This document shows, piece after piece, positions 1 through 64,000 of a DNA stretch of 64,000 nucleotides; the first letter of the stretch is position 1, and each line of letters begins with the position of its first letter. The stretch comes from Paraphysomonas bandaiensis. Its lineage: Eukaryota; Protista; Chrysophyceae. The notes below the pieces were generated by a model, which saw only the letters and a program-made list of their open reading frames with translations, ran no database searches and was not told the DNA's origin. The stretch lies in the NCBI GenBank assembly GCA_965644295.1, contig CBFFRP010000457.1, positions 62,001 through 126,000 on the forward strand, read 5' to 3'. Made by a program: the position numbers and the translations under genes.

Positions 1-3000
1 GAAAATCAAAATCTCTGAGCACACCGGTATATATCTTTATTATTGTCTTTGTGGAATGGTACTGTGTAGTTGTATCTATGTAATACTGTATGTGTGCAAT
101 GATGAAGATGTCTTTCGTTATGGAATGGTTGTAAAATGCATCCTCCAGATGAATATTACATGAAAATCAAAATCTCTGAGCACACCAGTATATATCTTTA
201 TTATTGTCTTTGTGGAATGGTACTATGTAGTTGTATCTATGTAATACTGTATGTGTGCAATGATGACGATGTCTTTCGTTATGGAATGGTTGTAAAATGC
301 AGCCTCCAGATGAATATTACATGAAAATCAAAATCTCTGAGCACACCAGTATATATCTTTATTATTGTCTTTGTGGAATGGTACTGTGTAGTTGTATCTA
401 TGTAATACTGTATGTGTGCAATGATGACGATGTCTTTCGTTATGGAATGGTTGTAAAATTCATCCTCCAGATGAATATTACATGAAAATCAAAATCTCTG
501 AGCACACCGGTATATATCTTTATTATTGTCTTTGTGGAATGGTACTGTGTAGTTGTATCTATGTAATACTGTATGTGTGCAATGATGACGATGTCTTTCG
601 TTATGGAATGGTTGTAAAATGCAACCTCTAGATGAATATTACATGAAAATCAAAATCTCTGAGCACACCAGTATATATCTTTATTATTGTCTTTGTGGAA
701 TGGTACTATGTAGTTGTATCTATGTAATACTGTATGTGTGCAATGATGACGATGTCTTTCGTTATGGAATGGTTGTAAAATGCAGCCTCCAGATGAATAT
801 TACATGAAAATCAAAATCTCTGAGCACACCAGTATATATCTTTATTATTGTCTTTGTGGAATGGTACTGTGTAGTTGTATCTATGTAATACTGTATGTGT
901 GCAATGATGACGATGTCTTTCGTTATGGAATGGTTGTAAAATGCATCCTCCAGATGAATATTACATGAAAATCAAAATCTCTGAGCACACCGGTATATAT
1001 CTTTATTATTGTCTTTGTGGAATGGTACTGTGTAGTTGTATCTATGTAATACTGTATGTGTGCAATGATGAAGATGTCTTTCGTTATGGAATGGTTGTAA
1101 AATGCAACCTCTAGATGAATATTACATGAAAATCAAAATCTCTGAGCACACCAGTATATATCTTTATTATTGTCTTTGTGGAATGGTACTATGTAGTTGT
1201 ATCTATGTAATACTGTATGTGTGCAATGATGACGATGTCTTTCGTTATGGAATGGTTGTAAAATGCAACCTCTAGATGAATATTACATGAAAATCAAAAT
1301 CTCTGAGCACACCAGTATATATCTTTATTATTGTCTTTGTGGAATGGTACTATGTAGTTGTATCTATGTAATACTGTATGTGTGCAATGATGACGATGTC
1401 TTTCGTTATGGAATGGTTGTAAAATGCAGCCTCCAGATGAATATTACATGAAAATCAAAATCTCTGAGCACACCAGTATATATCTTTATTATTGTCTTTG
1501 TGGAATGGTACTGTGTAGTTGTATCTATGTAATACTGTATGTGTGCAATGATGACGATGTCTTTCGTTATGGAATGGTTGTAAAATGCATCCTCCAGATG
1601 AATATTACATGAAAATCAAAATCTCTGAGCACACCGGTATATATCTTTATTATTGTCTTTGTGGAATGGTACTGTGTAGTTGTATCTATGTAATACTGTA
1701 TGTGTGCAATGATGAAGATGTCTTTCGTTATGGAATGGTTGTAAAATGCAACCTCTAGATGAATATTACATGAAAATCAAAATCTCTGAGCACACCAGTA
1801 TATATCTTTATTATTGTCTTTGTGGAATGGTACTATGTAGTTGTATCTATGTAATACTGTATGTGTGCAATGATGACGATGTCTTTCGTTATGGAATGGT
1901 TGTAAAATGCAGCCTCCAGATGAATATTACATGAAAATCAAAATCTCTGAGCACACCAGTATATATCTTTATTATTGTCTTTGTGGAATGGTACTGTGTA
2001 GTTGTATCTATGTAATACTGTATGTGTGCAATGATGACGATGTCTTTCGTTATGGAATGGTTGTAAAATGCATCCTCCAGATGAATATTACATGAAAATC
2101 AAAATCTCTGAGCACACCAGTATATATCTTTATTATTGTCTTTGTGGAATGGTACTGTGTAGTTGTATCTATGTAATACTGTATGTGTGCAATGATGACG
2201 ATGTCTTTCGTTATGGAATGGTTGTAAAATGCAGCCTCCAGATGAATATTACATGAAAATCAAAATCTCTGAGCACACCAGTATATATCTTTATTATTGT
2301 CTTTGTGGAATGGTACTGTGTAGTTGTATCTATGTAATACTGTATGTGTGCAATGATGAAGATGTCTTTCGTTATGGAATGGTTGTAAAATGCAGCCTCC
2401 AGATGAATATTACATGAAAATCAAAATCTCTGAGCACACCAGTATATATCTTTATTATTGTCTTTGTGGAATGGTACTGTGTAGTTGTATCTATGTAATA
2501 CTGTATGTGTGCAATGATGACGATGTCTTTCGTTATGGAATGGTTGTAAAATGCATCCTCCAGATGAATATTACATGAAAATCAAAATCTCTGAGCACAC
2601 CAGTATATATCTTTATTATTGTCTTTGTGGAATGGTACTATGTAGTTGTATCTATGTAATACTGTGTGCAATGATGACGATGTCTTTCGTTATGGAATGG
2701 TTGTAAAATGCATCCTCCAGATGAATATTACATGAAAATCAAAATCTCTGAGCACACCAGTATATATCTTTATTATTGTCTTTGTGGAATGGTACTGTGT
2801 AGTTGTATCTATGTAATACTGTATGTGTGCAATGATGACGATGTCTTTCGTTATGGAATGGTTGTAAAATTCATCCTCCAGATGAATATTACATGAAAAT
2901 CAAAATCTCTGAGCACACCGGTATATATCTTTATTATTGTCTTTGTGGAATGGTACTGTGTAGTTGTATCTATGTAATACTGTATGTGTGCAATGATGAA

Positions 3001-4816
3001 GATGTCTTTCGTTATGGAATGGTTGTAAAATGCAACCTCTAGATGAATATTACATGAAAATCAAAATCTCTGAGCACACCAGTATATATCTTTATTATTG
3101 TCTTTGTGGAATGGTACTATGTAGTTGTATCTATGTAATACTGTATGTGTGCAATGATGACGATGTCTTTCGTTATGGAATGGTTGTAAAATGCATCCTC
3201 CAGATGAATATTACATGAAAATCAAAATCTCTGAGCACACCAGTATATATCTTTATTATTGTCTTTGTGGAATGGTACTATGTAGTTGTATCTATGTAAT
3301 ACTGTATGTGTGCAATGATGACGATGTCTTTCGTTATGGAATGGTTGTAAAATGCAGCCTCCAGATGAATATTACATGAAAATCAAAATCTCTGAGCACA
3401 CCAGTATATATCTTTATTATTGTCTTTGTGGAATGGTACTGTGTAGTTGTATCTATGTAATACTGTATGTGTGCAATGATGACGATGTCTTTCGTTATGG
3501 AATGGTTGTAAAATGCATCCTCCAGATGAATATTACATGAAAATCAAAATCTCTGAGCACACCGGTATATATCTTTATTATTGTCTTTGTGGAATGGTAC
3601 TGTGTAGTTGTATCTATGTAATACTGTATGTGTGCAATGATGAAGATGTCTTTCGTTATGGAATGGTTGTAAAATGCAACCTCTAGATGAATATTACATG
3701 AAAATCAAAATCTCTGAGCACACCAGTATATATCTTTATTATTGTCTTTGTGGAATGGTACTATGTAGTTGTATCTATGTAATACTGTATGTGTGCAATG
3801 ATGACGATGTCTTTCGTTATGGAATGGTTGTAAAATGCAGCCTCCAGATGAATATTACATGAAAATCAAAATCTCTGAGCACACCAGTATATATATTTAT
3901 TATTGTCTTTGTGGAATGGTACTGTGTAGTTGTATCTATGTAATACTGTATGTGTGCAATGATGACGATGTCTTTCGTTATGGAATGGTTGTAAAATGCA
4001 TCCTCCAGATGAATATTACATGAAAATCAAAATCTCTGAGCACACCAGTATATATCTTTATTATTGTCTTTGTGGAATGGTACTGTGTAGTTGTATCTAT
4101 GTAATACTGTATGTGTGCAATGATGACGATGTCTTTCGTTATGGAATGGTTGTAAAATGCAGCCTCCAGATGAATATTACATGAAAATCAAAATCTCTGA
4201 GCACACCAGTATATATCTTTATTATTGTCTTTGTGGAATGGTACTGTGTAGTTGTATCTATGTAATACTGTATGTGTGCAATGATGAAGATGTCTTTCGT
4301 TATGGAATGGTTGTAAAATGCAGCCTCCAGATGAATATTACATGAAAATCAAAATCTCTGAGCACACCAGTATATATCTTTATTATTGTCTTTGTGGAAT
4401 GGTACTGTGTAGTTGTATCTATGTAATACTGTATGTGTGCAATGATGACGATGTCTTTCGTTATGGAATGGTTGTAAAATGCATCCTCCAGATGAATATT
4501 ACATGAAAATCAAAATCTCTGAGCACACCAGTATATATCTTTATTATTGTCTTTGTGGAATGGTACTATGTAGTTGTATCTATGTAATACTGTATGTGTG
4601 CAATGATGACGATGTCTTTCGTTATGGAATGGTTGTAAAATGCATCCTCCAGATGAATATTACATGAAAATCAAAATCTCTGAGCACACCAGTATATATC
4701 TTTATTATTGTCTTTGTGGAATGGTACTGTGTAGTTGTATCTATGTAATACTGTATGTGTGCAATGATGACGATGTCTTTCGTTATGGAATGGTTGTAAA
4801 ATGCATCCTCCAGATG
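1..4816. repeat. 161-bp tandem satellite array (~30 units, truncated by window start)
   Basis: Near-identical 161-bp units recur (ORF-track starts 136, 297, 619, 780...); only a few variable sites and one 4-bp deletion near 2665. Confidence 0.98.
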
Positions 4817-4888
4817 TGAAGGTTGTTTTTCGTGATAGAGGATATATATTTTTTACTGTAACTTATAACTTGTATTATTGTGCTTCAG

Positions 4889-6710
4889 GATGAAGAAGAT
4901 GCTGATGACGATTTTGATATTTCTGATGTGGAAGAAGCTGTTGCTGCTCAAACTGCCCCTTTGGGATCCCGTAGCCGTACGGTGCGCCAATCAGGTGATT
5001 CGAAGGAAGATGAGGACACAAAGGAATTAAAGTCCCTTAAGACTGGTGAATTCTTTGATGCTCTTACTGCGCCTGAGACTGGAGTTAAAGAGACAGGTGT
5101 CTACATGCTTAAATGGATTTTCGAGGTTATTATTTTTACGCTGTTGCTGTAGGTTTTGTACTAGAGGGGCGTGATAATGATTTGGATACAGTGAAGTGGA
5201 ATCCTCCCAGTAAAGTAGTGAAGCGTGTCACGCGAAGACTGAAGGCTGATGGTACGGAAGAAATTGAAGTTCGGTTTATAGTGTCCGATGTTGAGGTGGA
5301 ACGTGTGAAGCGGGAAAAAAATCAACGGATCCAGCAATCTAAGAGTGCGGGGCACTCAAATTCATCTGTGTCAGGCCGTAGGGCATCAAAAGGTGCCAGA
5401 GATGAAGAGATATTTGAAGAAGAAATTGGCGATGAATATGGTCTGAAGTTCAATTTCAGTAGAATGAAAAATAAGGTAACATAGCGTGTGATCTTGTTGA
5501 GTGCTGTAAATTTGATCGTGACCAGGTGGAGAAGCACGTCATGGAAGAAGAGAAACGAAGAAATCTTGAGGATTTAGAAGAGCAGCGAGAGTTTGAAAAA
5601 TACCTTAGACCGGAGAGGTCACGGAGAGACAGATTGGCCAATAGAAAGAATGAATGCCAGCGAAATTCGCGTCTCCCTCATGTCCTTCTTGCATCGTCTC
5701 TGGAAAAGGTATGTAGCGTAAAAATACGAAGGTCATTTGATTTCATTATCCTTACAATAAGCTTTACAAAGGAGTATTTGCAATATATTAGTTTCTATTT
5801 TATATTCATCGTATTTAATTAATGTATGCAGATCATTACAAGATTATCAAACCGCAAAATTTCATCGGAATTTTATTTTCCTGTGGACACTAGAATATAC
5901 ACAACCTATTTGAATGTCGTAAAGCAGCCAATTTGTCTTCGAGATATTCGTGATAAAAATGGTGAGGAAACTTTCATTGACTTGCATGCTGAGTGCCTAG
6001 CTGTTGTACCATTATAGTTGATGTTTTGGCATTGGTTAAGTTCTCGGTTATTGGTTAATCTGATATTTATTGTGTCTGATGTGATCAATATGTGTGCAGC
6101 CAGATACGAGTACCCCAACGTAGAAAGCTTATTAGCTGATATTAAACTTATGGCTGATAATGCTGCGGCTTTCAATGGCGATTCTTCGACACTCGCTAGA
6201 AATGCCAATGATTTATATAATTCGGCGATAAAACTATATGAATCCGACCGGAAGATGTTTGATATACAGGAGAGTGATACCAGAGCAAAGTAAGTACCTA
6301 TATTTGACGGCGTATATTTATTCTTTTGATAAGTCCCTGATGACATGATTTAGCTGGTGCATATCGTTCTATACCATTGTTATGTGTTGCTGAAATATGG
6401 ACGTGAAATAGATCTCGTGTTTCTAAACGATTCTTGCTATGCCAGATTTAATGCACTGGAGCGTCCCCTGTACAAGTCAATGGTTTCAATTCCTGATGTA
6501 ACAGCCCTTCCATCCACGGCATCGATTCCAGCACCACCATCTACTACGACTTTAGCTAGTGAAAATTTCTCGTCAAGCTCCAAAACACATGATCATGGGC
6601 CCGCTCAGGCTCCAGCTCCAACTGAGTCTCAAAATCATACCTTGTACGAGCAGTTTGAAGATGCCAGTAGCGGCGAAGAGGAAGTGTTGGAGGAAGGCGG
6701 AGGCATATAG
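4889..6710 (+). CDS. TAF1: 3' exons of a TAF1-like (TFIID subunit 1) bromodomain protein; 5' exons outside window
   Basis: GT-AG spliced exons starting after cttcag at 4888 (e.g. intron 5097-5152 keeps frame); KVVKRVTRRLKADGTEEIEVRFIV resembles the TAF1 C-terminal region; bromodomain motifs FYFPVD..Y..VVKQPICLRDI and Y.NVESLLADIKLMADNAAAFNG; stop at 6710. Confidence 0.7.
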
Positions 6711-6907
6711 CTACGTTAGTGAAATTTCTTCTATATGAGGTATTGAAGGACAGATTCTTAATGTAAGTAGGGAATGGAAGGACCCAAGCAGAAGTTCTCA
6801 ACCGTGTAGTGCTGCAAGAAATATTGCTGAAGTCATGAAAGTGGTTGGAATTGTAATGTATGTGGTAGCTAGGAGAGCATCCTAATGATCAATTCAATAT
6901 ATTTGTT

Positions 6908-7390
6908 ACAGTTGGAGTATGAGCTCCATCGCTTCTCTTCATTCCATAGTGTACTGTGTACTTGCGTACTTATACACTGTACATAGGTACGAGCTTGTCA
7001 GTTACACTTACGATGGTTGAGTTTGTGTCTAGATTGTTCTTTTGTATCTCTCATAATTGTATAACATATAATTAAGTTCGATTGTTTCCTCTCGTTCACT
7101 TCTGTTCGACATCACTTGCTTACTTGAACACTTGAACTACCATCCGCTACCAAGTAAGCAAGTGATGTCGAACAGAAGTGAACGAGAGGAAACAATCGAA
7201 CTTAATTATATGTTATATAATTATGAGACACACAAAAGAACAATCTAGACACAAACTCAACCATCGTACGTGTAACTGACACCATCGTACGTGTAACTGA
7301 CAAGCTCGTACCTATGTACAGTGTATAAGTACGCAAGTACACAGTACACTATGGAATGAAGAGAAGCGACGGAGCTCATACTCCAACTGT
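6908..7390. repeat. Long inverted repeat / foldback (arms ~220 bp, ~24-nt spacer)
   Basis: ACAGTTGGAGTATGAGCTCC...CACTTGCTTACTTG (6908-7126) is the near-perfect reverse complement of CAAGTAAGCAAGTG...GGAGCTCATACTCCAACTGT (7151-7390); right arm has a ~21-bp tandem duplication. Confidence 0.93.
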
Positions 7391-8191
7391 TACAACACCG
7401 GGCATTCACTTTTGAACTACACCATATGTGCTATGAATAGCCAATCTTAACGACTATTAACGGACAGTTCTGTGTATCCCTGTAACGTATTAGCCCCTTT
7501 TTGGTAGGTTTCATGAAGAGTGGTAGAATATTAGAGATGCTGGAGTCTAGAGAAAACCTGGTATCTATAATGCATAGGCAATTCCTAGATTATTTTCGAT
7601 TAGGGTTAAAAGATTCCTAAATAAGTACAGTAGAAGTTTTTCGTAATAAAAAGTTACTATAAATCCTCGGGTCCAAAACTTTTGGTACTGCAAGTTCTGT
7701 GCTCTCTAAAAACAAAAAACATGCGTATTATTATACACTTATATACAGCAATTCTTAAAAAAACAAGAAGACATTTCTCACAGCGCTGAACGTCTAAAAG
7801 TCGAGAAAATCGCCATAATATATATTATAAGCAGTATAGAATAACAAAAGAAAACCAGGAATTGCTCCAGTGCAAAAAACAATATCCAGAGTTTATTATT
7901 TTATATATGCGGAACTGCAATATACTGTTCCCTAGCCCTGACATTAAGTAGCCATTAGATCATGATATTCAGACTTGAGTAATTAATTGAGCAGGGTGAT
8001 TTCTATATGTTGCGTTAGCATTAAATTTTGTATTGGCTTAAATACAGTAGAAAGTGAGCTTAAGGCCAGTGCATTTCGGAAGTAAATCTAAATACGTTCG
8101 CATTGGGCGAGACAAAGATCGTGGATAGAATTACGGGCCGGAGGAAGAGGCCTTGTGAAGGGGGGAAAACATTAGAACGTGAAAGAAATTA

Positions 8192-10688
8192 CAGTTCGTT
8201 CACCCATAACTAACTGCTCAAAAAACGGTCGACAGTTACGTTTTTTTCAGTTATTGAGTTTGATAATATTTCAGGAAATCTCTCAATTTCACCACGACTG
8301 CTCCCACACACCCTTCCAAACCGACTTGACACTGTCACTCAGGTCACAGGCTTCCATTTGCATGCTTAAGATATCTCATTCATACTCTATGTCCAATATT
8401 AGAATGATGCCAACACAATGGTCCCAAAATTTTCGAGGTCCGGTGGCGTGCAAAATATATATTTTGCATTTCACCTCAAACGAACTCCTTATTTTGTGGT
8501 AAGTATCGCAACATCACTGGTGACAATCTCACGTTGGGTATTTTTATTTAAGGGCCTGCTTGTTTCAAACATGGCGATTAACAAGAGATCAAAATCTGTC
8601 AGAAAATCATCCCATGGAAAGAGGTCTGCAGTGGATACAATGCACGGTCAAAAGGGCAGGAAGAATAGAGAGAAAAGAGAATTACGTGCAAGGCGACGTC
8701 CAGTGGGGATAGAGGAAGAATTAGTCCAAGAAGACCCTGAGGTGGTGGAGGAAAAAGCAGAAGTTCAGTGTGACTTCAGAGACAGGGCTGTTGCCATTCG
8801 GGAGGAGCTATGTCGACCTCAGGGCCAATTGGCATCATTCGATGATGTTGTTAATGTCTTACGCATCTATTCTAATGTTATTATGAAGAAGAGAGCAAGC
8901 AATCACACCGCAGCCATTAAATTTACTGCTGACGCATTACAGATGAGCGACACGACTGTTAGACATATCATTCAGGAGTATGACACAAATGGTCAAGAAG
9001 TGTACTGTACCCCGTGCAGTATAGCACCAACTCGAGGTACAGGCAGCAAGGCCTATGTTTATGAGCACATGAAAATTCAGAAAGAGATGCTTATTTCATG
9101 TCATGACTACATTATGAATGAATTGCGGGATGGTGTAAGGCATACATATGCGGACCTGCATCGGTATCTCGAGAACCAATTTGACATCAAAGTGTCATAC
9201 ACCGCTTTACGAAAACGAATGTGCTTTGACTTTGATTATGTTAATGGTGTCATTCCATATAACACTACTTCAGTAAAAATAACACTGCAAATCCGACGAT
9301 TTATGCTGTTGTATAGTGGTACGTTATTGTTGAAGAAATTATGTTATTTTATATACAAAAACCGATGATGATGTATGTGCTCTGATACCGTAACATTTAT
9401 TACTTGTTATGGTGTGTATTAACATTAGCGTCTCTACAGATGCAATTAAAAAGGAAAAACAAAGGAGTGCCTGCATTGCATACATGGATGAGACATGGGT
9501 GTGGAGATATCATAGCAGGAAGACTGGCATAGGACCCAAAGGAGTGACACGGCAAGGAACAAAGTCGTCGAAGGGAGATCGTTTGATAATTGTCGATGCA
9601 ATTACTTCTGATGGTGCAATTCGTTGGCAATTAGAGAATGAAAAAGGTAAATTATGGTCGACGTTGTGGTCCTTCCTCTATACAAAATCAGGAGACTACC
9701 ACACTGCCATGAATTTCGAGTCGTTTCAGAAATGGATTAACTGTTGTTTTGTTCCAACATGGAAGAGAAAGTATCATGGTACCCCTTGCATTCTAGTATT
9801 GGACAATGCCCCCTACCATATGGGAGGCATGATTAACCCACATCGTCTCAGCAAGAGTGAGTGTACGCTGCATTTGCGCAAGTGTCTGCCTAGGGGGTCC
9901 CGTATTACTGTCAACAGGAATGGCACGCTGCTTCAGTTTGAAGTGCCTAGGCATGGAGGGTTTCCAAATTCTCCAGCAGGTCCATCTCTCAGGGAGCTTC
10001 AAGAGGCTGTTCACGACATTCTAGCTGATTACAAGCCTCGCGACTTGCTGACTTGGGTAGAATGTCGCTTTGCAGAGCTTGGTTGGGAGGTGATATTTAC
10101 CCCACCTTACATATGTAATTTCCAACCGATAGAACTCTACTGGGCAAACATCAAAAATAGCATTGGACGAAGGTACTTTTCTGGTAGAGACATGAAGTGG
10201 ATACAAGACTTCTTCAAAATGCATTCTGTAACCATTAAGTGTGATTCTTTGGTTAGACATGCGCATGATTGTATGAATACCTGCCTTAGACAGGATAATT
10301 TGTTGGGTGGTGTGTATGACAATGTAACTGTACTTGACGATGACATTAGAGAGAATATACTAGCAAATAACTCTAAGTTTATGTCTGAAAAAGAAATGGA
10401 AGATATACAGAACCCATCTGAGGTGGCTGTACACTTCACTATTTACAGGAATGGTGATATGGATTAGGGCCATATTTTGTAAGTGTAAAAATCACGAATT
10501 TTGAACTGTTCACTTTCACTTATCTTAACGGTATAGTAAAACGGCTAGTAGGTAGAAGCTAAAACTTTGTCTCATATATCTTTGTGACATAAGCTTTCAG
10601 TGCATATGCTTACTTTTTAAGACTTATGTCTAGTTCTAGAAATATACTTGCTGATATTAGGAGCAGTTAGTTATGAGTGAACGAACTG
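8192..10688 (+). mobile_element. IS630/Tc1/mariner DNA transposon (Sailor-like), full length
   Basis: 28-bp TIRs CAGTTCGTTCACCCATAACTAACTGCTC / GAGCAGTTAGTTATGAGTGAACGAACTG (1 mismatch), TA on both sides (8190-8191, 10689-10690), internal transposase. Confidence 0.95.
8571..10467 (+). CDS. DDE transposase (DD109E), two exons, ~591 aa
   Basis: Intron 9319-9439 (GTACGT...CTACAG) joins the two ORFs in frame (YS-DAIKK); catalytic motifs YMDETW, LVLDNAPYH, TPPY..FQPIELYW. Confidence 0.9.
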
Positions 10689-10801
10689 TAGCTCTAGTAA
10701 TAATAACTAGATATCTTTGAATGGCGTGCAACCAAGGAAATCAATCTAATTATATGTTATGTAATATAGTTATATGAGAGATATGAAAATGCTATCTACA
10801 T

Positions 10802-11549
10802 CAGGGTTAGGGAACAATATATATAGCACCCTACAGTGTAGAATGGTTTCGTATATGTCTATCTCAATATTGATTGCAATATATTGGGAGCTACTTTTTA
10901 CAGGTGTAATATATATAAGAGAATCAGCACTAGATAAGTAGCTAGATGAAAACTTGTCAAGCTGGATTGACGTCTACCTGTCTGTGAGTAGCTAGTACAA
11001 ATTCTCATATCCTACTATGTAACGCTACGAAAGCTACTTGTGCGTCGTCCCAAGCACCAAGGTGCAACCACTTCCACCCTTTATGGAGTGAGTCCGAAGA
11101 GTGCAAATGGGCTTGGTCAGGGGGGCGTCCCTTGGGGTAGAATTCTGCAAGGCTTTGGGGAGGCACAGGGTTATGAATTAGTTAGTCGAGTGTTCTTAGC
11201 CTGAGAAAGATGGGCAAGGGGATCGATTGGGGGCCGCGAGTTGGCCCTGGGGCAGAGAAGTAGCTGGCGGAGGCTACACCGTGGCCTTTCCACTTGCGCA
11301 GGGATTGTGGAAGAGGTGAACGTGTGGGGTGAGCTGCGTCTCCTCTGTGTAGTTACACCTAGTAAGCGAAGAACCCGCGGTTTCTGTCATGTGTTGCTGT
11401 CTCTGACGTATTCTGGGGGTCTGTGTGGCAATATATTGTTTCCTAGCCCTGGCGTGGCCCCTTGGGTGTGGTAAGAGCCGCTTCGACAGAAACAATATTG
11501 ATGGAATATTTGGCCGATGCACCAATCAATATATTGTTCCGTAGCCCTG
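10802..11549. mobile_element. hAT-type non-autonomous element (MITE) containing a nested repeat fragment
   Basis: TIRs CAGGGTTAGGGAACAATATAT / ATATATTGTTCCGTAGCCCTG with perfect 8-bp TSD ATCTACAT (10794-10801, 11550-11557). Confidence 0.88.
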
Positions 11550-11910
11550 ATCTACATACACGCAATACGCATGCACAGCCAGCACAGTAGTCGTATGTAT
11601 ACATTGGAATGAAGAGAATTGTCGGATTTCAAACTTCAACTAAGGTGGATTAGCAAGGCGTGGGAGTAAACGACAAAAGAACAATCATAGAGTGGGAGAT
11701 TTACAATATCTATTAGCGATTACACAATGTGAATTAGTAACAAACACCGTACGATAAAAGAAATTATGCACACTACTCCCTTAATCCACAGGAGAAACAG
11801 CGATGTAGCACCTACATATGCATTAAGCCTCTCACAAAAGAATTCGAGTAAAAAAACATTTATATCATATGTATGTATATGTAAGTTTTGCGAACTGTCG
11901 TCGCATATAT

Positions 11911-14848
11911 TTAGAGAGTAGCGTCATTCGAAACGTCAGTGACATTCCATACAGCTCCGGATTCAGAATTGCAAGAAATTCGACCCTTAGATTCATTGAA
12001 TTGAGATATTATGCCTTGCAGCACCGATACAGTGATTGGCTTATGAATCACAGACGTTGCCCCATGCGCCATAAAAAAATCAACGTCTGATTTCAATACA
12101 TTCCCAGTGACACCAATAATTGGAATATTGCAGCCCGAATCGCGAAGTAATTGGGTCGCTGAGGGACCATTTAAGCGTGGCATTTCAAAATCCATCAAAA
12201 TAAGGTCTATAACTGGACTTCCTATAGCTTTATATTCCTCCATTTTATCAATACACATTCTTCCATCCTCCGCTTCATAGCACTCGTACCCTGAATGTTT
12301 CAAAAGACGACAAACAACTTTTCTAGTTGATGCCGCATCATCCACAACAAGTATACGCTGCACAGTTCGAATTTCCTCGACTTCAGAATTTACATCAGCA
12401 GCAGGGTCCGTCCTACAGAGCCACCCTCCATTAGAATCTGGATGTGGAGAAATTTCCTTCGCTTTATCCATTGTATCTAAATGGTGTGCAATAGTTGGGG
12501 ACTCAAAAGCTGGTAGCTCAATCCTAAAAGTTGAACCCTTATCAACCCCATCTGAGTGGGCGGTCAAGCACCCATGATGCAAATCTATCACTCCTTTGGA
12601 TATCCACAAGCCTAAACCCGAGCCACCTCCGGCCTGAAGTTGGTTGGCGTTGAACTGAACACCTTCTTGAAATAGATGTTGCATCTGTTCTGGAGACATG
12701 CCTGTAATCAATTTATCAGTATTGTACATACACCAAATTCAGTTCACGCACCTGCTCCGGTATCTGTGATCACCACCACGAAAGCTCCAGCACGCGGATA
12801 ATTAATATTGTTATCATCCGCAGATACGATAGCTGTGCTATTTTCCAAACCTTTTTCATCCCAATATGCTGTTACAATTACAGAACCATCTTTTCGGGTG
12901 AATTTGATGGCGTTGGATACAACATTCCTGATTACTTGCGCTATCTTAATTGGGTCTACGTAAGCAACCAAGCGTATTAATTTTTCAGCCCTTTCTTGAG
13001 ACAACGCAAGTGCACTGCGATGCACCTCTAGATCCATCTCTAAAGCGACACCGGCCTGTCTGGCCTGGACCACAAAAGGTTTTACAGAGTTGGATACAAT
13101 ATCCCAGAAATCCACTATTTCGTTCTCCATGTTCAGGGCACCAATCGATATTTTGTCGTAGTTTATAAGGTCGTTCAGCACGACAATAGCTGTATCCGAG
13201 CTTTCTTCAATCTCCAAAATTAGGCCTGCCCATTCCTTTAACCTCGCCTCCACGTCAACAGGAGTACTTGCCGTATTTGCAAGAGCCAGCATTTCAGAAT
13301 GCAATAGCTTCAGTCCAAGATGGACAGTATTCATAGGAGTTCGAATCTCGTGACTTATAAACCGAACAAATAATCGTTTGGTATTGATTACAAGCTCTTT
13401 CCGAAGTGCTTGCCTATTCATCAAGCAATCATAAAGAAAGAATATAGCGGAAGTAAGGACAATAATTGACACCGCTATAATACATGCATACAGAGGAGCC
13501 TGAGTACGAAATTGATTAACAAAATCGTCAGTTGGATAGAGGCTAATAGCGTATTTCACAGACCCATTAAAATAAGTTATTTGAAACTCCCGGCCTAGGG
13601 GATCGTATTTTCGATCATGTAGATCTTTGCTCCCTCGAAATTTTACTTTCCCGTTATCAATTCGAAACGTGTACGCATCCGTGGTTGTTGATAACACCGC
13701 GTCCACGCCAGACACGTAATCCGGTATAGCATTCTCAAGAATAGTGTCCCAATTATGCACAGTATAGGTAAAACCTACTAGGTTTCCACCGGCACGGCTT
13801 GGCGCGACAGGATGTATTATGAGAACTGCCGGTCGAAAATCAAGGTCTTGAACCAAATGAATGATATCTGTAATTGATGTGCAAGCCTCACCCCTACCGC
13901 CAGCATGGAAGCAGTCAATCATAAAATCTACAGCGTTTATACGTGCCAGCTGTGAGTATATATTGAACATGATGGCGAGTTCATTAGTGGCAAGGTTGCC
14001 AATTTGCAATACTGGACCTAAAATATTGTATTTCCCCTCATTCGACCCTTCGGTATCATGATAAATCTCGTATGTGGTGGCATTTCGTGAATATATCCCC
14101 TTCCCAAATTCATGTATGCCTAAGTGACCATAGCCTTGTTCCTCGTAGAAATTATACGCAAAGGCTTCAAACGATGAGACTTGATCTATAGCACGATCAT
14201 GAACGAAAAAGTCAATTTGTATACCACGGAAAAAATACAGCGTCATTGTAGGCACAATATATATGAACGGGAACATAATGATACCTGGAGTAATAATGGG
14301 AACATAAGCCATGGATCGCATGTTAGCCATCTCAATTAATGGATCAGTGATGTTCAAAAAAGATCCCTAGGAAGGCATTATAAAGTTAAACTACAGAAAA
14401 TACGAAACACAGTAGCAGTATACAAAACACGGTATACAACACATATGAGTATACATCCATTCATATACATCCATCCATCCATCCATCCATATCACTCATA
14501 TGAACATTTTCTTACAATCGGGACTGTACAATTAGGCCAATTAGATAATTCAGGACACTGCATTCCTAACATACTTGCAACAGATAATAACGCTAATATT
14601 TTACTATATAAACTAGATAATGCTCCTCTTTCAAGTTGTTTTGCAATACTTGTAAATTGTGTAGATTCAATTTTTCCTTCTAGATTATATAAAAGTATAT
14701 ATGCTCCATATCCACATACAACAGCAGCGAGTATTAAACATATACATACTAAGCGTCTTAATAAATATAATTTACGTTCTGATGGATCAATTGTTGTAAT
14801 AAATTTATGTGTACGTGATGGATTTGTACTACCAGATAAAGAGGACAT
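11911..14848 (-). CDS. Membrane-bound hybrid histidine kinase (extracellular CHASE-like sensor, HisKA, HATPase_c, receiver)
   Basis: Three exons (introns 14367-14515 and 12702-12751); H-box FISHEIRTPM, N-box NVVSNAIKFT, DTGAGM, GSGLGLWIS, receiver LVVDD...LILMDFEMP...HKP; two TM segments. Confidence 0.93.
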
Positions 14849-15633
14849 TGTTTGATGATTAGGAGTGTGTATATATATGTATGTATATATATGGAGGTTA
14901 GTGCTATTAAAGTAATGAGAGTTATGCATACATACATACATACATACATACATACACATACATACATACATACGTGATGTTTGTGCGTCAATTTTAGGGA
15001 AGTAGTGTATGGTAATCGTACTTTAAAATCACTAATTTTTCGATCAAATTTTCTATATTCTGAACCATTCCTTATAACAAATAGTCCAATTTTCTAAAAT
15101 TTAAGGAAAATTGATTAAAAAAATCCACAAAATTTATATATTCTTTTGAAAGCGTATTACGGCGTTGTATGGAACAAAGGAGGGGAAAAGTACAGCTGTA
15201 TATCTGTATATACAGAAGAAATATACTGCGAAATTGTATGTTATATAAACTGCTGTTAAGGAAGTAAAAACATAGGAAATATAGATAATATTTTCCTAAA
15301 ATACCTGGATTTCTTACGACATAATACACAATCATATAAAAATACGGATACATTAGCTCTACAGCATATTCCATACTTTACCAGACGTACATGCATCATC
15401 ATAATTACAATAACCAGCCAGCGGCATTGTCTAAGTATATGATCATAGCATTAAACAAGGGTGATAGTTCACACACTCGAGAACATTTCAGATAGTTGTT
15501 TACCTTCACTTGATATTGATACACTTGTGTCTTATCTATTCTATACATACATACACACACACGTACAGGCACACACTCATACATACATACATACATACAC
15601 ACATCTTCTAATCGTTACTCTTATATAACAAAT

Positions 15634-15879
15634 ATGCTTATAAATATTAAATTCTTTGCATCTGCTCGTGAAGTTGTTGGTATACATTCTCTATCTCTTG
15701 ATGTAGAAGCAGACTGTGATACTGATACACTGCGTAATATTTTATTAGAGAAGTTTCCTCAATTAACTGATAGTATAAATGAGATATCCATTGCAGTCAA
15801 CAAGAAATATATACAGGGGGTACAAGTGTTACAACCTAATGATGAGATAGCACTTATCCCTCCAATATCTGGGGGGTGA
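15634..15879 (+). CDS. MOCS2A: Molybdopterin synthase sulfur carrier (small) subunit, MoaD/ThiS family
   Basis: 81 aa, IKFFASARE N-terminus, IAVN..Y, DEIALIPPISGG C-terminal di-glycine. Confidence 0.95.
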   Translation: MLINIKFFASAREVVGIHSLSLDVEADCDTDTLRNILLEKFPQLTDSINEISIAVNKKYIQGVQVLQPNDEIALIPPISGG

Positions 15880-16068
15880 ATTGCACACGTACACAGTGAT
15901 CGATCATACGATCGTTCTGTTACTGGATATTCTGCTAAGTAATAATTTCTAATATTTGGCTCTAATTTTATTATTCTGATCCAGCATTATCATTTTTTTC
16001 AATTTCTTCTAATATTCATGTTGTCGCTTGACGAGCCAGTGTGTAGAGAAGTATGTAGCGACTACGGG

Positions 16069-17443
16069 CAGGGCTAGGAAACAATATATTGCAATACTAT
16101 TGTTAGAGGGCGTTCCATCAATACTATTGATGGAGATTTTAAACAGGCCCAACAATACAATTGCAATATATTGTCAATAGATTGCAATATACTAGTATGA
16201 CTAATCAGTAAGCAAACCAGGGCTAGGAAACAATATATTGCACTATATTGTTAGATAGCGTTTCAACAATACTATTGATGGAGATTTTAAACAGGCTCAA
16301 CAATACAATTACAATATATTGCAATATATTAGTATGACAGTATACTATGACTAATCAGTAAGTAAACACATCCGTGATTCCATTTTTAGTATTAGTCATT
16401 AAGATCATATGGCAACCAAACCCACAACAGCTTATAGCTAATAAAAATCCACCTCGTTCTCATCCTCTGAGCCATCATCGCTGACGTCAACATCACCGTA
16501 TTTATCCAAAATTAATTCTTAGGCTGCTTAAACTTCCCCATGAGTAGGTCTACGTGCCGAATGAGAGGTCTAATGCCTTGGTCAGGTCTTGTCACAACTC
16601 CTTCCTTATTTCGCTTCTCTTTTTGCTACCGAGGAGTTCATTGACCGCGATGAGATGCACATCCAACTAGGTGCACACCTATATACTATTGAAAAGTTAT
16701 AACAGACGACAACTTTACTCAAACAAAGGTATTACCGGAATCATTTGCCAGCTTTCTGTTTGTAGCGCAGTTGTCCCCAATGCAAAACTCAACAATAATG
16801 CAAACAGTATCAGCATTAACCACTCTACCCACTCAAAAATGTCCGAAGGTTGGAAAACAAAAGCATCCATGGGACCATTGGTGAAGACAACCCGTAAATA
16901 CTTCTTCATGGAATCTTCCCACTCACCATCATACATGTGACGATGTGTGGTTCTTCAAGTTGTTGTAGCCATTCGATATCTTCTGCACTCGTATGCGCCC
17001 ACAGACTTTTCATTCGTGCTTGTTTGGCTCACCTTCAACCGGACTCCACAAACAGCGGTAAATATCTCTACTTTTGTATGCATTCATCGTTCAGTTGTCT
17101 CTTCTTGTCACTATAGGATATATATACTATATTAAGAGAAGTACTGTACATACATGTGGAGAGGTCTAGAGTGCTGTTTGAGCTAACTATACATAAAAAA
17201 TAGAAAATAACATCAAAAATAGGCTTTTTCTTATTTTCCGGATATTTGTATACAGAGGCGTATATTTTGCACCATACAGTTAAGGATCTTCTCTTATATG
17301 ACTATCATGATATTGATTGCAATATATTGCAATAGTATTGTGAGCTCTATTAACAGAAACACTATTGATGGAATACTTGACCAGTCCACCAATCAATATA
17401 TCTTACAATGTATTGCAATTCAATATATTGTTTCCTAGCCCTG
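16069..17443 (-). mobile_element. Internally deleted hAT element (same TIR family as 10802-11549) with a duplicated terminus and transposase remnant
   Basis: CAGGGCTAGGAAACAATATATTG at 16069 and again at 16218; inverse CAATATATTGTTTCCTAGCCCTG ends 17443; minus-strand remnant ...GPMDAFV..DIFEWVEWL....LLLSF resembles the post-BED region of oomycete-type hAT transposases. TSD not recognisable. Confidence 0.72.
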
Positions 17444-17807
17444 ATTACTATCATGGCCTTATTTCGCATAATACTATTAACGACTGTTAATACGAAAGAA
17501 GTGGACAGCACTTCTCTAAATGATGCTGGTTATTGCTACCGCATATATGCAGTTATGTAGAGCAATAGATTTTACTATTAAGCGGACGCACATAGTTATT
17601 ATAATATCATACTGAATATTGGCAAATCTCCATTTTATATTGTATACTAACTTGGAACACTTTAGTGCACCTATATTAATGCAAGCAGTTGAATTTAACA
17701 TAACTACTCAACATTTAATTAGGAATACAGGTGCAGGTAGAGCGAATCCATCGGTCATGCCAGTTAAGGACCAGTACAGGACCAAGGGTCAGTACAGATT
17801 AAGGGCG

Positions 17808-18758
17808 TCACTTGGACAGCACAAAAGGTAGTGAGTCACTGGCACCGAAAGACAGCGCCACCAGGCCGAGGATCAACGAGTACAAGCATACGACTTCCAG
17901 GACAAGATCCAGCAGCTCGTCGTGGTCTTCCGGGTTCACCTCGTCAGGATCCCCTCCCTGAATAATGGCCTCTCGCTGCCGCGTGGCCTGTCTGTGCGAA
18001 ATGAAGCCTCTTACGCATAAGAATATTACAAGAAATATCACGGATGCGATAACAGCCGCCAGTACAAACTGCTTGTATATCAAATCCAAGCCATTCAAGA
18101 CAAGGTAAACAATTTGCGCCACCACACACATAGCCCATCCGACCACAAAAGCGACTAAATGGAGTCCATCCGATAATGATTTGCTGATGTTGCACACCAT
18201 CAAATGATTATAATAAGTAATGCTATTGATTTCTTCACTCTCATACCAATTGGTTGGTGTCATTTTTAAGTCCGTCGCTCTTTTCAAGTGCAAACTTGCG
18301 GGAAATATTAAGACGAGTGACAGAATAATCAAACCAAGGACTTCAAAACACAGGTAAAACCATTCCATGGAAGTCATGGGGTTTCTGAATCCAAATGATA
18401 TCAGAGCTGACACATAATATATCAATGCAGTTAACGAAACGACAGTGTAATACGCCACAGGATTGAATCTCTGAGCCACAGTTCCACTGATGGTACCCGC
18501 AATTGACTCGTTCCACATCTGGATAATAGCGTAGTCCACATTCAAAAACAGGCCAGCCAAAACACCAAGAACAAATATATCTCTACCACTGCTGTATCCC
18601 ATCACAATAAGGATGCATAAAACATTTATACATATGAGAACCAGGCAGGGTATTTGAATCCACCATGGTCTGAGAGCACGAGCGCCAATGGCATTGCCAT
18701 TGCCCCGTTCTCTGAGACATAAGCAACAAGCCAAACCACCATTATATACCGGCTCCAT
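17808..18758 (-). CDS. Hypothetical multi-pass membrane protein (~7 TM)
   Basis: Uninterrupted ~316-aa ORF from MEPVY with repeated hydrophobic helices; no family recognised. Confidence 0.75.
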   Translation of the reverse strand: MEPVYNGGLACCLCLRERGNGNAIGARALRPWWIQIPCLVLICINVLCILIVMGYSSGRDIFVLGVLAGLFLNVDYAIIQMWNESIAGTISGTVAQRFNPVAYYTVVSLTALIYYVSALISFGFRNPMTSMEWFYLCFEVLGLIILSLVLIFPASLHLKRATDLKMTPTNWYESEEINSITYYNHLMVCNISKSLSDGLHLVAFVVGWAMCVVAQIVYLVLNGLDLIYKQFVLAAVIASVIFLVIFLCVRGFISHRQATRQREAIIQGGDPDEVNPEDHDELLDLVLEVVCLYSLILGLVALSFGASDSLPFVLSK

Positions 18759-18842
18759 AGTTGTATGTTGATGCAAGTTGTTGTTTGGATATGATAGAGA
18801 CGATGCGTATCTATTTGTGGGTTATGTACAGGGAGAAGTCGA

Positions 18843-19153
18843 GGGTGGTGGTGGGTTGCCTACATCGATTTTATTGTTATAATCATCGTTTTTTTCATTG
18901 CAAAATCATCATTTTTTAAGATAAAAGTGACTTTTCATTGCAAAATCATCATTTTTTAAGATAAAAGTGACTTTTCATTGCAAAATCATCATTTTTTAAG
19001 ATAAAAGTGACTTTTCATTGCAAAATCATCATTTTTTAAGATAAAAGTGACTTTTCATTGCAAAATCATCATTTTTTAAGATAAAAGTGACTTTTCATTG
19101 AAAAAAACGATGAAATTGATTGAGAAAAAATTGATTTTACACGACACCCCCCC
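18843..19153. mobile_element. Degenerate Harbinger-like MITE with internal 40-bp tandem repeat (~5 copies, 18892-19100)
   Basis: Ends GGGTGGTGG... / ...ACACCCCCCC and internal TTTCATTG/AAAAGTGAC motifs shared with 47673-47817; unit CTTTTCATTGCAAAATCATCATTTTTTAAGATAAAAGTGA. Confidence 0.6.
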
Positions 19154-19414
19154 ATAGGGAAGTCCGTGGTTTGCTAAAAAACCTCCAGTTTTTTTCCACT
19201 GAAAAAAGTTAAGAAAAACAGACTTTTGCATGCAAATCCACAAGTTTTTATAACTACAAAGTGCTCAATCACTAAAAAAAAAAGAGAATCAAGATAATTC
19301 CTGGAATTCTCCTCTTGATCTAAAGATACCAAAAAAAAAGAACACTCTCGAAAATGCTGTACGTTGTAGTATAGTACGACTGCAGTATATAGTAGTCGTA
19401 TATTGTACTACGCA

Positions 19415-19562
19415 TATCGGCATCTTTTGTATATTTTTGTTCATAAATGCCTCGTATATTGAGACAATAATTATCTGTATTCCAGCCGTAGTTGTATAGC
19501 AGTAATATACAGAATATTTGCTTCAATTTATTTCCGAAAAAATAAGATCCTATCTGCCGATA
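19415..19562 (-). mobile_element. ~150-bp MITE with TATCGGCA/TGCCGATA termini (copy 1 of 4)
   Basis: Homologous along its length to 27059-27210, 40731-40878 and 48191-48342. Confidence 0.78.
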
Positions 19563-19693
19563 GCATCCAACAGTCGAGCTCGCAGTGCAGTGATTGCATT
19601 CCTAGAAGGACTCCCATACTATCAGCTTCAGATCTTAGTCATCTATAACTCAATTCTGCACGTATAGTATATATAACTTGTACCTATAGTAGT

Positions 19694-20287
19694 ATGGATG
19701 AGGCATTATTCGTGTGTCCTATCACCTATCAGATTATGGAGGATCCTGTACAAACAAGCAATGGACAAACTTTCGAACGAGCAGCAATACAAGAATGGCT
19801 ACGTAATCACAATACATGCCCTTTGACTAACATGGAGATTACCCGTGAATTGACTCCTAATATTGCATTGCGTGGTGTCATTGCCGCATACTTACAATCC
19901 ATCGCCCCCCCTATAGGGCCTGCACCGATCCCGACGGCAACACCAGCAGAAACAAATCTGGTTTGGCAAGAGAGCGTGATGGCGCATTGTCACGGTCGAG
20001 ATGTTAGAGACATCACTTTACTAAGTGGTCGATACAATATATTATTTCGGAATGGCAACCTCTATCCTCTATCCTACTCGCAGATTCGTTGGCGTTTAGA
20101 TGGAACCGATAAAAGGGGCATGTGTGAATTGCGGAATGTATCGGAGGTGTCCAAGAGGTGCTGGTTTTTTATCAATGTTACAGAAGATAGCTGCACTTTA
20201 CATATGCAATTTCAATGCTTGACGTGGTTCTCTTCGATTATTAAACTGGGGCAAGCCAGAGTCGATGTTGCAATTATCCGTTGCTGA
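19694..20287 (+). CDS. U-box domain protein (putative E3 ubiquitin ligase)
   Basis: FVCPITYQIMEDPVQTSNGQTFERAAIQEWLRNHNTCPLTN...LTPNIALR; single exon, 197 aa. Confidence 0.93.
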   Translation: MDEALFVCPITYQIMEDPVQTSNGQTFERAAIQEWLRNHNTCPLTNMEITRELTPNIALRGVIAAYLQSIAPPIGPAPIPTATPAETNLVWQESVMAHCHGRDVRDITLLSGRYNILFRNGNLYPLSYSQIRWRLDGTDKRGMCELRNVSEVSKRCWFFINVTEDSCTLHMQFQCLTWFSSIIKLGQARVDVAIIRC

Positions 20288-21661
20288 AAACTCTAGCTAA
20301 TCAGGTATGCCCTTTAGAATAAGAAGAACACTTTAAAATAACGCTGCAGTAGTTTCATCATATGGAGTTGTGGGCGTTTTGAGTTGAAGAAGTAAAGCCC
20401 TTTTTAAGATTCACCAATTCACGTATACCCCTTATTAAATTATACGCGTGAATACTACATGATACAACCGAATAACAAATGACTGAATTATTATTAAACT
20501 ATATAAGATACTTGACTATACAAGATACGTTACTATTTGATTGATTCTAATGCTCCTTTCAACCGTGTCTTGCTGCTATACTATTTGGCTTTATTCCTTG
20601 GTGTGTGAAGTCTTTTATAATTTACACTCTAACTAATACGAAGTATATCTCTCATTGAATATTACATTTAGCTATAAATCTTAACTTGTAAGCGGATGAG
20701 TTCCAAGACTACCAGTTACAATATCTCCGACTCCGCTTCATCGGACAGAAGGACCACCCTTCGACGCTAAGAACTTTTCCAAATGTCAGAAGAAAAGCAG
20801 GGCCAGGTTCTATCACAAACCCAAAATAGTATGCATCCTAAACGACTAGAAACAAGTACAGTCTTAAACACTAGACGCTACCGTGCGTGAATATCACTGA
20901 GCAAAAGCAGTAAAAACACATTTCTTTAAAATTAAAGATATATATTAAAGATTTCTTTAAAACTTTCTTCGGTGCTAGTCAATCGTTTTGTAACGACTAC
21001 GGGTGATTGAGCCTCGCTATCATGACTAACATTGCTGGTCTTATCATCCCTGTCCATGTGCACAGGTGATGTGGGGTAGGATAGTCTTCTCACAACACTC
21101 TTCACTTAACTTCCTCTTCTTACTCTTTACTTCGCTACTTCTTAACTTTCAACTCAACTACGATATCAACTTTCACTATTATATCTAAAACTCCATATCC
21201 TTCTACCTATATCCCCATAGTTAATTCTAGAAGTAGTTTCCCCGCCATAAATAGCTAGTTTTCTACTTCCAGAAATAATCATATAGAAATCCCTTAACAT
21301 CCTGCTATCTACTCCTATATCATCCTACAGAATACCTACGTATACCATCATAATACTGTACGGGTTACCATGAACGTCCGTTACATCCGTATATACGGAT
21401 AGTCACGGTACACTCCAACCCTATATCTGGCCTTAATACTCGTATCTTCTAATCTAATCATAACTACCATCTACATCTCATCTCATACTACAACCTACAT
21501 CACTTCATCTTATTCTTCAGCCATAACAACCTCCTAAATCACCCATACTTGTCATACCCAATTTTGCTACACTTCCCCCTAATCCAAGACCTGAATAGGT
21601 CCAACAACATAACCATCTGGCTTCATATTGACTACATGAACTCTCACAGATTCATCCTGTA

Positions 21662-22681
21662 TCATTGTCTTACACAGTACTGGTTAGGGTATTGGCTTAT
21701 CTTCCACACAGTATTGACCCTCCGTTCTTCCGTGATATTACCTTGATACACTGGATGTTCTGCTACCCGATGTCTCGTCTTAGCCATCCATTTCATTGTT
21801 TCTGCGTATGACTTTCCTTTCATGACAACAGGTATACCCTCTGGTGTTCTCACCACAAAGGCACGATGCTCTTTCAACTCCTTCACTTCCGCTCCTCCCC
21901 ATAAGCATGACGCCGTCATATTAGGTATCAGATCAAACTTACACTTCCATATACTCTGTATCGGATGTCCAGTCTTCAATTCTCCCAACATTTCACCATA
22001 ATACTCCACTCCGTCTATCCGCATACATAGATATACATACTTTGTCACTCGTTCCGGACATCTTCCTTGTCCTGTAGCTCCCATCACCAGGTATTGTTGA
22101 TCCCTTGGATACTCATGAACTTCTAAACCCATTTCCTCTGCTAGCCCTTCATGCATGAATGCTCCCTCTGATCCACCATCCACATGAATTGCCATCGGTA
22201 TTGTCTCTCCTCTTACAACCGATTCTCCACACCACCAAGTTAAAGTATCCATCCTTATCTTCATATCATCATGTTGTGCCGGTGACGTCATCGTATGTGC
22301 CACACTGACTTTTCTATTAGACACTTGCTGGTTTCCATCTTCTGACTTCACCGTCTCTAATCCTCTGGTTTCCTCTACCCTTTCCTTGGTCGGCTCTCCT
22401 ACGGTCCGTACATGATGTAAGACATTCATCATACTTTTCACCTGCTCTTCTTTCGCATCGGCTACCATTTGTACGAATTTTCTTTTCAACACATCTCCAA
22501 GTTCTTGCCACGCCTTGCTATTTTGCTTCATGACCTCAAATATCTTCTCTAAAGTCTTCGCCTCAAACTTGGCAAATTTCCATGGCTTATATCCGTTAAA
22601 CTCCGCACATTTCATATATGTCCCATCATCTTTCTTCCTATCATCTCTAAATGGACAAAAACGGTTCATATAAACTTCCAT
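21662..22681 (-). CDS. Retroviral-type aspartic protease-containing ORF
   Basis: AIHVDGGSEGAFMHEGLAEEMGL (D-[ST]-G-like motif) and later CLWGG; overlaps the end of the gag ORF in the -1 frame. Confidence 0.75.
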   Translation of the reverse strand: MEVYMNRFCPFRDDRKKDDGTYMKCAEFNGYKPWKFAKFEAKTLEKIFEVMKQNSKAWQELGDVLKRKFVQMVADAKEEQVKSMMNVLHHVRTVGEPTKERVEETRGLETVKSEDGNQQVSNRKVSVAHTMTSPAQHDDMKIRMDTLTWWCGESVVRGETIPMAIHVDGGSEGAFMHEGLAEEMGLEVHEYPRDQQYLVMGATGQGRCPERVTKYVYLCMRIDGVEYYGEMLGELKTGHPIQSIWKCKFDLIPNMTASCLWGGAEVKELKEHRAFVVRTPEGIPVVMKGKSYAETMKWMAKTRHRVAEHPVYQGNITEERRVNTVWKISQYPNQYCVRQ

Positions 22682-25140
22682 GGTCGGGTACTTCTATCTA
22701 GTCCAACTATCCTTCGTTCACACTTTTCTAGAGCTGATCTTCCCGCATACACTCCATGCGACCTTACCACCTTCTCATTCTTACTGTTAAGACTGTCTTG
22801 ATCCACTATCCGAGGTACAATCTGTGCAACAGTAGACACTAAAAAGTTCCGATCATATTGCACGTTCCTCACTCCCATACACTGCTTTATTTGGATAATG
22901 CTCTCCACTTCATCTGCTACTCTTTTACCTACTCGTGGCATATCTATAGTCTTCACCTTGAACTTGTGATATAACTCTCTCTCTGGCTCAGTTACTCCCG
23001 CTTGAGTAATTAAATATCTTAACTCCATCAGAGACTTCTCAAACGCCTGTGGTGATTCGTCGGATAACTCGAACCTATCGATCTCCATCATTAATACTGC
23101 AGGATCCATCTTTACCCCGAAGGCTTCTGTAAACAATATGGAGAACTGATACAGTGCATATCCCCATGCCACAACATCCGTCTCAGGGGTATCCTCTGCT
23201 CGTCTGTTCCTATCTATGTCCATTTCGAAGTCACCTGATGCCATTCTCCATCTCACCTCTTCAGCTAACTCTCCTTTGAATACTGTTCCTCCTCTTATCT
23301 CCGCTAATATTCTCATGGGTGACATATTCGCAGTATGTGCTGCTGCATAAAGACTATCAAAGAACTGGACACAATCCACTCTCTTCACCATTCCTGTTGA
23401 GCGTCCTAAAGCATCAAAGTCTCTAGGTTGGAATCTCAGCTTTCCTGCGGTCTCCATCCTCATCCATCGAGGTATGGGTATCTTCCCCAACAAGTCAAAC
23501 ACATGCTGCGCAACATTCCGAGTCCTTAGAAAACTCTGACACTTTTCCTCTAACTGCCGATCCAGACTACACTTGTACTCCTTTCCCACCATATTACACC
23601 AGCGGCAGAATGTCTTATATCCACATGTCTCTGCTTCTTCCCGTGTCATAGTCTGTATTCCTGATAAAGGCCCTCTCATAACTCCCTTCCTATATACTCC
23701 TGCGTCGTTATCCCAGTCATCACTATCTGTTTCATCAACTTCCTCCATTACACGCATCCTGTCTAAGGTCCTTCTATTGCTATCACACATGCTCTCTCCT
23801 TTCTGTATCCACAACATCCTTGCCTTCTCTGATAACTCCTTCCTAGCAGCTAATAGCGCCTCTTGCTGAGCCTCCACATACTGTATCCTCTCCCCTATTC
23901 GGTTTAGTTCAGTCAGCTGGCTGAGCATCTTTATACCCGTCTCCATACTACCACTCAATAGTTTACTTCGATTCCGGAGCCAATATTCACACGCCTGACG
24001 GTGCGCTGCAGTCAACCCTTCATTCCCTACTCCTATCTCTAATTCTCTCATCAACAGTCGATGCAACTCTCTTTCACTCTGTACACTTCTACTTAATCTC
24101 CCAATCTGTCCTTTTACACTCCGTTCTCTACTAGTAGGCTCCACCAGCCATTCAGGTACTCTCATCTGCTTTTCTATCTCTTCACCAAGACCTCTGGATA
24201 GGTCCCTAAAATTCACTTCTCTCACATAATCCTCTCTTTTACTATATCCAGGACCTCCTGATGGGCCCCTCAAATCTTCATCTTTCATATAATCATCTCT
24301 TCTACTATATCTAGGACCTCCTAATGGGCCCCTCAAATCTTCATCTTTCATATAATCCTTTCTTCTAATATATCCAGGACCTCCTAATAATGGGCCCCTT
24401 AAATCTTCATCTTTTGCATAATCCTTTCTTCTAATATATCTAGGACCTCCTGATGGGCCCTTCAAATCTTCATCTTTCATATAATCATCTCTTCTGGCAT
24501 ATCCAGGACCTCCTAACGGGCCCCTTAAATCTTCATCTTTCATATAATTATCTCCAGGACCTCCTAATGGGCCCCTTACATCTTCATCTGTTGCATAATC
24601 CTTTCTTCTAATATATCCAGGACCTCCTGATGGGCCCCTCACATCATCTGCTCTTGCGTAATCATCTCTTCTTTTAATCTTCTCTTCTCTTCCTGTGCTC
24701 CTCCACGAGCTCTTCATATCATCTCTACTACTCCTATCCCCCATCTCCAGGTCTCTGCCTCCAAGAATAGGATCACGCATCCATTCTATCTGCTCTGTAG
24801 ACCTTCCAGACCAATTGGGTTGGGTTCCACCTTTCCTGTCATCCATACTCTGCATCCTCAGCCCGTGCTCCAATAGGTCCTTCTGTGCATGGGACCGCAG
24901 TTCCTCCTTAGTCTCCTGTCTCTCCTCTCCCTCATGGTCTAGGCTGATACTCTCAATGTTTCCCTCTTCTGGCAAAGGCTCTCTCTGAGATCGTGCCGAT
25001 AGTGCGCTGGGTGACGCATGGCTGAGTTGATCACTCTCAACCACTGTACCCAGCCCACGTTGTCCACCAAGTGTAACGACTACTGGTGATTGAGCCTCGC
25101 TATCATGACTAACATTGCTGGTCTTATCATCCCTGTCCAT
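22666..25140 (-). CDS. Gag-like ORF with internal peptide repeats
   Basis: ~820-aa ORF in first-ORF position of the LTR element; helical capsid-like C-terminal half; DEDLRGP(L/S)GGPGY..R.DY repeats. Confidence 0.75.
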   Translation of the reverse strand: MDRDDKTSNVSHDSEAQSPVVVTLGGQRGLGTVVESDQLSHASPSALSARSQREPLPEEGNIESISLDHEGEERQETKEELRSHAQKDLLEHGLRMQSMDDRKGGTQPNWSGRSTEQIEWMRDPILGGRDLEMGDRSSRDDMKSSWRSTGREEKIKRRDDYARADDVRGPSGGPGYIRRKDYATDEDVRGPLGGPGDNYMKDEDLRGPLGGPGYARRDDYMKDEDLKGPSGGPRYIRRKDYAKDEDLRGPLLGGPGYIRRKDYMKDEDLRGPLGGPRYSRRDDYMKDEDLRGPSGGPGYSKREDYVREVNFRDLSRGLGEEIEKQMRVPEWLVEPTSRERSVKGQIGRLSRSVQSERELHRLLMRELEIGVGNEGLTAAHRQACEYWLRNRSKLLSGSMETGIKMLSQLTELNRIGERIQYVEAQQEALLAARKELSEKARMLWIQKGESMCDSNRRTLDRMRVMEEVDETDSDDWDNDAGVYRKGVMRGPLSGIQTMTREEAETCGYKTFCRWCNMVGKEYKCSLDRQLEEKCQSFLRTRNVAQHVFDLLGKIPIPRWMRMETAGKLRFQPRDFDALGRSTGMVKRVDCVQFFDSLYAAAHTANMSPMRILAEIRGGTVFKGELAEEVRWRMASGDFEMDIDRNRRAEDTPETDVVAWGYALYQFSILFTEAFGVKMDPAVLMMEIDRFELSDESPQAFEKSLMELRYLITQAGVTEPERELYHKFKVKTIDMPRVGKRVADEVESIIQIKQCMGVRNVQYDRNFLVSTVAQIVPRIVDQDSLNSKNEKVVRSHGVYAGRSALEKCERRIVGLDRSTRPWKFI

Positions 25141-27058
25141 GTGCACAGGTGATGTGGGGTAGGATAGTCTTCTCACAACACTCTTCACTTAACTTCCTCT
25201 TCTTACTCTTTACTTCGCTACTTCTTAACTTTCAACTCAACTACGATATCAACTTTCACTATTATATCTAAAACTCCATATCCTTCTACCTATATCCCCA
25301 CAGTTAATTCAAGAAGCGGTTTCCCAGCCATAAATAGCTAGTTTTCTACTTCCAGAAATAATCATATAAAAATCCCTTAACATCATACTCCTATATCATC
25401 CTACAGAATACCTACGTATACCATCATAATACTGTACGGGTTACCATGAACGTCCGTTACATCCGTATATACGGATAGTCACGGTACACTCCAACCCTAT
25501 ATCTGGCCTTAATACTCGTATCTTCTAATCTAATCATAACTACCATCTACATCTCATCTCATACTACAACCTACATCACTTCATCTTATTCTTCAGCCAT
25601 AACAACCTCCTAAATCACCCATACTTGTCATACCCAATTTTGCTACAGTTTCGAACTCCTGTAAGGCTTGGAATCATTAGCAAGAGGAGCTTTGATAGTC
25701 CTAAACGATTTGGATGGCAATCGATTATCAACTTCTGAAGTAGAGGGAATCGTGCCTAACAATTCAGGCACGTCTGCAAACATATTTTTACTCTGAAAAC
25801 AGCAGGCTAACGGGAGACTTCTCTGTAGAAATGATATCTCAGCAGTACCTCGGTCACTCAAAATAGTATTCCGTGGATCATTGAGAACGATCCCAGCTTC
25901 TATCATAGCTGCATTCAAAATTTCTATGTCGTCTCTACATTCAGCAAATGTTAATGCAAACCCACATACTACCAAATGTGATTATCAAGGGTTCGTCCAC
26001 TCACAACCGTTAAAAACATTGGTCGTATAATGATATCGCACTGTAGGGAATTCTTCTTCATATGAGAAACATCAAGACCAAATATGCGCCTCAGGTACTC
26101 GTGTTCAATGCAATTCTTGACGTATGGAAAACAAATGCTAAACTCCTCCGTGATGTCGTTACGGCGAAGTTAGTAACGAGTACCGGGATTTTGTTCTTTG
26201 AACAGCTCTAGAAATGGCTCCAGCAATGAAAAACTGCCCAACTGGTCTTCTAGTTGAATTCGACTGAGTGCCGCAGCTTTCTTAACCACATCGGGCTTGG
26301 CATTTATGCCATCAACCAACAGAAGTTGCTAGTTATAAGAGCATATATATATTATACATTGCGATATATCTTTGTGTCGACTCATATATTTGTGTATTCA
26401 GTGGTGCGAACAGAAACATAGGTATACTAATTCTCACGCCCATCCATATCATAAGATTTACATACAAAATTACAGTAGTAAATGCCTTGCTTCACATGAA
26501 CATTATAGTTCGTATATGATGGTAGTGATGTGTGTGTTTCTCACCTGAATGCGGGTAGTGCTACTATTACGACGATCAACTCCAACATCCTTCATGATCA
26601 CTGAAAACTTTTCATTTTTTCAACACCTCGTTCTAAAAGTACTAAATAATGAAGAGTTTATACATATATATATACCTGTGATGCTTATCCGAAGACGTCA
26701 CAAGGAATTCTCACACCATCCTCGCTCAACACATAGCGCTCCTTAATACTTGCAGCAGTAGTCCATCTAGTCTGTTCTATCACGCTTTTACGCCGAGCAC
26801 ATGATGGAGTCATACATATCATTGTAACTCTATTGCTTCCTTGAGCTACATGGTGGATCGCGTCGCAGTTGTTTTCCTGTACGTGTGCCTCCATAACTGA
26901 CTATCTGTTGCATGTGATTCATGACAGATTGATAGTCTGGAAACACTTGATCTTCTTCTGTGAGTTCCATCACGTGCATAGGTAATAGAATGTCTCATCA
27001 TAGTCAATACAGGATCACAATACATCACTAAATAAGTGGATACATATGACTGGATTAA

Positions 27059-27210
27059 CGTATCGGCATTCAGCATCTTAGTTTTCGGAAATAAATTGAA
27101 TCAAAAATGCGTATACATTAATGAACACTAACTACGGCTAGAATACAGATAATTGTTGACTCAATCTTAGAGGCATCTTGGAACAAAAATACACAAAGGA
27201 TGCCGATACG
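27059..27210 (+). mobile_element. ~150-bp MITE (copy 2), inside the MULE subterminal region
   Basis: CGTATCGGCAT...ATGCCGATACG terminal inverted repeats. Confidence 0.78.
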
Positions 27211-27382
27211 AAGATCGATGTACTGTATGTAATACGTATACGGTATACGTTAGCTAGCCTGCATATCTGCTGAGTGTGCTGTATGCATGTTGGTGTATGC
27301 TGTAAAGAAAATGATCAGAAAACCCCCCAAAAATGCAAAAAAAAACTCCAATGTGTCCATCCACCAAAAAAAAAACCGGACC

Positions 27383-28008
27383 GTATGTATGTATGTATGT
27401 ATGTATGTATGTATGTATGTATGTATGTATGTATGTATGTATGTATGTATGTATGTATGTATGTATGTATGTATGTATGTATGTATGTATGTATGTATGT
27501 ATGTATGTATGTATGTATGCATGTATGTATGTATGTATGTATGTATGTATGTATGTATGTATGCATGTATGTATGTATGTATGTATGTATGTATGTATGT
27601 ATGTATGTATGTATGTATGTATGTATGTATGTATGTATGTATGTATGTATGTATGTATGTATGTATGTATGTATGTATGTATGTATGTATGTATGTATGT
27701 ATGTATGTATGTATGTATGTATGTATGTATGTATGTATGTATGTATGTATGTATGTATGTATGTATGTATGTATGTATGTATGTATGTATGTATGTATGT
27801 ATGTATGTATGTATGTATGTATGTATGTATGTATGTATGTATGTATGTATGTATGTATGTATGTATGTATGTATGTATGTATGTATGTATGTATGTATGT
27901 ATGTATGTATGTATGTATGTATGTATGTATGTATGTATGTATGTATGTATGTATGTATGTATGTATGTATGTATGTATGTATGTATGTATGTATGTATGT
28001 ATGTATGT
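27383..28008 (+). repeat. (TATG)n microsatellite, ~625 bp
   Basis: Direct reading; two TGCA variant units. Confidence 0.99.
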
Positions 28009-28107
28009 GTATGGTGTGGAGGGTGTGTCTATATATATATGTATGTATGTATGGTGTATTAAGGGTCTGTTAAGTGTATTGTATCTGTCTCTTCGTATTA
28101 ATTCATC

Positions 28108-29965
28108 ATGTCTGAGTTTGATAATAACGGTAACAGCAGTGGGTCAGATGAGGATGAAGAGGTTCCAGAGAGTGAGAAGACTCCTGTGACTATAGGTGTG
28201 TCTACCTGCATATGTCTTGTATATGTATATATGCGTGTATGCATGTATATGCGTGTATGTGATGCGTGTATGTGTGTATGTGTGTATGTGTATTGGGCTT
28301 TATAGATGCATGTATGCATATACATATATGTGTATATGTGTCTGTATGTATGTATGCATATCTGTATAGGAGTTATGTGTGTATATATGGATACGTATGT
28401 ATGTATATATGCATATGTATATATGTATGTATGTGTGTGTTAATACTGATTTGTTTTTGTTTGATGTGATCTATCAGTTACGGGTTTTCTTGGGGCTGGT
28501 AAAACGACTCTTGTGAATTACATTTTAAAGGAGCAGACGAGCTGGAAGATTTGTGTGGTAGAGAATGAGTTTGGTGAAGTCAGCATTGATGATGATCTCG
28601 TTGGGGACAACATGAGTTCCAAAGAGGACATTATTATGATGGAAAATGGATGTGTGTGTTGCTCAGTCCGTGGTGATCTAGTGCGTACATTTGGAATGCT
28701 TTGCCATCGTAGGAAAGATTTCGATGCCATTATTATAGAAACCACAGGGCTGGCCGACCCTGCTCCTATCCTCTTTACATTCAATAGCAATGCCCTTCTT
28801 CAGGACAACTACCGCATTGACAGCATTGTGTGTTTGGTCGACTCAAAGCATATTGGAATACATCTCGACGAGGTCAAGCCTGACGGTGATATCAACGAAG
28901 CAGAGAACCAAATTGCTTTCTCTGATCGCATTATTTTGAACAAACTGGACTTAGTATCATCAGAAGAGCTGGATGACGTTAAGGACAGAATCAAGAGTAT
29001 TAACAGCTTCGCCGCTATCATTCAGACGGAGCGATCACGAGCTCCCTTAGATCAGGTAATTTCATATATTATATTATCTATATATACAACGGATTCAACG
29101 ATGCTTGTTAACCTATCATACAATAACAGGTTCTTGGATTGAATAGTTTCAGTTTAGACCGCGTGATTGAGGTGGATCCCACTATCATGGAAGAAGATGA
29201 AGTGCAACAGGATCAACCCGAGCATGTACACGACGAGCATTGTGATCATTCCCATGATCATCACCACGCTGACTGCTCTGAGCAGGATTGTGATCATCAT
29301 GGTATATACTATGTCTTTCTTGAGTAAAGTGTATGTTCAACTTATATGGATTGCTGAATTGCATTGTATTACCCTACCTTACATCTTTTGTTGGTGTTTG
29401 TACTGTACACATTCCATTGCATGTAGCGTAGTGTTTTGAATAGTACCACATATTCCTGTAGTTTGTAATGTGCATGTATAGTACTTGTGTTTAATATTAC
29501 TATTTTATAGACCACCAGCACAATGGCCATGGCCACTCTGACGATCACTCTCATAAGCACACTCACTCTGAGTCCGACGCCACACCTCATCCCGAGAAGA
29601 GAAAGAAAAAGAAGCATAATTTGTCTCTTGTCTCCTCCGTGGGTTACACTGTGAATGGATTACTAGATATTCCTAAGTTTAATCAATTTATGAGTGAGCT
29701 TCTCCAAGAGAATGCTCAAAATCTCTATCGCACCAAGGGAGTGCTGGCTTTCGATGGACAAGGCGATGTGCGGTTTGTATTCCAGGGAGTGCATGAGCAA
29801 ATCAACTTCGGTCCCAGTGATCATCCTTGGCCGGAAGGGGCTCAAAAACTAAGTAAGCTTGTGTTCATTGGGAGAAACCTGGACCCCGAGGGAATGAGAG
29901 AGAGTATCAGGTCCTGTACGGTGGAGCCGGAGAAAGCAGAAATCAAGATGCATAAACGTGCCTAG
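28108..29965 (+). CDS. COG0523/CobW-family G3E GTPase metallochaperone (ZNG1/CBWD-like)
   Basis: Spliced KTPVTI-VTGFLGAGKTTL, VVENEFGEV, GCVCCSVRGDL, IETTGLADP, ILNKLD, His-rich linker, CobW_C (YRTKG..FQGVH..LVFIGRNL). Confidence 0.95.
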
Positions 29966-30741
29966 GTTACACTTCATTGTAGTGGCATTCGTAGAGTCTA
30001 AAGTAGCACTGCAGAGGTCGCTGAATATTACATTATATGCAGCAGAATAACTCAGTAAATTAATACTGGACTGGGCGTATTTTATAAACTTGTTTTTTAG
30101 CACTACCTTGCGATTCACATTATTACTCGTTTAATTGATTTGAAGTGCACACGAATGCATTTTTTAATACAAACTGAAGCCGCTAGAAGTGAAGTGTATA
30201 TTGTATATTATGTTGAGTTTGGCTGTTTGTGAGCAATTAAAAGCTCTATTTCAAGGTATTTAAATTATGACCGTTACTTTAAGGTTGAAGGATGCAGTAG
30301 TGGTTAATAGTATTATGAGAACTAATGCCATGATAGTATGATAGTAATTATAGAAGTGGAACTGAAATATGAAATATATTATTGACTGTATAATGCGAAT
30401 GGAAAAGATTCGTGGTTGAGTTAACATGAAATAGGCGAATGAAAATGAATGATAAGTGAAATGGATTAGAATTTATAATTTGAACATGGGTTCTGCGTTC
30501 AGTGTTGTTAGCAATGGCTTATTGACATGAATAAAGGATAGAGTTAAAAACTCTACACTCTACACAGACTACCTGAGCAACAGAATGTCTGGATTTTATC
30601 ATTATTATTCGAAACTAACTACATCATACTCCTGCTTTTCAGATAGCAGATAGGTACATATACTATCTACTATCTAAAGCCTATCCTACACCCACCTCAT
30701 GAACTTAGAAGTACAGTGTGAACTGAGCAAAGAGTGGCATC

Positions 30742-32955
30742 TTACAACTCACTCTCTGGGCCGGAATGCTTTGCAACCTGCGCATTGTAGGCATCTCGAA
30801 TAGCTTCCAGTCTACATCCAATATACGGCATTATATAAATATAGAAACTAATATGTAGGTGTATTGAGCATATGGAGTTTTCAGCATGACTGTAAAAACT
30901 ATCACAGAGTATTCCATAGAGTATTCTAGATCATGTCACAGCTGATCAGCATACCTTTCCGGCCATCCAGCATGTTCTTCCTGTAGTTCTTGGTATTTCT
31001 TGGTCACATATGCGGAGGATCTCGGCCAGCCCTACACTTTGTCAGAAAGGCCTTTGGTAATACTTGGCTTGTGATTCAATGCCAAAAGTATACAACACTA
31101 ACTATATTTGCAATCGTCCACATACCTCGCCGTTTTTGAGTTTCTCGATACCTTCCCAAACAGTACCATTCACAGCAGCATTTTCTTCAAACGAAATGGT
31201 ACCCCCACCATACGACTCTCCCACCAGAGCACTAGCGGTAACATTAGTGTAACATAAATCGAACTATATTTTACACAACTTCAAGCAATATCTTTTTACG
31301 CATTTTCCCATTAATCGACTCTCGTCAATATATGACTCCTACCTGTATGCTTGCTTCGACACTCCTACTACAGGTATAGCCGTGTTGAGGCCCTTCCATC
31401 TGGGCTCCACTCCCATGCGCAGCAAATGCGAATGCAGACTGCTAACAATCATAGCAATACCACCTACAGTGCAATCAACAGAAAGCATACACAATTATCG
31501 TACACATACCTGCATTCTGTACATGCTCGGCTTTCTGAACAAATGAACATGATCCCCTACGGACGAGCACTGCCTTCCCTTTCACGTCCTTCTCCAGGGG
31601 TTCACATGCTTCGGCAGGCTTCGACATGACTAATGGTAACTTCTTGTCCTGCACGCAGGTACGTAAGAGGTGAGATGATATATGAAACGGATAAAGTGCA
31701 TATGGTACATATGAATTTCTGCTACTTAATATATAGAAGGGCAGTACCAAATTAATACCTGATGCGCAACACGTGTTCCAAAATGAGCAAGAAGATATTC
31801 AAAGGAAGTCGGGCGTTTACTGTCCTCTTTATTCGAGCTGGAATGAATGTGCATAATTCCACCTTCCACCAACTCCTTAATCCAAGCTCGCTCCTGGTAT
31901 GTAGCAGGAACGCACCTGAATAGAGTGATGACAATACATTATATACTACAATGTGCACACAAATGACAACAAAAACTACCACATCTGTGCATGCAATTAT
32001 CAATAAGTGCACTCAATTTACGCTACATAGTGCATAATTTTTGACACCATCCGTATTTTGCAGTGCTAAGAAAGGCATACTCGCTATTAACAACCGCACA
32101 AATACATAAAATGTAATGCATACAATACAGAAACGTGACGCACCTAGCTCCAGAGTTTTCGCAGTTAATAGGAACCATATAGCCTTCCATGTAACGGCCA
32201 AACCCACCCTCAGCCGGCCCGTCATCATAGAACAACTCCAGCAAATTACCTTCTTGCTGAGAAATTGAGCCAACGGAGAGTTGAACGTCATGGGCATCCG
32301 GTCCTATACACAGTCATACACCCGGTTAACAAAACTACGATATACACAACAGAACCCATATACCCGGCAAATGATCGATTCCAGGTTCGTTATTGATGAT
32401 AATGATCGCACTGGCAGCTGTCTTCTTAACATTGAGAGCTTTTTGTCCATATGTACAGCGTCCACGGTTTGCCAACACAATATGATCCGAAGTTAACAAG
32501 TGAGCATTTTCCAATTCCGGTCCACATGCATCTCTCGGCTCAGCAAATACAAACCGTTTCTTACCATATGGAGGCTCAATACCAAAATGTGCTCTAAAAA
32601 ATTGAATTGTTTGTGGCCATCCATTCAAATACAGACGTCCCCAAAACCGAGATGATCTTAAACGCATTTGAGCATCAATATCATGCTCTGGTGCGGGTGT
32701 ATTATCAGCTTGAAAATCAAGATTGGAGAACACCTCTGGTAGAGCTAACCAGTCATCTCCTATCTTAAACATTGATGGAGGACGATCAGAATCTGTATCA
32801 GTAACAATAACATTATCAGTATTAGTTGTTTTATCATCTGCTTTAATAGTTATTAATAGAAAACATATTAATAGCCAGGGCGATCTGTTGAGTGGATTAG
32901 AGGGAGTGATAGAAGGTAAGGAGACTTACATGGAGGCTGGAAGGTAGCGGGGCAT
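30742..32955 (-). CDS. Secretory-pathway protein with two PA (protease-associated) domains, multi-exon
   Basis: Spliced signal peptide (PWLLICFLLITIKA); PA motifs EPRDAC...IVLANRGRCTYGQKA and PAEAC...AVLVRRGSCSFVQKA; ends ...HSGPESEL*. Confidence 0.82.
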
Positions 32956-34777
32956 GATAAGAGAAGATAGAATGAGTGTTATATGGATTGTTTGTTGTAT
33001 CTATAGTGTGTTGAGTGTGTTAATATGAGCAACTGACAGTGCAGTGCATGCATGTATGTATGTATGTACACTGCTGTACGTATGTATGTGTATGTGTATG
33101 TATGTATGTACACGTGTATGATATCTGAATAGACTGCATGTATGTATATATACAGTCTACAGCAGTATACATACATAACACAACGGAGTTTTTAATAGTG
33201 TCCGTACAACGGATGTATGTATATATACACAGCAGAATGTACTGCTGTACCGATGTATGTATGTACTGCTGTATGTGTGATGTACTGCTGTATGTGCGGC
33301 AGGTTTTTAGAGCTTATAAAACTAAAAGTTCAAGTTTCATGTAAAAAACTGGCACTTTTCTTACGAAAACCCCCATAATAGCGAGAAGATATCGATCGAT
33401 CATGCATCCTGCCTGAGCACTGCTTTAAGTCACATAAACAAGCACAGATTCACACACAGACACTCCAGAAAGGCTTGAATCACCCTACAAATGAAGAGGA
33501 AGAGGTCATAGAACCCCATCCTGGATACTCTAGACTACACATAGGCTTTAAGCGTACAGTCTCTCTGCTGCATCATATGCATGTAACTCATACACATAGA
33601 AACCATCTGCATATGATGATATGATGATATGGGGGGTCATGAGCAGTCAGAAGCTGACTGGTAATCATCCTCTTATCACATCCATGAGTGTTTACCCCAG
33701 ATCGATTGATAGAACCTGAGATGCATGTACTGCTTGTGATAGAGAGGGTCATACACAGGCATGCATCAGCTACAAATGCTATAAGGTCTCCAGGCCACTG
33801 GATCACCGCCCCGTTTAACCACTGCTTCACAGGTGAATACTCTCAGAGATAGATGAAAACACTCTCATCTTCACATGGAAATACGAAATATATTACATGG
33901 GCAACTTCCTGACAACATGTCTACAAACACATACATTGCAATTAGGAAGATATTTCGATTTGAAGAATCATTTAGTTGCAGTGTCTGAAGTTGAGCGAGA
34001 ATGATTATCACGATACCCCAGATATAGGAAACTAAGATATCTGTTCTGTAGCATATCACCACCATTTCTGCAGAGATATCTTGTTGAACCTAGTCAATAC
34101 GATTGAAATAGACTTTGCCCCATTCCGAGGGCGTGGTCATAGTGTAGCCTGGCTGGTGAACCACCTAAAACACCGAGATATAGCACTGATTCTACTACCC
34201 ACCCACCCGTGTACCAACGTAGCTGACCACATGGATCACGCGCAGATTCTGTTGCCCACCCACCTGTGATAACCATTGCTGAGATTACGCGGAACTTCTC
34301 GTGACCTGCATGACTCAGTATAGGTCTAGTGTGACATTGATCACCCCCCTCCCTCCTATAGAATGCGCGGGTTTTCTCGTAATCTCATATAGGCTATGCA
34401 AGTATATTGTAGATCTAGCTAGAGTGTTCTTGGTGCCGCCACACAAGGAATCCACTGAGATTTTTATTAATAATCTATACGTTCCTTAGCTTAGTCAACA
34501 CTAGCACTTCACTAGGGTACGCTCTCGGAATGGGGCAGACTTGATTCGAAATGATTCAAAATAATCTTTTAATTGAAAATTTAATAACCAATTATGCATG
34601 CCTATAGCTTCGCAATTCAGTGAGGTCTCAATGTAGCATTGCTCAGGAAATGTCATTAAGTAATAAAAGGATAGAGTATATATATATCGACATGGACATG
34701 AGTCCAACATACTAAGTCTGATAGTATCCCTTCATTCTTTCAGCATTGTTCTGAATTGCTAGCTGGTATGCTATTAG

Positions 34778-34948
34778 TGACACGACTACGGGTAGTATTT
34801 GGTATTTGAGCCTCACCATAATATACATCGATGGTTTCGTATCATGTCATACTATACCCTACGCTACTTCTTCCTTATTCTTGCACCTAAATACTAAGTA
34901 GTAGCCTTCTAAATCACCCATATTTAGTCATACCTATTTTTGCAGTCA
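34778..34948. mobile_element. Degenerate, internally deleted solo-LTR related to the 20989-25647 LTRs
   Basis: TGACACGACTACGGGT..GAGCCTC start and CTAAATCACCCATA..GTCATACC..TTTTGC end match both LTR termini. Confidence 0.55.
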
Positions 34949-35179
34949 TAAGATATTTCAATCATTACGAAAGGTACACACACAATTGTTGTAATAGCAA
35001 GTGGAAGAATCGTTGAAATTATTACTGCATTATTGTTAATGATAATAGCCTGTTTCCAGATGGGTTTCGGTAAATGATGTGACGAAGAATGTCATTGATG
35101 GGCATTACTTGTATAAGAATGACATGAGCTCATCAACACTGGTGAGAGATGTTGGACACATCCGAAAGTGCAAACGTTT

Positions 35180-35566
35180 TCATCCATCAATATCATGTGC
35201 ATTACAATAATCAGACCAACTATCAAATCCTTGATACATTCCATTCTCAGACCAACCCGAGTGACGACTCATTATAGGATCTCTGTATGGTGTATCCTCC
35301 GATGAATCATCTCCATTAAGATCATCAAGTTCTCTTCTTTCATTTAGCATATTCATATACAATTTTTTCCATTGTTTAGCATCTTTTAATAATGAAGAGA
35401 ATTCGTTGTGATTCTTGATATGATCAATCAGTTGCTGATGCTCCTCTGAGTGGAAGAGTCTCATCAGTTCATTGATCTGAACACCAGCAGCTCTTAGATC
35501 TTCAATCTTTTTACGTAATTGATTAGATGAATGAGAATATGCACGACAAGCAGCAGGATATGACAT
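35180..35566 (-). CDS. Hypothetical protein (128 aa)
   Basis: ATG-initiated ORF with natural composition, coiled-coil-like N-half, ends DSWSDYCNAHDIDG. Confidence 0.6.
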   Translation of the reverse strand: MSYPAACRAYSHSSNQLRKKIEDLRAAGVQINELMRLFHSEEHQQLIDHIKNHNEFSSLLKDAKQWKKLYMNMLNERRELDDLNGDDSSEDTPYRDPIMSRHSGWSENGMYQGFDSWSDYCNAHDIDG

Positions 35567-35821
35567 GGTTAGTTTAATAGAGTGTTATATGAATGTGTTA
35601 GTGTGTATGTATGTACTGGATGACGCTCTCTGCATCCATACAATACATATATATACATATACATACATATAGTCGAAGTCATACATAGTGCATACATACA
35701 TACATAGATAGATAGATAGATACACTGCACTTCGACTTCACTTCTGAAATAGAAGTAAGTTGATGACATGAGTGTTGAAGTTGCCAACTGACAAGAACAG
35801 AATAAGAACCATATCCACATG

Positions 35822-36540
35822 ATGTATGTATGTATGTATGTATGTATGTATGTATGTATGTATGTATGTATGTATGTATGTATGTATGTATGTATGTATG
35901 TATGTATGTATGTATGTATGTATGTATGTATGTATGTATGTATGTATGTATGTATGTATGTATGTATGTATGTATGTATGTATGTATGTATGTATGTATG
36001 TATGTATGTATGTATGTATGTATGTATGTATGTATGTATGTATGTATGTATGTATGTATGTATGTATGTATGTATGTATGTATGTATGTATGTATGTATG
36101 TATGTATGTATGTATGTATGTATGTATGTATGTATGTATGTATGTATGTATGTATGTATGTATGTATGTATGTATGTATGTATGTATGTATGTATGTATG
36201 TATGTATGTATGTATGTATGTATGTATGTATGTATGTATGTATGTATGTATGTATGTATGTATGTATGTATGTATGTATGTATGTATGTATGTATGTATG
36301 TATGTATGTATGTATGTATGTATGTATGTATGTATGTATGTATGTATGTATGTATGTATGTATGTATGTATGTATGTATGTATGTATGTATGTATGTATG
36401 TATGTATGTATGTATGTATGTATGTATGTATGTATGTATGTATGTATGTATGTATGTATGTATGTATGTATGTATGTATGTATGTATGTATGTATGTATG
36501 TATGTATGTATGTATGTATGTATGTATGTATGTATGTATG

Positions 36541-36572
<32 letters not shown>

Positions 36573-37024
36573 TGTATGTATGTATGTATGTATGTATGTA
36601 TGTATGTATGTATGTATGTATGTATGTATGTATGTATGTATGTATGTATGTATGTATGTATGTATGTATGTATGTATGTATGTATGTATGTATGTATGTA
36701 TGTATGTATGTATGTATGTATGTATGTATGTATGTATGTATGTATGTATGTATGTATGTATGTATGTATGTATGTATGTATGTATGTATGTATGTATGTA
36801 TGTATGTATGTATGTATGTATGTATGTATGTATGTATGTATGTATGTATGTATGTATGTATGTATGTATGTATGTATGTATGTATGTATGTATGTATGTA
36901 TGTATGTATGTATGTATGTATGTATGTATGTATGTATGTATGTATGTATGTATGTATGTATGTATGTATGTATGTATGTATGTATGTATGTATGTATGTA
37001 TGTATGTATGTATGTATGTATGTA
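35822..37024 (+). repeat. (TATG)n microsatellite, ~1.2 kb
   Basis: Direct reading; one TATA interruption near 36541. Confidence 0.99.
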
Positions 37025-39905
37025 GAGATCAAGACACGGTTTGTGGGGGTTTTGGTGGTTTGGTGCCAGAATGGACACGTTGGAGTTTTTTTTGCTTTTT
37101 TGGGGGGTTTTCTGACATTTTCCTTTCCAACATTCAGCACACTCAGCAGATAGACAGGCTAGCTAACGTATCCATCCATACACCAATTCGATCTGTCAAT
37201 CTTAATACAGCCATATATATCCACTTATTCAGTGATGAATTGTGATCTTGAATTGACTATGATGATATTATTTTACTTATGCACGTGATGGAACTCACAG
37301 AGGAAGATCAAGTGTTTCCAGAGTTTGCAACAGATAGTCAGTTATGGAGGCACACGTACAGGAAAACAACTGCGACACGACCCACATGTAGCGCAAGGAA
37401 GAAATAGAGTTACTATGATATGTATGAATCCATCATGTGCTCTAAGATTATGTGCTTGGTGTAAGCGTCATAAAACATACTATATGGATAGTGTGCAAGT
37501 ATTGAGGAGCACTAGGTGTTGAGCGAGGATGTTATGAGAATTCCTTGTGTCGTCTTCGGAAAAGCATCACAGGTATATATATATATATGTATAAACTTTT
37601 CATTATTCAGTACTTCAAGAACGAGGTGTTGAACAACGAAGAGTTTGCAGTGATCATGAAGGATATTGGAGTCGGTCGTCGTAATATTAGCACTACCCGC
37701 ATTCAGGCGAGAAACACACAACAGCACTTTCATGTAATATCGCACATGTAAATTGTGCAATAGTAAGCTTACTATGTTAGGCAATGTGTATAATTGCTTA
37801 CGTTCTAATATTTTATACTTGATAGGATATACAGAAAGAAGTCAGACATTGTCCAATGGAGGTTCACATTCTCGATACTGTGAGCGAGCGAGGTATTGTG
37901 CATACCATCACGTATACAGTGCATAGAAGCGAGTTGGGAAATGTGGACTTGTCTAAGCAGAAATGGGACTGTGGAAAGTACCAACAAACAGGAGATGCGT
38001 AGTTTCTGCTTAAAGAGTTGTATCCGAATGGAATGCCACAAGACCTATTTTCGGAGAAATACTTTCATAAAGAATGCTTTACTATGAGAGTAAAAAATAT
38101 GCTTGCAGACGTGCCTGAAATGTTAGGCACGATTCACTCTACTTCAGAAGTTGATAATCGATTGCGATCCAAATCGTTTAGGACTATCAAAGCTCCTCTT
38201 GCTAATGATTCCAAGTCTTACAGGAGTTCGAAACGATGGACTAGCACCGGAGAAAGTTCTAGCAGGTGTTGTTGTCATATCCGCGTCAGATATATTTATT
38301 CTTATACATTTATAATGTACAACAGTTCTACTAGTCAGGCTTTATTCAAAAAGAAAAAAAACAGTGTCCCGACTGTCACCAGTGGCTCTCGCGCAAGACC
38401 CTGCATCCCACCAGTGCATGTAGCACGTATTGTATTCGTAATGGTATCAGTCCGCCTGAGGTTTTTCTTTCCGGTTATATTGACGAGTTGAATCACCCTA
38501 ATGATATCGCTGAGCTATCAGAATCGCCTGCTGAAGAAACTGCAACACTTTTTAGTTAGAATATCTGTTGTGTATTCCATATATTTTATGGCCGCATGTA
38601 TATTATCGTTTAGTTGGACAATTACATATCTTTAATTTTAAAGAAATGTGTCTTTACTGTTGTTGCGTTGTTGCTCAGTGATAAAATTCATGCACGGTGT
38701 TGAGATCTGAAGATTCTATATACTTGCAATTGAGTGCAGTATTATGTGAGATGCAAGGATCGAAAGATATACTGTATATGTAATTAGTACATTATATTGT
38801 GTAGTATGAAACTGAAGTAGAAGATTAGTGACTATACAGGATACGATCACTGAGTGTGTGGTTTGTACACTATAGTAGTAAATGAATGGTGTTGAACACA
38901 TCGAATACAACTTAGGAGAATAGTAAGCCCTAGCAAATAATGTCAACTTCTAATACACGGTAGACGGTAGTGTTTAGTGTTTTACACTGTACTTGACTAG
39001 CTAGAACCTTTGACATACTACTAATAATAAATGATCACATTAACCACTGCATGTAATATTCTAGCTAGTTGAAAAAACTTTTCTAATTCTGTTATAGCTA
39101 GATACTAGATCTGATGTAAAAGAGTTTGAAAATAGTCCTTATCTACACAGTCATGAAAATTTACATGTCATACACCCTGATAATACTAAACTGAAACCAA
39201 GACTATACACACAGAAAGGGGAGGGGTCCTGGGGGCATAACAAGATTAATTTAAAAGGAATAAAACCGCTATCTTTTATTCAAAAGAATATCAGATATTA
39301 GTGTGTAGTCAAAAGAATATCAACACGCGAATTACAATATCATTAACAGAACCAGACAAATTCACTGTTAAAAAGTATACATAAAACCAACTGTATGGAA
39401 CTATTCAAGCAGTCACTAATCTACCTTCTACGAGTTACTTGTGCTCTTGCATGGAATCATAAGATTCGTTTGGCAACAAAGGCAGGGGATGTCAATCAAA
39501 GAAGATTATAGATATGTCAATATTTACTCATATATTTCTGATTCCTACACCTGTTCATCTGAAAGACTCCTATATTCGATCTCATCGGAGTATAAGAGCG
39601 GCTAGCAGGACTATGAATGCATGTTCTTCGAGATCTAGCAACTGCTCCACGTTGGCCTTCTTTAGCCCTAGCTGTGTCGATAGAGCATCGAGCTGGGTCC
39701 CTCGTCCAACTGGAAAGCCATTCACAGGGGAGTTGTGAACACTATGTACCTTCCTGTCTTCTAGATGTTGGCAGTGAGTGTGCTGAATGTTGGAAAGGAA
39801 AATGTCAGAAAACCCCCCAAAAAAGCAAAAAAACCTCCAACGTGTCCATTCTGGCACCAAACCACCAAAACCCCCACAAACCGTGTCTTGATCGGCACCG
39901 GGCTC
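37025..39905 (+). mobile_element. Non-autonomous Mutator-like element (copy 2) with ~120-bp TIRs, inserted in (TATG)n
   Basis: GAG..ATCAAGACACGGTTTGTGGGGG...TTCAGCACACTCA is the inverse of TGAGTGTGCTGAA...CCCCCACAAACCGTGTCTTGATC..CTC; internal homology to the MULE remnant at 25648-26980; flanks ATGTATGTA on both sides. Confidence 0.87.
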
Positions 39906-40580
39906 ATGTATGTATGTATGTATGTATGTATGTATGTATGTATGTATGTATGTATGTATGTATGTATGTATGTATGTATGTATGTATGTATGTATGTATG
40001 TATGTATGTATGTATGTATGTATGTATCTATGTATGTATGTATGTATGTATGTATGTATGTATGTATGTATGTATGTATGTATGTATGTATGTATGTATG
40101 TATGTATGTATGTATGTATGTATGTATGTATGTATGTATGTATGTATGTATGTATGTATGTATGTATGTATGTATGTATGTATGTATGTATGTATGTATG
40201 TATGTATGTATGTATGTATGTATGTATGTATGTATGTATGTATGTATGTATGTATGTATGTATGTATGTATGTATGTATGTATGTATGTATGTATGTATG
40301 TATGTATGTATGTATGTATGTATGTATGTATGTATGTATGTATGTATGTATGTATGTATGTATGTATGTATGTATGTATGTATGTATGTATGTATGTATG
40401 TATGTATGTATGTATGTATGTATGTATGTATGTATGTATGTATGTATGTATGTATGTATGTATGTATGTATGTATGTATGTATGTATGTATGTATGTATG
40501 TATGTATGTATGTATGTATGTATGTATGAATGTATGTATGTATGTATGTATGTATGTATGTATGTATGTATGTATGTATG

Positions 40581-40612
<32 letters not shown>

Positions 40613-40727
40613 TGTATGTATGTATGTATGTATGTATGTATGTATGTATGTATGTATGTATGTATGTATGTATGTATGTATGTATGTATGTATGTATGTA
40701 TGTATGTATGTATGTATGTATGTATGT
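39906..40727 (+). repeat. (TATG)n microsatellite, ~820 bp
   Basis: Direct reading; a few variant units. Confidence 0.99.
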
Positions 40728-40730
40728 GTA

Positions 40731-40878
40731 TATCGGCAGTAAGCATCTTATGTTTTCGGAAATAAATTGAAGCAAATTTACTCTATATTACTGCAATAAA
40801 AGTATGGCTAGAATACAGATAATTATTGTCTCAATATTAGAGGCATCTTTGAACAAAAAATACAAAGAATGCCAATAC
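40731..40878 (+). mobile_element. ~150-bp MITE (copy 3)
   Basis: TATCGGCAG...TGCCAATAC; homologous to 27059-27210. Confidence 0.75.
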
Positions 40879-41033
40879 AGCAGCAGTATGAATTCATTCA
40901 TATGGTATGGTGTTCATGTATGTATGTGAGTTCTTCATATTATCATCTTGCTACTCTCATAACTATCCCTCATACAGTCTTCACTCTAATCACAATGTGT
41001 GAACATAATTTTATATTTACATCTATTGGTAAT

Positions 41034-41669
41034 ATGGGTATAAAGTTTTGTAATGAAAAACGATTTTATTTTATGCTTTCATGTGTTTTAACGAGTGGAT
41101 TATCTCTCATACTTTGCTCTGTGGCACTTGCTGGTGCATCTACGAATAATACAACTGTTATATCATGTAATTGGGCCTATGGAAGTAACGGAAATATTGA
41201 TTCATATATTGGTTTAAAGCGTGCTGTTACAGTCATTGATGATGATGATGTATCTGGTGAGAATTGGAAGGATATGAATTGTAATGGAGAGAATTATTGT
41301 GATGAATGTCATGATGCTGGATCTGATAGTTTATCAAGTGTAGCTCTACTTTTTATATTAAATTTTGTATGTGTTATTCAGTCTTATCTGCGTGTTACTG
41401 CTGCGAGAGATATGAATACACACAAAGTGGTGCAGCTATTTTGCACAGGCTTTAGTGTGTTACTGGCAATCATTTCTATCGGTTCATTTTCAAATGAATG
41501 TATCAATAATTTACCAGACGAGTTTGACTATGTCCATGGACCGGGGTATGGCTGCGTTGCGACCGTGTTGGTGTTCAAAATCATTGAATTCTTGTTCCAT
41601 TTATGTGTACCTGTGGAACAGAAGCACGCTCATGAGCCGGTGGCTTCTGTGTTTTCGAACAGGAATTAA
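41034..41669 (+). CDS. Four-TM protein, amastin/claudin-like topology
   Basis: TM1, W..YIGL and Cys-rich first loop (CNGENYCDEC), three more TMs, GPGYGC before TM4; start codon uncertain (40995 or 41034). Confidence 0.75.
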   Translation: MGIKFCNEKRFYFMLSCVLTSGLSLILCSVALAGASTNNTTVISCNWAYGSNGNIDSYIGLKRAVTVIDDDDVSGENWKDMNCNGENYCDECHDAGSDSLSSVALLFILNFVCVIQSYLRVTAARDMNTHKVVQLFCTGFSVLLAIISIGSFSNECINNLPDEFDYVHGPGYGCVATVLVFKIIEFLFHLCVPVEQKHAHEPVASVFSNRN

Positions 41670-41999
41670 ATCTGTTTTAATTTGCCCAAGTATACTGTGT
41701 TATAATGCACAGATAGCTAGTTTTGTAGCATATCCTCACTAGCAACGAAAATGCATGCCCCCTGATTCGAGTGGAAGTAACATCTCTGTACATTGGATTT
41801 AATGATATATATGGTACGTTAGAGTGTGAATTATATTCGCTTACAGTAACTAAGTATAATTATATGAGTTTAAGTGCTAACTCTGTTTGTTGGTTGTTTG
41901 ACAATGACCCGCACAAAAGGTTTTACGAAATTACCCCACACTTTAAAGGCTATTTCAGATGACTATAGACTATAGCACATAAAATATGGCGGAGCTAGT

Positions 42000-43180
42000 A
42001 TAGTCACGAACAGAAGTCGTAAAAAATCATAACTTAAATGGCTACAAAAAATCGCGAGGATTTCGTACAAGTTTTGTTGGTGGCTCTTAGCTCCTCCATT
42101 CTTTTGTTGTGATACCGATAGACAATCAATAGCCGTGGTCGCAGGAGGTGACTCCTGGTTAGAGGTTAACTTCATGCTAGGCCGTCTCAATTACACTTTC
42201 TGTGAAATCGATGTTGCCCGAGCCATGGAGCGCATTCTCACGTCCGGAATATGGCACTGGCGTCGTTCTGGAACACGCCGGCCGTACGTCACACATCCCA
42301 TGATCATTGATTTTCAAACCCTTCGTGTTCATTTGAAGCTTGAGAAGCACTTCGCGACCAACTCTACGGCCATAATCTTGATCGCGAACCTGGTTACTGG
42401 AAAAAGAGTAGTGCCTTACTTACGCATGAACTGGCTCTGGGAAATTGCGGCAGATCAAAGGTCACAGTTCACACCTACGACAGCACAGCACATACTCAAT
42501 ACAGCCCCAACATAGGCAAATCCTTCAGCATTGGTAGAAACCGGATAAAAACAAAGCATGGCCTAGACCTGAACAAAGCTCCGACTGTGGTTATTGACTT
42601 GACTCACTCAAGCAATGTATCTTGATTGTCTACACAACTCCATCTCGCAGAGACGATAATCCGCCTTTTAGGGACACAAGGAAGTACAACTGTGCTTATA
42701 ATTCGCGAGGACACCGTACTCTAGAAATAGCAGCTGTTTATCTTCTCCAGCAGCTTTACGCTGCAGCCAAACAAATGATTCAAGATTACACCCAAAGGGC
42801 CACATTGGCTCCCACAGATCACGTCAGAAACGTAGCAACACACGACAGAAACCGCGGGTTCTTCTCTTATTAGGTGTAACGAAGAGACCTCTAGCTCACC
42901 CTACACATCTAGCTCTTCCACAATCCCTGTACAAGTGAAAACGCCACGGTGCAGCCTCCGACAGCTACTTCTCTGCCCCAGGCCCAACTCGCGGCCTGCG
43001 CCATATCCAGACATGACGGTCCCCAATCCACCCCCTAACTTGACTCGACAGAGCCCCATCTCAAGGGACGCCCCCCTGACTAACTCTATCAGCACTTCCA
43101 GGGCTCACATTCATAAAAGAAGGTGAGTGGCTGCACAAGCAGCTTCTGTAGCGCTAAATAGTAGGATAAAAAAAGTTTCT
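42000..43180 (+). mobile_element. Decayed interspersed repeat, possibly the 3' part of a non-LTR retrotransposon
   Basis: 42790-43175 is an inverted homolog of 11005-11470; ends in the GCACAAGCAGCTT..GTAGCG.TAAATAGTAGGATAAA tail also seen at 51150 and 61306; broken ORFs upstream. Confidence 0.5.
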
Positions 43181-44552
43181 ATAGTAGGATTCTCTCACAT
43201 AAGCTATATTTTGAGTTTCTATTTCCAATTGATCACCCCAAACTAATCGAACTTTGGCTCCAATCTGAACAACTATCCGCTATAATATCAAGATTTGACA
43301 ATAGGGTAATTAAAACTTAAGAAACTTAGCGTTAAATTAATAAAATTATTATCAGTATCATGAATCACTCATTGTCATTGTACCGATTGTACTATCAGGT
43401 ATGTCGTATGTGTATTCGTCATTCCAAGAATATAGCACTACTATTGGGGTGGTGCAACTTGACAGCACCTTGTGATCTTGATACAACGCACTTCTATTAG
43501 CATCGGCACTACCGTGAAAGAAGCTCCAGTGAGTATCAGTTCATCCACAAGTCCAGATTACCTGCTGAACTTGAGGTAACTAACAACCTACTCAGCAAAT
43601 AAACCAAAGAGGGTTCATACTCAAGATCTCTAGAGTTGTAGTCTGAAGAAGACAAGTCAGTTCAAGCAATGGTCTCAGAGGATGCTCGTCTATCGGTATT
43701 GGCGATAGAGGAGTCAAGTTGCATCGAATTACTGCTTAAAGGTAAAGATCAGTTCTCTCTATTGATAAGAGTGATAGTGAACAAGTGATAAAATGAATTG
43801 ATGAATATCTTCATGCACTGATATGGATCATATGAGAGACTGTGCTGTGCAATCATACGGTTGCAACAGCCCGTAGCAGCATACAGTGTACTGTACCGTT
43901 CTATCCATCTATTCCAACACTTACATTGATAATTAATCAAATAACATTAAATGATTGCAAGAAAGAATGATTTGAACAATGCTAGAGCATATGAATGTAA
44001 TGCAGATTGGGTGTCATGTTGAGTGATGTGTGTAGAGATGCATAGTAAGACACGATGGATTGTACCTTAACTGCTTACAGGAATTTTTATAGAGAAAGCT
44101 GTCCGAAAATCCCTTATTTTTAATATTTTCTGGAGATTTCGTTGAAAATTAGAAGATTGTGTATTTATTAGATGGCTAACAAGCTAAAAAGGGTATTTTT
44201 ATCACTTCGCTCTTCTAGAAAACTTGAAACCCTTTGTTTTGTAACTCTCCCACAGGCTTTCGTTAAAACTCTCAGCTATAGTCCAGTACAGAGCAAAAAT
44301 CAGAGAATAGTCCCTATTTCTATAAATTCTAGAGTTTTCTATAAAAAACAAGAAGATTCTCTACACCATTAAAAATGTCTGTATGTATGGTGGTCTGTAT
44401 GTACATATATGTATGTATGTACATATATGTATGTACATGTATGTATGTGTCTATATACATACACTCATATCGAGCAGTCACTCCATAGACTTTAACACAA
44501 ACACATCCATCCATCCATCCACATACATACATAAACAACACCAAAGATATAT

Positions 44553-45008
44553 ATGTATCGTAATCAATCAAAGAAACGTGTTCATAAAAAGCCATTTAAG
44601 TCAAAAAAAGAGACTATTGAATTAGAGCGCTACAAGAAAGCCAAACTATTAAAGTCATACGCCAAACTATGTGCATCAGAAGGCATTGTATCAAATCGTG
44701 TACATATTGGACCAAAAGAAGCATCTATTCAAGATCCTTCGAATAAAAATAATACAAAACAATATAAAAAAACAAAGAAATTCAAACAAAATCCTTTTAG
44801 TAAAGCTGAAAAAATTGCAATAGAATATCAGAAAGAAAAACAAGATGAAATTAATAGAAAGAAACAAATTGCTGAAGAAATTGAAAACAATAAGAAGAAA
44901 AAGGCAAAGAAATCAAAAACTCTTATGGCAAAAACAAAACGAGGTCAACCGGTGCTATCGAATCATATCAGTGTTATGCTTGACAAACTGAAATCCGAGA
45001 GTAGTTAG
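44553..45008 (+). CDS. Basic Fyv7/TAP26 (CCDC59)-like rRNA-processing protein
   Basis: Lys-rich 151 aa; NPF..A and C-terminal KTKRGQPVL...I..MLDKL motif. Confidence 0.75.
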   Translation: MYRNQSKKRVHKKPFKSKKETIELERYKKAKLLKSYAKLCASEGIVSNRVHIGPKEASIQDPSNKNNTKQYKKTKKFKQNPFSKAEKIAIEYQKEKQDEINRKKQIAEEIENNKKKKAKKSKTLMAKTKRGQPVLSNHISVMLDKLKSESS

Positions 45009-45480
45009 ATAAAGTATTTGTTTTGTTAGTGAAATGTACTAACGGTGAATTTTGTTAATAGTAATTGCCCTTTTCTGAGATCGTTCCCAAGTCTTGTGGT
45101 TCTGTTGATTGAACATACTAATTCCTACATTCTTATATAAGCAAAGCCAATACCGCAATAAAATAGCAGTGCACTGTTAGTAATATGAAGATATAGGTCA
45201 CAAGGAATGTGGGATTGACGCACTCGGAATGGGGCAGTCATGTAAGTGTTCAAGTAGCTTAGGTAGTTATATATTGATTGTTCACTGTTACTACATGGAT
45301 TAGATGAGCCAGGACAAAACGTATTGGTATCAATTTTAATATTGTTTCTGCTAATTTAATCAAATACAATATATTCCAACAATATCCATATATATAATTA
45401 TTAAAGAAGCCTATCAACCTTGAAAGCTTGCAACGATGTTTATCACATCTTGTGGAAAGTGAAGAGTTGAAAAGCCGGTG

Positions 45481-47592
45481 CTATCTCATCTGTTGACGCA
45501 TTCTGTAAGTTACAAGGTATGCAGGGTAGCTTTGATGATGCTCATAAACAATTAGTCCTTGAATTGAACCAAGAATAGGCCCACGTACAGATTGGCATCC
45601 ATCCTTCGGAACTATTATACTACTATCTGCGGCGTCTTTCTGTTCAACACTACCTTGAGCAACCAACGCCAAAAATATCTGCCTTTCATTATTTGAGTTC
45701 GGGCATTCATATGAGTAACGATGTGCATAACTGGTATCGCCTGTAAAGTATGACCCTCTGCCATAGAAGTTACTATCATGGGAGTAGCGGAAATCAAAAC
45801 CATATCTGTTATTTCGAGGTGGACCACTATTCCAGATCATCTCAGGAGAAGTTTTGCGTGTTCCATGCTTTAGAAGGGCCTCATTCGCATTGCCATCATT
45901 CCGACTAGCAATATCTGTGCGCTTGAAATCGTAATGTCTATACAGCTCCACGTTTTGAACACGTTCAATGCGCACAATATCTGCCATGGAGTCAAAGTCA
46001 TTACTTCCGAAGATTGAGGAAGCCATGACAAACTCCCAGCTCTTACGCTCCAGTTCTACTAATGAAGGGGCTGGGATATCGCTGTCATCATATAATTTCA
46101 ATCCCCAGGTCTCTGGAAAGGAATTTGTAAATACTTTTCTTTTCTGCATATAAAAACAAATAAATAGTGTCATAACTAATAAATAGGTAGTGTCATTACA
46201 GTCATAAACAAACACAAAACAAACAGAAACACATTACATACTTATATCCACCGACTGCACCAATGCTATCAAACATATAATAAAGTTAAACTACATCACC
46301 ATGACACACATACCTCTGCAGTAGCAGCAGCAGCAGCAGCTTCCTCTTGCTGTCTCTGCCTCTCAGCCTATACAATACACATATGATTCCAATGAGCCTA
46401 TACAATACACATATCTCTGCTACTACGAATATGATGAAGTATACAGTATACATACTAACATGTGCATTTCTGATGATACCAAACATCGATTCATCTTTTG
46501 CCACAGCAACTGGAGTCTTTCCCTTCTGCAAAAAAATAAATATCATAAAAAGAGACACAGTACATCGCCGCACATTCATGTTGACTTTCTCATGATGAGA
46601 CAGTGAGCTACTTATAATATGCATACTTATATATTAGCCCTCATAACACTCTATGTATATATGTATATATGTATGTATAGAGGGGTTACTTACTTTGTTT
46701 CGTATATTAATATCTGCTCCTGCTCTTATGAGATACTCAGCTGTATCTCTCTGATCATAATCGGCAGCCCTGTGAAGAGCTGTATCACCATCCTATAACA
46801 CAATAATATCATAAGAGCCCTCATAACACTCTATGTATGTATGTATATGCATGGAGGGGTTACTTACATTGTCTTGTATATTTATATCTGCTCCTGCTCT
46901 TATAAGATACTCAGCTGTATCTCTCTGGCCTCTAGAGGCAACATAGTGAAGAGCTGTCCGACCATCCTATAAAACAATAACAAAAATATCACATGAGCCC
47001 TCATAACACTCTATGTATGGATGTATATGTATGTAGGGGTTGCTTACTTTGTCTCGTATAGATATATCTGCTCCTGCTCTTACAAGATACTCAGATATCT
47101 CTCTGTAACCACTAATAACAGCCCTGTGAAGAGCTGTATAGCCATCCTATAAAACAATATCATCATATGAGCCCTCATAACACTCTGTATGTATGTATGT
47201 ATGGAGGGGGTTGCTTACATTGTCTCGTATATTAATATCTGCTCCTGCTATGATAAGATACTCAGATATCTCTCTGTAACCATCAGAGAGAGTCCAGTGA
47301 AGTGCTGTACGACCATCCTATAAAACAATAACAATCCCTCATAACACTGTATGTATATGTATATATGTGTGTGTATGTATATGTGTGTATATATGGGTGT
47401 GTACATGTATATATATGTGTGTGTACATGTGTATGTATGTATGTGTGTGTGTACATGTGTATGTATGTATGTGTATGTATGTATATGTGTGTGGTGTACC
47501 TCATCTTGTGTATTGATGTTATCACCCCTCTCAACACACCTCCTCACCCCACTGATATTACCATTACAAGCAGCTGCAATAATAGCAGGCAT
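45481..47592 (-). CDS. Ankyrin-repeat protein with C-terminal PARP-type ADP-ribosyltransferase domain
   Basis: 99-bp exons each encoding DG.TALH.A...AEYLIRAGADINI; last exon IERVQN, LKHGT, YGRGSYF, YAHRYS, LIVY..QSYPAYLVTY. Confidence 0.9.
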
Positions 47593-47672
47593 CTATCTGT
47601 ATATAGAAGTGAAGGGAAGTGAAGTGAAGTGAAGTGAAGAGAAGTGAGTTCATCCATTGTATATACATACAG

Positions 47673-47817
47673 GGGGTGGTTGTGTATATCGATTTCATCA
47701 TTTATTTCATTGAAAAGTCATCATTTTTTCAGTGAAAAGTGGAAAAAAGTGACTTTTTAATGAAAAAACGATGACTTTTAAAATGATGAACATACACTAT
47801 GTATGCACAACCACCCC
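47673..47817. mobile_element. PIF/Harbinger-like MITE
   Basis: TIRs GGGGTGGTTGTGTATA / TATGCACAACCACCCC with apparent 3-bp TSD CAG. Confidence 0.72.
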
Positions 47818-48045
47818 CAGAGCATACACTCCTACTGTCAGAACAAAAAAAGATATCATTACACACAAAAAACCCACAACCTCATACAGTATCTTAAAAA
47901 AACACGCTATTTTCACATTATGCGAGTTTTTCATGCGAGGTTTTTAGCTGCATACTGTCGTTTTTTTGATTGATCTGTGATCTACAGTATTCTCACCTAC
48001 TGCTGTATGTATTGTAAATTTACATGTACAATGCCTGTATGTATA

Positions 48046-48177
48046 GGGGTGGCTGTGCATATCTAGAATTTGGTCATCATTTTTTTCAAAAAAATGTCAC
48101 TTTTCTTATAAAAAATAAGGACTTTATAATAGAAAAAAACAATGGCCAAAATCAGTGTATTCCTACTCAACCACCCC
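48046..48177. mobile_element. PIF/Harbinger-like MITE, second adjacent copy
   Basis: GGGGTGGCTGTGCATA ... CAACCACCCC termini. Confidence 0.6.
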
Positions 48178-48190
48178 ATGTACATGTCCA

Positions 48191-48342
48191 CGTATCGACA
48201 TCCTTTGTATATTTTTGTTCAAAAATGCCTCTAATATTGAGACAACAATTATCTGTATTCCATCCGTAGTTTTATATCAGAAATATTGAGTATATTTGCT
48301 TCAATATATTTCCGAAAAAATAAGATGCTGACTGCTGATACG
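48191..48342 (-). mobile_element. ~150-bp MITE (copy 4)
   Basis: CGTATCGACA...TGCTGATACG; homologous to 19415-19562. Confidence 0.75.
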
Positions 48343-48418
48343 ACGCATGTATGTATCTGTTTAATGAACCACTTGACATGAGTGTCATTAAACATACAGT
48401 AGAATACTAGCAACCTCT

Positions 48419-50382
48419 ATGAAAATGACATATCAAATACAAGAAATAAGATCTTATCATACATATCTAATGAATGAAATCTTTCAATTAGATGGAATTG
48501 AAGGCAATTCATTTAAATACGATCACAGTAAGGAGGACCATCAGATCCCTCTATATAACCGTCTTGATATCCTTAAAAGAATTACTGAAATATGGAAACT
48601 TCATCAGAAAAGTTTTTCTAATGATTCATTTGATCGTTCAGATTATAAACATCTTGTTTGTGTGGATATATCTGGGATTGGATTGACTTGACTACTGGAA
48701 GAATGGTTCCATATGCTTGATATGATGGGAATATCATCCAATAACCGCACTGGTTTATTAGTTTTATATTGTAATGATCATGGATTGTGTTCTGTTGATA
48801 ATATCTGTGCTGTTGAAAAAACTTTTGCATGGAGGATTCTACAACGCCACTTTTTTGACGACTCCGAGTTTCAACAGCATATGAATCTTCTAGAAAAATT
48901 CTAATATTTACGATGGACTCACTATCTCGGAGGCAATACTTGCAGTGTTGAGCTCCAAAAGAGATATATTTGATGAAAGTAATCCGATTTCTTTTTTTCT
49001 TGGCATTGACGAATTCCAGAGTATTAGAGGACTTCAAGAAGACGGAATTGTGACAGAAGTGTTGTAAATTTTAGTCGGAGAATTCAAAATGAGTGGAATC
49101 TGCTTGACAAGTTTCCCACGGTCAATAGGATTAAACAGATTCGCAATGATATCTCCGACGAACATTCTAATCAATGGAGGCTTTTGTTAGATGGTAATTC
49201 TCTTCTCACCCTGGTAGCCTATTGTGTGAGTAGGACCTCTGTTTCCCCCGCAGATTCGCCTGGAATCTCGTTAGTAAGCCATAGCGTACGAAGTCCCGAA
49301 GTGTCAAAACCAACATGGCAACAAATGGCTGACCGTGGTCTAGTAGAATTTACCTCTTGTGGTGATTCAGAGTACGTAACTATTCCGTATGTAGGAATTT
49401 TGCAATGTTTAGCGTGCGATCGTACAGATGACATTTCGCAACCTCTATGCAGAATTCGTTTCATGGTCTCTCTCAGGATTATTCATGATTTGGCATCAAA
49501 ATCCGATGTGCCCTGGTACAAATGGTGCGCATTTCCACTGTCTTCGTATAAATGCATTGCTAGTACTTGGTCGAGATACAATATCTATCAACGATCTTTT
49601 TCCTGGCGCACGTACAAATTTGAGTACTATTCGTCCAGTGATTGTTCAACTAAGACCAGCGGAGGTGTTTTTCGCGGACAATGAGTTGTCGGAAGAATCT
49701 AATTTGAGGTCTATTCCAGAAAGTGAGAATCTTCTTCGAACACTTAATTTGTTCGCATCTAGTATGTGCCATATTGTTGTTAATGGCTCAGGGGGCAAAG
49801 GCGTGGACCTGTATTTCGTATTACATACGGTTTGCGGCAGAACTGTCTTATTTCCGGATCAGCGCAAACGTGAAGCAAAGCCGCTGACAACTGATACTAT
49901 TTCGAAGTACATTAAACTGATGCCAAAACCATCGGTGAATGGCATGTTAGTCGTTCTTTGTATATAACCTATGGAAAAAGTAAAGTCCGACTTCCTAATG
50001 ATAGGTGTGTGGTAATGTCACGCAAAGAACTGAAGCATTTTCATTCTTGTCTTTCGTTCCATCCTTGTGCTTGCTCCGTCGTTGACCCTCATCAGTTCTT
50101 CGGGAGTATATGAGTCAATCAGCCGCAGGTCGGTGTGCGAAACAAATTAGAGAGCTGTGCAAATCACGAATCTTTTTTTCATTTGAGTCGCTTCGAAATG
50201 CACTTTTAAATGAGTATGGCGTTCAACTTAGTGATGATTTGAAATATGAGTTCTTCTTCACAGGAGACGAACGGGATGACAACGACAATGATGACGACGG
50301 CGACGATGAGGATAGCGATAATAGTGACGAGGATATGTCCCTTAGTTTTGGTGAAAGTTTGAAAGTAAGTTCAAAAATTTAA
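48419..50382 (+). pseudogene. Disrupted Crinkler-type P-loop NTPase + restriction-endonuclease-fold gene
   Basis: Decayed Walker A (SGIG..-LLEE), Walker B GIDEFQ (~49002-49020), GAHFHCLRINAL, NGSGGKGVD...DQRK; spread over several frames with stops and no clear introns. Confidence 0.65.
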
Positions 50383-50541
50383 CCGAACAATATGAGGTAC
50401 ATCTTAATAAATTACTATCTTTATATTATAAAGTTTAGTTATAAGTGCTATGTAGCAACATCGGTTAGTTAGTGAGCAAAGTAAACCAGTATACCCCTAT
50501 AGGGGTCTGTTGAATTCTGCTATATATTCGAGCAACCGAAA

Positions 50542-50792
50542 GTGTTGAGATCTGAAGATTCAAAATATATTTCTATATGTAATTAGTATATTATATATTG
50601 TAGCATGAAACTGAAGTATAAGTTAGTGCCTATACAGGATACGACTACTGAGTGTGTGCTTCGTACATTATATAAGTAAATGATTGGTGTTGAGCACACC
50701 GAATACAACTTGGGTTCTTTATCGTGTACGATTCGTGTAATGTTATAATTTCAATCGTATCAATTGAGAACAGCAAACCTTAGCAAATAATG
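50542..50792 (+). repeat. Dispersed repeat, direct homolog of 38697-38942
   Basis: GTGTTGAGATCTGAAGATTC...TGAAACTGAAGTA...CGAATACAACTT...TAGCAAATAATG present at both loci. Confidence 0.75.
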
Positions 50793-51237
50793 CTGTGTCT
50801 TCACATTCACATAGCTACACCCTCAACAAAGTCGGACTCGCACCTTTTCGTGGTGTTCTGGGGGATAAATACCGGAGAGATTCTCTCTGGGAAACTAACG
50901 TGAGCCGCAAACATAGTCTGCAGATATTCTTCTGCCCACGCATAGCCGAATGTTTGTGTGGTACAAGTGACACCAATAAGTGTCATTTGTGTAGACGTCA
51001 TTGGGCCCTGACGAATAAACAGGCATCCGGGAATGGGCCCAACTCAAGGGCATCCGGGACAGGGCCCACCTGAAGGGTAACCGCGGTATTGGGCTGCCTG
51101 CTAAAGTCAAGCATCCGGGATGTTCACCTTAAGCCTTAAGAACTCAGAGCGGAAGTGGTTGCACCTTGGTGCTTGCTGCGACGCACAAGCAGCTTCCGTA
51201 GCGTTAAATAGTAGGATAAATAAAGTGTGTACTGATT

Positions 51238-53798
51238 GGAAAAATTTAATTTTGGCCCTTTTTGGCCCTCGGCCCGCTAGGGCCCTCGGCCCGCATTTGG
51301 CCCTCTACTACAACTAACAATAATAACAATAATTCTTAATTAAAAACACACACAACACACACTACAACCACAAGCAACAATAACGCACAAAGCAAAGGGC
51401 AGTATTACGCACAAAGCAAAGGGTCAAATTTAGCAAGAGTTATTAATATCTTAAGCAAGAGCAACTTTATACCAAAACATTTTTCGGAGCTGGGGGCTCC
51501 CCACGCTTCGACTCTACGAGCCGGCGTCCACTGCCCCCAGGCCCCCGCCCCTAAACAACGCCGGGGCCGGCCCCACCGGCCCTATTCCGGCGTTTGGCGC
51601 CGGTCTGAGCCCTGCCGGCGGCAACACAGCATGTCTCAATCTCCTCGGTGAAAGCACAGTCTTCGGCTGTCACTGTAGACTCCTTGCCACATCCAGTGTA
51701 TTTCACTATCTCCTCAATTGAAATACAATCATCAGTGGGTACATCGACAACATATCCATTCTGCAGTCGGCACTGCTCGCGATAGCCAACGATGGACCCC
51801 TCGTAAAATCCAACTCTCACCACCTCGTACATGCACCCATCCTCAGGATCATAGTGGCTCTTCCCAATCAAAAACTTGTATTGGTTGAGCTGCGCAAACT
51901 TAGTCCTTTGGACTGACCTGTCCATTTCAAATGCAGCGTAGTCCTCTGGCAATGTGAATTGCTGGAATGGCAGATGTTTCGGCCGGGATGCATGACCCCT
52001 GAGAATTTTGTTTCGAAGTTCGACGTATTCTTGACTTAGCTTCCGAATAGTACTCACATATAACACCACGGAAGGATGCGCAGTGGGAAAAGCCTCGTTC
52101 AGCTTTCTGTTAAACCTTTCCAGTGGATTGTTGGTTCTATTAATCAAGCGGGATGTTGATGACTCGTCTGTTACAATGCCATGCACATTCCAATCATTAG
52201 GATCGTACGAGAGCATCCAGGTCTTCACGAAGTATTTCCAGAATATGTCAAACTTGGCTCGGTGAACACCTTCGTCAAAATGTTGGCGCACATATGGTAT
52301 CCCTTTAGGCTCAATATCTTCAATAGGAATTGTTAATAGAATGTTGATGAGACCAGTTTTATTCATCAATGGCGTAATCACCTCATCGGGAATACCCAGG
52401 CTGAACAATTTCCTACGGATTGCTTGCTTCCAGTGAAACGCGCATCCAGTTACAGGCTTGCCCTCAAAGTTCCGTTTGATAGCATTCATCAGACCCTTCT
52501 CGAAATCCACTGAGCCATTGATGATCTCCATCATGAAATCTGTTGAGGCCTTACTCAAATAAAGAGCCATGGAATACACTTCTTCAAACTTCGATTGCAG
52601 CAATATATAAAATACAGGAATGTATAGGGACGAGGCGTAGTCATATATCATAATTACTAGACACTGAGAAAATCCCTTTGGCACACATTTAAAAGTACAG
52701 TCTATAAACAGATGGACCGGACCACCCTTTACAATATTGATTAAATCAGGATGTGCAAAGCCAATTATCTTCTGCATCTGATTGCTAACATTGATTGAAG
52801 TATTGAACTGTAAAAATAGTCTCTCGTCGTCATCAGCACAGTTCACAAGCGGATACGACGATATAATTCCTTCCCAATCATTGAACTCTAAACGTCTACA
52901 CTGATACACCAAAGCTTTGAGTTTCGACGTTTCGAGATATCTATATGGCATTCCTACCGAAATAAGCAAAAGAAAATGAAGTGAAAACAGCAAAAAGAAA
53001 AAAATATCAATTTTCTCACCGAGCTGCTTATATTTCGCTCGCGTTGTTTCCGCAACTTCATTTGCAATCGCAATGGAGGACTTCGAAACATCTTTCAACG
53101 CCATTGCTTCACAAAGTTGTTTCATTTCACCACTTGCGTCATATACACCTTTACAAAACGACGACCTCTCCTTGGAATTATCATCAGATGTTGGTGAATC
53201 TGAAGGCAATATAAAGATGGCGGCACCACATTTGTGCTCCTCTTTCCCCTTTGAAATTATCAGTTTTTCATCAGATTCTTCTGCTTGCTCGTGAACAAGA
53301 ATTGTCAATTTAGCTGGACAGCCACATGTTCTTCCTTTCCGGTGTTTTGAGCACCGATAATAACCCTTCAAATTTCCTAAATATATGGATCAGTGGCTTA
53401 CTGATAGAGAATATATTATACCGAACCATCTTGAAGCCTCTTCCTCTGCTTGATAGTGTATCTGAAACCTTCCCACTGAAAAGTTGTAGGGAGATCATCG
53501 CTATTACAACTATCTTTTCTCCCTGATTCTTCTGAATTAGAATCATGCATTATTAATCGCCTGCTTGATGACAAAATTATTAATGAATTTGTATTAAGTT
53601 TTCAAAAAGTCGAAATTAAAAACTAATCACATTAGTTTTTTCAAAACTCGAAATCTTTAAAAGACAATAACTGAAATAATATAACAAATCAAAATCTTCA
53701 GGAGGCAAAAACTGAAAAAAATTAATTTTAGAGGGCCCGCGGGGGGCCGCGGGCCCGCGAGGGCCGAGGGCCCTGGCGGGCCGCAAAAAAACCTTATC
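51238..53798 (-). mobile_element. Mutator-like (MULE) DNA transposon, full length
   Basis: 8-bp TSD TACTGATT (51230-51237, 53799-53806); imperfect GGCCC-rich inverted termini; splits a repeat whose uninterrupted form is at 61306-61490. Confidence 0.92.
51551..53550 (-). CDS. MULE transposase with FLYWCH/WRKY-like N-terminal zinc finger, three exons
   Basis: MHDS...WEGFRY...DG-NLKGYYRC..C..H via intron 53377-53426; probable in-frame intron 52954-53019; LFIDCTFK, VDFEKGL, CAFHW, TNNPLERFN. Confidence 0.9.
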
Positions 53799-55132
53799 TA
53801 CTGATTAGTTACAGGTAGAGGTCTAACTAGTTTATCTAGCATTCATCTAGCTACTAAGTTGGTGCAGGTTTTTAACGCCTATTGCTAATAATAAGACTTT
53901 CAATACACATAGCTACATCATTACACTAATTCAGTCAGTATTGTGCTACTGCAAGTATAATTTAATAGTTAAGTCCGAGGATAAAAAGTTGATGTGTAAA
54001 TATCTGTTGGAATACGTACTATTGTTCTCTAAGATAGTACTGTAGAATACGTTAAATGCAATGTAAAAAACAGTAATACGTAGTCAATAGTCAAAGATGC
54101 TATATAGCTATAACAGTGAAACTGAAGTATTATATCATGACAATTTAAGATACGGAAGTTGAGTAGTGGTTGACATGAACGATATAATTTATCATGTTGT
54201 TGACATGTGTTACATGAAAACACATACAATTATAATAATATAATCTATCTAGTTTGATTAACTTTAACTTCTCTTAAAACGATCTTCATTGTCTGAAAAT
54301 GGTCAATAGTCAATAATATCAACGTATCAACCAGAACTTGCCATCTGGTTATTTTGTCCTATGATTTCTATATTGTATATGCTTATGCTATCAAGGTTTG
54401 ACATCAGGGTGGTAAAAACTTAAATTTTCACCACTACCACTCAATATTATTAGATCTCAGGTAGACACGATCTTTACAGTCAAAGCTTTTCATGTCATGA
54501 GTTCATGTTAACCACTACTATATTCTTCAAGTAACGGTCATAATTCGAATACTTTATAAAAACAGCTTTTAATGTCTTCCAAACCGTAAAACTCAACACT
54601 CCCTCTAAATTCATATCTGTAGATAGAATTCATATCACGAGACATAACTGACGGATACGGAACCACCAAAACTATCTAAGATAAACTGGTGGATGTATGA
54701 GACATCGATATGTCAGCTAGTGAGACACTACGATGTTTAGGTTTGAGTCATTCAACTCAATCATATCTCCATGTTCCTGATGTACTTCTCATTAGTACAA
54801 TCAACCACAGGTGGGTTATTCTCCTTCGTTGTACTTTGATTCATTAGACTGTGAACGTCAACCTCTAGACTCTATCATACTATCTACATGCATGCAACAT
54901 CCAGTAGATATCTACGTATGATTCCATAGCTAACGGAATGACCATCATTATCAAACATGTCATGGAGATATCGAGGATCTAGTAGTCCATATATATAGTG
55001 GAGTATGCAGCAGTGTGAGCGAGGTGATGTAGTCTGGATGTGTATAGATATATACACCAGTATATACGGACTGCTGGAGATACTGCTGTGCGGTATGAGA
55101 GCTTTGATTGGTGTACCTGTGTACTTTGATTT

Positions 55133-55560
55133 ACATACATAGGTACGTACGTACATACATACATACATACATACATACATACATACATACATACATACAT
55201 ACATACATAGATACATACATATACACATACATACATACATACATACATACATACATACATACATACATACATACATACATACATACATACATACATACAT
55301 ACATACATACATACATACATACATACATACATACATACATACATACATACATACATACATACATACATACATACATACATACATACATACATACATACAT
55401 ACATACATACATACATACATACATACATACATACATACATACATACATACATGTACATAAGTACATACATAAGTACCTACATACATACATGTACATAAGT
55501 ACCTACCTACCTACCTACCTACCTATACATATATACATACCTACCTACCTACATACATAA
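55133..55560 (-). repeat. (CATA)n microsatellite with degenerate (CCTA)n tail
   Basis: Direct reading. Confidence 0.97.
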
Positions 55561-55638
55561 GTACGACTGTAAAAAAAGAAGGAAATAAATTTGAATTTCC
55601 TTCTATATGTATGTATATGTATGTGTATGTATGTACGT

Positions 55639-58600
55639 ATGTATGGTACTGTAGATGGTAGTGTTCTCAAGGGGGTGGATGCGTCTCTCTGCCTCATTGT
55701 GTTAGTAGAACTAACTGATCCCATCCATACCATACAAAACCAACCCATGAGCGGTGTCAAACTCTCCGCTAAATGGCAATTAGATGCGGCCTTATTATCT
55801 CGTCCTGTTGATCTGACTTCTTTAGTGAGTTTGTCTCGATCTCATCCGCAAAAGTTCACTGAAGACGATACGATTCATCGGCTTGTATCCAACTTATTAA
55901 ATGAGAAGAATCTATCCAAATCTGATAAGGTGATTGTATTCATTGGATTCAGTGGGATTGATATGTGTATATGTGTATGTGTATATAGCTGGGTATGTAT
56001 AGCTGCATGTGTATGTGTATAGCTGCATGTGTGTATGTATATAGCTGGGTATGTATAGCTGCATGCGTATGTGTATAGCTGCATGTGTATGTATATAGCT
56101 GGGTATGTATAGCTGCATGCGTATGTGTATAGCTGCATGTGTATATGTGTATAGCTGCATGTGTGTATGTGTATAGCTGCATGTGTATATGTGTATAGCT
56201 GGATATGTATAGCTGCATGTGTGTATATAGATATGTACATGTGTATGTGTATAGCTGGATATGTATAACTGCATGTGTGTATATAGATATGTACATGTGT
56301 ATGTGTATAGCTGGATATGTATAGCTGCATGTGTGTATGTGTATAGCTGCATGTATGTATGTGTATAGCTGCATGTGTGTATGTGTATAGCTGCTTGTAT
56401 GTATGTGTATAGCTGCATGTGTATATGTGTATAGCTGCATGTGTGTATGTGTATAGCTGCATATGTATGTATATAGCTGGGTATGTATAGCTGCATGCGT
56501 ATGTGTATAGCTGCATGTGTATATGTGTGTATATACACATGTACATGTGTATAGCTGGATATGTAATGCTGCATGTGTGTTTATAGATATGTACATGTGT
56601 ATGTGTATAGCTGGATATGTATAGCTGCATGTGTGTATATGTACATGTGTATGTGTATAGCTGGATATGTATAGCTGCATGTGTGTATATACACATGTAC
56701 ATGTGTATGTGTATAGCTGGATATGTATAGCTGCATGTGTGTATATAGATATGTACATGTGTATGTCTATATATGTATAGCTGCATGTGCATATATACTA
56801 TGCTGCATAGATGTATGTGTATATATATAACTGTAATGGGTATATGTAACTATATGTATGTATAGATATAACTATATGTTTTTATAGATTAGGATCGACT
56901 CTATGTATATATGGTTATGTATAGAGTATAAGTATATATATCTCTATGTATTGCTATAAAATGTATGTATGGCTATATCTTCTGTGTATATGTGTGGAGT
57001 GATATGTATTTATATGTTACTATTTCTATTTGTTTGACTGTTTTCTAACAGGATACGAAACTAGATGTGTTAAATATTCTCGCTAATGTGGCGGGGGGCG
57101 ATAAGACAGCCAAAGCTGAGGTCAGAGTTGCTTTGGGGGGTATCAGTGAGTGGTTCGATGAGTATATTGCCACAGAGGAGGCAGACCCTACCATTGTACG
57201 TGCTCTGTATACTGCTTCGAGTAGTCTGTAACATGCCCTACACGAGGATTTATTGCATTGGTTCCTTATTCCCACTAAAGGTTTGCTGTGTGTTCAGGAG
57301 CCTGAGCTTCATAAGGCTATGGTTCTTTTGCTGGCCCGATGCTGGGACTACAAATTGAAAACGGAAGATGTTCTCGAACTTACTCAAGGAAACCGCAGGA
57401 TTGCGCTCTGCACTGTGGTAGGTTTGCTGGAGGATGGTGAGACGTATTCCACTGTATTGAAGCAACGCAAAAGGCCCACTGAAGGACAGATGGCTCAATG
57501 GGAGCATGAGCTCATCATACAGAGGTGGGATGCTGGATGTTTCTCATTGGCCTGAGATATGCGCCTGCAGGTTTGAAAAGCCTCTGCTGTTGCAGATATG
57601 CCGTCTGCTACGTGGATTCACCCATCCAGGTAATAGAATAACGCTAGAAAGTTAATATGTATAACAATCAAGTAGGTACATACTTCGAGGCTTCAACGGA
57701 AGAATTGGCGCTGTACAGGTGGGTTATTATGCATTCATGAAGTGATTATATTGGCTTGTTGAGACATACCGTTTTTGATTTACTGCATGACTTAAAATAC
57801 TTACTCTAACTGGCACTATCGTTAACAGTGTGGAGAGATTTTCAGATGAGATCAATACTCTTCTTGAGATTACCCTCCGATCCCGTTTAGTGGAGAAACT
57901 CTGTGTGGCTATGTATTCATGCATATTCGAAGACCACGCTGAAGATGATGGAATAGAGGTAAAAACGAATCGCTACAAGCGTGCGTCTTGTACCTTCCGC
58001 TAAATAATTGTATTTAGGATGTAGAGCAACGTGTTCTGGAAGAAACGGATCATGTTGCGGTTATGGCTGTACATGCTTTTCTTCAGGTATGTACACCGTG
58101 CTGCGAAACTCGTTTAATGACTTCTTCACAGAACCTGTACTTCTACGCATCTCATAACCACGACGAGTTCAGACGCCATATGCTGGTGGACACTCTGCTC
58201 ATTCCTAGACTAATACTACCCTATCTAAACTGCTGTACCCAGCAGGTAAATTGCAATCTTTTATCTCCACTAGAATATGTAGCCTCACTTTTTCACTCTT
58301 TTCGTTATTACTACTTTTGAGTATATATGTGTATTGACTTTGAGTACGTCTCATTCTATAGGCGATGGTTCTCAACAATAGAGCGGAGGCCTATTCTGAT
58401 GTTCTGGAGGGAGATTCCACTAGTACCCTGGCTCTAGACCATCATCCTAACCTCGTCAAGGGAATTGCAGCATCCCTTCGCACACTAATCATCGCCTCAT
58501 TTAGAGCCCCACCTACACAGTATGTAATGTCTTTATTGCGTCGGTTGAACCCTACGGCTTCAATGTTGAAAGCCTCTTCGTTCTGTCTACACCACCACCA

Positions 58601-60792
58601 GATCTACTCCTTGCTCTGTTTGCTCAACGTGAACATGGGAGCGTTGGACCTTTCCAGACAGTTTGTGAATGATAATTCTGTGGTGGATGCATATCGGGCT
58701 CACTCGCTTCTGCATGAGATGGCCACTATATATTCAAAAATGGACAAGAATGCACAAGCGCAGGTGGGAAACAGTTTGATGCCCTGTTCATAGGGTTTGG
58801 CGGAATGTATATTCTACTCATTCATATTGAAGAGTATCTTGCATTATAGGGTGTATGTACTAGTATGTAGAAGGTCTGACTCTAGTGCTTGCAGGTATAC
58901 AAAAGAGTCATGGCACCTGGATCGCTGCCTATTTGTCGAGACACTCCTTCCTATGTCGCAATAATGTCTGTGTTGCACGGCGGAGCCGCAGGTGCCTACG
59001 CAACCAAAACTTTTACATTTTCAACTGAAATATATCATTAATATCCATCGTTTTATTGTGTTCCTATGTGTAGGTCAGTTGGAGTACTGTCACTCAGCAA
59101 GAGATGCTAAGGATGGCGACGAGGACGAGGACGTGAGTATTCTTTGCTGCATTTATTTGTCGTGCTATGCGTAGACAGCAGTTCTGTTACATACGCCTAG
59201 CCGTATTCTTATCGACGCTTGTATTTACTATATCGCTAACGTTTATTTATAGGTTTGGGACAGCAGGGCTGAGGCTAAGAGGGTAAGCAATAGTACAGAC
59301 CTGTACATGCACTAGTGTCTATCTGCCCGTATCTCCCTTCTGATAGTGGGTATTATCTTTAGGCCCATGCTGAAAGAATGGAGATGGCGAGACAAGCAGT
59401 CGAGGCAGATGCTGATGCTAAGACAACCACCAGAAGCAGTTTTAATTCCAAGGGTGGGTTGGTGGTGTATGACAATGACAATACTATCGTAAATCTGTGT
59501 GGTGCTTTATGCTGACAGAATTGCGTATTGTACCAATGGATAACGTTGTAGTCTGTTATTGAACTTTGTTGTGGAGTCATGCAACGGCGTATTTGTAGTA
59601 TATAAAATTGTGTCGTGACTATATATACTTACATGTTTTATTACAGGTAAAAATAGCAGTGCTTTTGAAGTTGCATTAGCCACAGCCCAAGACATCGAGG
59701 ATCGCCGTCTGGAAGCTAAAGAAGCTAAAGCATCAGGTACTTTTCATATGGTCCTCGTGATATTACGTAATCTGTGCACATTTGAATGAGTAGGACTGGA
59801 TCCGAAAGATAACAAGGGTGCAAACGTCGCTGAGAGTAAGAGTGATCAGCAGCAGATCAGAGGAGAAGGGTATAGGTTATTGGGAGATCTGCCGTCACTG
59901 CCAGGCGGAAAGAGTTCCCGCGATGTTCAGGTATACATAGATCATAGTCTTTGCTCTTATATATAGATACCTGCGAGGTATGAGCCTAATGCCTATGATG
60001 AAGGTGGCGCTTGCCCTGGAGCTCCCAGGCGAAAGCACTAAGCCTGTACCTAAGATGGTCTTTGGGGGGCATGAAATGAGTGACGAAACAGTTAAGCGTG
60101 ATTCTGATATTCCGGAGGAGTTTCTATGCGGTATGATATATGTAAAGCGTATATAATACACATAGCACAACTTTTGCTATGTAATACCATATATATTGTA
60201 TCTATTATGCCATGTTGCCTGTACGGCATACGTGGTGGTTTTGTGGCACGGTCATTATATCCTCAGTGATTATGTTATAATGAACATGTATACTGTGTGC
60301 ATCAGTGATTTGACGTCGTACATATGACCTGATTTGTACTAACTAATTTATATCATATTACAGCCATCAACGGTCACGTAATGAAGGATCCAGTGCGATC
60401 TAAAAGTACAGGTACTACAATTCTCTCTAACGTCATCATAGAAATAAAATTTTATTGGTCACGTGCAGGAGTGGTTTATGAACGAGCCACAATTGAGATT
60501 TGGCTTAAAACCCGAGGGTCAGTTTGCCCGATTACTCATGAAGTACGTATGATATGTTGTTGCCTCCTATATTGCTAGCGACTTTTAACGAATGGCTGTG
60601 TCCAGACCCTCACTCCAGACGACCTGGAACCGGATACCGAACTCCGAAAGAGGTAATTTTATTTTTGTATTGTGCTTGTAAATTATCTCATGTCAAAATA
60701 GGATTATGAGGTATCATATCCAAAGCAAAGCGCGCCCACAAATAAAAGCATCGAACCCATCCGCTGATGATGATGATTTGTACAACTTCTAA
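55639..60792 (+). CDS. Large multi-exon helical/ARM-like protein with C-terminal U-box
   Basis: Many GT-AG exons; spliced U-box IPEEFLC-AINGHVMKDPV...YERATIEIWL..RGSVCPITHE-TLTPDDLEPD.ELRKR; ends DDDLYNF*. Confidence 0.82.
55960..56800. repeat. Intronic minisatellite built on GTATAGCTG(C/G)ATGT units
   Basis: Dozens of TATAGCTG cores separated by TG/TA runs inside intron 1 of the U-box gene. Confidence 0.92.
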
Positions 60793-61305
60793 TTGGATAA
60801 AGTTAGTGAGTCGTGGTTAGAAGCTAGCAGTTCCCGTATGGAATGTCATCTAAGATTCCTACCGACGTGTGGAGGACTTGAAGTCAGTTATTTATGAAGT
60901 TGTAAGTCATACAAATGATTGGCTGTTGTCTATTTACACCCTTGAAGATTTAAATAAGACAAAATAATAAAAACCCACCGAAGTGTGTTATTGGAAATTG
61001 GAAACCCCTGTTTTTATTGGATTGTGTTATTGGAATAACACAGGAGGAAAACATCACCCATACAAACAGCAGTGACCTTGAGATTTTTCGAAACAAAAAA
61101 AACGAAGAGAGGAGAGACAAGCTCTTTTCTCTCCTCGCATTTTTAACAATCAGATCTGTGTTATTCTAATTATACAGAGCTAAACTGATTCTTAACCTAT
61201 TGTTGAAGGTATCCCATTCATAAACGTGAGGCTTTATCTATAGACGATCGTCACAATATATAGTATATCTCAAGACGCAGATAGTAGTAAGTAGAATAAC
61301 CGAAC

Positions 61306-61490
61306 GGAAGTGGTTGCACCTTGGTGCTTGCGGCGACGCACAAGCAGCTTTCGTAGCGTTAAATAGTAGGATAAAAGAGTTTGTATTGATTAGTTACGGG
61401 TAGTGGTCTAACTAGTATGACTAGCATTCTTCTAGCCACTAATTGATGCAAGGTCTCAACGCCTATTGCTAAATAATCAGACATTCACCA
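61306..61490 (+). repeat. Interspersed repeat tail (uninterrupted copy)
   Basis: GGAAGTGGTTGCACCTTGGTGCTTGC...TAAATAGTAGGATAAA...CAACGCCTATTGCTAA matches 51151-51237 joined to 53807-53900. Confidence 0.82.
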
Positions 61491-62814
61491 CCAGTAGAAT
61501 AACCTGCAATAGAAAATAGAAACGATAGTATTGCCTAGAGAAATGGACCCTGCTGCATTCCAGTTAAAAGGTGTTGGAATTATTAACCATTAGTCGAAGA
61601 ATACAGTAGTGATGAGCTGTATTATACATTATGAGAAGTGATATCATGACGATGTCTATGAGAAGTGATATCCAATTGTGTCATAACTTGACAGGAAGAA
61701 TGTTTACACTATCCAGAATACTCAACAACTTGGCGCAATCAAAGCAGCTGATTATGTCCTTATACATACAGAACAAGCGCATGCATAAAAGATATTTTAA
61801 CCCTGGAAAAAAAATCTGATTTTTCATGGTGGAATGAGTGTGTGACTGTCCGGCCACGAACTATATATCTGTTACCCTTGACCACCGAAGGTTGCTCTTT
61901 CATTCAGAACTTCCACGACATTAGAGGAATAATTGAGTACAACAGGAAAACATCATCTCCACATACATGTGGAAGTGACATAGGTAGACTTGGGTTTTGT
62001 TGACATCAAGTGTTACTGTACCTGTATATGATATATGACAGTCACATCTGCTGCCAGCTAGCTCAAGGAGAAGTACTGTTCAGTAGATTCAATTTCTCTA
62101 ACCACAAATTTTCTACAAGCAAAGTAAGTTCGAAACTGAAGTTAGGGGAGAATATCCTGAATTTTCATCAATATTGTTACTGTTAAGAGGTAGCTCACAG
62201 TAATTTATTGCAATCAATAATATATATACCATAGGTAATGAGTTTCATCATGACATTGATAAGAGCCTGCAACTATAGGTGCCCTCCACCACCATGCCGA
62301 TGAGGCCATATCCTATCTTTAATCTGCGAATTGAATACATCGCATGCTGCAAACATCTTACCATAATAGTCGGATATATATACATATAAGCATTGGACAA
62401 GGCGGCATCTTTCTTACCATCCTTCGTACTATAAGAATGAACTATGAGTTTTTTGAGTTTTTTACACTGTTGATTCCACAGCCATTTCACTGTTCTCGGA
62501 TATTGACACCTTCAAAATATTGTGAAAATTTGAAGGTGCACCCTTATAAGGCCTTATTTCCAACCTATCTGGTGACTTAGTGCTTGTAAACAATCACCGA
62601 GGAGAACACGCACTTGGCGAATAGGCGACCGACTGGATATAATTAAAGTTACTTGTAGGTGAGTGACAAAGAAAGCAACGTGTCTTTTCCATAGGTTATA
62701 TGTTTGACCGATGTCAATAACATTACGTGCTGTCAATACCTAACCTAAATATGCTTCACTAACATTGCTTTATATGTCAATGACATTTATAATAATATAT
62801 GTCAGCAATTCAAA

Positions 62815-63957
62815 TCAATCTGTGACTATAACATAACATTCGGAGCAGTAACAACGTTTGTGCTCCTTGCATTCAATTGCATTTGTACCTATGAAATTAA
62901 AATTGTTCGTCCAACATTCCTCGCAGTAACCTGTTTTATGCTGGTGACAAGGTTCCGAGGAAAATGTCAGTGGGCATTCGGTGCATAAAAATTTCCTGTG
63001 TTCACCACAGGCCGCACTACGCAAAATAGCCTTGGTGATAATTGCATCAAAAGCTTCAAAACCAAATTTATTCTTAATGTAGGCATTGATAGTTTGCTTG
63101 TCAGATTCACAACTAGTTTCTCCATTGGCCGTGTTTACAGGACCCACCCAACACTTTTCTGGCCACCAGCCTTGCCATGGTTTCGGACAGGCCGGTGCAA
63201 GTTGAGCTTCTAACACTCCACGATGTATATTACTTCCATAACAAATTAGGTTTACACCATCTGATATGTCAATCTCAGCACCAGGAGTATCTCTATTATT
63301 TTGACATGCACTGAATAGTTCCAGTAAACAAAAGCTACGAGAGAGATATCTTCTGAGACTGCCATCCACTTTAATACTGCACACAACATGCTTGAAGCTT
63401 TTAATCAGCCTAACCATAGAATCAATATCAAAATCGCCAGAAATGCCTTGACGCAAGGAAAAATAATCGACCCACCAGTACTGTTCATTTCGGGCAGGAA
63501 GCTGGTCTTTATATTTTTCACGAACTTCCCGAATCCGAACCAATGTGCCTTTTACATGGTCGATAACAGGCTCACTATCAACATGTGACCAGAAAATTGA
63601 TGCAATACCAACATGCTCTCTCAAATGAACGAAGCGGTCTTCTGTAAGTATAATCTCCGCAATTGACAAATGGTTAAGTTCCTCTCGTTCAAGCCAATCT
63701 TGAACGAATGCAACTAAATCATATCCTGTCATATGGCGAAGACCTGGACTGGTTTCCATATAACTACATGTATCTATTTCAGGGTACGGGCTCTTAAGCC
63801 ATTTTAATCTGTCGCCTCGTGTATATGAAGTGACATATCGCCATCCCAATGACGCGCCGTATTCACATCTGTTGGCTGAGTTTGACTCCGTTGTAAGACA
63901 TGCAACATGGTTGGCTTTCTCCCATATGTGATCATGGGTTTTATCAACGTATGCCAT
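62815..63957 (-). CDS. HET/TIR-like domain protein with Cys/His-rich C-terminal repeats; may have upstream exons
   Basis: 380-aa ORF; IFWSH, YWWVDYFSLRQ, YLSRSFCLLE motifs; C-x2-H-x4-C-x2-C repeated three times; possible splice acceptor just upstream. Confidence 0.65.
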   Translation of the reverse strand: MAYVDKTHDHIWEKANHVACLTTESNSANRCEYGASLGWRYVTSYTRGDRLKWLKSPYPEIDTCSYMETSPGLRHMTGYDLVAFVQDWLEREELNHLSIAEIILTEDRFVHLREHVGIASIFWSHVDSEPVIDHVKGTLVRIREVREKYKDQLPARNEQYWWVDYFSLRQGISGDFDIDSMVRLIKSFKHVVCSIKVDGSLRRYLSRSFCLLELFSACQNNRDTPGAEIDISDGVNLICYGSNIHRGVLEAQLAPACPKPWQGWWPEKCWVGPVNTANGETSCESDKQTINAYIKNKFGFEAFDAIITKAILRSAACGEHRKFLCTECPLTFSSEPCHQHKTGYCEECWTNNFNFIGTNAIECKEHKRCYCSECYVIVTD

Positions 63958-64000
63958 TTCACCTACTGCAATGAGACCATGACATATGCTGCATCTATAC

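Follow-up and report, generated by a model that had tools for sequence, protein, structure and literature searches.

Mutator-like elements (MULEs) that target TA repeats and other microsatellites have already been published under the names MuTAnT, TAFT and SaTar (PMC4486113, PMC5907723). In Medicago truncatula, 204 of 218 MuTAnT copies lie in perfect (TA)n, with a 9-nt target site duplication (TSD) (PMC4486113), and for TAFT in maize an expansion of the microsatellite during gap repair was proposed (PMC5907723). Waldo non-LTR retrotransposons target (ACAY)n and Micron MITEs target (TA)n (PMC3812793). Here we describe an element within a (TATG)n array of Paraphysomonas, a little-studied marine flagellate of the heterotrophic chrysophytes. 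Literature searches returned nothing on transposable elements or microsatellites in Paraphysomonas. An earlier, sequence-only reading of this locus knew of no description of such a family, which seems true for chrysophytes in the searchable literature, whereas precedents in plants have been published.

The element and its flanking arrays

Within the window (the whole 64,000-nucleotide stretch that was analysed), a (TATG)n array is split by a 2,881-bp element into parts of 1,203 and 822 bp, with a phase shift of +1 across the insertion (Table 1). The sequence-only reading had reported a 2.9-kb GAG...CTC element with long terminal inverted repeats between two arrays, together with this shift, and both were confirmed: the left junction passes from ...ATGTATGTA to GAGATCAAG... 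and the right from ...GGCACCGGGCTC to ATGTATGTAT..., so that the ends and the shift are real. The lengths of both arrays are as assembled, the assembly being their sole source; in the left one, a 2-bp deletion variant separates a perfect run of 720 bp from one of 480 bp. An empty allelic site was sought in the assembly and none was found: the unique sequence on either side occurs once and is continuous, and the assembly therefore contains no haplotig.

The inverted arms (37027-37145 and 39775-39893, 119 nt each) are 99% complementary. In all copies other than this one, the inverted repeat is 131 bp long and reads GAGCCCGGTGCC...GGCACCGGGCTC; the 10 bp CCCGGTGCCG absent from the left arm here are present in every other family copy. 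The index element is 99.5% identical to a copy on contig C260 and ~91% identical to the 3.8-kb copies of subfamily A, and it is the DNA homology to subfamily A that identifies it as a MULE, a Pfam search with its own transposase remnants having given no match. The segment missing from it contains the DDE catalytic exon, and its SWIM motif reads QQTGDA followed by a stop, versus QQTGLPCK in intact copies. The Copia solo LTR is common to the index element and the copies on C260 and C182, and was therefore gained before subfamily B spread.

The genes on either side of the split array are divergently oriented. The unrelated MITE-A insertion at its right outer edge has a 5' end that reads GTATATCGGCAG. 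A second family copy in the window ends in a degenerate terminus that stops at most ~6 bp from the next array, and element-free arrays of 430-670 bp are also found there. TATG makes up 4.6% of the window (1.6% without the index locus), which is ~4.5-fold TATG-richer than the genome.

Table 1. Features of the index locus and its surroundings in the window.
Feature	Position	Strand	Remarks
Left (ATGT/TATG)n array	35822..37024		301.2 copies, period 4, 99% matches (Tandem Repeats Finder)
Right (ATGT/TATG)n array	39906..40727		206.0 copies, period 4, 99% matches (Tandem Repeats Finder)
Non-autonomous MULE, subfamily B, 2,881-bp deletion derivative	37025..39905	+	99.5% identical to the C260 copy, ~91% to subfamily A copies
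Left terminal inverted repeat	37025..37145	+	GAG start, then 10 bp CCCGGTGCCG missing
Right terminal inverted repeat	39775..39905	-	Complete, 131 bp, end ...GGCACCGGGCTC
Frameshifted transposase exon 1 remnant (putative N-terminal zinc-finger DNA-binding region)	37279..37590	+	Weak DBD_Tnp_Mut match in the intact exon
Internal deletion junction	37720..37721		Lacks 715-1905 of the 3.8-kb reference copy
SWIM-finger exon and C-terminal exon remnant	37856..38491	+	Premature stop inside the SWIM motif
Copia-type retrotransposon solo LTR	38699..38963		5-bp ACGGT duplication
MITE-A, unrelated, ~150 bp	40729..40880	+	GTATCGGCAG...TGCCGATAC; adjoins outer edge of right array
Second MULE-family copy, older, truncated	25648..27360	-	MITE-A nested at 27060-27209
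(GTAT)n array, 168 units	27383..28053		Adjoins terminus of second MULE copy

Family, transposase and activity

A search of the genome with the inverted repeat gave 25 matches, and the family terminus was matched 18 times versus 0 for a reversed control pattern; seven complete copies carry the 131-bp repeat at both ends. The terminus at C551:59801 was excluded from the count because it belongs to another element that has just the last 27 bp in common with the family. The genome also contains a 51%-identical MULE family, at C15:90536-91333. The copies on C254 and C69 are 100% identical, that on C269 is 99.97% identical and those on C551 and C463 are the same. This identity of 99.5-100% among copies, the index element and its C260 twin included, indicates that the family has been active recently. 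As a separate observation, another copy of the family contains ~5.3 kb of Legionellaceae-like DNA, in the region of C182:129,560 to C182:135,252; for an 806-aa bacterial-type ORF, a close relative was sought among GTDB representative genomes and none was found.

The transposase searches were made with unjoined genomic exons and, in place of a spliced product, with natural proteins derived from transcripts (P0002, P0152 and P0158). In the intact exons, the SWIM finger (PF04434) reached 21.0 bits (cut-off 19.6), the MULE domain (PF10551) gave E = 0.02-0.04, which is under the Pfam cut-off, and the DNA-binding domain DBD_Tnp_Mut (PF03108) gave a weak match at E = 0.078; DBD_Tnp_Mut and MULE are arranged in the expected order. 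The best ten Atlas matches with a Pfam family all fell in MULE/SWIM-related clusters. With phmmer, 291 transposase relatives were recovered, and most of the ten full-length relatives scanned contained PF10551 and/or PF04434 above cut-off (PF00872 in one). Identity between the Paraphysomonas transposase and its closest full-length relatives is no more than ~30-35%. In a 12-sequence alignment, D220, D292, E391, C313xxH316 and the SWIM signature CxC...CxH are invariant, the four catalytic-region features being shared with relatives that score above the cut-offs for PF10551 and PF00872; towards the N-terminus, the relatives all have C52, H82 and C94.

Long terminal inverted repeats, TSDs within the 8-11 bp range, a DDE transposase with the CxxH motif and a SWIM finger, all features of the superfamily, are thus found together in this family. 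The Mutator-like assignment of the sequence-only reading is upheld by the same features: judged by its sequence, the family is a MULE, and the index copy, from which the catalytic exon is missing, is non-autonomous. The 3.8-kb relatives are intact and transcribed and encode a DDE/CxxH/SWIM transposase; Paraphysomonas transcripts from MMETSP1103 are 99% identical to the genomic exons. A search for an autonomous copy had been proposed along with the sequence-only reading; the copies on C254, C69 and C269 are candidate autonomous elements, and non-autonomous partners were also identified.

Target duplications and insertion sites

All six other two-ended copies (C254, C69, C269, C463, C551 and C260) have TSDs of 10 bp, unambiguous in four of them, and the 9-bp duplication to which the sequence-only reading pointed is not the rule in the family. 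The +1 phase shift of the index copy is compatible with 9 bp and not with the family's 10 bp; since the family TSD is 10 bp, the index copy would be either an exception or a 10-bp duplication with a 1-bp change. TSDs outside arrays, such as TAGGAAATTA and CTGAATATGT, are of unrelated sequence. On average, 6.6 of their 10 positions agree with (TATG)n, the background being 4.89 (P = 0.0012); when the comparison is restricted to the three TSDs in unique sequence, P = 0.066.

The 62.6-Mb genome contains 127,500 matches to (ATGT)10 and 123,970 to (ATGT)11, and subtraction of the second count from the first gives 3,530 perfect runs with a mean of 45 units, which amount to 637 kb or 1.02% of the genome. 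Among 13 independent insertions, two of which lie 10 kb apart in the TATG-rich window, three adjoin TATG arrays (the index copy, the C551 copy and the second window copy) and 10 do not. The C269 copy lies ~55 bp from a CATA array and the C69 copy inside a CATA-like minisatellite, which raises the count to 5/13 if near-array and TATG-like minisatellite sites are included. Because TATG arrays fill ~1.0% of the genome, three insertions in 13 correspond to P = 2.7e-4 (6.2e-3 without the index case), a bias of ~20-fold over the genome average, in small numbers. With the local TATG density set to 5%, P is 0.025, or 0.12 without the index case, the regional background comprising the window and 80 kb of Copia-flanking loci. 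Of two controls, Copia LTRs had none of ~25 flanks at TATG and no TATG array in 80 kb of flanking sequence, and MITE-A had clear TATG matches in 3 of 100 cases; if borderline MITE-A flanks are counted (8/100), the difference from the MULE is not significant (P = 0.11). These observations make a partial bias towards TATG-like targets likely, with most insertions elsewhere.

Origin of the locus and comparison with known elements

We consider it probable that a (TATG)n array of ~2 kb was already in place when a defective MULE inserted there, and that the family of this MULE is loosely TATG-preferring rather than TATG-specific. An internal-deletion derivative that already carried the Copia solo LTR would have been mobilised in trans, presumably by a transposase encoded in the 3.8-kb copies, whose terminal sequence is the same. 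Staggered cutting and gap fill-in would have duplicated 9 or 10 bp of target, and this TSD would be visible just as a phase shift because the target is a 4-bp repeat. Later, 10 bp were lost from the left tip, which probably immobilised the index copy. The family would loosely prefer TATG-like 10-mers, a preference that could act at integration and not at retention, and because (TATG)n occupies ~1% of the genome, with hundreds of acceptable sites, arrays would be hit far above their share. The present data fit a preference at integration as well as better survival of those insertions that fall into neutral repeats. It is also possible, if doubtful, that (TATG)n arrays, often upstream of genes, serve as preferred landing sites through a loose TATG-like motif of the transposase.

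A stricter form of targeting, in which the transposase recognises the microsatellite as that of MuTAnT does (TA)n, is what the sequence-only reading had claimed, and the three array-adjoining copies and the TATG-like TSDs elsewhere could be taken in its favor. That reading had itself named a majority of copies in non-TATG sequence as the outcome that would speak against it, and since the census of inverted repeats and the tabulation of their flanks put 10 of the 13 insertions there, with ordinary 10-bp TSDs, the claim fails on its own terms; with the proportions so unlike those of MuTAnT (PMC4486113), we regard strict specificity as very improbable. At the opposite extreme, the family could insert at random, its array copies persisting in a compact genome because insertions into intergenic arrays are harmless, or the association could be a regional accident. 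The position of the array between two divergent gene starts, the TATG-richness of the window and the weak statistics at 5% local density are consistent with this explanation, which nevertheless seems unlikely: selection has had little time to sieve such young copies, the Copia LTRs show no such association and the TSDs outside arrays are themselves TATG-like.

The element could instead have created its surroundings, a short TATG seed having been expanded by polymerase stuttering during the gap repair of insertion or excision. Such a link between repair and array length was part of the sequence-only reading, has precedents in plants, and would agree with the two index flanks being ~5-7 times the length of the mean perfect run. 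It is very unlikely here, given that ~3,500 arrays are element-free (3,530 perfect runs versus three array-associated family copies, and long arrays free of the element even in the same window), that the C551 copy, whose 10-bp TSD is intact, is flanked by ~690 bp of array at one end but 26 bp at the other, and that long arrays are simply bigger targets. Perfect 4-bp arrays of more than 1 kb are difficult to assemble, and repeats could have been collapsed or expanded, or a chimeric join made at the element; however, both ends of the element are present and a 99.5% identical twin lies at another locus, private variants mark the arrays, and the two flanks are single-copy and continuous, so that an artefact is scarcely credible.

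Several known systems resemble the family in part. Like MuDR/Mutator, it has long inverted repeats (131 bp), a TSD of 9-10 bp and a DDE and CxxH transposase with a SWIM finger at the C-terminus and a putative zinc-finger DNA-binding region at the N-terminus, although this transposase is divergent, with a MULE domain under the Pfam cut-off. Waldo and Micron are likewise mobile elements in microsatellites, and ACAT is the complement of ATGT, but Waldo is of another class, retrotransposes under the direction of an endonuclease with strict specificity and is unrelated to the index element. Closer are SaTar of guayule and rice and TAFT of maize, which are non-autonomous microsatellite-associated MULEs, some of them at non-TA repeats, whose members off microsatellites have normal TSDs of 8-11 bp and whose arrays are adjoined by other transposable elements, as they are by MITE-A in Paraphysomonas (PMC5907723). 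SaTar differs in forming end-to-end arrays of un-nested elements, often without cut-and-paste signatures (PMC5907723), whereas the Paraphysomonas copies are nested and have canonical TSDs and no clear sign of flank expansion. MuTAnT, too, combines an autonomous mudrA-like copy with shorter non-autonomous ones (PMC4486113), and its TSD is hidden because the insertion is inside a microsatellite; it differs in being near-exclusive to (TA)n. A MULE of the MuTAnT, TAFT or SaTar type would be expected to lie mostly within its target microsatellite, compared with 3/13 insertions here; unlike MuTAnT, the Paraphysomonas family is associated with a tetranucleotide, TATG, and has a 10-bp TSD and a chrysophyte host.

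In summary, a young, transcribed MULE family with autonomous candidates and non-autonomous partners resides in a little-studied heterotrophic chrysophyte and shows a partial but measurable preference for a tetranucleotide repeat that is unusually abundant. If this preference is exerted at integration, the family would offer a small, tractable system for target choice by a Mutator transposase and help to account for the buffering of a compact genome by its repeat tracts when elements insert. Our results extend microsatellite-favouring MULEs, known from plants, to another eukaryotic lineage, with no new mechanism; should the arrays indeed be landing sites, this would be the first such MULE outside plants, with an expressed candidate autonomous copy amenable to laboratory tests.

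Composition of the family and its transposase

A genome search with the right inverted repeat, as the sequence-only reading had proposed, gave 25 matches in the eukaryotic assembly that holds the window (62.6 Mb, 669 contigs), and the 25-nt terminus occurs 18 times (three mismatches or fewer) versus none with the reversed control. The true inverted repeat of the family is 131 bp, and its copies, named here by contig, form two subfamilies. Subfamily A is 3.8 kb long; its C254 and C69 copies are 100% identical, C269 is at 99.97%, and C551 and C463, which do not differ from one another, match the other members at 98.8%, C463 additionally bearing a 2-kb Copia-type insertion. Subfamily B (2.9 kb) comprises the index copy, C260 (99.5% identical to it), C182 and C225, and is without subfamily A positions 715-1905, the catalytic exon. 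All of these but C225 carry a 265-bp solo Copia LTR. Subfamily B would have arisen by internal deletion and then spread, gained the LTR and spread further, probably in that order. The Copia-type family (LTRs ~255-290 bp and complete elements ~4-5 kb long, 271 first-look candidates) struck the MULE family twice, at differing positions. A second, divergent MULE lineage on C15 has a transposase 51% identical to that of the index family. At the end of contig C551, a different element has no more than the final ~27 bp of the MULE terminus (...CCGTGTCTTGATCGGCACCGGGTTC) in common with the family and may derive from it as a MITE; sequence similar to its interior also borders the C551 TATG array on the far side.

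Every transposase exon is open in C254, C69 and C269, a TAG lies within the catalytic exon of C551 and C463, and the index copy codes for broken remnants only. The searches used the exons, with natural transcript-derived proteins standing in for a joined gene model. Genomic exons match transcript-derived proteins of Paraphysomonas MMETSP1103 (taxid 36769) at 99%, with splicing visible; the family is therefore expressed, and its host is a Paraphysomonas. In Pfam, SWIM scored above its cut-off (21.0 versus 19.6 bits), and the MULE domain (E = 0.02-0.04) and DBD_Tnp_Mut (E = 0.08) fell under theirs, in canonical order. All 10 of the 10 best ESM Atlas matches bearing a Pfam family belonged to MULE/SWIM-related clusters (top score 0.94). 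An exhaustive phmmer search found 291 relatives; among ten of full length that were put through Pfam, each sharing 25-35% identity with the query, PF10551 and/or PF04434 exceeded the cut-off in most, and PF00872 was present in one. D220, D292, C313xxH316, E391 and the SWIM CxC...CxH are invariant in a 12-sequence alignment. Membership of the family in the Mutator superfamily is established, and the index copy belongs to the family by its 87-93% DNA identity.

Coordinates and target duplications of the features discussed (window positions unless a contig of the assembly, G000, or an extracted stretch of it, L026, L027 or L050, is named)
Feature	Position	Detail
Satellite	1-4816	161-bp unit, 29.9 copies, 98% identity; continues past window start
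Second window copy	25648-27360	minus strand; older, truncated; degenerate tip at most ~6 bp from (GTAT)n array 27383-28053
MITE-A	27060-27209	nested in second window copy
ORF	35180-35566	minus strand; start codon at 35566
Left period-4 array	35822-37024	301.2 units, 99% matches (Tandem Repeats Finder)
Index copy	37025-39905	2,881 bp
Index-copy inverted arms	37027-37145; 39775-39893	119 nt, 99% complementary
Solo Copia LTR, index copy	38699-38963	5-bp ACGGT duplication
Right period-4 array	39906-40727	206.0 units, 99% matches (Tandem Repeats Finder)
MITE-A	40729-40880	adjoins right TATG array edge
ORF	40869-41669	plus strand
(TACA)n array	55132-55559	105 units, element-free
TATG-like minisatellite	55962-56823	14/22/56-bp units
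C182 insertion	L026 1110-6802 = G000:C182:129560-135252	5.69 kb
MITE-A halves	L026 1110-1165; 6712-6802	nested in C182 copy
MITE-B	L026 ~1213-1441	beside bacterial-type insert
Copia-type insertion	L027 3135-5169	
Different element	L050 1400-1532 = G000:C551:59700-59832	contig end
Second MULE lineage	G000:C15:90536-91333	
Target duplication, C254		CTGAATATGT
Target duplication, C69		ACATATACAG
Target duplication, C269		TACCTACCTA
Target duplication, C463		TAGGAAATTA
Target duplication, C551		ATGTATGTAT
Target duplication, C260		AACATCCAGC / AACATACAGC; nested in inverted repeat of older copy

Bacterial-type DNA in the C182 copy

MITE-A is an unrelated non-coding element of ~147 bp (GTATCGGCAG...TGCCGATAC) whose terminus has 107 genome matches by pattern search. 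The C182 copy of subfamily B bears a large insertion made up of both MITE-A halves, a second MITE (MITE-B, palindromic, ~225 bp, with many genome copies 98-100% identical) and ~5.27 kb of bacterial-type DNA. The latter is single-copy and intron-less and lies between the MITE-A halves. It encodes an mqsR/mqsA toxin-antitoxin pair and has two further ORFs, one of 806 aa that is intact and contains LLTGEHAQANFNAV-like repeats and one of 212 aa, along with a fragment that we take to be IS4-like, without a family match. One Legionellaceae metagenome-assembled genome matches MqsA at 92% protein identity and the mqsR/mqsA pair at 87% DNA identity; MqsA shares 58-76% identity with other Legionellaceae. 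Paraphysomonas is a bacterivorous chrysophyte. The insert is either an assembly artefact or a candidate bacterium-to-protist integration in a bacterivore; the same MITE is found again at each junction, and this speaks for a real integration and against a chimeric join.

Target duplications and a probable TATG preference

The junctions of the index copy, which separates two period-4 arrays, read ...ATGTATGTA followed by GAGATCAAG on the left and GGCACCGGGCTC followed by ATGTATGTAT... on the right, bearing out the coordinates, GAG...CTC ends and +1 phase shift of the sequence-only reading. Its tip is GAG followed by ATCAAG, whereas all other copies start with GAGCCCGGTGCCGATCAAG, and 10 bp (CCCGGTGCCG) are therefore missing at the left tip. 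Its flanks agree across 9 bp (or 13), not 10. The earlier duplication arithmetic was sound, but 9 bp is not the family norm: six copies with both ends (C254, C69, C269, C463, C551 and C260) have a 10-bp duplication. If GAG is retained as the tip, the index copy is most economically explained by a single internal deletion of 10 bp and a duplication of 9 bp, the alternative being a 10-bp duplication with a 1-bp change.

The family had been proposed to be (TATG)n-specific, which the insertion sites contradict. Among 13 independent events, each with at least one readable terminus, only three adjoin pure TATG arrays: the index copy, C551 (with ~690 bp and 26 bp of array at its two ends) and the second window copy. 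C269 sits within a (TACC)n tract, with a CATA array ~55 bp away, C69 within a CATA-like minisatellite, and the other eight in unrelated sequence. The minisatellite that follows the window's (TACA)n array resembles the host of C69.

Genome-wide matches number 127,500 to (ATGT)10 and 123,970 to (ATGT)11. The difference corresponds to 3,530 perfect runs with 10 or more units, averaging 45 units (180 bp); in all they occupy 637 kb, which is 1.02% of the genome. Three of 13 against a 1% background gives P = 2.7e-4, and two of 12 with the index case removed P = 6.2e-3; at an assumed 5% local TATG density, P is 0.025 with the index case and 0.12 without. The Copia LTR control had no TATG match in ~25 outer flanks (Fisher P = 0.034), nor any TATG array in the 80 kb around the flanks sampled. 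MITE-A had three clear arrays in 100 sampled flanks (P = 0.02), or up to eight when borderline cases are counted (Fisher P = 0.11). As an independent line, the five duplications outside pure arrays fit some (TATG)n register at 6.6 positions in 10 on average, versus 4.89 for background 10-mers (P = 0.0012); P is 0.066 when only the three from unique sequence are taken. From insertion enrichment, controls and TATG-like duplications, a loose preference for TATG-like targets is the favoured reading, in a small sample with two of the three array cases in one TATG-rich neighbourhood. With such a preference, abundant TATG arrays would be struck often.

Array length and published relatives

The array and MULE wholly fill the spacer between two divergent ORFs, the minus-strand start codon lying 255 bp from the array start with the array on its upstream side. 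The suggestion that array length is tied to insertion or excision repair found no backing, as nothing links length to the element. Thousands of TATG arrays are without the family, element-free arrays of 430-670 bp occur in the same 64-kb window, and the C551 array is strongly asymmetric, yet its duplication is intact. Longer arrays are bigger targets. The assembly holds no empty allele of the index site, and so the arrays may still have expanded once the element was in place, a process proposed for TAFT and observed in MuTAnT.

Microsatellite-associated MULEs have been described before. MuTAnT (PMC4486113), TAFT and SaTar target TA microsatellites, SaTar elements also using non-TA microsatellites (PMC5907723), and Waldo, a microsatellite-specific LINE on (ACAY)n, has been reviewed along with Micron MITEs (PMC3812793). 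The index family is of the same known kind as the plant microsatellite-targeting MULEs, although its preference is weaker and its host is a chrysophyte.
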